Part shown: positions 1 through 64,000 of the stretch, piece by piece
How positions within the stretch are numbered: position 1 is the first letter of the stretch
How the letters are laid out: each line of letters opens with the position of its first letter
DNA from: Rikenellaceae bacterium
GTDB lineage: Bacteria > Bacteroidota > Bacteroidia > Bacteroidales > Rikenellaceae
Assembly: GCA_015060165.1 (NCBI GenBank)
Contig: SUZC01000006.1
Coordinates: 49,744-113,743 of the forward strand
DNA: 64,000 nt
Reading direction: 5' to 3'
Program-made: the position numbers and the translations under genes
Notes under the pieces: model-generated
The model's input: only the letters and a program-made list of their open reading frames with translations
What the model was told of the DNA's origin: nothing
Database searches by the model: none

Positions 1-1
1 T

Positions 2-2881
2 ATGCTTTCAGGACAGACTTTGGAGGCATTCCTCTGCTCGATTTCTCACGCTGATATCTTCTCGGTGGGCCTGAATTGCTCATTCGGGGCAGAGCAGATG
101 TTGCCCCACCTGAAAGAGATAGCCGAGATAGCACCTTGGTGGGTAAGCGCACACCCAAATGCCGGAATACCCGACTCAATGGGTCGTTACGACCAAACGC
201 CAGAGATGATGGCTCGCAATATCGAAAGATATATTGAATTGGGCGTAGTTAATATCGTAGGAGGATGCTGCGGATCTACACCCGACCATATTCGCGCCAT
301 TGCAGAGGTGGCATCGAAGGCAACAAACATTCGCCAACCAGGCGAAGGGGATCTCCCTCAGCTTGCAGGTATCGACGCATTTCGTCGTAACGGAGCATTC
401 ATCAACGTGGGAGAGCGATGCAACGTAGCCGGCAGTCGTAAGTTCCTGCGTCTCATTAAAGAGAAATCATACGAAGAGGCACTTTCGATTGCACGTGCTC
501 AGGTGAGAGATGGAGCTATGATTCTCGATGTGAATATGGACGACGCGATGCTAGACGCTCGCGAGGAGATGGTCAACTTCCTCAACCTAATGGCATCCGA
601 CCCTGAGATTTCACGGTTACCAATCATGGTCGACTCGTCGCGTTTCGAAGTTATCGAAGCAGCCTTGAAAACCATTCAAGGTAAGGCGATTGTAAATTCA
701 TTGTCACTCAAAGAGGGTGAGGATATATTTTTGAAACGAGCTGCACGCATTAAGGAGCTGGGAGCTGCACTGATAGTTATGGCCTTTGACGAGGAGGGAC
801 AAGCCACTTCGTTCGAGCGAAAAATATCGGTCTGCGCACGTGCATATCGGCTTCTCACAGAGCAACTTGCGTTCGATCCACACGATATAATTTTCGATCC
901 GAACATACTCACCATTGCAACGGGAATCAAAGAACACGATTCATATGCCCTTGATTTCATACGAGCTACCGAGTGGATTCACAACAATTTACCGCACGCC
1001 AGTGTAAGTGGAGGAGTAAGTAATCTCTCTTTCTCGCTGAGAGGCAACAACTTCCTGCGAGAGGCGATGCACGCTGTTTTCCTCTATCATGCCATTCGCG
1101 CAGGAATGGATATGGCAATCGTAAATCCCTCAACAACAGTGATGTATGGCGATATACCTCAACCACTGCTCGATGTGTTGGAAGATGTTATACTCTGCCG
1201 ATGCGACGACGCCACCGACAAACTACTTTCGATTGCCGAAGAATACAAAAACAAACAAACTGATACTCAAAGCGTTAACGCTCCCACAAGAGCATCTTCG
1301 CTCGAAGATCGATTAGTGGAGGCTTTACAACGTGGAGACAACGAGTTTTTGCAACAAGATATCGAGGAGGCACTTGCCACATACCCCACACCAGCATCGA
1401 TTATCGAGGGCCCGCTGATGATGGGTATGACGCAAGTCGGCAATCTGTTTGGTCAAGGCAAAATGTTCTTGCCGCAAGTGGTTAAGAGTGCCCGCACGAT
1501 GAAACGTGCGGTTGAAATTCTACAACCACACATCACTGCATCACAGAGTGATTCGTCACTCAGCTATGGCCGCTACTTGCTTGCTACCGTAAAGGGAGAT
1601 GTACACGATATCGGCAAAAACATAGCTGCAGTTGTACTCGGCTGCAACAACTTCGAAGTTATCGATTTAGGAGTGATGGTATCGGCTGAAAATATAGTCA
1701 AATGTGCAATCGAAAAGAGAGTTGATTATATTGGCCTGAGCGGACTTATCACCCCATCACTAGATGAGATGTGCCACGTAGCCAAAGAGTTAAAACAGGC
1801 AGGAGTAAATGTTCCGCTATTCATCGGCGGAGCAACTACATCGCCACTCCACACCGCAGTAAAGATAGCTCCATTATATGACGGACCGGTGTTCCACGTT
1901 AAGGATGCCGCACAAAATCCCATTATCGCAATGCAACTTGCAGGTAACGATCGAGAGCGAGTAATCGCATGTCTGAGGTATGAGCAGGAGCAGTTACGGC
2001 AAACAATGCAAGCAAAGTATGATAGCGCAACAGGTTGTAATGGCTCGGAAAATATAGCATACCGCAAGAAGATTGATTGGCTACAAGAGAATCTCTACCC
2101 ACCTACATTCAAGGGGGTACAGACATTAGAGAACATCTCTATTTCAGAGATTAGACCATATATTAATTGGCGTCACTTCCTTAATTTATGGGGTACTAAA
2201 GAAGGTTCAAGGGAAGCTGAAAATATTTTAGCCGATGCAAACGCATTACTCGACCGCATAGAGCAGCAGCACTGGTTATGCGCACGAGTAGGCTTTTTCG
2301 AAGCATACGGTACAGAGGATAGTATAGTTATCTCTCACTCTGAAGGCTGTCCTTGCTGCTCAACTATCGCTCGCACGACAAAAATCGAGACACCTCGTCA
2401 GCAAAAACTAAACACAAACGGTGAGGCTTGGGCTCTCTGCGATTTCATAGCTCCAAAGTCATATGGCGACCATATTGGTGCCTTTGCCATAACCATAGGC
2501 AAGTCATTTATTGATGAGTTGGAGAGATTAAAATCCGACGGAGAGATATTCGACTCGTTACTTATGCAGAGTATAGGCGATCGCCTTGCGGAAGCTGCAA
2601 GCGAGTGGCTACACGCCAAAGTCCGACGTGAACTATGGGGCTACGACAGCGAAGAGGAGATAGATATTAAAGAGATGTTTCAAGCGCGTTACAAGGGAAT
2701 CAGGCCCGCCATCGGTTACCCGTCATTACCCGACCAACGCAACATATTCCCTGTTGGAGAGTTGCTCGGCATAGAGAAAATTGGTATCTCACTCACTGAG
2801 AATGGAGCTATGTATCCGCAATCATCGGTATGCGGATTATACATTGCGTCTCCCCACGCGAAATATTTTATCGTAGAGTAA
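2..2881 (+). CDS. metH: Cobalamin-dependent methionine synthase MetH, 5' end cut by window edge
   Basis: 959-aa ORF open at window start; pterin-binding region, B12-binding DxHxxG motif (GDVHDIGKN) and C-terminal activation domain recognisable by eye. Confidence 0.95.
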   Translation: MLSGQTLEAFLCSISHADIFSVGLNCSFGAEQMLPHLKEIAEIAPWWVSAHPNAGIPDSMGRYDQTPEMMARNIERYIELGVVNIVGGCCGSTPDHIRAIAEVASKATNIRQPGEGDLPQLAGIDAFRRNGAFINVGERCNVAGSRKFLRLIKEKSYEEALSIARAQVRDGAMILDVNMDDAMLDAREEMVNFLNLMASDPEISRLPIMVDSSRFEVIEAALKTIQGKAIVNSLSLKEGEDIFLKRAARIKELGAALIVMAFDEEGQATSFERKISVCARAYRLLTEQLAFDPHDIIFDPNILTIATGIKEHDSYALDFIRATEWIHNNLPHASVSGGVSNLSFSLRGNNFLREAMHAVFLYHAIRAGMDMAIVNPSTTVMYGDIPQPLLDVLEDVILCRCDDATDKLLSIAEEYKNKQTDTQSVNAPTRASSLEDRLVEALQRGDNEFLQQDIEEALATYPTPASIIEGPLMMGMTQVGNLFGQGKMFLPQVVKSARTMKRAVEILQPHITASQSDSSLSYGRYLLATVKGDVHDIGKNIAAVVLGCNNFEVIDLGVMVSAENIVKCAIEKRVDYIGLSGLITPSLDEMCHVAKELKQAGVNVPLFIGGATTSPLHTAVKIAPLYDGPVFHVKDAAQNPIIAMQLAGNDRERVIACLRYEQEQLRQTMQAKYDSATGCNGSENIAYRKKIDWLQENLYPPTFKGVQTLENISISEIRPYINWRHFLNLWGTKEGSREAENILADANALLDRIEQQHWLCARVGFFEAYGTEDSIVISHSEGCPCCSTIARTTKIETPRQQKLNTNGEAWALCDFIAPKSYGDHIGAFAITIGKSFIDELERLKSDGEIFDSLLMQSIGDRLAEAASEWLHAKVRRELWGYDSEEEIDIKEMFQARYKGIRPAIGYPSLPDQRNIFPVGELLGIEKIGISLTENGAMYPQSSVCGLYIASPHAKYFIVE

Positions 2882-2885
2882 TCAT

Positions 2886-3515
2886 TTAATTAAACGAGCA
2901 GAAGAAGGGAACAAGGAATGGCACCGAAAAATCAACCACTACACCGTGTAGTATTGCTACAAATAGCCAATCCCGACCCGAAAAACGAGTAATTGTAGGA
3001 AGCGTAACATCGATGGTTGTTGCGCCTCCTGCTGTTATTGGGCCAAGTGGCGAAAACCACTTTACCATATAGGGGGCAAAGAGTAATGTCATCAGTTCTC
3101 GGAAAATATTTGCCATCAAAGTTATCGTTCCCAACTCAGCAGCAGCCTGCAATCCGATATGAGCCTCTTTGAGCGATGAAACGAGTATCGACGAGAGTGA
3201 ATAATATCCGAATCCACAACCAACAGCCATAACCTCGGTAGCACTCCAGCGTACCAATACAAACGAGATAAGAAACGAAGCGAAAATTGTACCTACGATT
3301 GTAGCGCAGGGGACAAGAAGTGTTCGCGGTGTGATACTGCGAAAAATCTCTTTCAGGCGAGAGTCGCTTCCGATACCAATACCGACTTGCAACATCAATG
3401 CATAAAGCACCACAAGCGATAAACTGCCACCTAACCACCAATTAGGTAACCAACCCAATCGACCTACAACACAACCGGCCACAAAGGCTCCGATTATCAA
3501 GATACTCCCTTTCAT
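2886..3515 (-). CDS. LysO-family (DUF340) membrane transporter, large subunit-like
   Basis: 209-aa all-hydrophobic ORF, overlaps upstream partner by 4 nt; family call from recalled similarity only. Confidence 0.55.
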   Translation of the reverse strand: MKGSILIIGAFVAGCVVGRLGWLPNWWLGGSLSLVVLYALMLQVGIGIGSDSRLKEIFRSITPRTLLVPCATIVGTIFASFLISFVLVRWSATEVMAVGCGFGYYSLSSILVSSLKEAHIGLQAAAELGTITLMANIFRELMTLLFAPYMVKWFSPLGPITAGGATTIDVTLPTITRFSGRDWLFVAILHGVVVDFSVPFLVPFFCSFN

Positions 3516-3793
3516 CGCTGCTCCCGTTTTGATTTGTACACTCTGTTATAGACTACTTTGGCTGCTACCAAGCTACCAAATGTGGCTGCAACAGCTATTA
3601 CCAGAGCCTCGCCTCCCAGCGTAAACAGATTGCTCATCAAGGTCTCGTTGGCCCCGATCTCGCACCCCATTACAAACAGAAGAATCATTATGGTTGCGGT
3701 TGTTGAGGTGGAGATACTCTCTACCCCACGCCAATTGCGAATCAGATAACCAAGTCCGATTCCGAAGAACATTATGGCTAAGATATAAAACAT
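3512..3793 (-). CDS. LysO-family (DUF340) small membrane protein
   Basis: 93-aa ORF with 3 hydrophobic segments, translationally coupled to 2886..3515. Confidence 0.5.
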   Translation of the reverse strand: MFYILAIMFFGIGLGYLIRNWRGVESISTSTTATIMILLFVMGCEIGANETLMSNLFTLGGEALVIAVAATFGSLVAAKVVYNRVYKSKREQR

Positions 3794-3822
3794 GGTGTGT
3801 CGTTAGTTGGTTTAATCTCTAC

Positions 3823-3830
3823 AAAAGTAC
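3823..3830 (-). promoter_or_regulatory. Bacteroides-type -7 box (TACTTTTG)
   Basis: TAnnTTTG match on minus strand 30 nt upstream of the 3793 start codon. Confidence 0.4.
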
Positions 3831-4043
3831 ATCATTTTCACTCTGAAATCAAACGTCAAGCCAAAAATCAGACGCGCCTAAAAAATTTGCCCACCGACAA
3901 GAGAGATTTTTTTCTCTTATAAAGAGAAAGATGAAAAAAATCGGGGGTTAATTGAATTTTTACACTACTTTGTGATACAAAATACTAAATTTATTCATAT
4001 ATTTGCAATACCAAAATATTCATACGAACAAAATTCTATAAAA

Positions 4044-4559
4044 ATGAAAGAGACTATTAATGTCAACCTTGCACAACAGGCCTTCACGCTGGATATGGAT
4101 GCCTATTCGACTCTGACGCATTATCTCGACGACATCGCTCGTCGCCTACCCGATGGCGATAACGAGACGATGAACGATATCGAGAGTCGAATTGCCGAGT
4201 TATTCCGCGAGAGGGTTACATCGCCTATGCTGGTTATCACCAACGGCGTGGTGCTTAGTACGATGAATCAGTTGGGCAGCCCCGAAAATTTCGGCGAACC
4301 GGTTCGTCCGATGGGCGAAAAGGCCGACCCTACTGCTGTAACCTACGATGCTCCAAAGAAGTTTTATCGTTCTCGCTCAGACCGCTCGATTGCAGGCGTG
4401 TGTGGCGGAGTGGGTAAATACTTCAACATCGACCCTACCCTTATTCGCCTAATAGCGATTGTGGGCGTATTTGCGGCATGCTCGACAATATTTTTGTATG
4501 CAATCATTTGGATTGCAGTCCCCGAGGAGCCCGCTAAACCATTTAACTTGAATAAATAA
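4044..4559 (+). CDS. PspC domain-containing membrane protein (short paralogue)
   Basis: PspC-like segment SIAGVCGGVGKYFNIDPTLIRL followed by one TM; start moved to ATG 4044 (MKETINV), upstream part of ORF is AT-rich leader. Confidence 0.8.
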   Translation: MKETINVNLAQQAFTLDMDAYSTLTHYLDDIARRLPDGDNETMNDIESRIAELFRERVTSPMLVITNGVVLSTMNQLGSPENFGEPVRPMGEKADPTAVTYDAPKKFYRSRSDRSIAGVCGGVGKYFNIDPTLIRLIAIVGVFAACSTIFLYAIIWIAVPEEPAKPFNLNK

Positions 4560-4577
4560 TTAAAAAGGAGGAACGCT

Positions 4578-4976
4578 ATGAACGAAGATAATGTAAAAGT
4601 CCAAATGCGTAAGGGAATTCTCGAATATTGCATCCTGGCAATACTTTCGAGAGAGGACTCATATGCTCCCAAAATTATTGCCGAGCTGAAAGAGGCCCAG
4701 ATGATTGTGGTCGAGGGAACACTCTACCCCATTCTGACCCGCCAAAAGAACGCAGGCCTATTGTCGTACCGTTGGGAGGAGTCGCCACAAGGCCCACCAC
4801 GCAAATATTATATGCTTACCGACGAAGGTCACAAGCACCTGAAAATGCTGGACGAGGCCTGGGACGAGATGGTAGAGCAGATTCAGGCAATACGCCACGG
4901 CGGAAACTCGGCATCAGCAGCAAACTCGGCCGAAGAGATAATTGAGCCAGAGGTAGTGGAAAATCAGGAAGCGTAG
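4578..4976 (+). CDS. PadR-family transcriptional regulator
   Basis: 132 aa; winged-helix signature LEYCILAIL...GTLYPILTRQKNAGLL...RKYYMLT typical of PadR. Confidence 0.85.
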   Translation: MNEDNVKVQMRKGILEYCILAILSREDSYAPKIIAELKEAQMIVVEGTLYPILTRQKNAGLLSYRWEESPQGPPRKYYMLTDEGHKHLKMLDEAWDEMVEQIQAIRHGGNSASAANSAEEIIEPEVVENQEA

Positions 4977-5154
4977 GCCAACAAACAACTTTAACTTTTA
5001 CACAACTTTTACACAACTTTTACTCGCTGCATAAGCGAGAGATTCGGGCAGAGGCTCGACAAATATTCCAATTATCCGCTATTACAGCTATTACAATTAT
5101 CCGCAAGGATAGAGACAAATTAACAGACACAACAATTAACTTAAACTTACAACT

Positions 5155-6063
5155 ATGAAAAATTTATTTATCTGTTTCGCAATCGCAATTGCCACACTAT
5201 TTTCGCAGTTCGCAGCAGATGCTGCTACACTTCCAGCTAACACTCGCGCAAACGAAGTCGAGGATGCTACATGGGGCAATAAACGAATAACCGGAAGTGG
5301 AAATATTATCGAGAAGGAGATTAAGCTATCGGGCAAATATAGCACAATTTGTGTAAGTCGTAGTGTGAATGTGATAATGGAGAATCGCAGCAACGACAAG
5401 GTGGTAATCTCGGCTGATGACAATGTGATGGAGTATGTTGTTTGCAAGGTTGAGGGTGGTAAACTTACAGCTACAATCGACAACAAAATAAACTCTATAT
5501 CGAACGTAAATGTAAAAATTTACCTTCCAAAGAGTGACAAGATAGATAAAATCAGCACCGCATCGGCAGGTGAGGCGCACATATACCCCACAATCAAAAG
5601 CCCCTCGCTTGCGATTGAATCATCTTCAGGCTCTAAGGTGGAAATTACCACAGCTGAAGTAGGAAATCTCGTTATAAACGCATCATCAGCAGGCACAATT
5701 AAAGGCTCGTTCAAGTCGGAGAGTTCGGCTAATCTGGCTGCATCTTCAGCTGGGAAAATAGATATTACACTTTTGGGCAAAGAGGTTAAGTGCGATGCAT
5801 CATCGGGAGCCAATATAAAACTTAATGGTCAAGCTATCAAACTAAACGCAGAAGCGTCATCGGCGGCCAATATAGAGGCGGAGACATTTGTCGCAGAAAA
5901 TGTTAATGCGTCGGCATCGTCGGGAGGAGATGTTGATGTATTCGTTCAGAAACAACTCAACGCAAGTGCCTCATCGGGTGGTGGCGTGCGATACAAAGGT
6001 CCTGTACCAAGTTCGGCTGTATCGAAAAACACATCAAGCGGTGGAAGTGTAAAGAAAATGTAA
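5155..6063 (+). CDS. Secreted DUF2807 / head-GIN-domain beta-helix protein
   Basis: Signal peptide, then repeated xASS(A/G)Gxhxh strands (six ASSAG/ASSGG units), as in DUF2807 proteins that accompany PadR/PspC genes. Confidence 0.7.
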   Translation: MKNLFICFAIAIATLFSQFAADAATLPANTRANEVEDATWGNKRITGSGNIIEKEIKLSGKYSTICVSRSVNVIMENRSNDKVVISADDNVMEYVVCKVEGGKLTATIDNKINSISNVNVKIYLPKSDKIDKISTASAGEAHIYPTIKSPSLAIESSSGSKVEITTAEVGNLVINASSAGTIKGSFKSESSANLAASSAGKIDITLLGKEVKCDASSGANIKLNGQAIKLNAEASSAANIEAETFVAENVNASASSGGDVDVFVQKQLNASASSGGGVRYKGPVPSSAVSKNTSSGGSVKKM

Positions 6064-6087
6064 AAGCAACCCTAAAATCATCAAACA

Positions 6088-8844
6088 ATGAACCAGATAA
6101 AGAAATGTAGCATAGCGGGAGTATCGTTCACAATGGAGACCGATGCCTACGAGGCACTGAGTGCTTACATCGAGTCGCTGAAAAACAACTACAAGAACGA
6201 CCCCGATGGCGAGGAGATTGTGGGCGATATTGAGGCACGCATAGCCGAACTTATACTCTCGGCACAAAAGGCCGACGCTATAATCTGCAAGCCGCTAATC
6301 GACAATATCATAAAGCAGCTTGGCTCAACCGAGGAGATTAACAACGACTCGCCCGAATACGAGCAACCGAAGCGTGAGCCAGAGATAACCGACTCAAACG
6401 GAATACCTCGAATGCCACGCCGATTGTATCGCGATATGGAGAGCGGCAAATTGGGTGGAGTGTGTGCTGGAATAGCCAACTACTTCGACAAAGATGTAAC
6501 GCTGATTCGCCTGTTGATGTTTGTGCCGCTAATACTATCGGTTATGTCGGGACCACTAGCCATATTCCGCTGGTTTGAGCCAATGATGTGGAATGTGTTT
6601 ATCGTGGAATTGATATGCTATTTGGTGATGTGGTTTACAGTCCCCGTTGCCTCGTCGGCCCGACAAAAGTTGGAGATGCGTGGCGAGAAAATCACAGCTC
6701 AGAGCATAAGGGAGAACACCTCGACGACGGCTGATGCACGCGAGCGTTCGATAATTGCGAAGATTGTGGGTGCAATTGGTACAATACTGCTGATTGGCCT
6801 GAAATTTTTGGCCCTGCTGATACTGATAGGATTGGTGGTTGGTTGCAGTTTGCTCGGAATGGTGGCACTCAGTGCTGTACCAATGTTCGGATTTGAATTC
6901 TACACAGGATTGGCTCTGATGAGTTTCTTCTTTGTGGCGATTTTACCAATTGTAGCATTGATATATTTAGCCATAATGTTCCTGATTTCGCGCCGTCCGA
7001 AAGGTTTGATATTTTTGGTCATATTGATGATGTGGATTGTGGCATTGGTCACAATGACTATTAGTGCAATTAAGTCGCCATCGACTTTTGGCAATTCAGT
7101 TAAAAACGCATTCGAGGCAGTATTCGACCACAACCAAAGAAAGCTCTACGATGAGTTTGAGGAGGAAGAGGTTGAAAAATACATTAAGTCGGGAAAATTT
7201 GTATTTGAAATAAATGACTCGATGGAGGCTACAAAATCGACATCGTATAGCACCAAGCACGGACTTATTTCGAGCCACTACTCGAAGGGAATGATGATTG
7301 TCTTCTGTGGTGACCAACACGGTGTGAAGGCCGCCAAAGAGTCGCTGCTGATGGACCAGCAGAGCAAGGAGATCTCGTTCAGAAGTATGCGAGGTACAGC
7401 CGTCACACTATCACCCAAGAAGTTGGCTACAGAGAGTTTGAATGTCGAGGTCCTGAAAGAGCAAATATCCGAATCGGCTGCCGCTTACGCATTCAAGGTT
7501 GATGGCGATTTGAAGGTCTATTGCGTGATTGGCGAGCAGGTGAAAGATTTGGCCGATAAGGAGTTGATTGAAGAGGTATTTGGAGTAGCGGGTGATGCGT
7601 TCAACATTACGGGCGAGGCATTTAATCTGGTAGGTGAAGTTGTAAAAGCAGTGGGTACAGCTATCTCGACCGGTGGCAACGAAGCAGCTATGAAAGCTCA
7701 CGAAAAGGCTTTGAAGAGCCACGAAAAAGCCCTTGAAAAGAGTGCAAAGGAGATAGAGGAAAAAGCCGAGCTCATTGAGAAGAAAATGGAAGAGAGTAAA
7801 AGAGCCTACGGCACAGAGGGGGTAGAGAATATGACCCACTTTTTCACTATTGGCAATGAGCGTGCTTCGAGTCACTATAACGGCAAAGGTAAGATGCACA
7901 TAATGTTTTGCGGTGATGACAAAATCGTGAAGGGTTGCGAGGAATCGCTCCTATTCAACAGCGACCACCTTACATTCGTAACACCCAAAGGTAAAAAGGT
8001 GACGGCATCGAAAGATGGCATCAAGGTAAATGGCAAGGAGCATAATCCTGTGGTAAAAAGCTACACAAAAGTAAACCAACAGATTAGGACTGCCACATAT
8101 ATATTCAGTGTTAATGGGGTGAAAGTACATTTCCAGCAAGGACCTGATATTGATATGAGCGAGGTTACAGAGGAGTTGGTTAGAAATATTTTCGGCACTA
8201 CATCGAAGATATTTGATGCGGCTGGCAACATAATCTCGGCAGCAGGAGATATTATCTCGACAGCCGGCAAGGCCATAGGATTTCAAAAAAATGTAGAAAT
8301 AAGTTATCAAAGACCCAAAAATACCGCAATCTACAAAGATATTTTAGCGCAAGCCAAACTTTCGGAGCCAAACAAAGGTGCAACAACTGCCACAAAAATA
8401 GGCACAGAGGCTTGGGCAACAAATCCAAAAGTTTACCACTATCCCTTAAAGGGCAATGTGGTAAAGGGTTATTCGCACGATGGAGTATATATACTATTCT
8501 ATGGCTCGGAAAAAGATGTGGATTGTTGCATTAGGCACTTCGCAATAGACCAAAATGGTTATGTACAGACAACGACAAGAAAGGGTAACAAATTCCTGAT
8601 TACAAAATACGGAATCAAATCTTTATTTGAGTCAAGCAAAAACAAAGTGGTGGAGATTGAGCGATATGCCGAAGTTAGAGGGGAGAGCGAATTTGGCGAG
8701 CAAAACCTACTTATGGGAAAGTTTGACGATGTGGAGTACAGATATTTGATAGGTCCAAGCGATAGTCCCGTAATGAAGGAGAATATTGCCAAGATAAGCG
8801 AGACATCGTACATTCAAGAACAGTTCCCGCAGAAGAACTCGTAG
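6088..8844 (+). CDS. Large PspC domain-containing membrane protein with triplicated C-terminal module
   Basis: 918 aa; N-terminus paralogous to 4044..4559, PspC segment KLGGVCAGIANYFDKDVTLIRL, about 6 TM segments, three ~200-aa internal repeats. Confidence 0.8.
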   Translation: MNQIKKCSIAGVSFTMETDAYEALSAYIESLKNNYKNDPDGEEIVGDIEARIAELILSAQKADAIICKPLIDNIIKQLGSTEEINNDSPEYEQPKREPEITDSNGIPRMPRRLYRDMESGKLGGVCAGIANYFDKDVTLIRLLMFVPLILSVMSGPLAIFRWFEPMMWNVFIVELICYLVMWFTVPVASSARQKLEMRGEKITAQSIRENTSTTADARERSIIAKIVGAIGTILLIGLKFLALLILIGLVVGCSLLGMVALSAVPMFGFEFYTGLALMSFFFVAILPIVALIYLAIMFLISRRPKGLIFLVILMMWIVALVTMTISAIKSPSTFGNSVKNAFEAVFDHNQRKLYDEFEEEEVEKYIKSGKFVFEINDSMEATKSTSYSTKHGLISSHYSKGMMIVFCGDQHGVKAAKESLLMDQQSKEISFRSMRGTAVTLSPKKLATESLNVEVLKEQISESAAAYAFKVDGDLKVYCVIGEQVKDLADKELIEEVFGVAGDAFNITGEAFNLVGEVVKAVGTAISTGGNEAAMKAHEKALKSHEKALEKSAKEIEEKAELIEKKMEESKRAYGTEGVENMTHFFTIGNERASSHYNGKGKMHIMFCGDDKIVKGCEESLLFNSDHLTFVTPKGKKVTASKDGIKVNGKEHNPVVKSYTKVNQQIRTATYIFSVNGVKVHFQQGPDIDMSEVTEELVRNIFGTTSKIFDAAGNIISAAGDIISTAGKAIGFQKNVEISYQRPKNTAIYKDILAQAKLSEPNKGATTATKIGTEAWATNPKVYHYPLKGNVVKGYSHDGVYILFYGSEKDVDCCIRHFAIDQNGYVQTTTRKGNKFLITKYGIKSLFESSKNKVVEIERYAEVRGESEFGEQNLLMGKFDDVEYRYLIGPSDSPVMKENIAKISETSYIQEQFPQKNS

Positions 8845-8906
8845 CGAAATAGACCGTTACACTTTGCGAACATTTCAAACAAAATAACAATAAAAAACAT
8901 AAAGCT

Positions 8907-9236
8907 ATGATTATTACTACGACAAACAATATCGACGGTGTTGAGATTACATCTTATATACGTTTGGTATCGACCAATGTGGTTATCGGCACAAATTTCT
9001 TTTCGGATTTCGCAGCATCGTTCACCGACTTTTTTGGTGGTCGCTCAAGTACTTATCAGCACAAGTTGGATGATGTATATCAAAACGCAATGTACGAAAT
9101 TGAGCAGAAGGCGGCAAGCATCGGAGCTGATGCAGTTGTGGGATTGAAAATGGATTTCAATGAGATTTCGGGCAAAGGCAAGACTATGTTTATGGTCTCG
9201 GCTGTGGGTACGGCCGTAAAGATTCGCAGAAAGTAG
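8907..9236 (+). CDS. YbjQ/UPF0145 family protein
   Basis: 109 aa, MIITTTNNIDGVEI...GADAVVGLKMDF pattern typical of UPF0145. Confidence 0.8.
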   Translation: MIITTTNNIDGVEITSYIRLVSTNVVIGTNFFSDFAASFTDFFGGRSSTYQHKLDDVYQNAMYEIEQKAASIGADAVVGLKMDFNEISGKGKTMFMVSAVGTAVKIRRK

Positions 9237-9376
9237 ATTACGGCCACATTTTCGACAGAAAATATCCTAAAATTGAAGGTCACTCCGATGTGGGGTGGCC
9301 TTCGTATTTTAATAGTCAATTACCATATTGTCCATATTTAATGGCTCGAAAAGTAGCTCATATCTGAAAATTTCAC

Positions 9377-9384
9377 TATTTTTG
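9377..9384 (+). promoter_or_regulatory. Bacteroides-type -7 box (TATTTTTG)
   Basis: TAnnTTTG 34 nt upstream of ATG 9418; argues against the GTG 9394 start in the ORF track. Confidence 0.45.
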
Positions 9385-9417
9385 CATTAATTAGTGAAAC
9401 TAAACAGAATAAAGATT

Positions 9418-10395
9418 ATGGCTATCAAATGTATAGGAATACTTACCTCGGGAGGTGATGCTCCGGGTATGAATGCAGCAATTCGTGCCGTAACGCGTAC
9501 GGCTATCTATAACGGCTATCAGGTGAAGGGTATTATGCGTGGTTATCACGGTCTTGTGACCAACGAGATTGTGGAGTTCAAGTCGCAGAGTGTGAGTAAC
9601 ATCATTCAGCAGGGAGGTACAATTCTGAAAACCGCCCGCAGCAAGGAGTTCCGCACACCCGAGGGTCGCAAGCTTGCATACGAGAATATGAAGGCCGCAG
9701 GAATTGATGCGTTGGTTGTAATCGGTGGTGACGGCTCACTGTCGGGAGCTCAAATTTTTGCCAACGAGTTCGATGTTCCTATCGTGGGCCTACCTGGAAC
9801 AATCGACAACGACCTTGACGGCACAGATGAGACAATCGGCTATGATACGGCCCTCAATACGATTGTAGATGCGGTGGATAAGTTGCGCGACACGGCTACC
9901 AGCCACGAGCGATTGTTTTTTGTGGAGGTGATGGGTAATACAGCCGGTTACCTCTCGCTCAACGGTGCTATTGCATCGGGTGCCGAGGCGGCAATCATTC
10001 CAGAGCGCGAGACCGAGGTTGACCAGCTTGCAGAGCTTATCCATAACGGATTCCGCAAAAGTAAGAGTTCGGCAATTGTGCTTGTTGCAGAGAACAAGAA
10101 AACAGGCGGTGCACTCGGATTGAAGGAGCGTATCAAGAAAGAATTCCCCGAATTTGACGCCCGCGTGACAATTCTCGGCCACTTGCAGCGAGGCGGTTCT
10201 CCAACAGCCAAAGACCGTATCCTCGCATCGAAGATGGGTGCTACAGCTATTGAAGCATTGTCGGAGGGACAGCGTAACGTGATGATTGGAATCAAGAACA
10301 ACGAGATGGTTTACGTTCCATTCAAGAAAGCTATCGCCCACTCTTCGCAGATGGATTTGAAAGATATGGATATCGTAAAGATTCTTTCTATGTAG
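9418..10395 (+). CDS. pfkA: ATP-dependent 6-phosphofructokinase
   Basis: [17 protein letters not shown] and TIDND motifs; start set at ATG 9418 ([13 protein letters not shown]). Confidence 0.95.
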
Positions 10396-10410
10396 AATCG
10401 GCAATATACG

Positions 10411-10460
10411 AAAAGCAAGGTGCTGCCCAACTCTTAGTTGCGGCAGCACCTTGCTTTTTT
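10411..10460. terminator. Bidirectional intrinsic terminator between convergent pfkA and GT2 gene
   Basis: 17-bp stem aaaagcaaggtgctgcc / ggcagcaccttgctttt flanked by A-run and T-run. Confidence 0.8.
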
Positions 10461-10480
10461 ACGATATAGAAAATAGACTG

Positions 10481-11389
10481 TTATATATTTTTATCGAACA
10501 ATCCCTTTGTGATTTGATATCGCATTATCAAGATATACTCACCTTTGAACCACTGCAAGGTAATACCATACCACGCTGCGATGGCCATAGTAAAAATCCA
10601 CTTGAAGACCTCTACAAAACGAACCCGCTTGACTCTGTGGTAATACTTTGCTCGGCGCAACTTGCTAACTCCCACGTTATAGCTCAACTTTACAAAGTAG
10701 TCGAGAGTGAGTTTCTCGGCCGGAATTACGTGATACATAATGGCCTCTGGAGCATAGTAATATTTGGCTTCGGCAATACGCAAGCGCTCAAAGAAATCGC
10801 TCTCCTCGCCGCCCAACAATAACTTTCCCGTTCTACCGAGTGAAGTATCAAACACTCCATAACGCTTGATGGCACTGCGACGAATAGCCATATTTCCACC
10901 GCCAGGGATACGTCCATCGGGGAATTCACGCACCTTATGGCCCCAGAACATCGCATTGGCAATCATACGCTCGGTGTAGTGCGACATCCAAAGCGGACGG
11001 CCATCGGGATACTCCGCGACGATAGGGCCTCCCGCAGCCACCGCATCGGGGACAGAGTCAAAAAGCGAGATATAAGCGCCGATGAAACTCTTTGCAATAT
11101 GCTCATCGTCGTCGATAATGGCGATATATTCGCCTACACTCTCTCTAATACCGCGATTACGGGCAAATGACAAGCCTTGATTAGGCTCAAAAACCATACG
11201 GATATTAAACTCGGGGTGCGCCGCAGCAAACTCCGCAAAACGCTCTTCGGTATCATCCGTCGAATTGTTATTCACAACCACACACTCCCACTCCTCACAT
11301 GGAGCATTCTGCTTGACAACCGATTGCAAGGTCTGCATAAGGTATGCCGAGCGGTTATAAGTGGCAATTATTAGCGATAGTCTTACCAT
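10481..11389 (-). CDS. Glycosyltransferase family 2 protein
   Basis: MVRLSLIIATYNR...VVNNNSTDDT...IAIIDDDE motifs; the track ORF (to 11836) is an artefactual 5' extension running antisense into nhaC. Confidence 0.85.
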   Translation of the reverse strand: MVRLSLIIATYNRSAYLMQTLQSVVKQNAPCEEWECVVVNNNSTDDTEERFAEFAAAHPEFNIRMVFEPNQGLSFARNRGIRESVGEYIAIIDDDEHIAKSFIGAYISLFDSVPDAVAAGGPIVAEYPDGRPLWMSHYTERMIANAMFWGHKVREFPDGRIPGGGNMAIRRSAIKRYGVFDTSLGRTGKLLLGGEESDFFERLRIAEAKYYYAPEAIMYHVIPAEKLTLDYFVKLSYNVGVSKLRRAKYYHRVKRVRFVEVFKWIFTMAIAAWYGITLQWFKGEYILIMRYQITKGLFDKNI

Positions 11390-11409
11390 AAAAATACGCG
11401 TATATATTG

Positions 11410-11417
11410 CAAATATA
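11410..11417 (-). promoter_or_regulatory. Bacteroides-type -7 box (TATATTTG) for GT2 gene
   Basis: TAnnTTTG 21 nt upstream of ATG 11389. Confidence 0.45.
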
Positions 11418-11493
11418 CGAAAAACAAGCCATATATCACACATTTTGTAGCTTTCTTTTTCAATATTTTCTATATGGATTGTTATGTTTTGCG

Positions 11494-11501
11494 TATCTTT
11501 G
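11494..11501 (+). promoter_or_regulatory. Bacteroides-type -7 box (TATCTTTG) for nhaC-like gene
   Basis: TAnnTTTG 19 nt upstream of ATG 11520. Confidence 0.45.
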
Positions 11502-11519
11502 CCTGCAAATTGGTAAATT

Positions 11520-12974
11520 ATGGATAGAAATTCGAACATTAAGAGCCCATCGGCACTCGTTTCGCTCATTCCGCTTGCGGTGTTGGTGATATTCCTGGCT
11601 CTCTCGATAAAACTATTCGGTGGCGATGCTATTGCAGGTGGCAGCCAGCTCTCGCTACTGGCAGCATCGGCTGTTTGCTCGGCAATGGCAATGGGTATAT
11701 ACCACCGTAAATGGTCGGTACTGGAGGACGCTATTGTGGAGAATATGCGAAATGCGACGCCAGCGATAATAATACTGCTGATGATTGGAATGATAGCTGG
11801 AACGTGGATGGCTAGCGGAATCATCCCTTCGCTCATCTACTACGGTTTGAAGATTCTGCACCCATCGATTTTCCTGCCCGCCTCGTGTGTGATATGTGCC
11901 ATCGTATCGCTTCTGACTGGTTCATCGTGGACAACGATTGCCACAATCGGAGTGGCACTGATGGGAATTGGTCGTGCGCAAGGTTTTGAAGATGGATGGA
12001 TTGCAGGTGCTATAATCTCGGGAGCATATTTTGGCGATAAAGTTTCAATTATGAGCGATACCACAGTCTTGGCCTCTTCGACAGCCGAGGTACCGCTTTT
12101 TAAGCATATTAAATATATGATGTTTACAACCACCCCATCGCTCATAATTGCCTTGACTGTATTTACGATAGCAGGCCTTACTGCAACCACTTCGGCATCT
12201 ATCAATACTGGTGAAATAGAGACGGCTCTGCTGAATGCATTCAACATCTCGCCCTGGCTTTTGGTGGTACCCATCCTCACTGGAGCACTCATATCGAGAA
12301 AGCTCCCGGCAATCATAACCCTTTTCGCTTCGGCAACAATGGCTGCTATAGCGATGATAATTGCTCAGCCTGAAATAATTCCTCAAATTGCAGGCGAAGG
12401 CCTTAATCCCGCGATGGCTGCATTTAAGGCTGTGGTTATAAGTTCGACCACCGACTGCTCGATACTGACAGGAAATACTCTACTCGATGATTTGGTTGCC
12501 ACGAGCGGTATGGGCGGTATGATGGATACAATATGGTTGATCACCTGCGCAATGTGTTTCGGTGGAGTGATGTATGGCAGTGGCATGCTCTCAGCCATAT
12601 CACAGATATTCCTGCGAATCGCACGTCGAACAGTAAGTGTAGTCGGCTCGACCGTAACATCTGGTCTGTTCTTCAACCTCACCACGGGTGACCAATATAT
12701 CTCAATTATCCTCACTTGCAACCTTTTCCGTCAGCTATACGACGACCGAGATTTGGAACGTCGCCTGCTGAGCCGAAGCGTAGAGGATTCTGCTACGGTG
12801 ACATCAGTACTTATCCCCTGGAACTCGTGCGGAATGGCTCAATCCACAGTTTTGGGAGTTGCGACTCTGACATATCTACCCTACTGTATATTCAACATTT
12901 TGAGCCCCATAATGTCGGTTGTTGTGGCAGCCATAGGATACAAGATTTACAAACGTTCAAAGAATGAAGAATAA
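11520..12974 (+). CDS. Na+/H+ antiporter NhaC-family membrane protein
   Basis: 484-aa polytopic membrane ORF; family assignment from recalled overall similarity. Confidence 0.65.
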   Translation: MDRNSNIKSPSALVSLIPLAVLVIFLALSIKLFGGDAIAGGSQLSLLAASAVCSAMAMGIYHRKWSVLEDAIVENMRNATPAIIILLMIGMIAGTWMASGIIPSLIYYGLKILHPSIFLPASCVICAIVSLLTGSSWTTIATIGVALMGIGRAQGFEDGWIAGAIISGAYFGDKVSIMSDTTVLASSTAEVPLFKHIKYMMFTTTPSLIIALTVFTIAGLTATTSASINTGEIETALLNAFNISPWLLVVPILTGALISRKLPAIITLFASATMAAIAMIIAQPEIIPQIAGEGLNPAMAAFKAVVISSTTDCSILTGNTLLDDLVATSGMGGMMDTIWLITCAMCFGGVMYGSGMLSAISQIFLRIARRTVSVVGSTVTSGLFFNLTTGDQYISIILTCNLFRQLYDDRDLERRLLSRSVEDSATVTSVLIPWNSCGMAQSTVLGVATLTYLPYCIFNILSPIMSVVVAAIGYKIYKRSKNEE

Positions 12975-13623
12975 ACTTATCATATTTGACCTCGACGGCA
13001 CATTGCTCAACACAATCGGTGATCTGGCTATCGGTTGCGACCATATGCTTGAAATGAGAGGATTGCCAGGCCACAGTTTCGAGGAGTATTGCTCGTTTGT
13101 GGGCAATGGAATAATGCGTTTGGTAGAGAGAGCCCTACCAGAGGAGCTTCGCACACCTGAATACGTGAAGGCAGCTCGCAAAGATTTCGTGGATTACTAC
13201 ATTGAGCATATCGACCTTAAGAGCCACCCATACAAAGGCATAGAGGAATTGGTCGCGGAATTACAAGACCGAGGAGCAAAATTGGCCGTAGCATCAAATA
13301 AGTTTCAGGCTGGAACAGAGAAACTGATTCGAAAATTCTTCCCTGCGATTGACTTTGTGGAGATATGTGGTAATAGAGAAGGAGTCCCGCTAAAGCCAGA
13401 TACAGCATTGGTGGATATGATAATCGAGAAGGCTGGAGTAGAACGCAACCGAACAATAATGGTTGGCGATTCGGCAGTCGACATCACAACGGCCAAAAAT
13501 GCGGGGATTCATTCGGTTGGTGTTAGTTGGGGATTCCGCTCTCGTGCAGAGCTCGAAGAGGCTGGCGCAGAACATATAGTAGACTCTACGGATGAGTTAT
13601 TAAAAGTATTGGAAGAGATATAA
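12964..13623 (+). CDS. HAD-superfamily hydrolase (phosphoglycolate-phosphatase-like)
   Basis: Motif I FDLDGTLLNT, motif II ASNK, motif IV VGDSAVDI; overlaps nhaC-like gene by 11 nt. Confidence 0.85.
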   Translation: MKNKLIIFDLDGTLLNTIGDLAIGCDHMLEMRGLPGHSFEEYCSFVGNGIMRLVERALPEELRTPEYVKAARKDFVDYYIEHIDLKSHPYKGIEELVAELQDRGAKLAVASNKFQAGTEKLIRKFFPAIDFVEICGNREGVPLKPDTALVDMIIEKAGVERNRTIMVGDSAVDITTAKNAGIHSVGVSWGFRSRAELEEAGAEHIVDSTDELLKVLEEI

Positions 13624-13646
13624 AACTCTTCCAATACTTTTTTTTT
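13602..13646. terminator. Bidirectional intrinsic terminator (stem includes HAD stop codon)
   Basis: 16-bp stem aaaagtattggaagag / ctcttccaatactttt followed by T-run. Confidence 0.75.
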
Positions 13647-13677
13647 ACTTCCGGCAATAGCAAAATACTGTATGGTA

Positions 13678-14817
13678 TTACGAACAATACATCTCGACAT
13701 CCTGCAGAGTGATGCTCTCGCCACTGAGTATCATCAGACGCTCTACCACATTGCGCAACTCTCGAATATTCCCCGACCAAGGCATTGCTGACAAGGCAGC
13801 CATAGCCTGATTGTCAACCGATTTTACTTCAATATTATGTTCGTGCGCTATTTTCGATATGAAGTGATGAACAAGTTCTGAGATATCACCAGCACGCTCA
13901 CGCAGAGGGGGTACTTTGATTACTATCACACTCAATCGATGATACAAATCCTCTCGGAAATTACCCTTGGCAATCTCGGCTTTTATATCTTTATTGGTCG
14001 CTGCCACAACTCGCACATCAACTACCACATCCTTGTCGCTTCCCACACGGCTTATCTTGCTCTCCTGTAAGGCTCGCAACACCTTTGCCTGCGCAGAAAG
14101 CGACATATCGCCAATCTCGTCCATAAAAAGCGTTCCGCCATTGGCCTGTTCGAACTTACCTTTGCGCTGCTTTATAGCCGAAGTAAAGGCTCCGCGTTCG
14201 TGACCAAATAACTCGCTCTCGATAAGCTCCGAGGGGATAGCTGCGCAGTTTACCTCGACAAAAGGGCCCGCGGCACGATTGCTTTTATCGTGCAACCAAC
14301 GAGCAACAAGTTCCTTTCCCGTCCCATTCTCTCCCATGATAAGCACGCGAGCATCGGACTTGGCAACTTTATCTATCAAATCCCGCACTTGAGTTATGGC
14401 CTGCGACGAGCCAACAATAGGTTCACTTCCACATTGAGTCTTACGACGTGGACGAGATGCCACCGCGGTAGGCTCTTCTGGTTGATCCCGATCTCGATTC
14501 ACGATACGTCGCAATGATCCAAGCAGACGATTCATATCGACCGGAGCAGTGAGATAATCCTCAGCACCACTTTTGACCGCCATAACTGCACCATCGATAG
14601 AGCCCGAATTGGTCACAATTATAAAAGGTACTCCAAGTTGCGAGACACATTCATAATCGCCACCTGCGAGAATAGCATCGTAACCACGTCGCTCGCAAAC
14701 ACTCTGTGAAACATCACCTTTTTCAGCTACCGTAGTAGCAAATCCCTCGAATTCCAATCGCTCACGCAAAATATTTCGCATACTTTTTGATTGTTCGAGA
14801 ATTAAAACCTTCGCCAT
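13678..14817 (-). CDS. Sigma-54-interaction AAA+ protein with atypical receiver domain and no HTH
   Basis: Walker A GENGTGKE, Walker B LFMDEI, GAFTSA loop, FREDLYHRL; start set at ATG 14817 (MAKVLILEQ); ORF ends right after the AAA+ domain. Confidence 0.85.
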   Translation of the reverse strand: MAKVLILEQSKSMRNILRERLEFEGFATTVAEKGDVSQSVCERRGYDAILAGGDYECVSQLGVPFIIVTNSGSIDGAVMAVKSGAEDYLTAPVDMNRLLGSLRRIVNRDRDQPEEPTAVASRPRRKTQCGSEPIVGSSQAITQVRDLIDKVAKSDARVLIMGENGTGKELVARWLHDKSNRAAGPFVEVNCAAIPSELIESELFGHERGAFTSAIKQRKGKFEQANGGTLFMDEIGDMSLSAQAKVLRALQESKISRVGSDKDVVVDVRVVAATNKDIKAEIAKGNFREDLYHRLSVIVIKVPPLRERAGDISELVHHFISKIAHEHNIEVKSVDNQAMAALSAMPWSGNIRELRNVVERLMILSGESITLQDVEMYCS

Positions 14818-15032
14818 ATTTTGATTTTTGAGATTTTTACATTTACTTTGCAGTATCAAAGGTAGTCTCTTTATTTGACGATTCCAATCCTTGCCGTAAC
14901 TGGCCAAATCCTGATAAAAGGCTATCTCATAATCATTAAACGATTCATTAACAGCAACCACAAAGAACAAAAATCAAGCCTCAAATTTTACACTTTTGGC
15001 GAGGTTGAATTAACAGAATCGACATTTATTAT

Positions 15033-15755
15033 ATGAAAAAAAATTACAACTACACTCGTCGAAAACTCTATCTGCCAGAGTACGGACGCCACATTCACGA
15101 GATGGTGGATCAATTAATGACCATCGAGGATAGAGAGGAGCGCAATCGCCAGGCTCGTGCCGTAATCGCCGTTATGGGAAATCTGCAACCACTTCTGCGC
15201 GACACTGCCGACTTCACTCACAAGCTATGGGATCACCTCTTTATAATGTCTGATTTTCAATTAGATGTAGATTCCCCATATGCTCGCCCGTCACGACAGG
15301 ACCTAACAGTAACACCTCGCAAAATGCAATACTCTCAGGAGCGTATAGCATTTAAGCACTACGGTAAGTATGTGGCACGAATGTTCCGTAAGCTCAGTAC
15401 TGAACCAGATAAAGAGGCTCGCGATAGCGCAGTCGATTCACTGGCCCGTTATATGCGTAGCAAGAGCTTCGAGTACAACCAGGAGCATCCCAACAACGAA
15501 GTTATCATAAAAGATATAAAACAGATGTCTGAGAATGGCATCGAATTGGATGAAGTTGCTTTGAATAACCTCCGAAGTGACTACAAACAACACCTTTCAG
15601 CACGTCCCGCCAAGGCGCCGCAACGCCTACAAATCAGGGTTGGACAAAAAAACACACAGCAGAAAGGGCAATACCCCGCAAGTAAAGGTCGTCCAATGGT
15701 AAGAACTCAAAAAAACAACAACGATACTCCGACAAGATACAATTCGCAGAAGTAA
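15033..15755 (+). CDS. DUF4290 domain-containing protein
   Basis: LPEYGRHIHEMVD...EDREERNRQA...HKLWDHLFIMSDF matches recalled DUF4290 signature; basic low-complexity tail. Confidence 0.75.
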   Translation: MKKNYNYTRRKLYLPEYGRHIHEMVDQLMTIEDREERNRQARAVIAVMGNLQPLLRDTADFTHKLWDHLFIMSDFQLDVDSPYARPSRQDLTVTPRKMQYSQERIAFKHYGKYVARMFRKLSTEPDKEARDSAVDSLARYMRSKSFEYNQEHPNNEVIIKDIKQMSENGIELDEVALNNLRSDYKQHLSARPAKAPQRLQIRVGQKNTQQKGQYPASKGRPMVRTQKNNNDTPTRYNSQK

Positions 15756-15814
15756 TTTTGCGTTATATTGAAAAAAATGTTATTTTTGTATTTTGTTTGA
15801 AACTTATATCAAGA

Positions 15815-16945
15815 ATGAATAGAGTAATCTTCACAGCCATCGCGCTGCTTATGGCACTCAGTTCGTGCCAATCACCCAAGGTTACGGTATCGGGCCGTTT
15901 TGTAGGCTCTGATGCCGATATGGTATATTTGGAGTACGCCTCAGTTTTGGAGCAATCAATAATAGACTCTGTAAAATTGGGCGAGGAGGGCAACTTCACT
16001 CTCAATATCGAGAATGCGACATCGACACCTTCACTCTACTACGTCATCTACAACAACGAGAGAATTCCACTCTTGCTTATGCAGGGTGACGATGTAAAGA
16101 TAAATGCAGTCGGCAATGTAGCTCGCAACTACAAAGTCGAGGGCTCGGAGGAGTCTGAGCTATTGCAAGAGTTCCACCAAGAGTATATCGGCGGAGTGAT
16201 GAAGTTGCGCAGTATTATCTCGAAGATTGCCGACAGCAGCCTGAGCGATGAGCAGCATAAATCACTTGCAGAAGAGTATACAAAGAGTTATCTAGATATC
16301 AAGCGCAAACAGATGAACTTCATCGTGAGCCACAAGGAGAATATTGCAGCTGTATATGCGCTCCATCAGCGTTTACCCAACGACTCATATCTGTTTAATG
16401 GCGATAGCGATGTGGTTTACTATCGTACGGTTGCCGAGGCTATTGAGGGCAAATACCCCGAGAGCCACTACCTCCCAATCCTGCGCAGCCAGATTGCACG
16501 TATGACTGCTCAGTCGAGTCTTCTCTCGCAAGCTACACAGGTAAATTTCCCTGAGATTAAGATGCCGAATATGTATGGTCAGGAGATTGCTCTTTCGTCA
16601 CTCAGTGGCAAGGTGATATTGCTCCACTTCTGGTCGGCAGCAGTTGGCAACGGCAACACTATCAATGCTGATTTGAAAGATATCTACAACAAATACAAAG
16701 AGCAGGGATTTGAGATTTATCAGGTAGCGATCGATACTTCGAAGTCGACTTGGATCAATGCAATTCAGGAGCAGCAGTTGCCTTGGATTTCTGTTAGCGA
16801 TATGAAGGGCCAGGCATCGACAGCACTTGGTGAGTACAACGTTCAGCGTCTGCCTGCAAACTTCCTCATCGACCGCGAAGGCAATATTGTAGCCAAAGAT
16901 ATCACAGGCGAAAAGTTAGAGGACGCAATCAAAAAACACATCTAA
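15815..16945 (+). CDS. TlpA-like thioredoxin-fold lipoprotein (DUF4369 N-domain) lacking CxxC
   Basis: Lipobox LSSC; C-terminal thioredoxin-fold pattern VILLHFWSAAVGNGN where WxxWCxxC is expected; start set at ATG 15815. Confidence 0.7.
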   Translation: MNRVIFTAIALLMALSSCQSPKVTVSGRFVGSDADMVYLEYASVLEQSIIDSVKLGEEGNFTLNIENATSTPSLYYVIYNNERIPLLLMQGDDVKINAVGNVARNYKVEGSEESELLQEFHQEYIGGVMKLRSIISKIADSSLSDEQHKSLAEEYTKSYLDIKRKQMNFIVSHKENIAAVYALHQRLPNDSYLFNGDSDVVYYRTVAEAIEGKYPESHYLPILRSQIARMTAQSSLLSQATQVNFPEIKMPNMYGQEIALSSLSGKVILLHFWSAAVGNGNTINADLKDIYNKYKEQGFEIYQVAIDTSKSTWINAIQEQQLPWISVSDMKGQASTALGEYNVQRLPANFLIDREGNIVAKDITGEKLEDAIKKHI

Positions 16946-16950
16946 ACAGA

Positions 16951-17694
16951 ATGTACTATTTCGCCTCGGACGTTCATCTCGGTACAGGCGACGAGCGTAC
17001 GTCTCGTCGCACAGAGCAACTTTTTGTTAAGTGGCTCGACAAGGTGAGCGCCGATGCTGATGCAATTTTTTTAGTGGGTGACATTTTTGACTTTTGGTTT
17101 GAGTATGAAAATGTTATTCCCAAAGGATTTTCACGCACGTTAGGCAAGCTATCGGAACTGACCGACCGAGGAATAAAAATCTACTTCTTCATAGGCAACC
17201 ACGATATGTGGTGCAGAGACTATCTACAAAAGGAGTGTGGCGTTGAGATAGTATTCTCACCCCGACGGATGACACTATCGGGTAAAGAGATTTTTATTGC
17301 CCATGGCGATAATATGAATATCAAGGATAAACCGATGCTCCGCTTGATGAACAGCGGTTTCCGCTCGACTATTCTAAGAAAGCTCTTCTCGTGGTTGGTA
17401 CACCCCGACTTGGCACTCCGATTTGGAAAGTGGTGGAGCAACACATCGCGAAAATCGCACTCAAAAGATAAAATTACTCCTTCATCGCTCAATTTCTTGA
17501 TTGACTATGCCCGCGATTACAAGGAGAAGAATCCAGAAACTGATTATATTCTATTTGGACATATGCACTATGCTCACGATTACTATGACAATGGTCTGAG
17601 AGTACTATTTATGAGTGATTGGGAGCGAGAAGCACCAGTATATGCACAACTCGACAAAGAGGGTAATTTTTCACTTAAACAATTCGACCTATGA
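16951..17694 (+). CDS. lpxH: UDP-2,3-diacylglucosamine diphosphatase
   Basis: Metallophosphoesterase motifs SDVHLG, VGDIFD, GNHD, GHMH in LpxH-sized 247-aa protein. Confidence 0.85.
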
Positions 17695-18590
17695 AACAAT
17701 ATCTCGACCTGCTCCGCCGCATTAAAAATGAAGGCATAGTTAAGAGTGACCGCACAGGCACCGGAACACGTAGCGTTTTTGGCCACCAGATGCGTTTCGA
17801 TTTGGCCGAAGGATTTCCCTTGCTTACAACAAAAAAAGTGTTTTTGAAGGGCATCATCCACGAGTTACTATGGTTTCTAGCAGGCGACACAAACATCAAA
17901 TACCTGGTAGACAACGGGGTGCACATTTGGGATAACGATGCATATCGTTACTATGGCGAATTGTGCGCAGCAAATAACGTAGAGCCTATTTCGAAGGAGG
18001 ACTTCCTCGTGGCTGCAAGCCAGCAGACACCATCTCCTATCGAAGGTTATGCATATGGAGATTTAAATCACGTCTACGGCTATCAATGGCGCAGCTGGCC
18101 AAAGGATAATGGCGAGGCAATAGATCAGATTAAGCAGGTAATCGATACAATCAAACGCAATCCCGACTCACGACGAATGATTGTTTCTGCCTGGAATGTT
18201 GCCGAGGTGGAGGATATGGCATTGCCTCCTTGCCACGTATTATTCCAATTCTATGTAGCCAACGGCAAACTTTCGTGCCAGCTTTATCAGCGTAGTGCCG
18301 ACACATTTTTGGGAGTTCCGTTCAACATCGCTTCGTATGCTCTGCTTACGATGATGATTGCACAAGAGTGCGGCCTGCAACCAGGAGAGTTCGTACACAC
18401 TCTTGGCGATACTCACCTATACCTCAACCATATGGAGCAGGTTGACGAGCAACTATCACGCACACCTCGCAAGTTGCCAACAATGCGCATAAACCCTGAT
18501 GTTAAATCGGTGTTTGACTTCCGATATGATGATTTTTCGCTCGAAGGTTACGACCCCTACCCCGCTATCAAAGCGCCAATGTCGTTCTAA
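17691..18590 (+). CDS. thyA: Thymidylate synthase (long form with small-domain insertion)
   Basis: [31 protein letters not shown] motifs; ATGA overlap with lpxH. Confidence 0.95.
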
Positions 18591-18632
18591 GCCACTGAGA
18601 AACAATTCGTTCAATCAGCAAATAGCAAAAAT

Positions 18633-19112
18633 ATGATAAGCATCATAGTAGCCGTCGCTCAAAACGGAGTAATCGGCGATAAGAATTCACTTCTCTGGCA
18701 TATATCTGAGGATATGCGCTTTTTCAAACGTACCACATCGGGACATCCCGTAATTATGGGACGCAAGACCTATGAGTCACTAGGTCGTCCACTGCCCAAT
18801 CGCACAAATGTAGTAATCAGCCGTACTCAATCGGAGATTGAGGGCTGCACAGTCGTAAATTCGTTGGAGCAAGCGATTGCTATTTTTCCCAACGAGGAGG
18901 AGGTATTTGTGATAGGTGGAGCGCAGATTTATGCTTTGGCACTCGACGTAGCCGATAGAATCTATTTGACACGCGTAGAGCACGACTACGAAGGCGACAC
19001 ATCGTTCCCCGCTTGGAACAGCGAGCAGTGGCAACTTATATCACGAGAAGCTCACGAATGCGGCGAGAAATACCCTCATCCATTTGCATTTGAGATTTAC
19101 GAAAGAAAATAA
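18633..19112 (+). CDS. folA: Dihydrofolate reductase
   Basis: 159 aa; IVAVAQNGVIG, LLWHISEDMRFFKRTT, GRKTYES, VIGGAQIY motifs. Confidence 0.95.
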   Translation: MISIIVAVAQNGVIGDKNSLLWHISEDMRFFKRTTSGHPVIMGRKTYESLGRPLPNRTNVVISRTQSEIEGCTVVNSLEQAIAIFPNEEEVFVIGGAQIYALALDVADRIYLTRVEHDYEGDTSFPAWNSEQWQLISREAHECGEKYPHPFAFEIYERK

Positions 19113-19145
19113 TATCACATACAAATCTATTAAACTACTAAAATA

Positions 19146-21179
19146 ATGAGACCTATTCATCTTTTAATTGCCGCAACAACACTCTTTGCGGTATCTGCCT
19201 CGGCGGCAAAGAAAGAGGAAAAACCTCAAGCAGTATTCAATAGAGCACCGCTCGTTGAAGTACCTTATGCCCAACTTCCGATCGGAGAGATCCAACCCGA
19301 AGGCTGGCTCAGAACACAGATGCAGACAATGATCGATGGAATGACAGGCAACCTCGACCAGATATATGAGTTTGTTGTCGGTGACAATAATGCTTGGCTC
19401 GGTGGCGAAGGTGACGCTTGGGAGCGTGGTCCATATTGGATTGATGGAGCGCTACCAATGGCATATATTATGGGCGATGAGGAGCTGAAAAAGAAATCTC
19501 TAAAGTGGGTAGAAGCTATATTGGCCAGCCAAAAGGAGAACGGATTCTTCGGTCCTGACACCGACCGCCCCTACATCGCAGGTATGCAGCGTGGCAACGC
19601 AGCAGATTGGTGGCCAAGAATGGTTGCACTGAAAATCTTGCAGCAATATTATATGGCTACAGGCGATAAGCGAGTTGTCGATTTTATGACTCGTTATTTC
19701 CACTATCAGCTCGAAACCCTACCTAAGACCCCACTCGGAAATTGGACATTCTGGGCTACGGAGCGAGGTGGTGACAACCTGCTCATAGTGCATTGGCTTT
19801 ACAACATTACCGGTGATGAGAAGTTGTTGAAGTTAGGCGAGATTATCCACTCGCAATCAGCAGATTGGACAGACCGCTTCACAACCAACAACCATCTATA
19901 TCGTCAAAATAGTATCCACTGTGTAAATCTCGGTCAGGGATTCAAAGAGCCCGTTATCAACTGGCAGCAGTCAAAGGACAACAAGCATCTTAATGCCCCA
20001 CTTGAGGCTTTGAAACGTATCCGTACAACTATCGGATTCCCAATCGGTTTGTGGGCAGGCGACGAGTATCTGCATTTTGGTAAACCGACTCGTGGTTCAG
20101 AGCTTTGTACTGCCGTTGAGATGATGTACTCTTTAGAGGAGATGTATCGAATTACAGGCGACAATACCTATGCTGACCTATTGGAACGAGTAGCGTACAA
20201 CGCATTGCCAACACAGATTACCGATGCCGGCGATGCACGCCAATATTATCAGCAGATAAATCAGGTGGAAGTGACACGCAAACCGCGCCACTTCTCTACT
20301 CCCCACGAAAATACAGACATTCTGTTCGGCACACTCACTGGTTATCCGTGCTGTACCTGCAACCTACACCAGGCTTGGCCAAAACTCACACAAAATCTTT
20401 GGTTGAAGAGCGTTGAAGGTGGCTTGGCTGCAATGGTATATGCACCTTCAAAAGTGTCGACTACCCTCCCATCGGGTGCAAAAGTTGAGATTCTGGAGCA
20501 GACGAACTACCCATTCGAGGAGCAGATTGCATTTACATTCTCTCTGCCCGAGCGCAAACATCGTTCGGCTGAGTTCCCACTCGATTTGCGTATTCCAGAG
20601 TGGAGCAATGGTTACACCCTTACAATCAATGGCGAGCAGGTTAAAGCTACCAATATCCGCAAGGGTACTATCCGCATTGCACGTACTTGGAATGATGGCG
20701 ACAAAGTGGTTTTGACACTCAACGCAACAGTCAAATCATCACGCTGGTACGACAATGCAGCTGTGATTGAGCGAGGTCCATTGGTATATGCTCTTCGTAT
20801 GGAGGAGAAGTGGGAGAAGCACATCTGCGAGGGTGCTGACAAGCAGAAGTATGGCGATTACTATTACGAAGTTACATCACCCACTCGTTGGAATGTAGCA
20901 CTCCGTGGCGGCGACTTGAAGGCTGAGAACATTGCCGCTAAGTTTGTGGTTGAGAAGAGTGAGTGCAGCGATAAACCTTGGTCGCTGGAGAGTGCACCTA
21001 TAAAGATTAAGGCTGAAGCTCACATCTTGCCTACTTGGACGATGGAGCATAACTCTGCAGGAGATTTCGCATATTACTCACAGCAACCACCAAAGGGTGA
21101 GGTTGGCGAGGTTGTAACTATTGAACTTATCCCTTATGGATGTACAACTCTTCGTATCGCAGAGTTCCCAGTTAGATAG
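19146..21179 (+). CDS. Secreted GH127/DUF1680-like beta-L-arabinofuranosidase family protein
   Basis: Signal peptide; Glu/Cys cluster SELCTAVEM and YPCCTCN resembling the GH127 Zn-Cys3-Glu site. Confidence 0.65.
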   Translation: MRPIHLLIAATTLFAVSASAAKKEEKPQAVFNRAPLVEVPYAQLPIGEIQPEGWLRTQMQTMIDGMTGNLDQIYEFVVGDNNAWLGGEGDAWERGPYWIDGALPMAYIMGDEELKKKSLKWVEAILASQKENGFFGPDTDRPYIAGMQRGNAADWWPRMVALKILQQYYMATGDKRVVDFMTRYFHYQLETLPKTPLGNWTFWATERGGDNLLIVHWLYNITGDEKLLKLGEIIHSQSADWTDRFTTNNHLYRQNSIHCVNLGQGFKEPVINWQQSKDNKHLNAPLEALKRIRTTIGFPIGLWAGDEYLHFGKPTRGSELCTAVEMMYSLEEMYRITGDNTYADLLERVAYNALPTQITDAGDARQYYQQINQVEVTRKPRHFSTPHENTDILFGTLTGYPCCTCNLHQAWPKLTQNLWLKSVEGGLAAMVYAPSKVSTTLPSGAKVEILEQTNYPFEEQIAFTFSLPERKHRSAEFPLDLRIPEWSNGYTLTINGEQVKATNIRKGTIRIARTWNDGDKVVLTLNATVKSSRWYDNAAVIERGPLVYALRMEEKWEKHICEGADKQKYGDYYYEVTSPTRWNVALRGGDLKAENIAAKFVVEKSECSDKPWSLESAPIKIKAEAHILPTWTMEHNSAGDFAYYSQQPPKGEVGEVVTIELIPYGCTTLRIAEFPVR

Positions 21180-21263
21180 TTTATGAACCAAAAGATGGCA
21201 GGTTAATTAATGCCGGCTATTGCAAAATAGGTATTTATACTACCCGCCATAACATTTATATAT

Positions 21264-21299
21264 AGTAACTTTGCCGCATAAGCAAAGTTACTTTTTTTT
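21264..21299 (+). terminator. Intrinsic terminator downstream of GH127-like gene
   Basis: 11-bp stem agtaactttgc / gcaaagttact plus T7, ending 1 nt before ATG 21300. Confidence 0.6.
21266..21273 (+). promoter_or_regulatory. Bacteroides-type -7 box (TAACTTTG) embedded in terminator stem
   Basis: TAnnTTTG 27 nt upstream of ATG 21300; would give a short leader for the Hdr-like operon. Confidence 0.35.
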
Positions 21300-21995
21300 A
21301 TGAGCAAATACTTCGATATGCTGCTGGAAGATGTACGCCTCAGAGAGGGCCTCACAGCTTGTATGAACTGTGGAGTCTGCACTGCCGTATGCCCAGCTGC
21401 CGCATTCTATAACTACGACCCTCGCCAGATAGTGAGCATCGTGCAGACTCGTGACGATGAAGCTATTGAGGAGCTGCTAAAGAGCGATACAATATGGTAT
21501 TGCGGAGAGTGTATGTCGTGCCGCCCCCGTTGCCCAAGAGGCAATACTCCGGGATATGTAATTCAGGCCCTGCGCACATTATCGCAAAAGTTGGGATTTT
21601 TCGTTGAGAGCGAAAAAGGTCGTCAGCAGTTGGCTCTGAAACGCGCTATTGGTGACAACATCCTGCGTACGGGATATTGCCTAACGCCACGCAACATCCG
21701 CCCAGAGTTGCACCCTGAACAGGGAACTGTATGGAAGTGGATTATCGACAATGACGAGCAGATTTTCGGACAATTCACACCTTGTTATGGTAAAGAGGGT
21801 GCTGGCGCATTACGAAAAGTTACCGACCAGACACTCGATGAGATTCACAAGATTTTTGATGTAACTGGTGGAACAGAAATGTTTGACACCATTGAGAAAT
21901 TCTCCGACAAAAAGGCCCGCGAGATGGGATTTGACGGTGCCAACGAGGAGTACTTTATGGAGGTATACACCCGTAATTCTAACGAACATTATTAG
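21300..21995 (+). CDS. HdrC-like 2x[4Fe-4S] protein
   Basis: CMNCGVCTAVCP and CGECMSCRPRCP motifs with HdrC-like spacing. Confidence 0.75.
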   Translation: MSKYFDMLLEDVRLREGLTACMNCGVCTAVCPAAAFYNYDPRQIVSIVQTRDDEAIEELLKSDTIWYCGECMSCRPRCPRGNTPGYVIQALRTLSQKLGFFVESEKGRQQLALKRAIGDNILRTGYCLTPRNIRPELHPEQGTVWKWIIDNDEQIFGQFTPCYGKEGAGALRKVTDQTLDEIHKIFDVTGGTEMFDTIEKFSDKKAREMGFDGANEEYFMEVYTRNSNEHY

Positions 21996-21998
21996 GAT

Positions 21999-23084
21999 AT
22001 GAAACGCTCAAGCTGGACTGATTATCAAAAAGATATAGCCGACGACCACTACTACTATGCTCGTTCGTGCATCCGCCAGAATTTCTTTCCCGGCAGCGAG
22101 AAGGTATTTCTCGATATTCTGGGGAACAAACTTGGCCGCGACATCTTTGACGACCCATTGCACACATCGTGCACAGGTATCGGATACCACTCCGATGTAG
22201 TACCTTTGGAGACCATTATGACAGTTGTGGCTCGCCAATTTGCATTGATGAGTGAAGCTGGTTACGAGAACTTTACATCATCGTGTATCACATCGTTTGG
22301 TATCTATACCGAACTATTGGCCACTTGGGAAGAGTTCCCCGAAACAGAAGAGAAGACTCGCGAGAATCTATACAAAGCCACAGGCCGAGAGTTCAAGAAG
22401 CCCAAAAACTTAGCCCATACATCAGATGTGATTTTCCACCACCGCGAAGAGATTGCACAGAAGGCTGTGAGAAAGTTGATCAACTATCATACGGGCGAAC
22501 CATTGAAGGTGGTTGAACACATCGGTTGCCACTATGCAAAGATTTTCCCGAAATCAGGAATCGGAGGTTCGGAGTTCCCATATGTATTAGCCGGAATGGT
22601 CGAGTCGTGGGGAGGTGAATTGGTCGACTATCCGGAACGTCGCCATTGCTGCGGATTCGGTTTCCGCAACTATTTGGTTCAAGCAAACAGAGGTTACTCA
22701 ATAGCAAACTCACACAAAAAATTGGAGAGTATGGCTCCATACAAGCCCGATTTTATTGTCTGCAACTGCCCAGGTTGCTCGATGTTCCTCGATAAGTGGC
22801 AATACACGATTGCCGAGATGGAGGGTACAACCTACGGTTCGGGTGGTCAAGGCATACCAGTACTTACATACGAGGAGATGGCAGGACTTGTACTCGGATA
22901 CGATCCATGGGAGTTGGGTATGCAGATGCACCAGGTAGATGTTGAGCCACTACTCGACAAAATGGGTATCGAGTATGATCCATCGGCAAAATATCTGGGC
23001 CGCAACGGAAAATACCTCGGACGTCCTGAGCGAGCGATCGTAAATAGTTGTTCTAAAGATACACTTTACAAGATTAAACTATAG
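21999..23084 (+). CDS. HdrB-like CCG-domain protein (first CCG domain degenerate)
   Basis: Intact C-terminal CCG domain HCCGFG...CNCPGC; N-terminal copy reads SCTGIG...SSCITS. Confidence 0.7.
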   Translation: MKRSSWTDYQKDIADDHYYYARSCIRQNFFPGSEKVFLDILGNKLGRDIFDDPLHTSCTGIGYHSDVVPLETIMTVVARQFALMSEAGYENFTSSCITSFGIYTELLATWEEFPETEEKTRENLYKATGREFKKPKNLAHTSDVIFHHREEIAQKAVRKLINYHTGEPLKVVEHIGCHYAKIFPKSGIGGSEFPYVLAGMVESWGGELVDYPERRHCCGFGFRNYLVQANRGYSIANSHKKLESMAPYKPDFIVCNCPGCSMFLDKWQYTIAEMEGTTYGSGGQGIPVLTYEEMAGLVLGYDPWELGMQMHQVDVEPLLDKMGIEYDPSAKYLGRNGKYLGRPERAIVNSCSKDTLYKIKL

Positions 23085-23087
23085 AGA

Positions 23088-24101
23088 ATGAAACATGTCA
23101 TCATCATAGGCGGAGGAGTAGCCGGAATGCAATGTGCAAGCGAGCTAGCTCGCCAAGGAGTGAAAGTCACAATCATAGAAAAAGAGTCCGACACAGGTGG
23201 TAAGGTGAAGAATTGGCACAAATTATTCCCCACGTTCACACCTGCATCGGAGGTACTTAGCGGACTACGTCACAAGATTGCTGCTACCGACAATGTCACA
23301 ATAAAGACCGGCTGCGAAGCTACAGAAATCAGCAGCAACTGCGTTGGTTTAGCTTCAGGCGAGGAACTTTCGTGCGATGCGGTGGTAATTGCTACGGGTT
23401 ATACCCTCTTCGATGCGCGCATCAAAGAGGAGTATGGTTATGGCATATACGACAACGTCATCACCGCAGCCGATTTGGAAGAGATGTTCAACAAAAACGA
23501 TGTGAGATTGGTCGACGGCCGAGTTCCACGCCGAATTGCCATACTACACTGCGTAGGTTCACGAGATGAGAAGGTATGCCAGCGCCACTGCTCGAAGGTA
23601 TGCTGCGTAACAGGAGTAAAGCAGGCTATCGAGCTCAAACAGACATTTCCTTCGGCCGATGTGTTTAATTTCTATATGGATATTCGTATGTTTGGCCCCG
23701 GCTACGAGGAGATGTATCGCGAGGCACAACAGAAATACAACGTACACTTCGTACGTGGACGTATTTCAGAAGTGAGCCCTACGATTGACAACCGACTGCA
23801 GATCAAGGCTGAAGACACACTAACAGGCCGTCCTTTGAAGATTGGAGTCGATATGTTGGTACTCTTGATTGGCATGCGTGCCAACGATATGAACGCAAAA
23901 CTCGAATCGGGAAACGGCTTGTTGCGTCAAGCCAGCGGATTTATGCAACCAAAAGATGCATTCCTGGGTAATGCCGAAAGTAATGTGGATGGAATCTTCT
24001 ATGCAGGAGCTGTGACAGCTCCAAAGAATGTGGCCGAGGCTCTATGTGACGGAGCGACTGCTGCTGCGCGAGTGGCCGATTGGCTTTCGAAGAAGGAGTA
24101 A
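23088..24101 (+). CDS. Short HdrA/QmoA-like FAD-dependent oxidoreductase
   Basis: GGGVAGMQCA dinucleotide fold; HCVGSRD...CQRHCSKVCC cysteine cluster characteristic of HdrA family. Confidence 0.75.
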   Translation: MKHVIIIGGGVAGMQCASELARQGVKVTIIEKESDTGGKVKNWHKLFPTFTPASEVLSGLRHKIAATDNVTIKTGCEATEISSNCVGLASGEELSCDAVVIATGYTLFDARIKEEYGYGIYDNVITAADLEEMFNKNDVRLVDGRVPRRIAILHCVGSRDEKVCQRHCSKVCCVTGVKQAIELKQTFPSADVFNFYMDIRMFGPGYEEMYREAQQKYNVHFVRGRISEVSPTIDNRLQIKAEDTLTGRPLKIGVDMLVLLIGMRANDMNAKLESGNGLLRQASGFMQPKDAFLGNAESNVDGIFYAGAVTAPKNVAEALCDGATAAARVADWLSKKE

Positions 24102-24122
24102 TAACAGAGCAATCAGACAGAG

Positions 24123-24452
24123 ATGATTAATTTTGGATTTTCTATAAGTCGCCCGCGTGTAATCGACATTGACCGCAACAATCTCAACAAAAGTAAGGAG
24201 ATTATTGCCGAGATGCCCGAATTGCAGGCTTGCATAGGTTGCGGCTCATGCACAGCAACCTGCACAGCGGGAAACCTCACTGAATATAACTTCCGCAAGG
24301 TTCACACCCTCGTACGCCGTGGCGAATACCAGGGAGCCTATGAGGAGTTGAATAAATGTATGCTCTGTGGAAAGTGCCGTTTGGCATGTCCGCGTGGCAT
24401 AAACACTCGCGGTGTGATAATGTTAATTAAACGTAAATTGGGTGATTTCTAA
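24123..24452 (+). CDS. Small 2x[4Fe-4S] ferredoxin-like protein
   Basis: CIGCGSCTATC and CMLCGKCRLACP motifs in 109 aa. Confidence 0.75.
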   Translation: MINFGFSISRPRVIDIDRNNLNKSKEIIAEMPELQACIGCGSCTATCTAGNLTEYNFRKVHTLVRRGEYQGAYEELNKCMLCGKCRLACPRGINTRGVIMLIKRKLGDF

Positions 24453-24453
24453 T

Positions 24454-26247
24454 ATGACATTCTTCGCAAATTTCTGTATACCATTCATTTTGGGTGCAAC
24501 AGTGTTATTTGTCACGATTACAATAAAATATATATCGTGGTTGAAATCGCTACCCAAAAGCGACCTAAAACTTATAGTAAAAGGTATACTATCGCCACAA
24601 ACCTTGGTTTCGATATGGGAGGTAGTACGCGAATCACTACTCCATGCTCGCATATTCCGCGTAAATCGCCGCCTCGGATATATGCATATGAGCCTGGCAT
24701 TTGGATGGTTCTTACTTATCGTAGTAGGATGGATTGAGACTGTTGCCTACCTGGGATTTAGATGGGTGCCACTGCAAGGGCACGTATTCTTCAAATACTT
24801 TGCAGCATTAAATGGGCTGAATGCCCACATCGCAATTTTCGATTTTGTGATGGATCTATTGCTGCTATTTGTGCTGTCGGGAGTAACATTGGCGTGGTAC
24901 AAGCGTCGTAACTCTGCAAAGTTGGGCATGAAGCGAGCTACGCAACACATCTTCTTCGACAAAATTGCATTGACCGCTCTTTGGTTTGTATTCCCGGTGA
25001 GATTGATTGCAGAGAGTATCACAGCCGGTATCTATGGTGGTGGCGGATTCCTCACCGGAGGCTTGGGTAAGCTACTTGCAATGACTATTGGAAGTGGTGC
25101 ATTGGAGTGGGTCTACGAGCCAATCTGGTGGCTATACTCTCTTGCACTTGGCATTTTCTTTATGGCAATGCCCTTCTCGAGATATATGCATATCTTCACC
25201 GAGATACCCCTTATCTTCCTGCGCAACTACAAACTACGCCCACAAGACAAGGAGAAATCGTACGACAATTTCGAAGTGGAGGCTTGCTCGCGATGCGGTA
25301 TCTGCATCGACCCCTGCCAATTGCAGCAACAACTCGGCATCCACGATGTGCAATCGGTATACTTTCTGCGCGACCGCCGCTACAATATGCTCCAGCAAAA
25401 GATTGCCCACAACTGTTTGATGTGTGGCCGTTGCGAGCAGGTGTGTCCAGTGGGAATCAACCTCAATACGCTGCGCCTGAATTCTCGTACTTCGATGCGT
25501 AATATCCCCAACGAAGGACGATACAACTACCTGCGAGGAAAAGATTACTCCTCGGGCGAAGGCAAAGTTGGTTATTTTGCTGGCTGTATGACACTCCTTA
25601 CCCCAAATACTCTCAATGCCATGCGCAAGATTTTTGAGACTGCCCGTGAAAAAGTATGGTGGGCAGATAAGGATGGAGGTGTATGTTGTGGTCGCCCTAT
25701 GAAACTAACCGGTGAGACAGATTCGGCACAAGGCATGATGGACTTCAATAAAAAACTCTTTGAAAAACATAACATATCGACTCTTGTTACATCATGTCCG
25801 ATATGCTTGAGAGTATTTCGTGAAGAGTATAATTTGAAGGGAATTGAGGTGCTGCACCACTCTGAATATATTCTTAGGTTGCTACAACAGGGACGCCTGA
25901 GAGTAAAGTACAGCACAGAGCAGACCTTTACTTACCACGACCCCTGCGAACTTGGCCGCGGTAGCGGCATATACGAACAGCCACGCGCTGTAATCGAGGC
26001 AATCGGTCAACTTCTTGAGCCTGCCCACAACCGCAAAAATGCGCTTTGTTGTGGCTCGTCACTTGCAAATACCGCCATTGACGACAAACAACAGCTTACA
26101 ATTGCTAGCGGTGTTGCCGAGGAGATGGATGCAACTGGCGCCAAGACCCTTGTCACAGCCTGCCCTCTCTGCAAAAAGGCTATTGCTCGAGGAACGAAGA
26201 GTAAAGTTGTTGACCTTTCAGAAATCGTGGCAGGAAATTTGAAATAG
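24454..26247 (+). CDS. Membrane cytochrome-b-like (NarI/DsrM/HdrE-type) domain fused to HdrD/DsrK-like Fe-S/CCG domain
   Basis: About 5-6 N-terminal TM segments with conserved-looking His (YMHMSLAFGW, RYMHIF), CSRCGICIDPC, CLMCGRCEQVCP, two intact CCG domains (CCGRP...CPICL; CCGSS...CPLCK); ATG 24454 preferred over GTG 24442. Confidence 0.7.
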   Translation: MTFFANFCIPFILGATVLFVTITIKYISWLKSLPKSDLKLIVKGILSPQTLVSIWEVVRESLLHARIFRVNRRLGYMHMSLAFGWFLLIVVGWIETVAYLGFRWVPLQGHVFFKYFAALNGLNAHIAIFDFVMDLLLLFVLSGVTLAWYKRRNSAKLGMKRATQHIFFDKIALTALWFVFPVRLIAESITAGIYGGGGFLTGGLGKLLAMTIGSGALEWVYEPIWWLYSLALGIFFMAMPFSRYMHIFTEIPLIFLRNYKLRPQDKEKSYDNFEVEACSRCGICIDPCQLQQQLGIHDVQSVYFLRDRRYNMLQQKIAHNCLMCGRCEQVCPVGINLNTLRLNSRTSMRNIPNEGRYNYLRGKDYSSGEGKVGYFAGCMTLLTPNTLNAMRKIFETAREKVWWADKDGGVCCGRPMKLTGETDSAQGMMDFNKKLFEKHNISTLVTSCPICLRVFREEYNLKGIEVLHHSEYILRLLQQGRLRVKYSTEQTFTYHDPCELGRGSGIYEQPRAVIEAIGQLLEPAHNRKNALCCGSSLANTAIDDKQQLTIASGVAEEMDATGAKTLVTACPLCKKAIARGTKSKVVDLSEIVAGNLK

Positions 26248-26367
26248 CTACTATAGCATAGGATTAGTTCAAATCGTATATGGTTAATTAACAACCTTAT
26301 ATGATAACCAAGGTCAACACAACGGCAAAAAAAGCGGCAAATATTTTGCTTATATAAATATTTTGCC

Positions 26368-26375
26368 TATCTTTG
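26368..26375 (+). promoter_or_regulatory. Bacteroides-type -7 box (TATCTTTG) for tRNA-fMet
   Basis: TAnnTTTG 48 nt upstream of tRNA 5' end, TTTG about 20 nt further upstream. Confidence 0.45.
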
Positions 26376-26422
26376 CACCACGAAATGAGAGATATCGGGC
26401 AAATGCCCATATAAAGATACAT

Positions 26423-26498
26423 CGCGGGGTAGAGCAGTTGGCAGCTCGTCGGGCTCATAACCCGGAGGTCGGAGGTTCGAGTCCTCCCCCCGCTACCA
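26423..26498 (+). tRNA. Initiator tRNA-fMet (anticodon CAT)
   Basis: CGCGGGG...CTCATAA...TTCGAGT...CCCCGCTACCA; near-identical layout to E. coli tRNA-fMet, unpaired 1:72 (C:U), GGG/CCC in anticodon stem, encoded CCA. Confidence 0.95.
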
Positions 26499-26500
26499 TA

Positions 26501-26534
26501 GAGGAAATCCAAATTGGATTTCCTCTTTTATTTT
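26501..26534 (+). terminator. Intrinsic terminator of tRNA-fMet
   Basis: 11-bp stem gaggaaatcca / tggatttcctc, 3-nt loop, TTTTATTTT. Confidence 0.8.
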
Positions 26535-26535
26535 A

Positions 26536-26554
26536 TGGTAGCGGGAGGAGGACT
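26536..26554 (-). repeat. Inverted partial copy of tRNA-fMet 3' end (18/19 nt)
   Basis: tggtagcgggaggaggact vs reverse complement of 26480..26498 tggtagcggggggaggact. Confidence 0.8.
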
Positions 26555-26701
26555 TATGTCCTCAAATATATTTACATTCCCTCCCCTCTGTCCCCTCCCT
26601 TTGGCAAAGGGAGGGGCTACCTAACCACTCCACAAAGAGGATAACGACTTCAAAGTCTTTCAGGAACAGGTTAGAAATTTCGATGCAATGTCCTACTAAA
26701 G

Positions 26702-26733
26702 AGGACAAATCGCAAGATTCGTCCTTTTTTTTG
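26702..26733 (+). terminator. Orphan intrinsic terminator (GCAA tetraloop, T8)
   Basis: aggacaaatc-gcaa-gattcgtcct followed by tttttttt; no ORF upstream of it. Confidence 0.6.
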
Positions 26734-26756
26734 TTGTATAAAGCTGAATGTTTTTG

Positions 26757-26764
26757 TATATTTG
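26757..26764 (+). promoter_or_regulatory. Bacteroides-type -7 box (TATATTTG) for GH92 gene
   Basis: TAnnTTTG 29 nt upstream of ATG 26793. Confidence 0.45.
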
Positions 26765-26792
26765 TAATGCAACTTAACTACATTACAATCAG

Positions 26793-29093
26793 ATGAAATT
26801 CAAATTTTGGCTTACTGCACTGCTCGTGTTCATTGCAGCAGCGACTGCCAATGCCAACAATACTCAGCCTGTAGATTTGGTGCGACCAATGATGGGAACA
26901 TCCAACAATGGATGCGTGGCGCCCGTTGCAGCTGCGCCATTTGGCATGGTCGAATTATGTCCCGACACATTCTTCTCTGCTTCGGGTTACATATATCATC
27001 ACGGCCACATATACGGATTCAGCCATACCCACAAATCAGGAGTAGGAGGCACCGACTTCAAGGATATTATGTTTTTCCCGCTCTCACAGCCAGCATGGAC
27101 CGATAAAGCACAATGCCCGCCACGAGTATCGAGCCGTTTTTCACACGACAAAGAACACGTTGAGCCTGGATACTACAGGGTAACACTTCTCGACAGCAAC
27201 ATAGAGGCCGAACTTACCGCCACAAAGCGATGCGGCATGCACCGATACAGCTATCCCGCAGGGGCTCCAAGGCAACTTCTAATAGACCTTAAACATGGTT
27301 GTGAACACGCCTGCACGATAATTCCAGAGGATGATTTCGATACGGTAAAGTTATCCTACATAGAGATGGTGGATGCGCGTTCGATACGCGGTTATCGCAT
27401 ATCGAACGGTTGGGCACCCGAGCAGCATGTCTACTTCTACGCCGAGTTATCGGAACCAGTGAAAGGGTATAAAATCTACCACGACCGCAACCATCAGCCC
27501 AATGCCAAATCGGCCAAAGGATGCGATGTTAGAGCGCTACTATCATTCGGTCAAAGCGACAATCCGATCGTTGCACGCGTAGGCATCTCACCGGTGAGTA
27601 TGGAGGGAGCAAGACGCAACTTGAAAGCCGAGATAAAAACATTCGACTTCGACCGCGTTCGTGCCGCCACACGAAATGAGTGGAACACTACCCTATCGGC
27701 CATCGAGATAGCAGATGCCGACACCCAACAAAAGGAGGTTTTCTACACCTGCCTATACTTTGCTCACCTCTATCCGCAACTCTACTCCGACGTAACGGGC
27801 GAATACCGCAGTTCCGATTCGAAGGTATATCGCGGTAAATTCAACTACTATGGTGGAGTCTTCAGTCCCTGGGATACATTCCGCACGCAGATACCACTGA
27901 TGAACATTCTTCATCCCGAAGTTACGCGCGACCTGGCAAAAACGATGCTCGAACACTACCGCCACTGCGGACAATTACCTATATGGTTGCTGGCCGGGGT
28001 GGAGACGATGTGTATGATTGGCTACAATTCGATGCCCGTAATTGCCGATATCTACTCAAAAGGAGTCCGAGGATTCGATGCCGAAGCACTATTCGAGGCA
28101 ATGAAAGCATCGGCCAACCGCGATACATTCGGATACTTCCTGCGCGATTTCAGAGGAGCCAGGTACTATAACCAATACGGATATGTTCCGTTCGACAAGG
28201 AGATAACATCAGTATCGAAGACCCTGGAGTACTGCTATGCCGATTGGTGCATTGCGCAGATGGCTCGTATGCTTGGGCACGATGAGGATTACGCCACCTA
28301 CATCGAACGGGCCAAGCGATACCGCAATCTATTCGACAGCGAGACAAAATTTATGCGAGGCCGCGATTCGAATGGTAATTGGCGTACTCCGTTTGACCCA
28401 TTCTATTCAAATCACTACCAGCCCGACGACGACTTCTGCGAGGGAACATCGTGGCAATGGAGTTTCTTTGTTCCACACGATATTGCAGGTCTTGCCGAAC
28501 TATACGGTGGAGAAGAGAAGTTTGTCGAGAAGCTCGACTCGCTATTCCTAGTAAGTTCTGAACTTCACGGTCCCAACCCTGCACCCGATATCACAGGTCG
28601 CATAGGACAATACGCCCACGGCAACGAGCCTGGTCACCACACACTATACATCTACAACTACATCGGTCAACCCTGGAAGGCACAGCACCGAATAAGCGAG
28701 ATACTCTACACGCTCTACAACACCAACCACTACGGAATGTGCGGTAACGATGACTGCGGACAGATGTCTGCCTGGTACATAATGAGCGCTATGGGTTTCT
28801 ACCCTATGACTCACGGAGAGGGGATATATTGCATTGGAACACCGATATTCAAAGATGTAACATTACACCATAAAAAAGGATCGCTACGAATAGTAGCGCC
28901 AAAGGCCTCGCGCGAGAATTGTTACGTGCAGTCTGTCACACTCAACGGCAAACCATATTCGCGTAACTACCTTATGCACGACGAAATATTCAAAGGCAAC
29001 AATACACTTCGTTTCGAGATGGGCAATCACCCCAACAAGGAGTGGGGAAGTGCAAAAGAGAATCGCCCACCTTCAATGAGCGACAGAGAATAG
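26793..29093 (+). CDS. GH92-family alpha-mannosidase
   Basis: Signal peptide; GH92-typical HGNEPGHH and CGNDDCGQMSAWY motifs, 766 aa. Confidence 0.9.
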   Translation: MKFKFWLTALLVFIAAATANANNTQPVDLVRPMMGTSNNGCVAPVAAAPFGMVELCPDTFFSASGYIYHHGHIYGFSHTHKSGVGGTDFKDIMFFPLSQPAWTDKAQCPPRVSSRFSHDKEHVEPGYYRVTLLDSNIEAELTATKRCGMHRYSYPAGAPRQLLIDLKHGCEHACTIIPEDDFDTVKLSYIEMVDARSIRGYRISNGWAPEQHVYFYAELSEPVKGYKIYHDRNHQPNAKSAKGCDVRALLSFGQSDNPIVARVGISPVSMEGARRNLKAEIKTFDFDRVRAATRNEWNTTLSAIEIADADTQQKEVFYTCLYFAHLYPQLYSDVTGEYRSSDSKVYRGKFNYYGGVFSPWDTFRTQIPLMNILHPEVTRDLAKTMLEHYRHCGQLPIWLLAGVETMCMIGYNSMPVIADIYSKGVRGFDAEALFEAMKASANRDTFGYFLRDFRGARYYNQYGYVPFDKEITSVSKTLEYCYADWCIAQMARMLGHDEDYATYIERAKRYRNLFDSETKFMRGRDSNGNWRTPFDPFYSNHYQPDDDFCEGTSWQWSFFVPHDIAGLAELYGGEEKFVEKLDSLFLVSSELHGPNPAPDITGRIGQYAHGNEPGHHTLYIYNYIGQPWKAQHRISEILYTLYNTNHYGMCGNDDCGQMSAWYIMSAMGFYPMTHGEGIYCIGTPIFKDVTLHHKKGSLRIVAPKASRENCYVQSVTLNGKPYSRNYLMHDEIFKGNNTLRFEMGNHPNKEWGSAKENRPPSMSDRE

Positions 29094-29150
29094 CCTGAAG
29101 ATATTAGCTCAGCACATTTTTTCATCACACAACAACGAATGGATAATACT

Positions 29151-29197
29151 AAAAACAGAGTGGGACTTAATTCAAATTAGTCCCACTCTGTTTTTTT
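29151..29197. terminator. Bidirectional intrinsic terminator between GH92 and beta-barrel gene
   Basis: 12-bp stem cagagtgggact / agtcccactctg with flanking A5 and T7. Confidence 0.8.
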
Positions 29198-29254
29198 ACT
29201 ATCAAATATGCACTCCCTTTCGGGATTGGTAAAAACCAGTTGTTGCCGTAAATG

Positions 29255-30898
29255 CTAAAATGTAAATTTAGCACCCACAAGACCCTGCGGAGAATCTTTA
29301 TAATAGTGCAACCACTCGTAAACCTTGCTACCGGTCAAATTGCGGCCCTCAGCAAACACCGCCCAACGCTCGTTGATTCGCCACTCAGCCTCAACACCCA
29401 AAGTAAATGTTCCATCGGTCTTGATGTAGCTCATCTGAGAATTGTCATCCATCGTGAGCCACTTAATGCTACTCTTATAACCGAGATTTATACCTGCCGT
29501 AATCTTACGTCCTGTATAACGCAAATCCAACCCTGCATCAAAACTTGGTCTATTGCTATAATAAGAATCGTAATTCTCCCATGCATATACTCCCACTGCA
29601 ACCTCGGCCTCAAACCATCCTGCAGGACGTAACTTCATCTGACCATCAATGCGCAAGCTATATTGATATGCTGTCGCAAAGTAGTAATCGGCACCGTGGC
29701 TATACCAATAGAGATGCTCATCGGCTAACGCCAACTCTGCCGACAGGCTATACGAAAACACTCTCTTTCCCAAGCTGCCACCAAATCCAATACGACCGTT
29801 ATATACCGATTCATTAGGCAGAGCCGAAAGCTCCTCGCCGGTAGTTTCAACGGGGCTAAAATAGGGATTTTCATACATCAATGAGCCGAAATCGTGACGC
29901 TTCAAGCCTCCATCGACCTCAACAAATGGCACAAAACCCTCAGAGCTATTCTTCCACGTCATACGCAAATATGGGAAGATATGGAGCGGCGTATCGGTCG
30001 CATTTGAGACTTTATCGTGGTAATAATCAGCTCCGAGCAAGAACTCAAAACGATTACTACTGATTCCATATCGAGCACCAGCCATCAAGCTATTATTCTT
30101 GTAAGAGCCAAGCTGCTTCGAACCAAATATACCATCGTAACCAGCGTGAATACGCAACACATGCTTGCCAACCATCTTTCCCACAGCAACCTTAGCCGAG
30201 AGATTAGACTCGTTGAATTTAGCAATTTTGTTGCCATCGGCAAAGAGTCCACCCTGCAACTCAATATCGAAATTCCAGCGGCTCAAATCAGTGAAATCAT
30301 CTCCAAAACGGAGTTTCGCCTGACCCTTACCAAAATGTATACGCTCACCCGTTGTAGGATAACGATGACGCAACTGCTCATCACCATATATATCAAACTC
30401 CAATCGACGAGGGCCAAGGAACAATCCGGCACGGCCTCCCAAGCGGTTACTCAACTCCGCACGGGCATCGCTACGTTTCTCGTCTGTGTAAATCATCGGA
30501 CGCTTACGGTAATCGCCCCAGTGGTTGACATACGCCATAGCGTAACCTTTGTCCTTATTAAACGTTGAAACATAAGCATCAGCCTCGGTCGTGTAGGGAG
30601 CTCCAATAGCAGCACGCGCATAGAACGGACGCGAACGCTTGAAATCCCAATATGTAATGGTTGCAGGCTTGAAATTCTGCATCATAAGCGAGGTCTGATA
30701 CGAACGTGGGGTGATGGTATAGTCGATATCGGGATTCATCTTTACCGTATCGGACATATCGGGTACGATAGATAGCTTTTGGGCAGAGCTGATTGTGGGG
30801 GTATAATCCTTTGACACCTCAACCTGCTTGGCAACCTGTGCCGACGCTATGGCCGGCATCACAAGCAACAAAACAATAATATATGCTAATTTTCTCAT
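29255..30898 (-). CDS. Putative outer-membrane beta-barrel protein (unknown family)
   Basis: Signal peptide ending ASAQ, alternating-hydrophobic strand pattern, many Y/G/R, C-terminal aromatic signature GAKFTF. Confidence 0.5.
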   Translation of the reverse strand: MRKLAYIIVLLLVMPAIASAQVAKQVEVSKDYTPTISSAQKLSIVPDMSDTVKMNPDIDYTITPRSYQTSLMMQNFKPATITYWDFKRSRPFYARAAIGAPYTTEADAYVSTFNKDKGYAMAYVNHWGDYRKRPMIYTDEKRSDARAELSNRLGGRAGLFLGPRRLEFDIYGDEQLRHRYPTTGERIHFGKGQAKLRFGDDFTDLSRWNFDIELQGGLFADGNKIAKFNESNLSAKVAVGKMVGKHVLRIHAGYDGIFGSKQLGSYKNNSLMAGARYGISSNRFEFLLGADYYHDKVSNATDTPLHIFPYLRMTWKNSSEGFVPFVEVDGGLKRHDFGSLMYENPYFSPVETTGEELSALPNESVYNGRIGFGGSLGKRVFSYSLSAELALADEHLYWYSHGADYYFATAYQYSLRIDGQMKLRPAGWFEAEVAVGVYAWENYDSYYSNRPSFDAGLDLRYTGRKITAGINLGYKSSIKWLTMDDNSQMSYIKTDGTFTLGVEAEWRINERWAVFAEGRNLTGSKVYEWLHYYKDSPQGLVGAKFTF

Positions 30899-30901
30899 AG
30901 A

Positions 30902-33898
30902 CTACTTCATTTTAGCAATTTTACTTTTAGCCTCTGCTACAATTCCATCATCAGCAGGTGAATAACCATCGACTACACTCTGGTATGTTGCACGAGCCTG
31001 GAAACTATCCTGACGCGCCATATATATATCACCAAGCAATATAAAGGCCTTTGCCAACCAATAGTTCTGCGGAGTTTTGCTATCAGAGAATGCATAGACC
31101 ATCTTCTCGGCCTTATCATAATTCTTAGCTTTGAACTCGGCCTCAATCATTCTATATCGCGACTCGGCACCCTCAGCACTCTTCACCTCGACACTAAGGC
31201 TCTTATAGATTGCCATAGCCTCCTTCTCTTTGCCTTGGCGTGTAAGAACACTTGCCTTAGCATACTGCGACTTACGACGTGCCACATCGTTTACCTCGGC
31301 CATCTTCTCAACATCATCGGCCATCTTTACCAATCCCTCATCATCGGCATACTTCAAAGTCGAAGCCACATATCCCGATGCTGCATTAATCTTAGCCGCT
31401 GAGGTCGAAGCCTCATCATACAACGAGCGATAAGCTACGGCTGCCTGCTCAAACATCTCCTTCTTATAACACATCGACGAGAGTTTATCAAGCACACGTT
31501 CCGAGTATTGATTATGACCCTCTGCAGCAAGGGTTGTAAGGCTCTTGATAGCATCATCATCGCGACCATCGCGCACGTAACAATCGCTCAAGAAGAACAA
31601 TGCATCGTTGCGATAATAACCCTTTGGATAGTTGTTCAGATAATTCGTAAAGCTGCTGATTGCCTGCTCGGTCTTATTCTCCAAATAGAGCTTCTGAGCT
31701 GCTACATACGACATTGAGTCACGTGTCATCTGGCTGACATTGCCTTCCAATCCCAACTTCTGCGCATAGTCAAAATAGGCATCGGCATCGCCCTTTGAGA
31801 TATAGATTTCGCGAATACCCTGCATTGCGCTCTTCGATTGCGAAGACTTAGGAGCAGCCTTAACGACCATATCATAATAGGTCAAAGCCTTATCACGCTC
31901 ACCCAAATTCATATATGCAAGGCCCAAATCCGACAACGCTTGTGAATAGTACTTCGAATTAGGATACTGGCCAATAAACTGCTCAAGAATCTTCACTCCG
32001 GCAGAGTATTGCTCATCGGCAATGTATGTACGACCCAACTCATAGGTTGCAGCATCGACATAATCACCTCGGTCGCTACGCACGATGCGTTGCAAGAGAT
32101 TGATCTTATCGCTTCGCTTATTCTGAACACCGAGCGTGATAGCTCGCTGGTACTCGGCGTAATATCGCTCAACAGTACCCAACGATGAAGCCTGATCGTA
32201 ACACTCCACAGCCTCAGCAAAGCGGCGAGCCGCATAGTGTACATCACCACGACGGTTGAGCGCATCGGCGCGATATGAGTCGCGAGTAGGATATACCGCC
32301 AGAAATCTATCAAAGGCAGTACCTGCGGCATCCATATCCTCATCATTGAAGTAACAATAACCCATATTGTATTGAGCCATAGCATATTCTCGACTTCCAC
32401 GAGGTGCTCGACCCAAGAAACTGCGATAGCGTTGCAAAGCCACACCACTATCACCCTTGGCATAGGCAATCTCACCCAACCAGAATGTAGCCAAAGCACT
32501 ATATTTTGCATTTGAGCCCACACTGGTAGATTCGGTTAGCGAAGCCTCGGCTGCGGCTAACTCTCCTTGCGAATATGCATCCAGTCCATTGAAATAGGCT
32601 ATCTTCTGCAATGCAAGCAGAGCTTCATTGTCGGGGTTAGGCAAGCTCTTGATTGCATCGTAAGCCTCAGAATAGTTATGTGAGTTATAGTATGCAGCAA
32701 TAAGCAACTGGTGAGCCTCATCGGCACGCTCCGATGAAGGATACTGATCGAGATAACGAGTCAATACATTTATCGCCTCGTTAAATACACCGCCTCCCAA
32801 CTCATACTGCAATTTACCATAATTAAACAACGCATCCTCGGCAATGCCCTTATCGAACGATGCCGATGAAGCCATTGCAAACGAGTGCATAGCATTAGCT
32901 TTATCGCCCTCACGAAGATAACAATCGGCCAAATGGTATGATGCATTTTGAGTAAGCATATCGTCGGCACCACACGCCTCACGCAGATAATCATCGGCCT
33001 GATCGTAGAGCGTCTGGCGATATAGAGAATATCCCATTATATAGTTCTCCACGCGACCCATATTACCACCACCCGACTTATATGCAGTCATATATTTTAC
33101 CGAATTGGCAAAATTACCAAGCTGAAACCACGACTCTGCCATCATTCGACGAATCTGCTGAGCCTGATCGTCGGTAGTAGCGGCAATGAGCGTATCACCC
33201 TTATCGACTACTGCCTGATAGTTACCGCCCTTGAAATCAATCTGCATCAAATAGAAAGGCATCAAATCGCGATACTGCGGACTATCACCCAACGCTGTGA
33301 AACCATTACGGGCACTCTCCAAATCACCAGCAGCATAGGCCATATAGGATTTGTAATAAAGAGCGTGGTCACCATACTCCGTACCAGATGCTATGCGACC
33401 AAAGTATTTACCAGCCTGCTCATAATCACCCTCGGTGAATGCCATATATCCCATACGAAGATCATACTTTTCGCGATTCTGCGGATCGAGATGCTCGTAA
33501 CGCACCTTCGACAATTCGGCTTTCGCATTCTGTGTATCACCCACCATACAATAATGTGCGCCCAAAGCGAACTGCACCTCATTGGCAAACGATGAACCGT
33601 GATATTCAGCCAGGAATCTCTTCATACGACTCTCGGCATCTTTCATTTTGAGCTGCGAATCGCATAGAGCCAAATAGTAATCGATCTTCTCCACCTCGGC
33701 TCTATCCTTTATCGACGAGAGCTGCTCACGTAGAGTGACAAGTTCTGCACGAGCCTCGGCCCAATGGTCGAAATTGTAGAGCGATATGGCGCGTTTCAAA
33801 GCCTCGTCGGTCGAGATCGATTGAGCCATAACTGATGCCCAACCGCCACACACCATAAATGCTGCTAATATGAATAATTTTTTACGCATAATTTTCAC
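30902..33898 (-). CDS. Large secreted tetratricopeptide-repeat protein
   Basis: 998 aa, signal peptide, recurrent A/Y/L TPR-like periodicity through whole length; 3-nt gap to downstream barrel gene. Confidence 0.7.
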   Translation of the reverse strand: MKIMRKKLFILAAFMVCGGWASVMAQSISTDEALKRAISLYNFDHWAEARAELVTLREQLSSIKDRAEVEKIDYYLALCDSQLKMKDAESRMKRFLAEYHGSSFANEVQFALGAHYCMVGDTQNAKAELSKVRYEHLDPQNREKYDLRMGYMAFTEGDYEQAGKYFGRIASGTEYGDHALYYKSYMAYAAGDLESARNGFTALGDSPQYRDLMPFYLMQIDFKGGNYQAVVDKGDTLIAATTDDQAQQIRRMMAESWFQLGNFANSVKYMTAYKSGGGNMGRVENYIMGYSLYRQTLYDQADDYLREACGADDMLTQNASYHLADCYLREGDKANAMHSFAMASSASFDKGIAEDALFNYGKLQYELGGGVFNEAINVLTRYLDQYPSSERADEAHQLLIAAYYNSHNYSEAYDAIKSLPNPDNEALLALQKIAYFNGLDAYSQGELAAAEASLTESTSVGSNAKYSALATFWLGEIAYAKGDSGVALQRYRSFLGRAPRGSREYAMAQYNMGYCYFNDEDMDAAGTAFDRFLAVYPTRDSYRADALNRRGDVHYAARRFAEAVECYDQASSLGTVERYYAEYQRAITLGVQNKRSDKINLLQRIVRSDRGDYVDAATYELGRTYIADEQYSAGVKILEQFIGQYPNSKYYSQALSDLGLAYMNLGERDKALTYYDMVVKAAPKSSQSKSAMQGIREIYISKGDADAYFDYAQKLGLEGNVSQMTRDSMSYVAAQKLYLENKTEQAISSFTNYLNNYPKGYYRNDALFFLSDCYVRDGRDDDAIKSLTTLAAEGHNQYSERVLDKLSSMCYKKEMFEQAAVAYRSLYDEASTSAAKINAASGYVASTLKYADDEGLVKMADDVEKMAEVNDVARRKSQYAKASVLTRQGKEKEAMAIYKSLSVEVKSAEGAESRYRMIEAEFKAKNYDKAEKMVYAFSDSKTPQNYWLAKAFILLGDIYMARQDSFQARATYQSVVDGYSPADDGIVAEAKSKIAKMK

Positions 33899-33913
33899 GT
33901 TTTATACAACTTG

Positions 33914-33921
33914 CAAAGATA
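33914..33921 (-). promoter_or_regulatory. Bacteroides-type -7 box (TATCTTTG) for TPR/barrel operon
   Basis: TAnnTTTG 16 nt upstream of ATG 33898 (25 nt from alternative ATG 33889). Confidence 0.4.
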
Positions 33922-34042
33922 ATTATTTTGATGCAAACGGTCAATAAAGGAACGATTATTGTCATCACATTATTGCACAAAATAGGCATAAGTTGCCCAG
34001 CGGTGGCTCGTGCCTCAACATTTTATCATAAAAATCACATCT

Positions 34043-34453
34043 ATGGACAACACACAGAAAGTTACCGTTGAACTTAAAAACGGCAAATTCCGACTTCGTG
34101 AGGGTCTGAAAAGCGACGACCTGAACCCCAAAGCACTCATTCTCTACTCGGCTGCACAATGTGCAGGATTGACCATAATGGGAATGCTCCGCAAGGACAA
34201 CATTATCCCCAAGAGATTGGAGATTACTATCGAAGGAGTGCTCAACACCCCTACTCTGATGGCCGAGAGCAGATATCGCAGTTTCAACATCACATATCGG
34301 GTAGAGTGCAAGAGTTTGGCCGACCAGAATAGTGTTAGCTACGCTGTACGCGAAGCGCAGGACAACCAATGTGGAGTAGTGGCAATGTTGAAGATGATTG
34401 CTCCCGTTGCACACGAGATATCGATTGTCAGTTCAGAATCGGTAAGTGTATAG
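34043..34453 (+). CDS. OsmC-family protein
   Basis: About 136 aa with two Cys in OsmC-like contexts (AAQCAG, DNQCGV); start set at ATG 34043. Confidence 0.55.
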   Translation: MDNTQKVTVELKNGKFRLREGLKSDDLNPKALILYSAAQCAGLTIMGMLRKDNIIPKRLEITIEGVLNTPTLMAESRYRSFNITYRVECKSLADQNSVSYAVREAQDNQCGVVAMLKMIAPVAHEISIVSSESVSV

Positions 34454-34465
34454 GATACGACATAC

Positions 34466-34511
34466 AAAATTTACCCCTCCGCAGGCTAATCCCTGGGAGG
34501 GGTAAATTTTT
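34466..34511. terminator. Bidirectional intrinsic terminator between OsmC-like and TolC genes
   Basis: 15-bp stem aaaatttacccctcc / ggaggggtaaatttt. Confidence 0.8.
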
Positions 34512-34554
34512 GCAATACGTTCGACGTATATTTCAGGTATAATACACCAACCTA

Positions 34555-35811
34555 TCACTCAATACCAAAACCCGTAACGAGCTGATACTCCGAAACTGCC
34601 ACTGCATAATTGAATCGTGCTGTGATAGCATTGGTGTAGATCTGAATCCAACTTATTTGTGCCTGTAACACATCCAGAACTGTAGCCTGACCCTCATTGT
34701 AAGAGTAGGTGCTTATCGAGAGGTTTTCGCCTGCAATGGAGAGATTGTGAAGCGACGACTGCATCTGCGAATAACTACTTATTAGCGCACTCCACGCATT
34801 GGCCTCCTGCATCACCACATCCTCTTCCAACTGCTCCAGATTATTGACTGCAACAGAGACATCGGTCTGAGACTTGCCAACTGCATAGCGGCGTTCACCC
34901 CAATGAAAAATCGGGATATTGACGCCCAACATTACGGCTGCATCAAGAAAGGTTCGGCCCGAAGAGTTTGGTGTAAACGTCTGCCACGAGCCACTCACGC
35001 CTGCGGTTATCTTAGGGTTATATGTTGCCCGCACACGATTAACACCCAACTCAGCCGCCCGCAGCCGAGCTGCTGCCGACAACAAATCGGGACGACGTGA
35101 ACGAATCTCGTCGGGCAAAATTCGTTGCGGCAATGCCAATGAGTCGATTATAGACTCCGAGAGATGTATCTCTGAAGTTTCAGCGTCAATCACTCCTCGC
35201 AGATTATTAAATCGATTTATCGCAATCTGATAATTGTTTCGTGCGGCAATCTGCGAGAACTCGGCATCGCTCAATCGGGCCTCGACCTGCAACATATCGC
35301 TTTTTGCAGCATACCCCTCAGTAAATCGTTCTTTTACAACATCATATAGTGATGTAATAATTTTCACATATTCATCAGTAGCTGCCAAATAGAGCTGCAT
35401 TGCCGACACATTCCAATAGGCAAAATCGGCTGCATAACGCATATTAAGCATAACATTTTGACTATCACGAAGTGCCGATTGCAGCAAACTACGCGACTGG
35501 GCTAGAGCCGCCCTCGCCCCGGCACCATAAATCGTCTGCGTGATTTGCGGAGTAAGCGAACCCCCCCACAATTTATTATCTCCCGAACGTCGGAAACTCC
35601 TCGATATCGAACCACTGGCCGACAATGAAGGCAACATAGACGTTCGATTCAAACGTTCATCGGCCTCTGCTTTCAATATCGCCTGCTCGGCATTCATAAG
35701 CTCGGAACTTGCCGCATAGACACTATCGCGATAAGCTTGAAGCGAGATTTGGCATCGGGCTGATTGTATCGCAAATAAAGCTATTGGCAAAATTGATATC
35801 AATCGTATCAT
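34555..35811 (-). CDS. TolC-family outer-membrane efflux protein
   Basis: 418 aa, signal peptide, duplicated coiled-coil/beta architecture; last gene of MFP-RND-OMF operon. Confidence 0.85.
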   Translation of the reverse strand: MIRLISILPIALFAIQSARCQISLQAYRDSVYAASSELMNAEQAILKAEADERLNRTSMLPSLSASGSISRSFRRSGDNKLWGGSLTPQITQTIYGAGARAALAQSRSLLQSALRDSQNVMLNMRYAADFAYWNVSAMQLYLAATDEYVKIITSLYDVVKERFTEGYAAKSDMLQVEARLSDAEFSQIAARNNYQIAINRFNNLRGVIDAETSEIHLSESIIDSLALPQRILPDEIRSRRPDLLSAAARLRAAELGVNRVRATYNPKITAGVSGSWQTFTPNSSGRTFLDAAVMLGVNIPIFHWGERRYAVGKSQTDVSVAVNNLEQLEEDVVMQEANAWSALISSYSQMQSSLHNLSIAGENLSISTYSYNEGQATVLDVLQAQISWIQIYTNAITARFNYAVAVSEYQLVTGFGIE

Positions 35812-35819
35812 ATTGCAAA

Positions 35820-38800
35820 TTATTTCTCTGGTTTAATGTCGTAAAAAATCGAATACACCACAGGCAAAACCACCATCGTAAGGATTGTTGCAACCAAAAG
35901 GCCTCCCATAATTGTCGATGCCATTCCAGCAAACAGCGAATCGAAAAGTAGAGGAATAAGCGCCAAAATGGTCGTAATCGAAGCCATACACACCGGCAGA
36001 AGACGACTTCTGGCAGCCTCTACAATAGCATCATACGATGGTACTCCCGCTCGGCGCAGACGATTAATCGAACTAACCAATATCACAGCATTTTTAACAT
36101 TCATTCCCACCAGACCAAGTAAACCAAGCAGCGAGAAGAAGTCAAATTTGTTCCCCGTAAGAGATAGCCCAGCCACAACCCCAATGAAAATCAGTGGAGT
36201 CATAAACAGAATAACCAACGGATCGCGATAATTACCAAACAGCATAAGCAACACAACGAATATCAGCACCAGAGCCAATGGCATATTTGCACCCAAAGCC
36301 TGATTTGACTCCTGCTGCGACTCCTGCTCGCCAAATATATGCATAGAGTAACCCTCAGGCAGGTTAACTTGCGATTGGGCGGCAAGATAAATTTCCTCAA
36401 AAAGAGTATTGGCATTAACCCCATCCCTCGGATCGCATTGTGCCTTCATCACGCGTTGACGATTATAGCGTTTGACCACAGAAGGCAGAAAATCGAAATC
36501 GAAATGGCTGCTTGCCTGCTCGATTGAAAAGACATTGCCTCCTTGTGAGAATATTGGTATTGAACTCAGACTCGAAAGGTTGTATTCTTCAATATTATCA
36601 TCCTTGAGCAAGACTGGAATAAACTCGTCACCTCGACGGAACTGCGTCATAGGCAAGCCATCGGTTGCGAGCGTAATCCACTGCGCCATACGACTTCTGC
36701 TCACACCTATACGCTGACCTTTGATTTGAGAATAGACCGGCAGCCAAGTTGGGATGCGATTTCCCCAACTGTTTCGCACGTTCGTCGCATCGGGATTATC
36801 CCACATAATCTGCTCGACCTGATGAGTCAAATAACGCAAGGTATCAACATTAGGTCCAACAAAACCTATCTCAATAGTAGCATCGGGAACGGGCGAGAGT
36901 TTAAACAGCGAAGAACGCAACCACACATCGGGACACGAATCGGCCACAAACCTATCGAATCTGCGACGTACTAAATCGGCCGACCTGCTTCTGTCGACCT
37001 CAACAAGCAGATTTCCGTAATTTGGTCTCGATGAAAAATTACTGCTCGCCAAATAGTATCGCATAGGAGTTGACCCAGCCGTAGCCGAAACCTTCACGAC
37101 CTCTTTTTGGCGACGTAGCCAATCTGTCATCTGAAGCAAATTTTGCTGAGTATAGGTTATATCGCATCCCTCAGGAAGTATTACATCGGCCCGGAAATAT
37201 GGCTTATCGAGTTGAGGAAAGAAATTCTGTGGCATAAGTTTCATTACTACAATCGACAGCACAAACATCCACACGGCCATTAACACCACCACTGTTCGGT
37301 TTCGCAGCGACCAACGTAGCACCTTGTCGAACCAGCCGATTCGACCCTTATCTTCATAGTGAGGAATCAACCGCAACATCCGCTCACCAAATATCGGCAC
37401 CTGGCTCATAGCCAATACCCAGCTGAGTAATAACGATATAGCGATTACCACAAACAAAGGCTTAACAATCTCAGCTACCGATGAGGGTGCAAGATAGAGT
37501 GGCAAGAATGAAAATACAGCTATAAGTGTAGCCCCAAGCAATCCCCACTTTGGGACATCTGCCCCCTCTACCAAAGCTTTTCGAATAGGTACGCCTCGCT
37601 GAATGGACTTTTGAGCATTGTCGACTACCACAATTGCGTTATCGACCAACATTCCCATAGCAATGATGAACCCAGCCAATGAAGTGCGATTAATTCCCTC
37701 GCGAAAAGCATACATTACTAGCATCGTACCGCCTATGGTAAAGAGCAATGAAAGACCTATAAGTGAACCACTACGCAAACCCATCGCGAGCATTATCACT
37801 GCCACCACTATCAACACCGATTCCAACAGATTGAGCATAAACGAAAGATTGGCATCTCTCGCAATTTTATCCTCGGGATATAGCTCCACAATCTCCAGAC
37901 CGAGGGGCATCTCTGTCTGCAATTGTTGCAACAACTCTCGCACATTACGACCGATTTTCACCACATCGGCATCCTCCTCCGATGAGATGCCCACACCCAC
38001 TGCACGCTGGCCATCGACACTCATTAAACATTGCGGAGGATCCTGATAATCGAGTTCGATGCGAGCCACATCGCCCAAACGGAACTGTTTCCCATCCGGA
38101 GCTATAAGCAACTGATTGGCAATATCATCCACAGTAGAATAACTTCCCGTTTCGAGTACTCGTAGCATCATGTCGCCAGCCACCACAGCACCCGTATTTA
38201 CAACAGCATTCTGTTGCGACATCATCGCCACAATCATCTCTGGAGTGATGGAGAAATTTGCCAAAGTAGACTTGGTGATATATACATTCACAACAGGTTG
38301 TTGCTCGCCAAATAGAGCCACTTTCTGGACTCCTCCAACAGTTGCTGTACGGGTCTTGATGCGTTGAGCCCAATCACGTATCTCACTCCACGAGAAACCA
38401 TCATCGGCAACAAGCGCAAAATACAACCCATAGACATCGCTAAAATCGTCATTCACACTGACCGGCCCTGCATCAGAGGGCAGTTGCGACGAAAAATTAA
38501 GCACTTTTCGTCGCAGTTCATCCCACATCTGTGGTATCTGATTCGAGCGAATTGACGATTCAAGTTCGATGGTGATTTTCGATAAGCCGTAATAAGACTC
38601 CGATGTAATCTTTTTAACCCGTCGCATCGACTGTAACTCTCGGGCAAGGGGTTCGGAGATAAGTTGTTCCACCTGGAATGGAGTAGCTCCCGGATAGGGG
38701 CAACTCACCACAGCACTTTTAAGTACAAAAGTCGAGTCCTCCTTCTTGCCCATCTGCAAAAAGGCCCACACACCACCAACCACAAACAGAGCCAGCACAA

Positions 38801-38873
38801 ACCACACAACACTGCGATTACGCATTGAATATTGAGCTATCGACATAGGCTTAGCGATTGATTGGTTTGACAC
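35820..38873 (-). CDS. RND efflux transporter permease (AcrB/HAE1-like)
   Basis: 1017 aa, 12-TM/two-large-loop layout, VDNAIVVVDN motif; start 38873 or ATG 38846. Confidence 0.9.
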   Translation of the reverse strand: MSNQSIAKPMSIAQYSMRNRSVVWFVLALFVVGGVWAFLQMGKKEDSTFVLKSAVVSCPYPGATPFQVEQLISEPLARELQSMRRVKKITSESYYGLSKITIELESSIRSNQIPQMWDELRRKVLNFSSQLPSDAGPVSVNDDFSDVYGLYFALVADDGFSWSEIRDWAQRIKTRTATVGGVQKVALFGEQQPVVNVYITKSTLANFSITPEMIVAMMSQQNAVVNTGAVVAGDMMLRVLETGSYSTVDDIANQLLIAPDGKQFRLGDVARIELDYQDPPQCLMSVDGQRAVGVGISSEEDADVVKIGRNVRELLQQLQTEMPLGLEIVELYPEDKIARDANLSFMLNLLESVLIVVAVIMLAMGLRSGSLIGLSLLFTIGGTMLVMYAFREGINRTSLAGFIIAMGMLVDNAIVVVDNAQKSIQRGVPIRKALVEGADVPKWGLLGATLIAVFSFLPLYLAPSSVAEIVKPLFVVIAISLLLSWVLAMSQVPIFGERMLRLIPHYEDKGRIGWFDKVLRWSLRNRTVVVLMAVWMFVLSIVVMKLMPQNFFPQLDKPYFRADVILPEGCDITYTQQNLLQMTDWLRRQKEVVKVSATAGSTPMRYYLASSNFSSRPNYGNLLVEVDRSRSADLVRRRFDRFVADSCPDVWLRSSLFKLSPVPDATIEIGFVGPNVDTLRYLTHQVEQIMWDNPDATNVRNSWGNRIPTWLPVYSQIKGQRIGVSRSRMAQWITLATDGLPMTQFRRGDEFIPVLLKDDNIEEYNLSSLSSIPIFSQGGNVFSIEQASSHFDFDFLPSVVKRYNRQRVMKAQCDPRDGVNANTLFEEIYLAAQSQVNLPEGYSMHIFGEQESQQESNQALGANMPLALVLIFVVLLMLFGNYRDPLVILFMTPLIFIGVVAGLSLTGNKFDFFSLLGLLGLVGMNVKNAVILVSSINRLRRAGVPSYDAIVEAARSRLLPVCMASITTILALIPLLFDSLFAGMASTIMGGLLVATILTMVVLPVVYSIFYDIKPEK

Positions 38874-39891
38874 TATCCCCCTCGCGTAGTTTATATACTC
38901 CTGCCGAGACTATCTCAGCATCGGCTGGAAGACCCGACACAACACTCACCATATCGCGACCGTACAATTCACCCAACTCGACCCGACACAACTCTACCCT
39001 ATTATCCGCACCTACACGCCACACATACTCACCACCCGAAGCCGGAGCATATATGGCCGACAATGGAACAACGACGATAGCCCCCGCAAAGTTGGAATTT
39101 TTATAATTCATAACCACTTGGCAAGTCATTCCGGGAGATATGCGATAACGTTCGGCCTCATCACGCTCAATCTTCAACGATACGGGAAAACCCGATGCAT
39201 CGGATGAGGTTTTGGCATAGGTATCGAGTCGAGCTACAAACCTGCGACCAGGAATATTATCGAAAACCACGCTAAAACGAAGCATCGAATCCGACAAAAG
39301 CGGAAGGCTCTTTTCGGGCATAGTAAACTCAACAGTGGTACTCATTGGATTGACCAGACGAAGGATTGTCTCACCCGACTGCACTCGCTGATAGGTATCG
39401 ACATAAGTACGCTCAATCACACCGGCGAATGGAGCCCGCAGCTTGGTCTCCGAGAGCAAATCTTTCGAATTCTCATAGGTCGATTGTGCCTGCACATATT
39501 GAGCTCTTGCCAACTCAAACTCCTGCTGGGAGACAGCTTGATGGTCGAGTAATCGTTGCATACGCTCATACTGCGATTTTGCCCGTTCGAATTGTGATCT
39601 ATCGGAGGCCTTTTGCAACTCCACATCGCGAGGATCCAGACGAGCCAGCAAAGCCCCTTTAGCTACATAATCACCCTTTGCGACATCGACCGACAACAAC
39701 TGCCCCGATATTTTGAAGGCAAGATTTACAGCATCATCGGCTGTGGCCATACCTGCATAATCGCGTTCGACATAATCAACCACCTCGGCACGTGTGACCT
39801 TCACCGCAATTGGCGAATCGTCATAGCGATTGTTATGCCTGCACGAGATCGCTGCCAAGAATAAAAATAGAATATGATAGTATCTGCACAT
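38851..39891 (-). CDS. RND efflux periplasmic adaptor (MFP) lipoprotein
   Basis: Lipobox LAAISC, coiled-coil hairpin region, beta-barrel C-terminus; start set at ATG 39891. Confidence 0.85.
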   Translation of the reverse strand: MCRYYHILFLFLAAISCRHNNRYDDSPIAVKVTRAEVVDYVERDYAGMATADDAVNLAFKISGQLLSVDVAKGDYVAKGALLARLDPRDVELQKASDRSQFERAKSQYERMQRLLDHQAVSQQEFELARAQYVQAQSTYENSKDLLSETKLRAPFAGVIERTYVDTYQRVQSGETILRLVNPMSTTVEFTMPEKSLPLLSDSMLRFSVVFDNIPGRRFVARLDTYAKTSSDASGFPVSLKIERDEAERYRISPGMTCQVVMNYKNSNFAGAIVVVPLSAIYAPASGGEYVWRVGADNRVELCRVELGELYGRDMVSVVSGLPADAEIVSAGVYKLREGDSVKPINR

Positions 39892-39963
39892 AGATAAAAA
39901 AAAATTGACCTTCGTCAATGCGAAAGTCAATTTTCATACCAAATGTGTTACGCGTGCATCACG

Positions 39964-40434
39964 CTATCGAATTCTATCCAACGAACGGACCAGCATTTCA
40001 TCCTTGAATATTGCACGAAGAGCCAAATAATCGAGAATCAGAGCTACCAGCGGGAAGATTATCGCAATGCGAAATCCTTGAGTATGAAACTCCAACTGAT
40101 CAAACATTCTATTGCTAAGATAATAATAAATAGCCATAAAAATCTGTGCACCCACCAACAACACAAGCTCAACAGCACAGAGACGAATCTGCAACATACG
40201 ATTCTTGTAAAGGAAAATGGTAACGAGCGGAACGATAGTTGCCAAAGCTACAATGATGCCCATATACATAGTCGATTGTGCCGATGCATCACTACCCGAC
40301 TGGCTAACTAATTCAAAAGCGAATAGTTCATAGATATTTGATCCTGCTGCAAAATATGCCAACGGGGTCAACAGGGCTGTTATCATCAAAGCCACAATGG
40401 CTACAAGATAAAGTGTTTGAATACGTTGTATCAT
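39964..40434 (-). CDS. DUF4293 domain-containing membrane protein
   Basis: MIQRIQTLYLVAI start and 4-5 TM segments as recalled for DUF4293. Confidence 0.65.
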   Translation of the reverse strand: MIQRIQTLYLVAIVALMITALLTPLAYFAAGSNIYELFAFELVSQSGSDASAQSTMYMGIIVALATIVPLVTIFLYKNRMLQIRLCAVELVLLVGAQIFMAIYYYLSNRMFDQLEFHTQGFRIAIIFPLVALILDYLALRAIFKDEMLVRSLDRIR

Positions 40435-40473
40435 ATAAATTAAACTTTTACTTTAACTGATAATTTTGCTTTG

Positions 40474-41436
40474 TTATTTAATTTTCTTATCGATCAAATA
40501 TGAGTTTCTATCAGATGAATTACGATTGATAAGTTCACCCAAAAATCCAGCCAAAAAGAGCTGCACACCCAAGATAACAGCCAGAATAGCCACAAAGAAC
40601 AATGGCTGATCTGTAACAGCACGCAGTGGAAGGCCATTGGCCTGCTTATAGAGTTTAGCCGCGATCACCCAAATGGTCGTAAAACCACCTAACAGGAACA
40701 TTACCGTACCTAGGCTGCCAAAGAAATACATCGGAGAGCGACCGAAATGCGACATAAATGAGACAGAAATCAGATCGAGGTAACCCTTGACCATACGCTC
40801 CATACCAAATTTCGAGACTCCATATTTGCGTTCCTGATGCTGCACTACCTTCTCTCCGATACGCTTAAAGCCAGCGTGCTTGGCCAGGATAGGAATATAA
40901 CGGTGCATCTCGCCATACACCTCGATTGACTTTATCACCTTACGACGATACGCCTTCAAACCGCAATTGAAATCGTGAAGCTTTATACCCGACACTACTC
41001 TTGCAGTCCAATTGAAGAACTTGCTGGGAAGACGCTTGCCAGCTGGATCGTAACGCTTCTTCTTCCAACCCGACACCAAGTCGTAGCCATCCTCCAAAAT
41101 CATGCGACGCATCTGGGGAATTTCGTCGGGAGAATCCTGCAAATCGGCATCCATTGTGAAGACAACCTCACCCTCAGCCTCGGCAAATCCACAATAAAGA
41201 GCTGCCGATTTGCCATAATTACGAGCAAAACGGATTCCTTTGACTGCCGAATACTCCTGCTTAAGTCGTTCCACCTCAGCCCAAGAGTCATCGGATGAGC
41301 CATCGTCGACCATAATAATCTCATACGAAAGATTATTACCCTTTGCAACACGGTCGATCCAAGCCACAAGTTCTGCAAGTGACTCCTGCTCGTTATATAG
41401 AGGTACGACAACAGATATATCCAATTTATTATCCAT
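40474..41436 (-). CDS. GT2 polyprenyl-phosphate glycosyltransferase-like (GtrB/ArnC-type, C-terminal TMs)
   Basis: ISVVVPLYNE, MVDDGSSD, MDADLQD motifs plus two C-terminal TM helices. Confidence 0.8.
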   Translation of the reverse strand: MDNKLDISVVVPLYNEQESLAELVAWIDRVAKGNNLSYEIIMVDDGSSDDSWAEVERLKQEYSAVKGIRFARNYGKSAALYCGFAEAEGEVVFTMDADLQDSPDEIPQMRRMILEDGYDLVSGWKKKRYDPAGKRLPSKFFNWTARVVSGIKLHDFNCGLKAYRRKVIKSIEVYGEMHRYIPILAKHAGFKRIGEKVVQHQERKYGVSKFGMERMVKGYLDLISVSFMSHFGRSPMYFFGSLGTVMFLLGGFTTIWVIAAKLYKQANGLPLRAVTDQPLFFVAILAVILGVQLFLAGFLGELINRNSSDRNSYLIDKKIK

Positions 41437-41456
41437 CGCTAATACTCAAATAATCG

Positions 41457-42026
41457 TTACTCCTGATCATCATCAGACTCATCGACCTCCTCACTCTGGT
41501 CGAACAAATCGGGCTCACGCTTAGTTCCAAGCGAGATAAAGAGTCCCAAGAATGCAAAATAGAAGATGTAGCTCAATACATTAGACAGCAACACATAGAT
41601 CGGAGAGAACATATAGTTGCGCATCATAGAGCTCATCTTATCCATCGTTGCATTATCCATCACTCCCATCTGAGAGTAGGCAGCAATAACCTGGTTGAGA
41701 GTCTCCTCGAACTTCTCGGTAAAGAGGAAATTACTTGCTACAATCTGATATGCGCCAACTACAATTCCCGTAAAGATTGCCATCGCTACGATGAATCCAA
41801 GGCTCTGTGAGTAGGTAAAACCCTCCTGCGAATAGAGCGCAGCACGCGAACGTGTAAAATGGAACAACAGATAGATGATAGCCACGAAACTTGCGAGATT
41901 GAAAACAAATGCCACTTTCGGGATAAGCATACCTATCAAAGCAAATGCCACACATACCAATCCGATTATAGCGCCACCACGCGAAGCTTCGTTCCAAAAA
42001 TTACTCTTTTTCATATCACGATTCAA
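41457..42026 (-). CDS. DUF4199 domain-containing membrane protein
   Basis: FWNEASRGGAIIGL start, 4 TM segments, acidic tail; recalled DUF4199 pattern. Confidence 0.6.
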   Translation of the reverse strand: MNRDMKKSNFWNEASRGGAIIGLVCVAFALIGMLIPKVAFVFNLASFVAIIYLLFHFTRSRAALYSQEGFTYSQSLGFIVAMAIFTGIVVGAYQIVASNFLFTEKFEETLNQVIAAYSQMGVMDNATMDKMSSMMRNYMFSPIYVLLSNVLSYIFYFAFLGLFISLGTKREPDLFDQSEEVDESDDDQE

Positions 42027-42151
42027 TGTTTATTTTCATCTTCTTTTACCCATCGGCCTGCCTATACATAACTCCACAACAAGCCAATTTGGGACAAATA
42101 TAATAATTTAGCGCGGGTAAAACAAATTTATCTTTCTCAACAGAGACCAGC

Positions 42152-42193
42152 AGCAAAAAAATCGGGGCTATCCAAACTTTCCGCTGGATAGCC
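42152..42193 (-). terminator. Intrinsic terminator of GH28 gene
   Basis: 9-bp stem ggctatcca / tggatagcc followed on minus strand by TTTTTTT. Confidence 0.65.
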
Positions 42194-42265
42194 TCGATAT
42201 AAAAATCATATAAGGGTTTTTGTCTTGAACCAAAAAATTGCCTGCTGCTGCAACGGAGCGAAACT

Positions 42266-43624
42266 TTAATCCACCACGTCCTCCATCATAAAATCGGGAC
42301 GAGCATCAGGCTCGGCAGTAAGCACCTTAATATTTGTAAATTTCACATTGCGAGCATGGCGCACGAAAAATCCCTTTGCAGGGAGAATGCCCCACATTGT
42401 AGCTTCAGGATAACTCTTCTCATGTTCGTCAACCACATTCTTACGAGTTTGGGATAATGCCTTGGCTGCGACACCGCCCTTGTGATGAATCGTGATGTTG
42501 TCGAGATGTATATTCTCAACCGGATATCCCGGCAAACCAGTAATCGAGCAACCCGTTGGCCCGGCATTTCGGACCTGAACATTGCTGATATGCACACCAT
42601 TTATCTTACCCACATTTTTCACATCTTCACCTTCGCGGTAACCACGCGCACGATTGCCCAAACGTATGAAGATAGGCGACTCTGTCTCCTCAACAACAAT
42701 ATTGCTAACGTTAACATTTTCCAACACTCCACCATCGACCATTTCAAGCGAGATTGCAGAAATACCATTCCAGCGACCAAAAATCTTCTCCTTCTGGTCA
42801 TAGCTCGGCTTAACCACAATATTGGAGATATTGATATTACGGAATCCGCCATTTGTCTCAGTACCCAACTTGATGGCATTACAATGGGTTGAAACCACAC
42901 AATTTGAGATTGTAATATTCTCACACAAACGTGGCGATGTACTTTTCAGCACGATTCCATCATCGTCGGAATCAGAAATCAGATTTGTCACGACGACCTC
43001 ATGGCACCCATCCAAATCGAGAGCGTCGTTATTGCAATTATTGCGATTATAGATTGTCACACCATCGATTTTCACACGGTCGCAAGCTAAGAAATGCTGC
43101 ATCCAACAGCCTGAGTTGCGGAGCGTTATATTGCGAATGGTGATGTCCTGACTCTGGATAAATCTGAGCAGGTGCGGACGAGTGATACCTTCGTCGGTCT
43201 CAGCCGTTTTCTTAAATTTTCTACCTCGGCCATCAATTGTACCGTAGCCGTCGATAACCACATTGGTCACTTTATCGGCAAAGATTAGCTGAATGGTCTG
43301 ACGCTGAGTACGGAGCGATACATAATCGGTGTTGACTGCCTTGTAATCCTCAAGATTTGTGCTGCCATATAGTGTTGCACCGTGCTCCAAATAAAGATGA
43401 ACATTGCTTTTCAGGAAAATCGAGCCTATCGTATATCCTCCCGTCGGAACAACCACACGGCCACCACCAGCAGCCGAGCAAGCATCGATTGCTCGCTGCA
43501 CAGCCTTGGTACTAAGTTTTGAGGTGTCGCGTATAGCACCATATTTCAGGATGTTAAAGTCGGCCGCCTGCACAGAAATAGCCGCAAAGACCAAAGCCAC
43601 GAAAGTAAATAACGCTTTTTTCAT
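42266..43624 (-). CDS. GH28-family pectin-type glycoside hydrolase (polygalacturonase-like)
   Basis: Signal peptide; parallel beta-helix repeats with NNDALDLD, DSDDDGIVLKS and HCNAIKLGTE resembling GH28 catalytic motifs. Confidence 0.8.
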   Translation of the reverse strand: MKKALFTFVALVFAAISVQAADFNILKYGAIRDTSKLSTKAVQRAIDACSAAGGGRVVVPTGGYTIGSIFLKSNVHLYLEHGATLYGSTNLEDYKAVNTDYVSLRTQRQTIQLIFADKVTNVVIDGYGTIDGRGRKFKKTAETDEGITRPHLLRFIQSQDITIRNITLRNSGCWMQHFLACDRVKIDGVTIYNRNNCNNDALDLDGCHEVVVTNLISDSDDDGIVLKSTSPRLCENITISNCVVSTHCNAIKLGTETNGGFRNINISNIVVKPSYDQKEKIFGRWNGISAISLEMVDGGVLENVNVSNIVVEETESPIFIRLGNRARGYREGEDVKNVGKINGVHISNVQVRNAGPTGCSITGLPGYPVENIHLDNITIHHKGGVAAKALSQTRKNVVDEHEKSYPEATMWGILPAKGFFVRHARNVKFTNIKVLTAEPDARPDFMMEDVVD

Positions 43625-43862
43625 ATTAAATTATCTGTTAGTAGTTATATCGATACATCTCTACAAAGTTAACCATTTAATGAATAATACAAAACATTTT
43701 AGCGTTGGAATTACATAAAAGGCAGCCTTGAAAGATATTGAAAAGTATCTAGCATAATGATTGCGAAATTGGCAGAATTCTGCAAAGCAGAATATCTTTT
43801 GTAATATAAGCAGCTGTAAGTGTACAAGCACCCACAACTGCTTATATCACAAAGCTTATATC

Positions 43863-43889
43863 ACAAAAGCCACTCTTGCGAGTGGCTTT
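43863..43889 (-). terminator. Orphan terminator, proposed ancestral terminator of tRNA-Arg
   Basis: 10-bp stem aaagccactc / gagtggcttt, TTTTG on minus strand, 20 nt downstream (minus sense) of the left 13-nt tRNA fragment. Confidence 0.6.
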
Positions 43890-43908
43890 CTTATTACGCA
43901 TTGCGCTC

Positions 43909-43921
43909 GTGATTCCGGCGG
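43909..43921. repeat. Left copy of 13-nt direct repeat gtgattccggcgg (att-like)
   Basis: Exact match to 57680..57692, which is the 3' acceptor/T-stem end of tRNA-Arg. Confidence 0.85.
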
Positions 43922-44188
43922 TGGAGGCGATGTTGCTTGTTAGTCTCAAACGCTCAAAGCGTTGTGCGATTTTCGTGGTATTCACTCACACCACACTCAC
44001 AAATAAATTCATATATTTTCTTACTCGGAAAGTACTGAAGATAATACATTGATATATAATAATATAAATATGTATGTTATACTATTCTTCTTGTGCTTTT
44101 TGTCTTGTTTATCGGTTTTAGTTCGTTTTGCTACTCAAAGATAGTAAAATTAGTGATAAACTAGGCATACTATCTGTTTTATTTAATT

Positions 44189-45457
44189 TCAAACCCTATC
44201 TACTCGTCTACATTTAAGAATTAATGGTTGTCCGTTACTGTTCTTTATTCCACTATTAATGGTAGTAATATTGCCTCGCTTGATAGGGTGATCTGAATAT
44301 GTAATAGCTGTTTTGTTATGTAAAGAAAAATGAGAATAAATAAATATTTCTTTAATGTAACAATCCAACAATAGCTGTAAGCGTTTTGCATCAAAATGCT
44401 TAAACGCGAGTAACTCCATACTTGTTGACTCTTTTAAATCATCAATAACCACTTTGATTTCCACATCCGCACAATTGCGAATCTCTATCATAAAACTATA
44501 TTTGGGATCTATTTTGCCACTTGTGCTAATCTTAACATTTTTTCTATCCCATACTTTATGTAATGTATCCCTTAAATTCGTAAAAATAATATTAAGTCCT
44601 GCTCTTTCCACAACATCTAAATCTTTCCACCAATCTTTAAACTCTAGCAATTCAAAAACTGGCAGATGCTTTAGGATATTGTACTCATTAATGTATTTAA
44701 TAAACTTACGTCCATAATAAGTAAGAGCATTGTATCTCAAAAAGAACAACTCTGTTTCCGTTAATTGAGCTCTAATGATTTTTAAATAATCTTTTTTAAT
44801 TTCCTCTGGGATTGTTTTAGCATTATCAATTAGGTCATATATGCGATACAATGTTCTATAATATGCACCTATTTTATCTTTATTTTTAATGTAGAAAAAC
44901 ATATATATTTTTAGTGCCTCTGCTTGATTCTGCTCAAAAGACTTTTTTGGAGTAAAAGACCTTTGAAGTTTCTCTTTTTCAAAGTCAAAGAAGTCTTTAT
45001 TGTTATAAGAATACTCTCGTACTTCATAGTTATTGTCTTCATTTGAATCAACATTCTGCGTTTTTGTCTCCGCAAATGTTTTATATACTCCGCACAATTC
45101 AGACACTTGACTTTGATACAAATGTAATAATTCAAAGAATAAATCATGAAAGCGCTCTATCTCAAGTTGCTGTTTGTTATCCGATGTTGCTGTTTGTTGA
45201 TGATTGAATGTTTTAATAACCAAGAGGACGCTTATTACTCCAAAAATGGTTCCTAAAACACCTCCGACGAAATCACCATATGTTCCCAATAGTGCATAAT
45301 CTGCTATATAGTCTGCTTTAAATGGTTTAATTATATGTCCCCATCCAAAAGCTATACCTGATAAAACGATAAAAACAAAGGAAAGCACAACATATGCCCA
45401 TCTAGACGATAATATTTTGTCTACAAATTGACTGATCTTACTAAAAATTGCCTTCAT
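44189..45457 (-). CDS. Putative abortive-infection protein, AbiC-like (putAbiC-type N-terminus)
   Basis: Two N-terminal TM helices with GTYGDFVGGVLGTIFGVISVLLVI then ERFHDLFFELLHLY, matching the recalled putAbiC pattern; rest unknown. Confidence 0.5.
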   Translation of the reverse strand: MKAIFSKISQFVDKILSSRWAYVVLSFVFIVLSGIAFGWGHIIKPFKADYIADYALLGTYGDFVGGVLGTIFGVISVLLVIKTFNHQQTATSDNKQQLEIERFHDLFFELLHLYQSQVSELCGVYKTFAETKTQNVDSNEDNNYEVREYSYNNKDFFDFEKEKLQRSFTPKKSFEQNQAEALKIYMFFYIKNKDKIGAYYRTLYRIYDLIDNAKTIPEEIKKDYLKIIRAQLTETELFFLRYNALTYYGRKFIKYINEYNILKHLPVFELLEFKDWWKDLDVVERAGLNIIFTNLRDTLHKVWDRKNVKISTSGKIDPKYSFMIEIRNCADVEIKVVIDDLKESTSMELLAFKHFDAKRLQLLLDCYIKEIFIYSHFSLHNKTAITYSDHPIKRGNITTINSGIKNSNGQPLILKCRRVDRV

Positions 45458-45608
45458 ATGGTTAGTAATTTAAGGAATAACATTTATAAATGTATAATGC
45501 CTCAATGTTCTTGTAAACATTTGATTATACAAAGACTACTACCACCGATCAATTATAAATCTTTTAACCAAACACTTTGGCAAGTCTCAACCTAAAGTTT
45601 TTGATATT

Positions 45609-46007
45609 TTACTGTTTTAATGCTCCCTCTACTGCTTGCTTTGCTGCGATTTTAGCTCCACCTCCAATAATCCTAAGTAACTTATAGCTTGCGAGCATGT
45701 TATTTAACGCTCCTGCTGCAACCAACAAACTATTTTGTAATTGTATAACAGACATACCCTCTACAATATTACTGGGGACAACAGTTAAAAAGCAATTGTG
45801 AGGTGTAAATTGAGTGAGGTCTGGATACTTGTTAGTTATATAACTATTACAAGTCTTCAACTCTTCTGCATTAGCACGCAATACAGCATTAAATATGTGC
45901 TGTAAATCCTCTCTGACTATGTCTTGTTGTTCTTTTACATCTTTAGCAACTTCAAAGGACTCCTTACAAGCATCTGCAAACAACTTTATTCTATCTTGAT
46001 TATCCAT
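45609..46007 (-). CDS. Hypothetical 132-aa protein (Gly/Ala-rich amphipathic C-terminus)
   Basis: Clean ORF 27 nt downstream of ATPase gene on same strand; no recognisable motif. Confidence 0.5.
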   Translation of the reverse strand: MDNQDRIKLFADACKESFEVAKDVKEQQDIVREDLQHIFNAVLRANAEELKTCNSYITNKYPDLTQFTPHNCFLTVVPSNIVEGMSVIQLQNSLLVAAGALNNMLASYKLLRIIGGGAKIAAKQAVEGALKQ

Positions 46008-46034
46008 ATTATAAAAGTATTAAAAACAATAAAC

Positions 46035-47360
46035 TTAATCTTTTAAGCATCCGAGTGGGATTACCTTCACGCCATCCTCACGAGTATATGCAAACTCTCC
46101 ACCGGTCAGCACAATCAACAGGTCTGGTTCACGGAGAGGCATCTGCTTCTCGGTTTTATTGCGCTCGCGGATCAGTTCTTGCAGTTGCAGAAGATGCTTT
46201 GCTCCCTCATCAATATCTCGGCTGCCCAACTTACACTCAATAAGTGCATATCGCTGGTCATCAAGATGAAGTACAATATCAGCCTCCAAGCCATATCTAT
46301 CATGATAGTAAGATACTCGACCTCCCATAGCTTGTGAATACACTCTTAAATCTCGAATACACATACACTCGAAGATAAAACCAAAGGTTTTCAAGTCTAG
46401 TTCAAGCGATTTTGGCGATGCTCCCATTGCTGCCACAGCGATAGATGGATCAATGAAGCATCTCTTCTTGCCAGAGCGAATAGCAGTTGCTGAGCGAATA
46501 GCCGGACACCACGCATCGATATCCTCAATCACAAATAGGCGTTTCAATGCATCAACATACTCATCAAAGGTTGCTTGCACAGTTGTCTCCATTTCAACCT
46601 TAACATCAGCAAGCATTGCCGTCTTCTTTGCCAAGGTGCATAGATTGCGAGCATAGGAACGCAAAATGAGTCTAGCAAGTTCAGGATTACGCTGAACTCC
46701 ATCGACTCGCGAAATATCATCTTCGCACACCTTATTGAGGTAATCTTTGGCAATAAGCAATTGTGCCCTTTCGCTTTTCACATTAAGCGAATCTGGCCAA
46801 CCGCCTCGACAAGCCAACATTATCAACTCCTCAATCGATAACTTTGATGTGATACCGTCAATGTCCAATGACCTGTTGTCAAATAACTCAAGGAAAGATA
46901 TTTCACCTGACGACTCTTTCGACTCATATAGGCTCATAGGATACATCGTCATAGTAGCAATTCTACCAGTACCTGTATGCATTTGCCTTTGCTCCTCGGG
47001 AGTATCCTCGTCGCCATTATTCTTTATTACGGTAGAGCCGGTAAGAATAAACTGACCTTTCAGCCCCCTTTGGTCAACGGCATTGCGTACAGCATCCCAC
47101 AAAATAGGTATATCCTGCCACTCATCAATCAGTCGAGGTGTTTCTCCCTTCAACAGAATTGAGGGCTTTGTTCTTGCAGTAGCCAAATAACCTTCGCGTT
47201 TATCAGGGTCCTGCAATTTGATAAAACTTTTGGCTTGTTGTTCCGCAGTAGTGGTCTTACCACACCATTTGGGTCCCGTTATTTGCACAGCCCCAAAAGC
47301 CTCCAACCGCAAAGCAAGTTCGTCGTCAGCTATTCTACTTAAATACTCCTTATCAGCCAT
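46035..47360 (-). CDS. AAA ATPase with C-terminal PD-(D/E)xK-like domain (AAA_14/DUF4143 type)
   Basis: Walker A GPKWCGKTT, Walker B-like RLIDEWQ, C-terminal EADIVL...YALIECKLG nuclease-like motif. Confidence 0.75.
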   Translation of the reverse strand: MADKEYLSRIADDELALRLEAFGAVQITGPKWCGKTTTAEQQAKSFIKLQDPDKREGYLATARTKPSILLKGETPRLIDEWQDIPILWDAVRNAVDQRGLKGQFILTGSTVIKNNGDEDTPEEQRQMHTGTGRIATMTMYPMSLYESKESSGEISFLELFDNRSLDIDGITSKLSIEELIMLACRGGWPDSLNVKSERAQLLIAKDYLNKVCEDDISRVDGVQRNPELARLILRSYARNLCTLAKKTAMLADVKVEMETTVQATFDEYVDALKRLFVIEDIDAWCPAIRSATAIRSGKKRCFIDPSIAVAAMGASPKSLELDLKTFGFIFECMCIRDLRVYSQAMGGRVSYYHDRYGLEADIVLHLDDQRYALIECKLGSRDIDEGAKHLLQLQELIRERNKTEKQMPLREPDLLIVLTGGEFAYTREDGVKVIPLGCLKD

Positions 47361-47388
47361 ATCATAATCTTTTTGTGCTTACTATTTG

Positions 47389-47396
47389 CAAATATA
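47389..47396 (-). promoter_or_regulatory. Bacteroides-type -7 box (TATATTTG) for ATPase gene
   Basis: TAnnTTTG 29 nt upstream of ATG 47360. Confidence 0.4.
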
Positions 47397-47446
47397 ATGA
47401 TTATTCTTTAGATGGCAATGGAAATTTACTTTTTTGTCGCATTTCA

Positions 47447-47492
47447 ACTTGCGTTTTTGTGGTCAAACAACTTGTATTTTTGTGGTCAAACA
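47447..47492. repeat. Tandem 23-bp direct repeat x2 (21/23 identical) with degenerate flanking copies
   Basis: acttgcgtttttgtggtcaaaca / acttgtatttttgtggtcaaaca; weaker copies at 47425..47446 and 47493..47515 share TTTTGT core. Confidence 0.85.
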
Positions 47493-47632
47493 TCTAGCAA
47501 TTTTGTGATACAGCCCTGCTTAACCTAAAATATATAGAAATAGATAATTGTATTATGGCGTTACAATAACTTTATTTTCTCGATTTATGGCGTTTGACAA
47601 AGACTGAATATCTTACTATGAATCCATCAATA

Positions 47633-47685
47633 ATTTCAAAGTGCCAAATCCAAAATTTCAAAGTGCCAAAATGGCACTTTGAAAT
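47633..47685. repeat. Three copies of 14-mer atttcaaagtgcca (two direct, one inverted) forming a perfect 14-bp hairpin
   Basis: Copies at 47633..47646, 47655..47668 and inverted 47672..47685; last two separated by 3 nt. Confidence 0.9.
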
Positions 47686-47703
47686 AATAAATCTTAAAGT
47701 CCG

Positions 47704-47733
47704 CAACTCGTGAGCGCTCACGAGTTGTTTTTT
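47704..47733 (+). terminator. Plus-strand intrinsic terminator with no annotated gene upstream
   Basis: Perfect palindrome caactcgtgagc/gctcacgagttg followed by TTTTTT. Confidence 0.65.
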
Positions 47734-48175
47734 ACCCTTCGAAGTGGTTAGCCACACTAACCAGTTCGGTAAAACAGTCAGTTGATTAGTTTCACTAACC
47801 GACTGCAAATATTATCAAGTTGACTACAGATTGTAGTCATCTACACTTTCCCAAATAGAAAGTAAACCAATACCCTAATGAGCAATAGCGCCTCAAACAA
47901 GGACATCATTATTTATCCACTTTTTAACGCAATTTTCTATGAAATTTTACTATCTTTGTACTTGGATTAGGGCACCGAGTAGGAAAACTGAGAAGTGTGC
48001 ATTTGCTGTAAAAGCAAGGCGCAATTATCCGCCCTATTTCAGTCTAAAATTGTAACCGGCTAATAATCAGCATACTCTTTGTGCTTCATCGGAAGATGCG
48101 GGGATAATACATTGACATAAAACTACATATATATGTTGTCCGAGAAAGTATGGTGCAAGGATCAAAAATGTAATA

Positions 48176-49849
48176 TTACATTTCATGCCAACGCATTTCT
48201 CCATTTGCATAATCAATCTCTTGGCGTAATGTGTGAATTCCTTCCAATGTTAAGAATTCAGAATCCTCTGCCAACTTTAATTCACCCTTTGCGTTTCGCC
48301 TTTGCAAACTGCGTATAAGAAAACATGCTTTTTTTGCCCTCGTGATACCAACATAATGTAGGTCTAAATCCTGCTCCATATTGATATATTCTTGTTGGTG
48401 AAAGTCATTGTTTACTATACGCTTCGAAGGCAATTCCCATTCGCACACATTCAAATGAAATACAATATCAAATTCCAAACCTTTGGATTTATGTAGAGTC
48501 ATTAATTGTACTTCATTCGCATTCATAGGTTTATATGAATTCAAATCATCGTCATTAGATAAAACGGTCTTTAATTTAGAAATAGAAGAACCATCGTCTA
48601 CTTTTGGAAGAAGTATATCTGCAATCCTCTTGAAAGTATCTGGCAGTATTTCATAATTTCCATCAAATGATCGGACCTCTTGACCTGCATTATAAAGGCA
48701 TTTTTTTTCATGATTTGTGAGAGTGTTATAATCAACAAACTCATCGACAACACTCATAAATGGCATTGAATCATCAAAATAATATCTTAACAGATAAGTG
48801 AATAATCGAGATCTCGAATTTAGATCTTCATCAAGTTCTGTAGTCTTTACAATACGATGTGGAATTGATAGATGCTCATCTATTATTGTTTGAGTCCTGA
48901 TGTTTTTGACAAGTATTGCAACCTTGCAATTTTCCGTAACGTTCCATTTGTTGCATATACTATTAAGTTTATTATTAATAAATTCAGCAATTGATTCTTC
49001 GGCACCTTGTACTCTAATTAGGAACATTGAGTTGTCCTCAGTTTCAAGTATCTCAGAGTTTGGGTCCAATAAGCGATTAGAATAATTGATAATGGATGGC
49101 GCACACCGAAAATTTTCATTAAGAGTAAACGATTTAAATTGTGGGTTATCCCTTAATGAACGTATGTATTTATTATCTTTATGAGCAAATCCAAAAATCG
49201 ATTGATTGTCATCGCCAACTGCAATACCAACCAGCCCCATATTTACAAGATCTAAAAATATATCATTTGTATATGTATCGGCATCCTGAAACTCATCTAT
49301 AAAAATATATTTAAAGCGAGCTTTGAGGTAATTTCTACATGCTTGACAGTTTCTTATAATATGAAGAGCTAACAACTCCAAACTTTCAACAAGAATGCGC
49401 CCTTGTGAAAACAATGAAACGATTGATTCTAGTTGGGCTGGTTGTATGTTAATATAATCGGGATGTTCGGACGTTATCCACTTATAAGGCTCTGAACCTT
49501 CTTCACCAAGATCTTTTAGACTAGTTATTTCCAACCTCTTACTTGGACGCCCAAAAATGAAATTTCCGAAATATTCAATAATTTGCGTAAGACAAAAGTT
49601 GTCGATTGTACCAAAAAATGAATTTTTCTGTTGAATATCTCCGCTTGTTGTGCGGCTTTTAAGGTTGGAAGATGCCTTTCTGGTATAGGATATGGCAATC
49701 ACACCCTGATATGAACGCATTTCATCTTTTTGGATAATGCGTTTTATCATTTCAGAGATAACAAAAGTCTTTCCGCTACCAGGAGAAGCTAATACCACCG
49801 TATTACCTTCATGGTTAATAATAGCTTTCTGAATCTCAGTAGGCTCCAT
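48176..49849 (-). CDS. gajB: Gabija GajB, UvrD/Rep-family helicase
   Basis: Walker A ASPGSGKTF, FIDEFQD, HKSKGLEF, VGITRAK motifs; 14-nt overlap with upstream OLD-family gene. Confidence 0.85.
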   Translation of the reverse strand: MEPTEIQKAIINHEGNTVVLASPGSGKTFVISEMIKRIIQKDEMRSYQGVIAISYTRKASSNLKSRTTSGDIQQKNSFFGTIDNFCLTQIIEYFGNFIFGRPSKRLEITSLKDLGEEGSEPYKWITSEHPDYINIQPAQLESIVSLFSQGRILVESLELLALHIIRNCQACRNYLKARFKYIFIDEFQDADTYTNDIFLDLVNMGLVGIAVGDDNQSIFGFAHKDNKYIRSLRDNPQFKSFTLNENFRCAPSIINYSNRLLDPNSEILETEDNSMFLIRVQGAEESIAEFINNKLNSICNKWNVTENCKVAILVKNIRTQTIIDEHLSIPHRIVKTTELDEDLNSRSRLFTYLLRYYFDDSMPFMSVVDEFVDYNTLTNHEKKCLYNAGQEVRSFDGNYEILPDTFKRIADILLPKVDDGSSISKLKTVLSNDDDLNSYKPMNANEVQLMTLHKSKGLEFDIVFHLNVCEWELPSKRIVNNDFHQQEYINMEQDLDLHYVGITRAKKACFLIRSLQRRNAKGELKLAEDSEFLTLEGIHTLRQEIDYANGEMRWHEM

Positions 49850-51602
49850 ACATTGATTCGATATATTCTTTAGCTTTCTGAATCGGGAGACTAATCCTAT
49901 CTTTCTCCAGCGAAGTCAGACATGCTTTATGTTTCTTAAGAAACTCATACATATTTACCGCTTTGTGCTCTTTCATTTTGCAAATAATCTGATCTGCGGT
50001 TAGTTCATTTCCATAGTGCTCTTTCAAGTTTTGATTGATAGGACTATTGTATAAGTCTTCTTCCAATCCTTGTTGCGCAATCAGAATGTTATATTTCTCA
50101 AGTATAGCAATTAAGCTAGATGCGGCTGACGAAACATTTGCTGGAATATGTTCCTTATCCGCAAGGTCATGAATCAGTTCTTTATTTTGATCTATAACCA
50201 ATTTGTCCGCTTGATCTATTGTTTGTAAATCTAGATATGAAATTCCTCTTTCGATACCAGCATATCTATATTTATTTTTGTTAGCTATTTTAACGATATC
50301 ATTATCTGTGCGCAAAATCCATTTGATATTCATGGCATTTAAGATCTTAATATAAGTTGAGAATCCAACACCATCAACACTCATTACAGATATATTCAGC
50401 CTATCTAAATCAATGTTTAATTGCTTTGCTAAAGTATTGTATAGTATCATCTCTGATGGACCTTCAACAAGGATAACACAATCTGAAAAGAATGTTTCTG
50501 CAGGTATTACGCTCATGCGATACCCAAAGTCCTCAAAGTTCTCAGCAATGATTGTTGAACATCCATCTGATGCCACAAGTGTGTCATTACAATTTCGCTT
50601 GTAAAGGCGAATCATAGAATTGGGGCTAAATTCACAAACAATAAAAGGAGAGTGTGTGGTTAAGATGACTTGTTCCGATAATGTTTGTCCCAAATATATC
50701 GCTAGTTCCCGTTGCTGGTGTGGATGTAGATAAACTTCTGGCTCCTCGATAACAATTATTGAAACTTCATTTGATATATTCGTATTCTTGTTTCTGGAAG
50801 CCCATAATGAAAGATATATTTGATTTATTCGGCCCTCACCGCCGACAAGCATTCTTTTTTCTCCAAATTTAGACACTATGGATACATTTGATATGACTTT
50901 ATCCACATCTGAGGATGCAATATCAAATACAATCTGTTGCTCCCTATTGTGAATAGAGAGCTTATCTAATTCTACATTTATTTGCTCTGTTGCATTTTTA
51001 ATGTAGGATAACTTTGGAACTCTTTCATCAACCTCCCTTAACTTTGACACTATTTCTGCGTACAATCTATCATCCGCTTCAACAACCTCTTCATCTCTAT
51101 CCTCTTTAGCTTGCAATAGTAGCTCATTCTTGGATTTATTAATATATCCCCAGAATTCTCTTCTACTACCTATATATTTCAAGTTAAGATATTTTCTATA
51201 ATATGGGCTGTCTATTTCGACCAGATCATCTGTTGAGTCACTTTTGCCGCAATAGAATTTATAACTTAGCTTTCCGTCTTTGATATTAGCTTGATATTCT
51301 ATAACCAACTCTCCATCATCACTCAGTCTTCCCCCCATTCTTGCAACAACGCATTCTTCTGTAATGTCAGACAAGTATGCCCTAATAATAATGGATTTGG
51401 TGTCTTCATATGCATAAAAGTCAGAATCCATAAGTTCGTAATCATAGTCAGAGAGACTCCTATCTAAAAGGATTCTAAGAGCGTATATTAAATTTGTTTT
51501 ACCAACATCATTTGCTCCAAATATTAGACTATGTTTATTAAAATTCACAGTAACTTCTTTGAAGTTACGAAACCCCTTAATGTAGACCTTATTCAAAATC
51601 AT
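49836..51602 (-). CDS. gajA: Gabija GajA, class 2 OLD-family ATPase/TOPRIM nuclease
   Basis: Walker A GANDVGKTN, VIEEPEVYLHPHQQ, TOPRIM ILVEGPSE and TDNDIV motifs; 588 aa. Confidence 0.85.
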   Translation of the reverse strand: MILNKVYIKGFRNFKEVTVNFNKHSLIFGANDVGKTNLIYALRILLDRSLSDYDYELMDSDFYAYEDTKSIIIRAYLSDITEECVVARMGGRLSDDGELVIEYQANIKDGKLSYKFYCGKSDSTDDLVEIDSPYYRKYLNLKYIGSRREFWGYINKSKNELLLQAKEDRDEEVVEADDRLYAEIVSKLREVDERVPKLSYIKNATEQINVELDKLSIHNREQQIVFDIASSDVDKVISNVSIVSKFGEKRMLVGGEGRINQIYLSLWASRNKNTNISNEVSIIVIEEPEVYLHPHQQRELAIYLGQTLSEQVILTTHSPFIVCEFSPNSMIRLYKRNCNDTLVASDGCSTIIAENFEDFGYRMSVIPAETFFSDCVILVEGPSEMILYNTLAKQLNIDLDRLNISVMSVDGVGFSTYIKILNAMNIKWILRTDNDIVKIANKNKYRYAGIERGISYLDLQTIDQADKLVIDQNKELIHDLADKEHIPANVSSAASSLIAILEKYNILIAQQGLEEDLYNSPINQNLKEHYGNELTADQIICKMKEHKAVNMYEFLKKHKACLTSLEKDRISLPIQKAKEYIESMYGAY

Positions 51603-51618
51603 AAAAACGGATGGGTAT

Positions 51619-52272
51619 TTAGTGGTTATTTACAGAATTCACGAGATCGAACTTTATCAATTGCCAAACTTTACCCTGCAGACAGGTTGGATCTGGTTCT
51701 GTATCGGCCAATGTAAAGTTCGTTAATCCTGCAGTACACTCTTCTTTTGTTGCTCCATATGGATAACGCTCCTCATATAGAGACAGCATCTGCTCTATGG
51801 TGTATTTATCACGCAACATATGCAAATCCCAGAAGTCCTTCTTGCGACCACCACGCGACACCACATCCATCTTCATCGCAACAATATCTTCTACTGCTGC
51901 CATACGGATTGTGTCAAATTGTTCTTGTGGACGAATAAATGGGTCGGTATAAAACAAGTCAAGCTTTACGAAGTCATCCTTAGAATTGCCAACCATATAC
52001 GATGTTCCGAAGCCTACAATATCGCCGCAGTCGCCCTGACAATAAGGGAACTCCCTACGAAGAATCTCCTGCAATCGGCGAAAATCCAACGAACCATATT
52101 CTGCATCAGTAAATAGGTCTATATCATCAGACATACGATGACCATAGCGTAACGACAACGAAGTACCACCGACTAATCGAAATGGTTTAAATTCGTCTAT
52201 CTCCATCAATCGCTCCAAAGTGGAACGCAAAATTGGTTTGACGGTTTGGTATTGCAGTTCTTTACGCTTCAT
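51619..52272 (-). CDS. Nucleotidyltransferase AbiEii/AbiGii-family toxin
   Basis: GGTSLSLRYGHRMSDDIDLF motif typical of AbiEii NTases; 11-nt overlap with upstream HTH gene. Confidence 0.8.
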   Translation of the reverse strand: MKRKELQYQTVKPILRSTLERLMEIDEFKPFRLVGGTSLSLRYGHRMSDDIDLFTDAEYGSLDFRRLQEILRREFPYCQGDCGDIVGFGTSYMVGNSKDDFVKLDLFYTDPFIRPQEQFDTIRMAAVEDIVAMKMDVVSRGGRKKDFWDLHMLRDKYTIEQMLSLYEERYPYGATKEECTAGLTNFTLADTEPDPTCLQGKVWQLIKFDLVNSVNNH

Positions 52273-52783
52273 AACAAAGATACTGTTTTATGTTTGCCTT
52301 AATATTGTTTTCAAATGGAGACTTCGTTTTTAAATTGATGTTATCCAATATGACATCACGACCATAGAAACGGATAACCTCCTGTATCTCCTCCTCATTT
52401 CCTCGCTCAAACACACGATTGATTACATATCTGCTATGTGCTGTAAAGTCAATATTTTCAATCTTTGTATCCCAGAATAGAGTTTTGCGAAACTTTGTAA
52501 GGTCAGGGTGATGATTAGCTGATTGTTTACGCTTCTCCTCTGCAATGTCGTAGTATACCTGTAAGGTCATTAAGAATCCTTCCTCCAAACCGAGAGCCTG
52601 CTCTATACGAAGGGATAGAGGTGTATTCATTGACCTACGCCCACGAATAATAGCACTCAAAGTCTGTGGATGCTCACCAATTGACTCGGCAAACTGCCCA
52701 CTTTTGAGTTTTCTATTACCCAACTCTCGCTGCAAAAAAAGACCTGGGTGCAACCCCTTAAGTATTTCAATCATCCTATTCAT
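52262..52783 (-). CDS. HigA/XRE-type HTH antitoxin-like protein with C-terminal DUF6922-like domain
   Basis: N-terminal HPGLFLQRELGNRKL...QFAESIGEHPQTLSAIIRGRR HTH; C-terminal LFWDTK...INRVFERG...FYG pattern. Confidence 0.65.
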   Translation of the reverse strand: MNRMIEILKGLHPGLFLQRELGNRKLKSGQFAESIGEHPQTLSAIIRGRRSMNTPLSLRIEQALGLEEGFLMTLQVYYDIAEEKRKQSANHHPDLTKFRKTLFWDTKIENIDFTAHSRYVINRVFERGNEEEIQEVIRFYGRDVILDNINLKTKSPFENNIKANIKQYLCYEA

Positions 52784-52844
52784 ACCGCAAAAATAAACAT
52801 TTTTGTTTATAAAACCAAATTGCGAGCCAAAAAGTATTGATACC

Positions 52845-52879
52845 CTGCGAAAGTTGAATTTATTTTCAGACTTTCGCAG
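52845..52879 (-). terminator. Possible terminator after metallophosphoesterase pair
   Basis: Perfect 10-bp stem ctgcgaaagt / actttcgcag; T5 only 12 nt further on minus strand, so weak. Confidence 0.4.
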
Positions 52880-52905
52880 AGTATCGAGGCATATAGACTA
52901 CACCT

Positions 52906-53661
52906 CTATAAACTTCCCGCCGTCAAAACCACCGAGGTTTCTCGGTAGTAAACATAGCCGAGTTGGTTGCAGACAATGCGGGTATTGCCGATTGTTGCAT
53001 CTATGTTGGCGTGCGAGTGTCCGAAAATCCACGCATCGATACGGCTGTCGGCAATAAAGTCGCCCAACTCCGTTGCGAAGGCACTATTCAGCAAGTTGCC
53101 CTTATGTTCTGGAGCAACGACTGCCATTGTAGGCAGATGATGGGTTACCACCACGATACGCTCGGCAGTGCTTTCCGCAACACTCCGCTTGATAAAGTCC
53201 AGACATTTCTCGTGCTCGGCGTTAAAGTCAGCAGGAGTAAAGCGCCGACCATTGTACAGAATCTGCCGAAAGTCATTCATTCCTCGATGCACAAAATACT
53301 CATCCTCGGGGCGAATGTGCGACCAAAGAGTTGAGAGGATAAAATCGACATCATCAATCCTCACAACCTTATTCTGGTGGTAATGCACATTTGGCAGTAT
53401 CTTACGACTCCAACTATCGCCATAGGCTAACACATCGCCATTGCCATAAAACTCGTGGTTACCGGGCACCAACAACACCTCTCGGTAGTTTGCCGAAGCC
53501 CACTTCCAGAATCTCAGATTTGGCAATGACCTATCGCGCAGGTAACCTGTATCACCCGCAAAGACCAATACATCGCCAGTAACCTCAAACGGCATACTCT
53601 TTATAAATCTCGAATTATCCGACAACTCCAAATGGATGTCAGATGCAAATTGTATTTTCAT
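52906..53661 (-). CDS. Metallophosphoesterase (calcineurin-like), 251 aa
   Basis: SDIHLE, AGDTG, PGNHE, VTHH, FGHSH motif series. Confidence 0.85.
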   Translation of the reverse strand: MKIQFASDIHLELSDNSRFIKSMPFEVTGDVLVFAGDTGYLRDRSLPNLRFWKWASANYREVLLVPGNHEFYGNGDVLAYGDSWSRKILPNVHYHQNKVVRIDDVDFILSTLWSHIRPEDEYFVHRGMNDFRQILYNGRRFTPADFNAEHEKCLDFIKRSVAESTAERIVVVTHHLPTMAVVAPEHKGNLLNSAFATELGDFIADSRIDAWIFGHSHANIDATIGNTRIVCNQLGYVYYRETSVVLTAGSL

Positions 53662-53675
53662 AAAACTTATCCTCC

Positions 53676-54254
53676 TTATCTTTTACTCTGTTCTACTTGC
53701 TTTTCTATTATTCGCCTTACCTGTTCAAATGAGACAGGTGTAAAGTTGTTATTATCCACTCCAACATCATATTGTGTCGGGAATAGCATATGTAGTCGAG
53801 GCGCATCTATACCGGTGTTTTGCTTGCTGGTATGCACATGACCGAATAGCTGCCAAGTATCTCGATATGCCCCACCATAGCACAAGAATGGGCAGTGGTT
53901 GAGATATATCTTCTGCTTGCCTACCTCAATATGCATCTGCATCGCTATATGCTCAAAACGACTATAATATCCTTGCCTCAAATTCTTGATGTCGTGGTTG
54001 CCGACAATCAGGTAAATCTTACCATTAAGCCTATTAAGGATATTAGTCCATTCCGCCGAGCCTCCTAGGCAGAAGTCGCCGAGATGAAATACAATATCGT
54101 CAGGACCGACTACGCTATTCCAGTTGGCTATGAGCGTTTCGTTCATAACCTCCACATTCTTAAATGGCCTACCACAGAAGTTGATAATATTGGCGTGGTA
54201 GAAGTGAGTGTCGGATGTAAAGAACACCCTATCTCCATCAAATTTGTAATTCAT
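53676..54254 (-). CDS. Metallophosphoesterase (calcineurin-like), 192 aa
   Basis: SDTHFYH, LGDF, VGNHD, NHCP, FGHVH motif series; 14 nt upstream of second MPE gene. Confidence 0.85.
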   Translation of the reverse strand: MNYKFDGDRVFFTSDTHFYHANIINFCGRPFKNVEVMNETLIANWNSVVGPDDIVFHLGDFCLGGSAEWTNILNRLNGKIYLIVGNHDIKNLRQGYYSRFEHIAMQMHIEVGKQKIYLNHCPFLCYGGAYRDTWQLFGHVHTSKQNTGIDAPRLHMLFPTQYDVGVDNNNFTPVSFEQVRRIIEKQVEQSKR

Positions 54255-54351
54255 AATTTCATTGTTTACCGCATCACTGCGTTGTTAATAATAAAGTTTG
54301 TTATTGCCATTGGACGGAATAGATGGAGAGGTTAAGCATCACCAATGGGTA

Positions 54352-54392
54352 TAAACAAAAATCGTTGAAAAGTGAGGAACTTTCCAACGATT
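54352..54392 (-). terminator. Minus-strand intrinsic terminator upstream of MPE cassette
   Basis: 14-bp stem (one mismatch) aatcgttgaaaagt / actttccaacgatt then TTTTGTTT on minus strand. Confidence 0.65.
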
Positions 54393-54427
54393 CTTATCTA
54401 TTCTCATAACTCGGATATCTGCATCTA

Positions 54428-54586
54428 TTATATCCGTGTTCGAGTATGTTTCAGTTGGATAGTATTCCCGATAGAATCTGCGGTTTCAACGCTTGGAATA
54501 GGCGCACACAGAACACCTTCAAAGCGTTTTACGCCCTGAACTCGACCAATAGTCGTAAGCAATATGTGCATTCTATTCTGCTGCAT
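54428..54586 (-). CDS. Small 52-aa ORF with its own promoter-like box and terminator
   Basis: MQQNRMHILLTTIGRVQG...; TATCTTTG box at 54619..54626 on minus strand, terminator at 54352..54392; no family recognised. Confidence 0.3.
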   Translation of the reverse strand: MQQNRMHILLTTIGRVQGVKRFEGVLCAPIPSVETADSIGNTIQLKHTRTRI

Positions 54587-55110
54587 TTTAGTTTCTGTTT
54601 TATCCCATATCGGGAGTGCAAAGATAGTGATTTGATACGCTACTTCCAAAGATTTTGCACTTTAATCTTCTGGTAATTAGGCTATATACTAAAGTATATA
54701 TTGTTGTAGCAAATTGTTATTCAAGAGTAGAGGGTATGTTCGGCTGATTTAGGGCATATGATGCCGCCTCGAAAGTATAACTTCGCATTTTACAGCTAAT
54801 TGCGACATCGATTTATCGAAACCAATAAGGAAACCTAAAAAAAATATTGCCCTCCAGCATCATTCTCGCCACGAACATTGTACCCCTAACGGGGGTACAT
54901 CTTGTTTGTTTGCAAAATCCTTCATAACTTCGCCGTTGCAATGTGGAAGGATTTGGACTGATTGCAGCCACAATAAAAGATAGCCAAAACAGCACGGCCG
55001 CGGGATATATCCCCAAGTGTTATCAACCCATAAATTGGAACTAACAAATCTGTAGCCAGCGTTCAGCGCGTTTGGCATAGGGATAACAGCCCCTAACAAT
55101 AACTAAAACT

Positions 55111-55902
55111 ATGAAACAGAATTTAGAGTTTATAGCACAACTAAACATTATTGCAATTGTATCCAAAGCAATACGCATCATAGATAAATGTTACAAGGAT
55201 GAATGTGAGAAGCGTAATCATGCAAAGGATAGAGAGCTGTTAGATTATACTCCGTTTCCAGAAGAGTGCAACTACGACGAGTTTTACACGATTGTAGAAC
55301 TAAGGCGAGTCGCTTCACCTTTAATAGTTGCCGATATGATAAGTGCTTATTATATGGACTCGTCATATGACAACACCTATTTGCTCAAACTATTAACCAA
55401 AAAGCTTGACCTTGAATTTGACACAGAGAGTGAGTATCGGTATTATAGGAGATTCGTTGATGACCACGACTTTAATATGCCTGGAACGTTTGATGTTGAA
55501 TGTTTTATTAAACATATGCCAATCTTGCGTAAACGCATTGAACTTACTTTTGGTGTGGACATTTACGCCATTAACAAGCCAAGCCAAAGCGTATCAAGTC
55601 GCTTAATCGCCCAGTGTTACTTACGCAAAGTATATGACTATGTCTGCGATGATGCTTTTAAGGGGATTTCATTTAAAGAGTTTGAAAGATGTGTTGTTGA
55701 GAGGAACTTTTCAAAGATTTACAACTCAGAATACGCAAAGGCTTCAATGATTAAGTATCTTATTTACGTTCTGAGTAAACATATAGATAGTGAATCTTGG
55801 TATAGAGATACCGCCCACAGCATTAATACAGAGCCGCAGAAATGCAGTGGCGCATCAGTGCCCAAACAATGGCGAAGGGAGTTAAACGCCATTAAAGCGT
55901 AA
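55111..55902 (+). CDS. Hypothetical 263-aa protein
   Basis: Clean ORF with ATG; Tyr/Asp/Cys-rich, no motif recognised. Confidence 0.5.
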   Translation: MKQNLEFIAQLNIIAIVSKAIRIIDKCYKDECEKRNHAKDRELLDYTPFPEECNYDEFYTIVELRRVASPLIVADMISAYYMDSSYDNTYLLKLLTKKLDLEFDTESEYRYYRRFVDDHDFNMPGTFDVECFIKHMPILRKRIELTFGVDIYAINKPSQSVSSRLIAQCYLRKVYDYVCDDAFKGISFKEFERCVVERNFSKIYNSEYAKASMIKYLIYVLSKHIDSESWYRDTAHSINTEPQKCSGASVPKQWRRELNAIKA

Positions 55903-55956
55903 GTCACCTCATGCCTTCTACACATTATCCATCAGCGCATTACCTTTTTTTCGGTT

Positions 55957-56469
55957 GTGCGCTGTTTCTTTGTGGCACATTGCCCTAGCGCCCGCCTGCG
56001 CTTTGCCTCGTATGACCCCAACCCGTATATCAACCGAGAGCCAACGCCCCACACTCTGCCGGAGTGCGTAACCTCAACGGCCAACAGCGACACAAAAGAG
56101 GCGATTTCACAGCCTCAACAAGTGCAAGCCGACCAAGTACCCCACCGAGCGGAGAAAAACGAAAATAGAGCCATAACAGCAAACCACCCGACCACATTAG
56201 CAATCGAGCATATCGAGCGAGCTGTGCAGGAACTTGTAGAGCGTGGCCTCAACATCGCAGAGGAACACTACGACTGGGTGCGTATAGGTTTTGCATTGGC
56301 CTCAACATACGGAGAGCAGGCAAGGCCACTATATCACGCTATATCGACACAATCGAGCAAATACAAGCGTAACGAGTGTGACGCTCAGTTTACCCATTGC
56401 CTACGCTCTAAGGGTATCAGTATTGGCACATTTTTAGATTACCTCAAACGGGTAGGTGTAAGATGGTAA
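55957..56469 (+). pseudogene. PriCT-2-like primase C-terminal domain fragment (remnant of mobile-element primase/helicase)
   Basis: EHYDWVRIGFALAS...GEQARPLYHAISTQSSKY...ECDAQF resembles PriCT-2; GTG start only, no internal Met, no helicase part. Confidence 0.45.
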
Positions 56470-56730
56470 GTTTACGAAAGTGGGACATATCAAAGAGGTA
56501 GGGGGGTCAAAAGTTTAACGCTTTTGCCCCGCAAACCTCGCCCCCAGCACAGTAAACACACACGAAACTTTTTTCAAAAACGCCGACTTTGTATTTTGCT
56601 TACAATTTGTAAGTAATCGGCCTGCGACCTATCTTCGATATGGCAAATTATTACCATATAATAGCAGAGAAACACCTATTTTACACCTAAAAACGGGCAT
56701 AAAACAGTACAAAACGGCTATAAAACGCAC

Positions 56731-56770
56731 AAAAAAACGGGGTTTTACACAGCAAAAACCCCGTTTTATG
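56731..56770. terminator. Strong bidirectional hairpin (13-bp stem) in island right arm
   Basis: aaaacggggtttt / aaaaccccgtttt with flanking A and T runs. Confidence 0.55.
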
Positions 56771-57041
56771 TATATATTTTATGTATATAATGACGTAATT
56801 GTTGAGGTCACACCTCAAAATATCGTGGTTGCGTATAACTCTGGTAATTTTGATTTCTACCGCTCTATGTAGCTATTTACTAACCGCATCGCCCTTTCGT
56901 TGAGGGGGCGTGTTTTTTATTTTGCATACCCCCTATGATACCCGACACCCTCAATCCCTTTGTAACACTCACGCAGTTTTTTCAAAAAAGTGATTTTTAC
57001 CGAGCCGGTCGAAGTGCCCCGCCTACCTCAACATCAACGCA

Positions 57042-57518
57042 CTATTCTTTGATTTCGGCGCAGTTGCTCAACCGTCTAACAAAACTATCCACCGCCTGCA
57101 ACAAATCGCCCATACAGCGCAATAAATTAGCTCTATCGGCCTCATCTTTGGGAGTGATACGGTAACACTCACGCAGTACCGCCAATACCTCAGCGGGATT
57201 CTCGTTTGGCTCACGCTCGATACGACACCCGCTATCTATATCGTGCAATACTTGTTTATAGTCAAAATCCATCTTCTGCAACTGGGTGAGGTAGTCGATG
57301 GCCGAAAAGCGCATTAGTATCTCTGCCATATCCTCGTAATGGCTACGAACTGCACAAACGGCATAATGGGGGAGCGTTGAAGTGTCGAGGGTTGAAGAAA
57401 TAGATTTTTTAGCCATTGTGTTGGCATTTCCGGCCTCGATAGGAGCATTGGTTTTGTTTGAATTGGGGATAACTTCAACCGTTGAGATAAAACCGTTAGA
57501 ATTTGTTGTGTTTTTCAT
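57042..57518 (-). CDS. Hypothetical 158-aa protein adjacent to tRNA end of island
   Basis: Clean ORF, no recognisable motif; sits where an integrase would normally be. Confidence 0.45.
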   Translation of the reverse strand: MKNTTNSNGFISTVEVIPNSNKTNAPIEAGNANTMAKKSISSTLDTSTLPHYAVCAVRSHYEDMAEILMRFSAIDYLTQLQKMDFDYKQVLHDIDSGCRIEREPNENPAEVLAVLRECYRITPKDEADRANLLRCMGDLLQAVDSFVRRLSNCAEIKE

Positions 57519-57631
57519 TGTAACAATATTTTTGGGGTTAATAACTGCGAAATATCAGTGTTACAACGCTATAAAAAAATCGACTACCCGCAAATCGAAA
57601 AAGAGTTTTGTTTGCACATTGTTTGTACATT

Positions 57632-57676
57632 AAAAAACAAATCAGCCACCTACATCGCTGTAAATGGCTGATTTTT
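57632..57676 (-). terminator. Current (island-borne) terminator of tRNA-Arg
   Basis: 10-bp stem aaatcagcca / tggctgattt followed on minus strand by TTTTTT, starts 5 nt after tRNA 3' end. Confidence 0.7.
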
Positions 57677-57679
57677 AAG

Positions 57680-57692
57680 GTGATTCCGGCGG
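57680..57692. repeat. Right copy of 13-nt direct repeat gtgattccggcgg (inside tRNA-Arg 3' end)
   Basis: Exact match to 43909..43921. Confidence 0.85.
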
Positions 57693-57754
57693 GATTCGAA
57701 CCCACGACCCACAGCTTAGAAGGCTGTTGCTCTATCCAACTGAGCTACGGAACC
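57681..57754 (-). tRNA. tRNA-Arg (anticodon TCT)
   Basis: Minus-strand GGTTCCGTAGCTCAGTTGGATAGAGCAACAGCCTTCTAAGCTGTGGGTCGTGGGTTCGAATCCCGCCGGAATCA folds as cloverleaf; anticodon loop CTTCTAA. Confidence 0.9.
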
Positions 57755-57784
57755 ATCAACAACGCCATTGCGGCATTTGCGATG

Positions 57785-57792
57785 CAAAAATA
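57785..57792 (-). promoter_or_regulatory. Bacteroides-type -7 box (TATTTTTG) for tRNA-Arg
   Basis: TAnnTTTG 31 nt upstream of tRNA 5' end on minus strand. Confidence 0.4.
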
Positions 57793-57859
57793 AATCATTT
57801 ATTTCTTTTATCCAAAATTAATCGTGATTTCACGACTAGTTTTGCATTTATCATCAAGA

Positions 57860-58462
57860 TTAGCGATGCCTCAACGCCAATTCACGCTCCATATCCTCAA
57901 TCGTACAACCCATCTGCTCCATCAGCACAAGCAGGTGATAAATCATATCTGAAGCTTCGTAGATAAATCTATCGCGATTGCCATCAACTGCCTCAACCAC
58001 ACTTTCAACGGCCTCCTCGCCCACCTTCTGGGCAATCTTCTTCACACCCTTGATGAAAAGTTTGGTAGTGTAAGAGCCCTCGGGCATATCGCGGTGGCGC
58101 TGCTGCACAACACTTTGCAGATGGCGGATAAAGCCCTCCTGCTCAGGGGTATCGAAGCAGCTGGTTGTTCCCCGGTGGCAAGTTGGGCCAATTGGGTTGG
58201 CCTTCACAAGCAATGTATCGTTATCACAATCGGCATACACCGAGACAATATTCAGATAGTGGCCACTGGTCTCGCCCTTAGTCCAAAGAGTATTTCTTGT
58301 ACGAGAAAAGAAGGTCACGCGCCCCTCAGCCATCGATTTATCGAAAGCCTCGCGATTCATATATCCGAGCATCAGCACCTTCAATGTTACGGCATCTTGC
58401 ACGATAACCGGCAACAGGCCATCGGCGCACTTATCGAGTTTAAAATCATCGAACTTTAGCAT
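57860..58462 (-). CDS. hisI: Bifunctional phosphoribosyl-AMP cyclohydrolase / phosphoribosyl-ATP diphosphatase
   Basis: HisI core [10 protein letters not shown]...CDNDTLL...GPTCH followed by HisE-like C-terminus. Confidence 0.95.
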
Positions 58463-59214
58463 CTTACATCTATATTTAATCGTTTCAACTCATGTTTCAA
58501 ATCGCCCACCGTAATCTCACCAAAGTGAAAGATACTTGCGGCCAATGCGGCATCGGCTCGTCCGCGTGTAAGTACATCGGCAATATCGGCCACCGAACCG
58601 GCTCCTCCGGATGCAATAATGGGGATTGTAATCTGCTCCGACAGGGCCGCAAAAGTCTCGCACGGATAGCCAGAGCGGGTTCCATCGTGGTTCATCGAGG
58701 TAAAGAGAATCTCTCCAGCTCCTCGCTGCTCAGCCTCACGCGCCCACGAAAACAACTCCTTGTCGCTTGGGCGGCTACCCCCGTGCGTTGTGGCACGCCA
58801 CACTCCATCGTCCATCTGACGCGCATCGATAGCGACCACGACAAACTGACTTCCATAACGTGCTGCAATAGAATCAATAAGCGACGGATTGGCAATAGCG
58901 GCACTATTGATTGAAATTTTGTCGGCTCCCGCATCGAGCAGACGTGAAGCATCGTCCAAAGATGAGATTCCTCCGCCCACGGTAAATGGGATATTGATTC
59001 CATCGGCAATACGTTCCACCAACTTCGTGAAGGTGTTACGCCCCTCGCGAGTAGCGCTGATATCGAGATATACCAACTCATCAGCACCACTGCGAGCATA
59101 ATATTGTCCCAGCTCCACAGCATCGCCTACATCGCGCAAATCGACAAAATTAACACCTTTAACCGTACGACCCTCCTTGACATCCAAACAAGGGATTATG
59201 CGTTTAGCAACCAT
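58456..59214 (-). CDS. hisF: Imidazole glycerol phosphate synthase cyclase subunit
   Basis: [15 protein letters not shown], classic HisF pattern. Confidence 0.95.
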
Positions 59215-59924
59215 CGCTCAATATCTTTTAATGTTATACGATTTTCATATATTGCCTTACCAACTATCACTCTGCGCAGGCATAACTCGTTGAGTCGCTC
59301 AATATCGGCCATCGAACTTATACCACCCGAAACAGTAAAATCGACACCTTCGTAACGACTCTGCAAATCGGTGTAAAGGTCAAACGATGGACCTTCAAGC
59401 ATTCCATCCTTGCTAATGTCGGTACAGATTACTTGGCTGAGTCCGTATGGAAGGAAACCGTCGACCAACTGCTCAATTGTAACACCCAAATCCTCTTGCC
59501 AACCATTCACCGAGACCTTGCTATCGCGCACATCGGCACCCAGGACCATCTTTTGGCCTCCAAACACGCGTAACCACTCGGCAAAAAGTTCAGGAGTACG
59601 AGCAGCAACGCTACCCACAATAGCGTACGTTGCGCCATAATCGAATAGGGCACGAAGTGACTCCTCGCTCTTGATACCTCCACCCCACTCAATCTCAACC
59701 GATGCGCCAACTGCCATCTTTTCGAGAGTTTTAAGATTTCGTGGTGACGATGATTTTGCACCATCGAGGTCGACAACGTGGATACGTTTCACGCCACAAT
59801 CGGCATAACGTTTAGCCATATCTACGGGTGACGAATCGTAGACCTTCGTGCGAGCATAGTCACCTTGCGACAGACGCACGCAACGACCTTCTATAATGTC
59901 AATTGCAGGAATTATCTCAATCAT
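59196..59924 (-). CDS. hisA: ProFAR isomerase
   Basis: IIPAIDI..G.CVRL, VVDLDGA, SGGISS motifs. Confidence 0.95.
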
Positions 59925-60505
59925 AAATTTAAGAAATTTTCAATTATTTTCTCTCCCACATCTCCACTCTTTTCGGGATGGAACTGCGTGCCGTAAAAAT
60001 TCTCATATTTGAGTGCCGAACTAAACATCGCGCCATGCGTGGTAGTAGCAATGGTATCGGGGCACAACTCAGGATAATATGAGTGGACAAAATAGACATA
60101 CTCGCCACCGCTGATTCCCTTGAATAATTTCGATTCGAGATTGGAAATTTTGTTCCAACCCATATGCGGGACTTTCAATTCTTGTGTCGGAACAAATCGC
60201 TTAACGCGCGAATCAAAAATATTGAGGCAATCACAATCGCCCTCCTCACTATGGCGACACATAACCTGCATTCCTACGCATATACCCAAAACTGGACGGC
60301 GCAATGAGCGGATAACCTGCGTAAGATCGGCCTTACGGAGATTCTCCATAGCCTCTGCTGCATTGCCAACTCCGGGGAGCAACACTCTATCGGCCGAGCG
60401 GATAACATCGGCATCAGCAGTAACCGTAAACTCTGCACCTAATCGTTTAAGCGCATTCTCCACCGAGCGGAGATTGCCCATTTTATAATCTATAATTGCA
60501 ATCAT
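59921..60505 (-). CDS. hisH: Imidazole glycerol phosphate synthase glutaminase subunit
   Basis: IAIIDYKMGNLRSV, LPGVG, GICVGMQ, FHPEKS motifs. Confidence 0.95.
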   Translation of the reverse strand: MIAIIDYKMGNLRSVENALKRLGAEFTVTADADVIRSADRVLLPGVGNAAEAMENLRKADLTQVIRSLRRPVLGICVGMQVMCRHSEEGDCDCLNIFDSRVKRFVPTQELKVPHMGWNKISNLESKLFKGISGGEYVYFVHSYYPELCPDTIATTTHGAMFSSALKYENFYGTQFHPEKSGDVGEKIIENFLNL

Positions 60506-60520
60506 AAAAACACCCTAATT

Positions 60521-61657
60521 CTACAACACTCCCTTGCTCGATGGAAGTTGATAAGAAAAAACATCACGGCGAACAGCCATCTTCAACGCACGGGCAAAAG
60601 CTTTGAACACACCTTCGATAAGATGGTGATTATTTTCACCTCGAGCCTCGATATGCAAATTGCATCGCATCGCTACGCACATCGACTTGAAGAAATGCTT
60701 GAACATCTCGGTCGGAACATCGCCCACCATCTCGCGAGTGAACTCCACATCCCACACAAAATCGGCACGTCCACCAAAATCAATCAACACCATAGCCCGA
60801 CACTCGTCCATAGGCAATACAAAACCGTAACGGTCGATGCCTCTTTTCGAACCCAGAGCCTGATAGATGGCTTCACCCAAAGCAATTGCCACATCTTCAA
60901 CTGTGTGGTGCTCATCAACCTCTAAATCGCCCTTACATAAAGCCACAAGCGACATCCCCGAATGATGAACAATCTGATTGAGCATATGGTCAAAGAATTT
61001 CAATCTGGTATCGACCTTAGATTCGCCACCACCATCGAGATCCAATTCAATGCGAATATCGGTTTCCGATGTCTTACGGACAATCTCTGCTTTACGATCC
61101 GTCTGTCGCAAGAACTCGGCAACCTTCGCCCAGATTGGAGTAATAAGCACACAAGCCGAAGCAAAAGCTTTTCCATCCAACATCTTTTCACCAACCTCTT
61201 TAGGCTGCAACAAAATAGCCTTTGCACCGAGGTTATACGCCAACTCCACATCGGTAGCCCGATCGCCAATCACATAGCTTGAAGCCAAATCGTACTCACC
61301 CGAAAGGTATTTCCCAAACATACCCGTACCCGGCTTGCGCGTGGGAGCATTCTCCTGAGGGAAGGTTGGATCGATAAGCTGATCATCGAAAAAGACCCCT
61401 TCACCGGCCAAAGTTCGCAACATCTTGGTGTGAGCAGGCCAGAAAGTCTCTTCCGGAAAAGCCTCCGTGCCGAGTCCATCTTGATTCGATGCCATTACAA
61501 GTTCGTAATCAAGCTCAGCGATTGACTTCATTCCAGATATGGCACCGGCAACAAACTCCAGCTTCTCCAACGAATCAACCTGATAATCCTCTGGTGGCTC
61601 GACCAAAATAGTTCCGTCACGATCAACAAACAGCGCTCTTTTCTTCATATGCTTCAA
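60521..61657 (-). CDS. hisB: Bifunctional histidinol-phosphatase / imidazoleglycerol-phosphate dehydratase
   Basis: HAD motif FVDRDGT at N-terminus, IGPD motifs DEHHTVED and NHHLIE in C-terminal half; start 61657 or 61648. Confidence 0.95.
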
Positions 61658-62675
61658 GTGATTTTAACATTTTCAAATTCTCCTCAGGAGTACCTATTGT
61701 AATACGCAGACAACCCTCACAACCCTGTACTCTAGTGCGATTACGAACGATGATTCCATCGGCAATAAGATGGTTATACACTGCATCGGCATCATCGACC
61801 CTCACAAGCAAGAAATTGGCATCGCTCGGATAGACCTTATCCACAAATGACATATTACACAACTTCTCGGCAACCTCACTACGCTCGGTCACAATCTCAG
61901 CCACCTTATCGTCGATGGGTTCAGAGAGTAACTTCTCGACAATCTGCAACGCTGCTTGATTGATATTATAGGGGTATTTTACCTGCGACATTATCTCTAC
62001 AACACGCTTATCAGCCAAAGCCAAACCCAATCTCAGTCCTGCCATAGCCCACGCCTTCGACAAAGTCTGCAACACTACGATATTGGGATGAGTTGCAATC
62101 GCGCCCACAAGACTCTCAGCCCCAGCAAAATCGATATAAGCCTCATCAACAACAAGCATTCCCTCGAACTCTTCGGCCAAATGCAAAATACTCTCACGAG
62201 GGAATAAGTTACCCGTTGGGTTGTTCGGCGAGCAGATAAACATCAACTTTGTATGCTCGTCACACGCCGAAAGCAACTCTTCTACAGGAAGTGAAAACTC
62301 CTCGCCAAGCTGTATCTCACGCATCTGTACGTTGTTGATTGCAGCAGCGACTTTGTACATTCCATAGCTTGGAGCAATAGCAACAGCATTATCCTCGGCG
62401 GGCTCGCAAAAGAGCCTAAACATCAAATCGATGGCCTCGTCGCTACCATTGCCAAGGAATATATTTTCTGCGTTCACACCCTTCTTCTCCGACAGAATAG
62501 CCTTCAAACGCTTCTGATGCGGGTCGGGATAGCGGTTATATCCGTTTTCATAAGGACTCTCGTTAGCATCTAAAAATACGCCCAACTCTCCTTGGTACTC
62601 GTCACGAGCCGTTGAATATGGCGACAGAGCTGCAATATTTGCCCTCACGATAGACTCTATGTTTTTTTTCTTCAT
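61623..62675 (-). CDS. hisC: Histidinol-phosphate aminotransferase
   Basis: Class II aminotransferase pattern, PLP-Lys context [15 protein letters not shown]. Confidence 0.95.
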
Positions 62676-62680
62676 AAGCG

Positions 62681-63961
62681 TTACACTTTTTCAATTCTGA
62701 CTCTTACAGCATTGGCATGAGCCTGCAAGCCCTCGGCATCGGCCATCGCAATTATGGTGGGGGCAAGTGATTTGATCCCATCTTGCGACAGCTCCTGAAT
62801 GGTCATTTTACGCATAAAACTATCGATATTAACGCCACTGCACGAATGAGCCCAACCTGAAGTTGGAAGAGTATGATTTGTTCCCGACGCATAGTCACCT
62901 GCGCTCTCAGGAGAGTAGTTTCCGATAAAAATACTTCCCGCGGCAGTGATTTCATTGGCCACACCCCACGCATCACTCATCGAGATAATAAGGTGCTCGG
63001 CCGCATACTCATTGGCAAAGGCTATCATCTGATCTCGGTTATCGAATACCACACATCGGCTATGTGCCAACGACTCTGCTACATAATCGGCTCTATCCAA
63101 TGCAGCAGCTTGTCGCTCGACGGCAGCAGATATTTGCTCGGCAAGAGCCAAACTATTACACACAACCATCGCCTGACTATCGCGACCGTGTTCGGCCTGT
63201 GAGAGCATATCCGAAGCAACAAACTCAGCATCGGCCGACTCATCGGCCATAACCATCACCTCTGATGGGCCGGCAGGCATATCAATAGAGGTATTACGAC
63301 CGCTTACAAGCTGCTTGGCCAAAGTAACATAGCGATTACCCGGACCGAAGATTTTATCCACCTTAGGGATTGACTCCGTTCCGTACGCCATAGCAGCCAC
63401 AGCCTGCGCACCACCCACTTTGAATATGCGCGACACACCGCAACGAGAGGCTGCATAAAGCACCTCCGAAGCCACCCTACCCTGCTTATTGGTTGGGGTA
63501 CAGAGTATTATCTCACGGCAACCCGCAATCTTGGCGGGCAGAGCCAGCATCAGCACCGTTGAAAACAACGGAGCTGTACCTCCAGGGATATACAAACCAA
63601 CTCTTTGAATAGCCACAGGTCGCTGAACACAGACAACTCCTCGCTGCGTTTCAACCCTCACCTCGCTCGGCATTTGAGCCTCGTGGAAAGCCGAGATATT
63701 TTTCATTGCCACCTCGATTGCCTGCTTCACTTGCTCGCTCACCTGCTCCGAAGCCCACGCTATCTCCTCAGCCGAAACCTCTAACTGCGAGAGTTGCACG
63801 CCATCAATCTGCTCAGTCAAGGCCCTGATTGCCGAATCACCTTGCTCGGCCACACGCTCGACAATAGCAGCCACACGCTCGGCAATGAGCGAGTTATCCT
63901 GCTCGGCACGTCGACACAACTCAGCCCACTGCGCAGGCTGCGGATTTTCATAGATTCTCAT
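62681..63961 (-). CDS. hisD: Histidinol dehydrogenase
   Basis: 426 aa; GPGNRYV, SQAEHG, GDYASGTNHTLPT motifs. Confidence 0.95.
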   Translation of the reverse strand: MRIYENPQPAQWAELCRRAEQDNSLIAERVAAIVERVAEQGDSAIRALTEQIDGVQLSQLEVSAEEIAWASEQVSEQVKQAIEVAMKNISAFHEAQMPSEVRVETQRGVVCVQRPVAIQRVGLYIPGGTAPLFSTVLMLALPAKIAGCREIILCTPTNKQGRVASEVLYAASRCGVSRIFKVGGAQAVAAMAYGTESIPKVDKIFGPGNRYVTLAKQLVSGRNTSIDMPAGPSEVMVMADESADAEFVASDMLSQAEHGRDSQAMVVCNSLALAEQISAAVERQAAALDRADYVAESLAHSRCVVFDNRDQMIAFANEYAAEHLIISMSDAWGVANEITAAGSIFIGNYSPESAGDYASGTNHTLPTSGWAHSCSGVNIDSFMRKMTIQELSQDGIKSLAPTIIAMADAEGLQAHANAVRVRIEKV

Positions 63962-64000
63962 AAGCCTATGGAATTATCTTATCCAACGTAAGCACCAAAA

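Follow-up and report, generated by a model that had tools for sequence, protein, structure and literature searches.

The 13.8-kb block beside tRNA-Arg(TCT) in the 64-kb stretch of DNA analysed here (which we refer to as the window) is a precise insertion at the tRNA-Arg core, and the reading that fits it best is a decayed CIME-like island that is probably immobile. It is a mosaic of at least three sources, because the repeat of the parent element (designated A-type) is 49 nt long and the 13-mer bounding the island is no more than the stretch that the tRNA has in common with an unrelated distal arm. Most likely, successive insertions at the tRNA-Arg(TCT) 3' end followed by one internal deletion produced it and left it immobilised.

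The 13-mer GTGATTCCGGCGG occurs exactly twice in the window, both times on the plus strand (43909-43921 and 57680-57692), and a scan of the window found no further site even at one mismatch (0.04 expected), so that the recount returned only the two copies of the exact direct repeat reported in a preliminary description of this DNA. ARAGORN places tRNA-Arg(TCT) at 57679-57754 on the minus strand, which makes the right-hand 13-mer the 3' end of the tRNA, and the insertion does lie in the 3' end of this tRNA, as had been proposed. This copy comprises 4 nt of the T-stem, the 7-nt acceptor strand, the discriminator A and one C; the tRNA 3' end is rebuilt by the island. The inserted DNA measures 13,771 bp with one repeat copy, or 13,784 bp from outer repeat end to outer repeat end, and shows two marks of a tRNA island made by site-specific recombination, insertion at a tRNA 3' end and duplication of that end as a direct repeat. 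GC content is 38.4% at 43922-57679 and 35.5% at 44-52 kb, against 46.0% in the left flank and 48.4% in the right; the contrast described earlier (~35% inside, ~50% outside) is therefore real, with the flanks corrected to ~46-48%.

The exact empty site was found in two conspecific metagenome contigs (L001 and L003), in which the left flank, a single 13-mer and the tRNA are contiguous (...TTATTACGCATTGCGCTC-GTGATTCCGGCGG-GATTCGAACC...). Both encode an identical HisIE, their flanks match the window at ~98% identity, and the arrangement is the one that the preliminary description predicted, tRNA-Arg followed directly by the 43863-43889 hairpin. At the occupied site a hairpin and T-run brought by the element, kept in all A-type copies in an alignment of nine proximal ends, stands in for the native tRNA-Arg terminator.

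Table 1. Features of the island and its borders (positions are those of the window).
Feature	Position	Strand	Basis
Native hairpin, directly after tRNA-Arg at the empty site; outside the island, marks the chromosomal flank	43863..43890	.	
Distal 13-nt repeat copy, displaced original tRNA 3' end	43909..43921	+	
AT-rich cargo segment	43922-54769		
Island distal arm	43922..44188	.	
AbiC-like putative abortive-infection protein	44189..45457	-	Pfam putAbiC 1.2e-18
ORF132	45609..46007	-	
AAA_14 + DUF4143 ATPase, candidate defence family PDC-S01	46035..47360	-	
GajB, UvrD-like helicase	48176..49849	-	PADLOC GajB 2.8e-179, full length; Pfam
GajA, OLD-type ATPase + TOPRIM nuclease	49836..51602	-	PADLOC GajA 1e-198, full length; Pfam
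AbiEii-family nucleotidyltransferase toxin	51619..52272	-	Pfam PF08843, 6.6e-19; PADLOC AbiEii
HTH_3 + DUF6922 protein, overlaps AbiEii gene, co-oriented	52262..52783	-	Pfam
Calcineurin-like phosphoesterase, 251 aa, weakly similar to candidate defence family PDC-S10	52906..53661	-	
Calcineurin-like phosphoesterase, 192 aa	53676..54254	-	Pfam Metallophos
B-type terminal fragment: element end sequence + ORF263	54770..55995	+	
ORF263, within B-type fragment	55111-55902		
B/A junction, microhomology CGCCCGCC common to both fragments	55989..55996	.	Local alignments, window vs L015 (B) and L019 (A)
A-type fragment, tRNA-proximal 1.7 kb of ~6-kb integrative element	55989-57679		
A-type primase, C-terminal 159 codons (PriCT_2 part)	55989..56469	+	Pfam; 92% identity to L019 primase residues 210-368
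ORF158, first gene of A-type elements, intact here	57042..57518	-	Homologues P0002-P0015
Diverged A-type arm-type repeats TGTGCAAACAA + TGTACAAACAA	57608..57630	-	
Element-supplied hairpin + T-run just past tRNA 3' end	57639..57674	-	Terminator scan; inverted repeat; nine proximal ends aligned
tRNA-Arg(TCT), integration target	57679..57754	-	ARAGORN; identical tRNA in empty-site contigs
Proximal 13-nt repeat copy, tRNA 3' end	57680..57692	+	

In related bacteria, intact A-type elements are found at this same tRNA-Arg site. Their genes include ORF143/158, a BT4734_N+PriCT_2 primase, an HTH_17 excisionase-like gene and a 408-aa tyrosine integrase, and their ends have arm-type repeats and a tRNA repeat of 49 nt (49-50 nt across contigs L012 and L019). 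In L019 the order is tRNA-Arg, ORF143, primase (368 aa), DUF6291, HTH_17, a 287-aa protein, integrase (408 aa, with Arm-DNA-bind_5, SAM_5 and Phage_integrase domains) and the 49-nt tRNA repeat, which is followed by the same native hairpin flank as in the window. Identity between L019 and the window is ~95% at 55989-57459 and 96% at 57608-57820. L012 has the same layout in a more distant host, with tandem occupation of tRNA-Arg, and its integrase is 93% identical to that of L019. Between hosts with his operons 86% identical, A-type DNA keeps 95-97% identity, and the elements circulate between hosts; within a shared gut community they pass from one species to another, and they form tandem stacks at tRNA-Arg.

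What the window retains of this element is its proximal end, the hairpin terminator after the tRNA and then a gene of the ORF158 family, which stands first after the tRNA in every one of L012, L018-L024 and L010. ORF158 had no match in Pfam, NCBIfam or PHROG, and its structure model has a pLDDT of 59. Of the remaining gene set only primase residues 210-368 are left, with DUF6291, HTH_17, the 287-aa gene and the integrase all missing. Residues 12-170 of the primase ORF align to residues 210-368 of the intact 368-aa protein, confirming the truncated PriCT-2 primase described earlier: the N-terminal 209 codons, including the BT4734-like_N domain, are gone, the annotated GTG start at 55957 lies in unrelated sequence, and homology to both L019 and L012 stops sharply at 55989, primase residue 210. 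Intact elements carry TTTGCA[CT]ACAA twice at the proximal arm; in the window these repeats, which eight other copies conserve, show 5 changes in 22 nt, the distal arm repeats are absent and the island repeat is 13 nt rather than 49-50 nt. The arm-repeat variant could be a functional subtype instead of decay.

Next to this fragment lies the terminus of a second, B-type element. Positions 54770-54812 match the element/host boundary of L015 and L017 at 88% identity, an element encoding HTH_17, AAA_25, DUF6371 and an integrase has as its first gene a homologue of ORF263 (47% identity), and tblastx homology to B-type extends to 55995. The join between the B and A fragments falls within the A-type primase gene, at an 8-nt microhomology, which points to one illegitimate deletion of the recombination modules.

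The cargo had been described as almost wholly defence or toxin-antitoxin genes, and Pfam and PADLOC bear this out, recovering Gabija, an AbiEii pair, an AbiC-like protein, a DUF4143 ATPase and two phosphoesterases. The Gabija genes are adjacent, full length and overlap by 14 nt; the AbiEii gene is overlapped upstream not by a canonical AbiEi but by the HTH_3 + DUF6922 protein, its presumed antitoxin or regulator. ORF132 matched nothing in Pfam, PADLOC, NCBIfam or PHROGs. The distal arm of the cargo matched neither L012 nor L019 by blastn or tblastx, motif searches found no arm-repeat cluster at the distal end, and the arm is unrelated to the integrase-side arm of A-type elements. No relative with this distal arm turned up in the collections searched, so the order of events and the tandem-array ancestor proposed below remain inferred.

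Pfam found no tyrosine or serine recombinase among the island ORFs or among the genes called elsewhere in the window, in keeping with the absence of an integrase noted previously; the cognate integrase is present in the intact relatives L019 and L012. Of the two explanations offered at that stage, decay or mobilisation in trans, the evidence selects decay, because L019 and L012 occupy the same site with their own tyrosine integrase and the window retains the tRNA-proximal 1.7 kb only; mobilisation in trans found no support.

The exact ORF263 protein was found in the same his/tRNA-Arg context in 23 of the 23 contigs read. Occupied contigs are 99.9-100% identical to the window across island and flanks, whilst empty-site contigs differ by ~2%, and both states are common within the species. 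The island is found at a single chromosomal site in a near-clonal lineage, and from these population data, a limited contig sample, it is probably immobile. In a circular form of the island the junction would read ...GGCTGATTTTTAAG-GTGATTCCGGCGG-TGGAGGCGATG...; no junction sequence turned up in the collections searched, from which the island itself is absent.

We propose that in an ancestor the cargo, B-type and A-type DNA would have lain side by side beside the tRNA. One microhomology-mediated deletion, with one end just past ORF263 in B and the other at codon ~210 of the A primase, would then have taken the rest of B with any internal att site, together with the A-type genes for DUF6291, the excisionase, the 287-aa protein and the integrase and the integrase-side arm. 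The distal 13-nt junction would have formed earlier, either when another element brought in the cargo or as a second illegitimate junction inside the 49-nt repeat. The remaining defence cargo would now be inherited vertically as a fixed, strain-specific island, with the tRNA left intact and terminated by the hairpin that the element brought. No internal tRNA-like scar survives in the island; the deletion model expects none, and its lack gives no positive support. Counting against this history, B-type elements elsewhere sit at a site that is not a tRNA, yet here the B-type fragment lies between the cargo and A.

An island that still moves is a competing explanation: as a cis-mobilisable, CIME-like hitcher it would keep both cores and be excised and re-integrated by an incoming A-type integrase, for example after tandem integration at the same tRNA. 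The perfect 13-nt cores, the movement of A-type elements between hosts, the tandem occupation in L012 and the frequency of both island states in the species all fit this, and accretion and co-transfer of CIMEs and ICEs are documented in other bacteria (PMC5704250). We nevertheless consider it unlikely, as the island is found in one chromosomal context of one near-clonal lineage and the empty sites in lineages ~2% divergent, both the integrase-side arm with its three TTTGCACACAA repeats and 36 nt of the 49-nt tRNA identity have been lost, the pair of proximal arm repeats has diverged where eight other copies conserve them, and the window holds no cognate integrase. Given the perfect cores and the retained A-type proximal end, there is a slim chance that the integrase-less composite might be a working hitcher, beside which A-type elements dock and carry the 11-kb defence cargo along; the 6-kb family would then be a shuttle for defence islands in ruminant-gut Bacteroidales.

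Had a single tRNA-Arg-specific element with a 13-nt core brought all the cargo and later lost only its integrase, the one pair of perfect repeats bounding the block and the lack of an internal att scar would follow. This is very unlikely and already contradicted by the results: 55989-57679 matches A-type elements, which have a 49-nt repeat and a different distal arm, 54770-55995 matches the terminus of another element type at a non-tRNA site, and the two are joined mid-gene at a microhomology. Equally hard to credit is an ancestral island from which the empty sites arose by precise loss, through recombination between the 13-nt repeats or integrase excision before decay. Recombination across the 13-mers would yield exactly the empty site seen, and two states alone do not give the polarity of change; however, in the more distant L019 the same tRNA-hairpin flank is occupied by a different, intact A-type element, which points to an empty or variably occupied ancestral site, and the low GC of the cargo marks it as foreign. 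An ancestral island would alter the history of the island, not its nature.

Read as a decayed product of successive insertions, the island is of a familiar kind, since it is a fragmentary leftover of ordinary integrating elements that lost their integrase genes through a single deletion, and it leaves current ideas unchallenged. It offers an example of how a defence island forms: a tRNA serves as landing pad, small elements pile up, and a microhomology deletion removes the recombination genes and freezes the cargo. Annotation would do better to call the locus a degraded integrative element or a defence island and to treat the 170-aa "primase" as a pseudogene fragment. The intact relatives point to an undescribed but conventional ~6-kb family with an integrase, an excisionase-like protein and a primase in ruminant-gut Bacteroidales.

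Amongst known systems, NBU1 and NBU2 of Bacteroides resemble the intact A-type element in using a Bacteroidota-type tyrosine integrase to insert at a tRNA 3' end and in their primase-like and excisionase-like genes. They differ from it in target, here tRNA-Arg(TCT), and in repeat, 49 nt in the parent element. Neither the island ORFs nor the eight ORFs of L019 contain a relaxase domain, and no oriT module was detected in the island or intact A-type elements. The NBU-type integration suggested previously therefore holds as an analogy, whilst membership is rejected, as the island and its intact relative (with its 49-nt repeat) both lack a relaxase and the island an integrase. P4-like and PICI-like satellite defence hotspots likewise combine a small int, xis/alpA and primase backbone at a tRNA gene with anti-phage cargo; unlike these, no capsid-hijacking or packaging genes were seen, and viral-contig scans returned no relatives of ORF158 or ORF263 and only a 42%-identical match to the A-type integrase. 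Tycheposons, in the tRNA-adjacent islands of Prochlorococcus, are small tyrosine recombinase/excisionase/primase elements that insert at tRNA genes, form tandem stacks separated by partial tRNAs and decay to cargo-rich islands (bioRxiv 10.1101/2020.12.28.424599), differing in phylum, in their unrelated proteins and in the internal partial tRNAs and integrase fragments that our island lacks. The CIME model of tRNA-island accretion and decay (Streptococcus ICESt1/CIME; PMC5704250) differs in that our island keeps nothing but the 13-nt core at its distal side, where the parent-element arm is lost, a diverged arm at the other end, two ends from different elements, and no evidence of mobilisation. 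Pfam annotation of its ORFs gives the island one of the defining features of a CIME (PMC5704250), and of the att sites both cores are perfect, with the proximal arm diverged and the distal arm unrelated. As in that model, att cores lie at a tRNA 3' end, the genes for integration and transfer are lost, and the site hosts related functional elements, in tandem in L012.

The 13-nt core GTGATTCCGGCGG occurs twice in the window, at 43909-43921 and 57680-57692, both on the plus strand, and no third site was present there even when one mismatch was allowed (0.04 expected from shuffles). The 57680-57692 copy is a tRNA 3' end, because the tRNA-Arg called by ARAGORN spans it on the minus strand (see table), and it makes up the final 13 nt of the tRNA region, where a portion of the T-stem is followed by the 3' strand of the acceptor, by the discriminator and by a single further base. 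We compared contigs encoding a HisIE identical to that of the window, the HisIE gene adjoining the tRNA, and both empty and occupied states were found among them. The empty-site contigs L001 and L003 carry the order his operon, tRNA-Arg, hairpin, GH28 gene and read GCGCTC-GTGATTCCGGCGG-GATTCGAACC, which is the window left flank, a single 13-mer and the tRNA, with flanks 97.3-98.1% identical to those of the window, whilst the occupied contigs (L002, L004, L006, L026 and L027) are 99.9-100% identical to it across island and flanks. The inserted length is 13,771 bp, one repeat copy included. This direct joining of tRNA-Arg to the hairpin flank is the empty site that the preliminary description had proposed to look for; the exact empty site and the 0.04 expectation rule out a chance repeat, and the feature is genuine and was correctly described. 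GC content is 38.4% across the island (43922-57679) and 35.5% at 44-52 kb, with 46.0% in the left flank and 48.4% in the right. Directly after the tRNA, an element-borne hairpin with a T-run (57674-57639, minus strand), conserved in an alignment of element copies, stands in for the native terminator hairpin, which is now displaced to 43863-43890.

The gene adjoining the tRNA, ORF158, has homologues and no family annotation. A 96% identical homologue lies on L019, an 8.8-kb metagenome contig with an intact copy of a ~6-kb integrative element (A-type), encoding from the tRNA-Arg onwards ORF143, a 55-aa ORF, a 368-aa primase (BT4734-like_N + PriCT_2), DUF6291, a 106-aa ORF, an HTH_17 excisionase-like protein, a 287-aa protein and a 408-aa tyrosine integrase (Arm-DNA-bind_5, Phage_int_SAM_5 and Phage_integrase domains), then TTTGCA[CT]ACAA repeats, a 49-nt exact duplicate of the 3' part of the tRNA and a hairpin flank that is the counterpart of the window left flank (91% over 68 nt). 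A-type elements also start directly behind the his operon and tRNA-Arg in L018, L020 and L024, and the L019 layout recurs in L012, a water-buffalo rectum MAG with the label Alistipes sp., the his operon of which is only 79% identical to that of the window. The L012 and L019 integrases share 93% identity, and A-type DNA reaches 95-97% identity between hosts with his operons at 86%; because the element copies are far more alike than their hosts, the A-type family is horizontally mobile. An ORF158 homologue of 49% identity directly follows tRNA-Gly(CCC) as the first gene in L010 (9601-10468), a contig which stops before the remainder of the element, so the ORF158-led family does not seem to be confined to a single tRNA target. 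L012 (16549-20288) has a tandem array at tRNA-Arg: the intact A-type element ends in a 50-nt tRNA repeat, and directly behind this a second element begins with a different tyrosine integrase and goes on to a Rad52-like gene and to a DnaB_C/BT4734_N/PriCT_2 primase-helicase, seen in part as its far end lies outside the fetched DNA. Scanning the genome collection for the ORF158 family returned the L012 MAG only, and nothing was returned from viral contigs or from the metagenome collection, which evidently does not hold these samples; the A-type integrase found at best an integrase of only 42% identity in viral contigs. The predicted structure of ORF158 (pLDDT 59) was too low in confidence for structural search.

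The window retains one end of such an element, matching L019 at ~95% identity over 55989-57459 and 96% over 57608-57820, with no match to L019 left of 55989, a position within the primase gene. Residues 12-170 of the 170-aa PriCT_2 ORF align with primase residues 210-368 (92% identity), the catalytic N-terminal domain being absent, and a homologue search with this fragment gave a single match. ORF263 has a 47%-identical homologue as the first gene of a second element (B-type, in L015-L017), which encodes ORF259, HTH_17, an AAA_25 ATPase and Zn_ribbon_16/DUF6371, then Fic, HsdM and a 410-aa integrase, and is sited after a sensor-kinase gene, not a tRNA. At 54770-54812 the window matches the extreme end of the L015 copy with 88% identity, and translated B-type homology extends to 55995. 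ORF263 belongs to no recognisable family and had no match in viral contigs, a Foldseek search of the PDB with its model (pLDDT 66) gave nothing below E = 3, and the 79-aa ORF is unrelated to the 73-aa ORF of L015. Three ORF263 protein clusters (P0016-P0018, 97-98% identical) count 340, 93 and 102 sequences, and the longest contigs in them measure 1.1-1.4 kb; the gene seems abundant and often at assembly breaks. In L014 (1-1412; protein P0028) ORF263 residues 137-241, 96% identical to the window in DNA, read on in frame into the catalytic half, the C-terminal one, of a tyrosine recombinase (35% identical to the L015 integrase); this is either another internal-deletion derivative of B-type or an assembly chimera, and as a 1.4-kb metagenome contig that may be chimeric it was left out of the argument.

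The end of the B-type fragment coincides exactly with the start of the A-type fragment, at an octamer, CGCCCGCC, common to both parents. Judged from sequence, this junction appears to be the signature of one illegitimate, microhomology-mediated deletion, before which A and B presumably lay side by side. A single deletion would have removed the rest of B plus anything between the two, and, on the A-type side, the genes from the N-terminal part of the primase up to and including the integrase, together with the integrase arm. No recombinase domain was found by Pfam in island ORFs of at least 50 aa, nor was a recombinase found among genes called on contigs covering the rest of the window; at 54255-57700, ORFs of at least 30 aa were listed and the larger ones gave no match to Pfam or NCBIfam. 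A hidden integrase was rejected for island and window on the scope of these scans. The earlier reading of a decayed element is supported and can now be specified in detail.

Both ends depart from intact A-type elements, which have a 49-50-nt tRNA repeat and TTTGCA[CT]ACAA repeats at either end, two on the tRNA side and four on the integrase side. At the distal end of the island, tRNA identity is down to 13 nt, and by alignment and motif searches the adjoining arm (43922-44188) is not related to A-type and lacks TTTGCA[CT]ACAA repeats. The distal junction fits an earlier element with a 13-nt tRNA overlap that integrated first, a history which requires one later illegitimate event, and it also fits a second illegitimate breakpoint within the A-type 49-nt repeat. 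Save one isolated 16-mer, no internal att scar was found as a 16-mer within three mismatches of the 49-nt tRNA segment. Just outside the B-type terminus, ATGATGCCGCCTC (54757-54769) matches the tRNA core at 8/13 positions in the orientation expected of a decayed internal att site, a match that is not significant (chance ~0.05 with positional slack, our own estimate and not a tool result). The proximal arm TTGCACACAATTTGCA[TC]ACAACTTTCCGGA, conserved in 8/8 other copies, is ATGTACAAACAATGTGCAAACAAAACTC in the window, followed by 148 nt of unrelated sequence and then ORF158. Within 57460-57607 the ORF158 leader and first codons are unrelated to those of the ORF143 genes in intact A-type elements, and ORF158 has a 15-residue N-terminal extension common to its homologue P0002; the difference points either to a separate subtype of A-type or to sequence replaced locally beside the arm repeats. 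Were the island to excise, the predicted circle junction would be GGCTGATTTTTAAG-GTGATTCCGGCGG-TGGAGGCGATGTTGC.

PADLOC and Pfam assignments bear out the first description of the cargo as consisting mostly of defence or TA genes.

Features of the island and its tRNA target, in window coordinates
Feature	Position	Strand	Basis
AbiC-like protein	44189-45457	-	PADLOC/Pfam
AAA_14/DUF4143 ATPase, candidate PDC-S01	46035-47360	-	PADLOC/Pfam
GajB, full length	48176-49849	-	PADLOC/Pfam, 2.8e-179
GajA, full length	49836-51602	-	PADLOC/Pfam, 1e-198
AbiEii nucleotidyltransferase	51619-52272	-	PADLOC/Pfam
HTH_3 + DUF6922 partner, overlaps AbiEii gene	52262-52783	-	PADLOC/Pfam
Calcineurin-like phosphoesterases, two	52906-54254	-	PADLOC/Pfam
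ORF263	55111-55902		
ORF158	57042-57518		
tRNA-Arg(TCT)	57679-57754	-	ARAGORN

Between gajB and the DUF4143 gene lie 815 bp in which 22 nt are duplicated in tandem (47626-47669), ATTTCAAAGTGCCA/TGGCACTTTGAAAT form a perfect palindrome pair of 14 nt (47655-47685), and another strong hairpin follows at 47703-47728; these structures look like back-to-back terminators or an operator. The AbiC-like/ORF132/DUF4143 block is flanked by two pairs of repeats, one direct (34 nt, 82% identity; 44040-44073 with 48103-48136) and one inverted (16 nt, perfect; 44136-44151 with 47943-47958), which may mark a cassette boundary within the cargo; ORF132 is unrelated to the 132-aa ORF adjoining the B-type integrase. 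Metagenome, viral-contig, plasmid and phage searches gave no match for the origin of the cargo (10.8 kb) and distal arm: whole-island megablast against plasmids and phages returned zero matches, the distal arm nothing in viral contigs, and a distal-arm 24-mer nothing in the metagenome collection, evidently again for want of these samples.

All 23 contigs read with an exact ORF263 (48 sample blocks indexed) share the his/tRNA-Arg context, and no other genomic context for the composite island was found among them. JGI 3300022601, 3300024268 and 3300019376 are among the samples that contain the island. Island-bearing contigs are near-clonal and empty-site contigs ~2% divergent; one acquisition followed by vertical inheritance fits this limited contig sample, in which nothing pointed to recent excision or re-integration. 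Only 9 positions separate L004 from the window, all of them in 53979-54568 and most in non-coding DNA that lies between the phosphoesterase genes and the B-type terminus. Elsewhere the two are identical, over ~3.1 kb of island and 6.3 kb of flank, and the variation is clustered locally against a background that is otherwise clonal. Position 1 of L027 is window 52529, so that this contig breaks off in the island, within the HTH_3/DUF6922 gene, and it was reported with ten similar contigs as sharing one context; if the ten also break at 52529, co-existing strains may differ in cargo left of it.

The comparison first made with NBU-type elements holds for tRNA 3'-end targeting by a Bacteroidota-type integrase, as seen in the intact A-type relatives, and the likeness is limited to this; domain scans of island and L019 ORFs found no relaxase in the island or the A-type element, and the island is therefore not assigned to the NBU type. 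It belongs to a kind already known. Compared with the CIME/accretion model (PMC5704250), its arms are compromised and mobilisation is unsupported, whilst the accretion and decay of tRNA-site islands described there fit it, and Tycheposon islands (bioRxiv 10.1101/2020.12.28.424599) likewise grow by tandem integration and decay.

Follow-up and report, generated by a model that had tools for sequence, protein, structure and literature searches.

A PDC-S01 ATPase-nuclease cassette with a lineage-specific accessory gene in a Rikenellaceae defence island

We analysed a pair of genes in a stretch of 64,000 nucleotides of contig SUZC01000006.1 from a Rikenellaceae bacterium (hereafter the window), and find that the pair is a cassette of a known defence candidate, PDC-S01, with a lineage-specific accessory gene, and that it does not amount to a general two-gene system. 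With moderate confidence, we favour the reading that a self-promoted, mobile PDC-S01 cassette has gained an accessory gene that is most likely portable. According to this reading, a cassette of about 1.9 kb that promotes itself and moves horizontally would have acquired a second gene in one lineage; this gene, which codes for a coiled-coil hairpin protein of 132 aa, would be read from the ATPase promoter, and its product may act on the co-expressed enzyme as regulator, adaptor or safety catch, without being a universal partner of such ATPases. The locus comprises the following features:

43975 to 44147, no strand assigned: non-coding element of about 170 bp after the cargo slot, common to loci with other cargo
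44189 to 45457, minus strand: putAbiC gene (Pfam putAbiC, 1.2e-18), in the cargo slot directly after the cassette
45609 to 46007, minus strand: gene of the 132-aa helical-hairpin protein, last of the cassette
46008 to 46034, minus strand: AT-rich spacer of 27 nt between the ATPase gene and the small gene, with no terminator-like hairpin in its sequence
46035 to 47360, minus strand: gene of the ATPase-nuclease (PDC-S01, 441 aa)
47389 to 47418, minus strand: predicted cassette promoter, Sigma-70-like, TTGCCA-16-TATATT (10/12)
47446 to 47491, minus strand: direct repeat of 23 nt in two tandem copies, GTTTGACCACAAAAAYRCAAGTT, lying upstream of the promoter and putatively operator-like
48176 to 51602: Gabija genes (PADLOC; GajB 2.8e-179, GajA 9.8e-199)

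The sequence-only reading of this DNA had described two ORFs, 27 nt apart, between an Abi-like gene and Gabija; the coordinates were reproduced on the minus strand, and the pair is indeed bordered by putAbiC on one side and by GajB and GajA on the other. Together with Gabija and putAbiC, the defence genes recognised by Pfam and PADLOC within the window include AbiEii. At other loci that carry the pair, the neighbours are Cas9/Cas1, a STAND NTPase, or type I restriction-modification (R-M) genes with GmrSD.

The 441-aa protein matches, above cut-off, both Pfam domains that had been proposed for it (AAA_14, PF13173, 2.6e-12, residues 24-146; DUF4143, PF13635, 1.6e-26, residues 213-378), as well as the PADLOC PDC-S01 model PDLC04790 (7.9e-56; residues 5-401 aligned to positions 10-390 of the 422 in the profile) and five more PDC-S01 models. 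The previously noticed Walker A motif GPKWCGKTT (residue 29) and nuclease-like C-terminal motif (EADIVL at residue 359, ECKLG at 375) are both present, and their key residues do not vary among 30 sequences (Walker A: G29, K31, G34, K35, T36; PD-(D/E)xK triad: D361, E375, K377); Walker B D79 is likewise invariant, and E80 is kept at 90% or more. Judged by its sequence, the ATPase is an ordinary, intact PDC-S01 member. PDC-S01 is a phage defence candidate of PADLOC (AAA_14 plus DUF4143; COG1373) from an 'embedded genes' survey (Payne et al., 2024; 10.1101/2024.01.29.577857). It is described as an ATPase plus PD-(D/E)xK and is catalogued by PADLOC as a single-gene candidate. It is reported to be among the defence candidates found most often in prokaryotes, and to be more frequent in rumen genomes than any other single locus; a representative tested in E. 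coli is placed outside the four protective candidates, with no protection against T7, T5 or T4. A survey of the PD-(D/E)xK superfamily includes DUF4143 (PMC3424549). The 441-aa protein shares with PDC-S01 the Pfam domain pair, the ATPase plus PD-(D/E)xK make-up and the defence-gene surroundings; the PDC-S01 entry is one gene, whereas the lineage of the window adds a co-oriented second gene that is absent from PADLOC. PDC-S01 remains a candidate whose function is unproven, in keeping with the earlier remark that the role of this ATPase family is not established.

The structure model of the ATPase (pLDDT 87.6) consists of an Orc/Cdc6-STAND-like AAA+ part, a helical/winged-helix middle and a putative C-terminal PD-(D/E)xK domain (DUF4143). 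No solved structure matched the protein by sequence (best E 0.055). Foldseek searches with the model found the archaeal AAA+ proteins SSO1545 (2fna; E 5.4e-07, TMt 0.48; among the best matches) and PAB2304 (2qen; E 3.3e-05, TMt 0.53), and, at E of about 1e-5, Orc1/Cdc6 initiators and NRC NLRs (STAND NB-ARC); all of these are only 11-14% identical to the ATPase and, unlike it, are missing the C-terminal PD-(D/E)xK. The same whole-protein query matched Card1, Cdn1 and VC1899 (6xl1, 9u49 and 1xmx; E 2.9e-05 to 2.9e-04), whose nuclease domains align with the C-terminal part of the ATPase at low global TM-scores (0.14-0.22); these enzymes are activated by cyclic oligoadenylate via CARF domains, whereas the window protein has an AAA+ ATPase in the regulatory position. 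Going by its domains, the ATPase, with a helical middle of the DNA-binding type, may respond to a nucleic-acid cue by ATP-dependent switching or oligomerisation, which would license DNA cleavage; the locus as a whole may have anti-phage activity. As a separate observation, the dN/dS of the ATPase in pairwise comparisons between loci is about 0.02; defence genes seldom show so low a value, and this counts against the reading that we favour.

A single conserved promoter is predicted ahead of the pair: the promoter block AGAATAATCATTATATTTGCAA is invariant in 7/7 aligned loci, and TATATTTG at 47396-47389 fits TAnnTTTG, the -7 consensus of Bacteroidetes. The 23-nt repeats occur with variation in all seven loci, one of which (L007) has three copies. 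Neither a terminator-like site on the gene strand between the ATPase and the small gene nor a separate conserved promoter in the spacer was found. A contig from an RNA library (run X4) spans the junction of the two genes and diverges at 45611; it may stem from contaminating DNA and cannot prove a single transcript. Runs X8 and X10 cover parts only, and X11 contains an ATPase allele followed, from 46014, by sequence unlike the window, which at the 88% threshold is indistinguishable from a divergent allele of the small gene. We infer that the ATPase and the small gene are co-transcribed.

In 9/9 loci with visible upstream DNA, the small gene lies 22-27 nt behind the ATPase (the window, L002, L003, L005-L008, L010 and L012), whose ATPases are 97.5-100% identical; these loci are mutually related and perhaps represent 4-5 allele lineages, not nine independent events. 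The two genes have stayed linked despite synonymous divergence of up to 0.55 for the ATPase and 0.84 for the small gene, and despite recombination within the cassette (dS of 0.43 against 0.04 between the window and L002). In support of mobility, the pair was found in metagenome-assembled genomes labelled Alistipes, Alloprevotella, Bacteroidaceae and Bacteroidales, labels that can be wrong, with differing flanks. This tight and persistent linkage, the purifying selection on both genes and the defence-island setting would be expected of an obligate two-gene defence system, with the small protein as the effector or sensor on which the ATPase-nuclease depends. Against this, the small gene was found in none of the 29 ATPase homologues at 47-87% identity, all of which keep the catalytic residues; moreover, the PADLOC model of the family is single-gene and the small protein has no enzymatic or membrane feature (Pfam, model, composition), and we hold an obligate pair to be highly improbable. 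Nor was a consistent small downstream ORF of any other kind found behind those 29 homologues. The earlier suggestion of an NTPase-nuclease plus a small partner is not supported as a general architecture, given the single-gene entry, these 29 homologues and the distant relatives of the small protein, which were seen without the ATPase in 6/6 contexts; what stands of the proposed module is a compact, linked unit in a defence island with a conserved small gene. Homologues of the small protein do follow such ATPases in the nine close loci, but fail to do so in the six contexts of distant relatives. Since the small ORF has homologues and linkage, the two-gene idea is not refuted; with the broader homologues of the ATPase lacking the partner, it holds only in a restricted, lineage-specific version, in which the small gene accompanies the ATPase within a single narrow lineage.

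A chance frame can be dismissed for the small ORF: 20 clusters of homologues were found at E<=0.001, and its dN/dS of 0.05-0.12 (15 pairs) is that of a real protein. Its product is modelled as a helical hairpin (pLDDT 79.9) with a conserved CN..I..KYP tip, in which residues 87-131 form a single long helix that takes in the Gly/Ala-rich C-terminus. This C-terminus had been called amphipathic; the quoted sequence was correct, and the amphipathicity is weakly supported (hydrophobic moment at most 0.43). A transmembrane or pore-forming C-terminus is not supported (maximum Kyte-Doolittle 1.36; the helix packs in the hairpin), and a DNA mimic was rejected, since the protein is near-neutral (15 acidic vs 14 basic residues; pI 6.1). 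Neither the sequence nor the family profile matched anything in Pfam, PADLOC, NCBIfam or PHROGs; solved structures gave a best E of 0.062 by sequence, Foldseek of the model gave nothing at E<=0.001, and the best score in the protein atlas (0.82) is at chance level. In VIA-align, a large number of unrelated helical hairpins reached Z of 9-10. The elements of the model (long helix, beta-hairpin, long helix) follow one another as in the prefoldin beta subunit (1fxk_A, 2zdi), with a VIA Z of 9.5 and an rmsd of 2.7 over 100/107 residues; by the tool's own guidance, values up to about 13 are commonplace among helical hairpins. For 2zdi_B, the Foldseek TMt is 0.75 but the E-value 1.7. With no Pfam prefoldin match and no sequence similarity, the modelled resemblance to prefoldin is one of shape only. 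A lead to the C-terminus of LmuA of Lamassu (PDLC00239, E 0.0086; 9ux7_A, Z 8.9) was dropped since none of six other family members matched it at E up to 0.1.

The small protein belongs to a rare, undescribed family of gut Bacteroidales, which is the new part of the locus. It comprises about 115 clusters (116-141 aa), of which about 95 are in non-ATPase branches. Among 401 order-level genomes the single sequence was found only in G000, as was the family profile among 401 phylum-level genomes; phage and plasmid records gave no match (tblastn), and none of 21 pattern matches in viral contigs was confirmed. The only fused form is the 255-aa P0069, a single member whose extra half has no Pfam domain. 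Elsewhere, the neighbours of the family are a type I R-M operon (HsdR), a HipA_C kinase, AIPR/AbiU and HNH genes, and in every context seen the small gene sits 2-83 nt from a co-oriented, effector-type gene. Since other members tightly adjoin unrelated genes of this type, a portable accessory is the most likely role of the small protein. The type I R-M operon has one member embedded within it, the same kind of position by which the PDC candidates were defined.

Because most of the small family has no such ATPase beside it, and ATPases of this family occur with no small gene, the small gene could also be an independent passenger, that is, a stand-alone defence-island gene that came to lie behind this ATPase lineage, shares the ATPase transcript and has no functional tie to it. 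The preponderance of non-ATPase branches, the 6/6 contexts and the 29/29 related ATPases bereft of the small gene argue for this account, as does locus L012, where the C-terminus of the ATPase is 100% identical and the small protein has diverged independently to 72.5%. In addition, the small gene leads its unit in L062, L066 and L067, where it is the first gene after 300-670 nt of non-coding DNA and can therefore have its own promoter. On the other hand, adjacency and spacing are retained in all nine loci despite recombination on both sides of and within the cassette, across a spacer that shows neither a terminator nor a separate conserved promoter, and we regard a stand-alone gene as possible but unlikely.

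The short distances to co-oriented and potentially toxic enzymes in every context would also suit an antitoxin-like inhibitor, with relatives acting likewise on HipA, AIPR, HNH and HsdR, and toxin-antitoxin systems are known to exchange small partners between toxins. However, a single fold would then need to neutralise chemically unrelated enzymes, the protein is near-neutral and no DNA mimic, and the ATPase needs no antidote, since most PDC-S01 genes occur without the small gene; moreover, the antitoxin gene of a HipA system normally precedes the toxin gene. Nor does the pair behave as a type II system, in which the toxin family is regularly paired with a small partner (0/29 ATPase homologues; unrelated partners elsewhere). 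We therefore judge an antitoxin to be highly improbable.

Returning to a portable accessory as the favoured reading, the ATPase and the small protein may interact physically or functionally; a complex prediction (30-row alignment for the ATPase, 19-row for the small protein) scored 0.00 in both runs and speaks neither way on binding. Rather speculatively, the CN..I..KYP hairpin family might be a portable subunit (sensor, adaptor or safety catch) that plugs into unrelated conflict enzymes and marks the edges of exchange slots for defence cargo. If so, this uncatalogued family, which recurs tightly spaced by five kinds of effector genes, would represent a novel type of modular defence component, one that none of the four databases searched contains. 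A partner kept by the ATPase through long divergence would offer a handle on PDC-S01 function and may show its trigger or restraint. A portable regulator would enlarge the defence toolkit by a reusable part; with a passenger, the locus would be one more PDC-S01 cassette.

Homology between loci delimits the cassette and the cargo slot behind it. It begins 130-690 nt upstream of the ATPase and stops at the stop codon of the small gene (45611-45616) in five loci; in L006 and L009, both cut by a contig end, it ends at 45624-45634. An Rfam scan of 43500-48300 gave only two matches, both sub-threshold and at chance level. A 34-nt direct repeat flanks the block in the window, as a target-site duplication would, but its left copy is absent in L002-L004, and the repeat is possibly due to chance in AT-rich DNA. 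The content of the cargo slot varies: L002 and L013 have AbiC there, L003, L004 and L010 carry two genes of 328 and 166 aa, and L011 has two of 123 and 140 aa, the 123-aa gene being seen also in L012. The non-coding element behind the slot (43975..44147) contains one copy of the 34-nt repeat, is 88-91% identical to L003 and L004 (blastn) and lies inside the long match to L002.

The feature under study consists of two ORFs of 441 aa and 132 aa lying 27 nt apart, as the sequence-only reading had proposed, with putAbiC on one side and Gabija (GajB and GajA) on the other:

44189-45457, putAbiC, neighbour of the pair
45609-46007, minus strand, ORF of the small gene (132 aa)
46008-46034, minus strand, AT-rich 27-nt spacer sequence between ATPase and small gene
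46035-47360, minus strand, ORF of the ATPase (441 aa)
48176-49849, GajB, neighbour of the pair
49836-51602, GajA, neighbour of the pair
51619-52272, AbiEii-like nucleotidyltransferase, island gene
52262-52783, HTH/DUF6922 protein, partner of AbiEii, island gene
55957-56469, PriCT_2 primase fragment (170 aa), far edge of the island
57679-57754, tRNA-Arg, far edge of the island

The motifs that had been quoted for the ATPase are present (GPKWCGKTT at residue 29, EADIVL at 359, ECKLG at 375), and the profile check returned both expected domains (Pfam DUF4143, 1.6e-26; AAA_14, 2.6e-12). The ATPase also matched the PADLOC family PDC-S01 (7.9e-56), and its gene is an ordinary PDC-S01 cassette, already known as a defence candidate. 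The PADLOC authors drew their 145 untested "phage defence candidates" from genes that lie within BREX, DISARM and type I R-M operons (10.1101/2024.01.29.577857). In later reports, PDC-S01 ranks as the fourth most common defence across prokaryotes and is described as a fusion of ATPase and PD-(D/E)xK domain, validation pending (PMC12988326); no single locus is more frequent in rumen genomes (PMC13356809); and a randomly chosen representative, challenged in E. coli B with T7, T5 and T4, falls outside the four protective candidates (10.1101/2024.09.26.614923). A 2012 survey of PD-(D/E)xK proteins includes DUF4143/COG1373 with the function entry "unknown" (PMC3424549). The accessible parts of the literature found on DUF4143, PDC-S01 and COG1373 describe neither a mechanism nor a small partner. 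Homologues of the ATPase (E<=1e-20) occurred in 56 of 401 order-level genomes, and the only complete copy in the window's genome is this one, alongside a sub-threshold fragment where a contig ends.

We aligned the window's ATPase with 29 homologues from order-level genomes (30 sequences; 47-87% identity). Walker A residues G29, K31, G34, K35 and T36, Walker B D79, and the nuclease triad D361, E375 and K377 were invariant. The AlphaFold model (pLDDT 87.6; pTM 0.88) was confident except for a disordered loop at residues 110-131. By sequence, the ATPase had no match among solved structures (best E 0.055). Foldseek placed the N-terminal two thirds of the model close to the archaeal AAA+ ATPases 2fna and 2qen, Orc1/Cdc6 and NLR/STAND modules, and aligned the C-terminus to the nuclease domains of Card1, Cdn1 and VC1899. 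Judging from these domains, an ATP-dependent switch of the Orc/Cdc6-STAND type likely controls the PD-(D/E)xK nuclease, which would likely act on foreign DNA. In 15 pairwise comparisons, dN/dS of the ATPase was 0.016-0.056 (~0.02 overall; dS up to 0.55), indicating very strong purifying selection. Such constraint is atypical of genes in defence islands and is a hint that the protein answers to many demands at once, self-assembly for example.

The small gene codes for a real protein. A word-indexed search with it yielded 20 clusters at E<=0.001, 18 of them full-length at 64-95% identity, and dN/dS was 0.05-0.12 with dS up to 0.84 (15 pairwise comparisons). With a pI of 6.1 the protein is close to neutral, and none of its segments reaches transmembrane grade; its model (pLDDT 79.9) contains a long helix at 3-44, a short one at 47-60, a small beta-hairpin at 65-75 and a long C-terminal helix at 87-131. 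The best-conserved residues across the whole family (K15, E16, C53, I57, K60, Y61, (P62), L94, A100, L101 and E127) centre on the hairpin tip. Judged against Pfam, PADLOC, NCBIfam and PHROGs, which hold no model for it, the small family appears undescribed, and its pairing with the ATPase is a new variant.

Twelve loci with close homologues (L002-L013) emerged from the genome and metagenome scans. The ATPase precedes the small gene in 9/9 loci with upstream DNA (window, L002, L003, L005, L006, L007, L008, L010 and L012), with a spacer of 22-27 nt. The contigs of L004, L009, L011 and L013 begin at or inside the small gene and lie outside this count; the first 56 nt of L004 still match the 3' end of the ATPase gene. 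Among close loci the ATPase protein is 97.5-100% identical, the DNA only ~90%; in L012 (3-362) the last 119 residues are identical while DNA identity falls from 100% to 73-78%, and the adjoining small protein is only 72.5% identical. The dS values of the two genes are discordant within the same genome pairs (0.43 vs 0.04 for window and L002; 0.19 vs 0.50 for window and L005), so recombination has taken place inside the cassette, and the gene arrangement has been kept despite it. The nine linked loci are kin; they may represent four or five allele lineages and do not count as nine independent events.

DNA homology to the window starts 130-690 nt upstream of the ATPase start and, in L003, L004, L005, L007 and L008, stops at 45611-45616, a few bases from the stop codon of the small gene; an RNA-library contig likewise diverges at 45611. 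In L006 and L009 homology stops at 45624-45634, which is the contig end. The block AGAATAATCATTATATTTGCAA, ~30 nt before the ATPase start codon, is invariant in 7/7 loci; within it sits TATATTTG, which matches the Bacteroidetes -7 motif, and the block is preceded by two or three direct repeats of 23 nt. On the gene strand, neither the intergenic spacer nor the stretch right behind the small gene holds a terminator-like hairpin. The homology limits, the invariant promoter block and the absence of such a hairpin between the genes point to a cassette of one putative promoter and two genes (~1.9 kb). From this layout we infer co-transcription, which contig 11 of RNA-library run X4 (45611-46541) weakly supports; the library may contain DNA, and the contig cannot prove a single transcript. 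A pig-gut RNA-library contig (X11 record 8) carries an ATPase allele of ~93% DNA identity and is unlike the window from 46014; its ATPase either lacks the small gene or is followed by a small-gene allele that has diverged strongly.

A proposed check was whether small-gene homologues systematically follow such ATPases, and outside the close branch they did not. In the loci of the best 29 of 87 ATPase matches in other genomes (47-87% identity; window's locus left out), tblastn matched the small protein in 0/29, two loci at 87% identity included, and no small co-oriented ORF lay consistently behind the ATPase; an obligate two-gene system is less likely. A HMMER profile search of 1.84 billion representatives returned 9 proteins, 4 of them distant full-length clusters, and a wider profile in a word-indexed search returned 115 small-family clusters. 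The ATPase-linked branch comprises only 18 full-length clusters and 3 fragments of these; ~95 belong to other branches (116-150 aa). The ATPase was absent from 6/6 recovered contexts of those branches:

G228:C7 (L057 3067-9283), 139-aa relative flanked by hsdS and hsdR in a type I R-M operon that is otherwise complete; it stops 2 nt short of hsdR
G401 contig 8, small relative 83 nt before an AIPR/AbiU gene
G576, small relative 40 nt before an uncharacterised 432-aa gene, then a membrane protein and a trypsin-like protease
G621, small relative 38 nt before an HNH gene
G1146:C89 (L072 1-797), distant small relative 17 nt after a HipA_C kinase gene (3.9e-22)
G1143:C24 (L073 36-5083), the small allele of G1146, then integrase and Alw26I-type R-M; upstream side is the contig end

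The relative in genome G228 is an embedded gene in the sense used for PADLOC candidates, yet matches no PADLOC model. Mrr and FRG/PDC-S15 genes lie near the relative in G576, which shares its upstream flank (a CAT-like gene) with G621; their downstream sides differ. In G1143, a sister genome of G1146, the integrase and R-M set is inserted ~190 nt after the small gene. The small family is rare: with a single-protein query it occurred only in G000 among 401 order-level genomes, and a profile query of the same set added one credible match, G228 (ten other rows, E 0.001-0.009). It occurred in 4/300 genomes from the family of G401 and in 4/91 from the genus of G576; of 401 phylum-level genomes, G000 alone had it.

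The small gene is a lineage-specific addition to a PDC-S01 cassette. That it is an independent passenger would fit the fact that the ATPase family and the small family each mostly live without the other. We place this reading somewhat behind that of a functional accessory of the ATPase. In favour of an accessory are the tight spacing, the single promoter and the persistence of the arrangement, together with the small family's habit of adjoining effector-type enzymes; an antitoxin role is less likely. What stands of the proposed two-gene defence module is an ATPase that is a defence candidate and a small gene kept beside it in the close lineage; the linkage is not general.

The genes downstream of the small gene vary:

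window, L002, L013, putAbiC
L003 (5461-6934), L004 (571-2044), L010 (821-1426), 328+166-aa pair
L011 (524-1324), 123+140-aa pair; the short contig of L012 (919-1290) shows its 123-aa gene as well
L005, convergent STAND NTPase
L007, two GmrSD genes, further on
L008, RND pump

Neither of these two pairs, which take the slot of AbiC in the window, had a convincing match in Pfam, PADLOC, NCBIfam or PHROGs, and both are possible unnamed defence cassettes. Upstream neighbours include Gabija in the window, a truncated integrase in L003 and type I R-M genes in L007; Cas1 and Cas9 lie beyond the cargo pair in L003. In L007 (2557-4121), the hsdM beside the cassette is split into overlapping ORFs of 211 and 315 aa, probably by a frameshift. 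The MAGs carrying the pair are titled Alistipes, Alloprevotella, Bacteroidaceae and Bacteroidales (ruminant and other faecal samples), which implies horizontal spread of the cassette, although MAG labels can be wrong. A ~170-bp non-coding element beyond the cargo slot (window 43975-44147; L003 7023-7191; L004 2133-2289) is common to loci with differing cargo (AbiC vs the 328+166-aa pair), suggesting that cargo is exchanged by recombination between the small gene and this element.

GC content is 29-38% in most 1-kb bins across ~44-52 kb, and 43-48% in the flanks; this low-GC block, the tRNA-Arg and the PriCT_2 fragment suggest that the island is an old integrated element. Its far edge (window 55111-57754), where 263-aa and 158-aa ORFs without a family also lie and no integrase was seen, looks like a decayed integrated element. 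Besides the AbiEii-like gene and its partner, the island stretch at window 51619-54254 holds two calcineurin-like phosphoesterases, one matching PADLOC PDC-S10 (8.2e-12). The 815 nt that separate GajB from the ATPase (side observation at window 47600-48175) are non-coding and without an Rfam match. They contain an 18-bp perfect palindrome (~47705-47722), a hairpin of 14 pairs (47655-47685) and a 22-nt repeat in tandem (47626-47669); parts of this gap are kept in L002, L003 and L005. A 34-nt direct repeat (window 44040-44073 and 48103-48136; 82% identical, 13-nt exact core) flanks a ~4.06-kb block of upstream region, ATPase, small gene and AbiC. The right copy is kept in L002-L004, where the left copy was not found, and the repeat may be the scar of an insertion or, in DNA this rich in AT, have arisen by chance.
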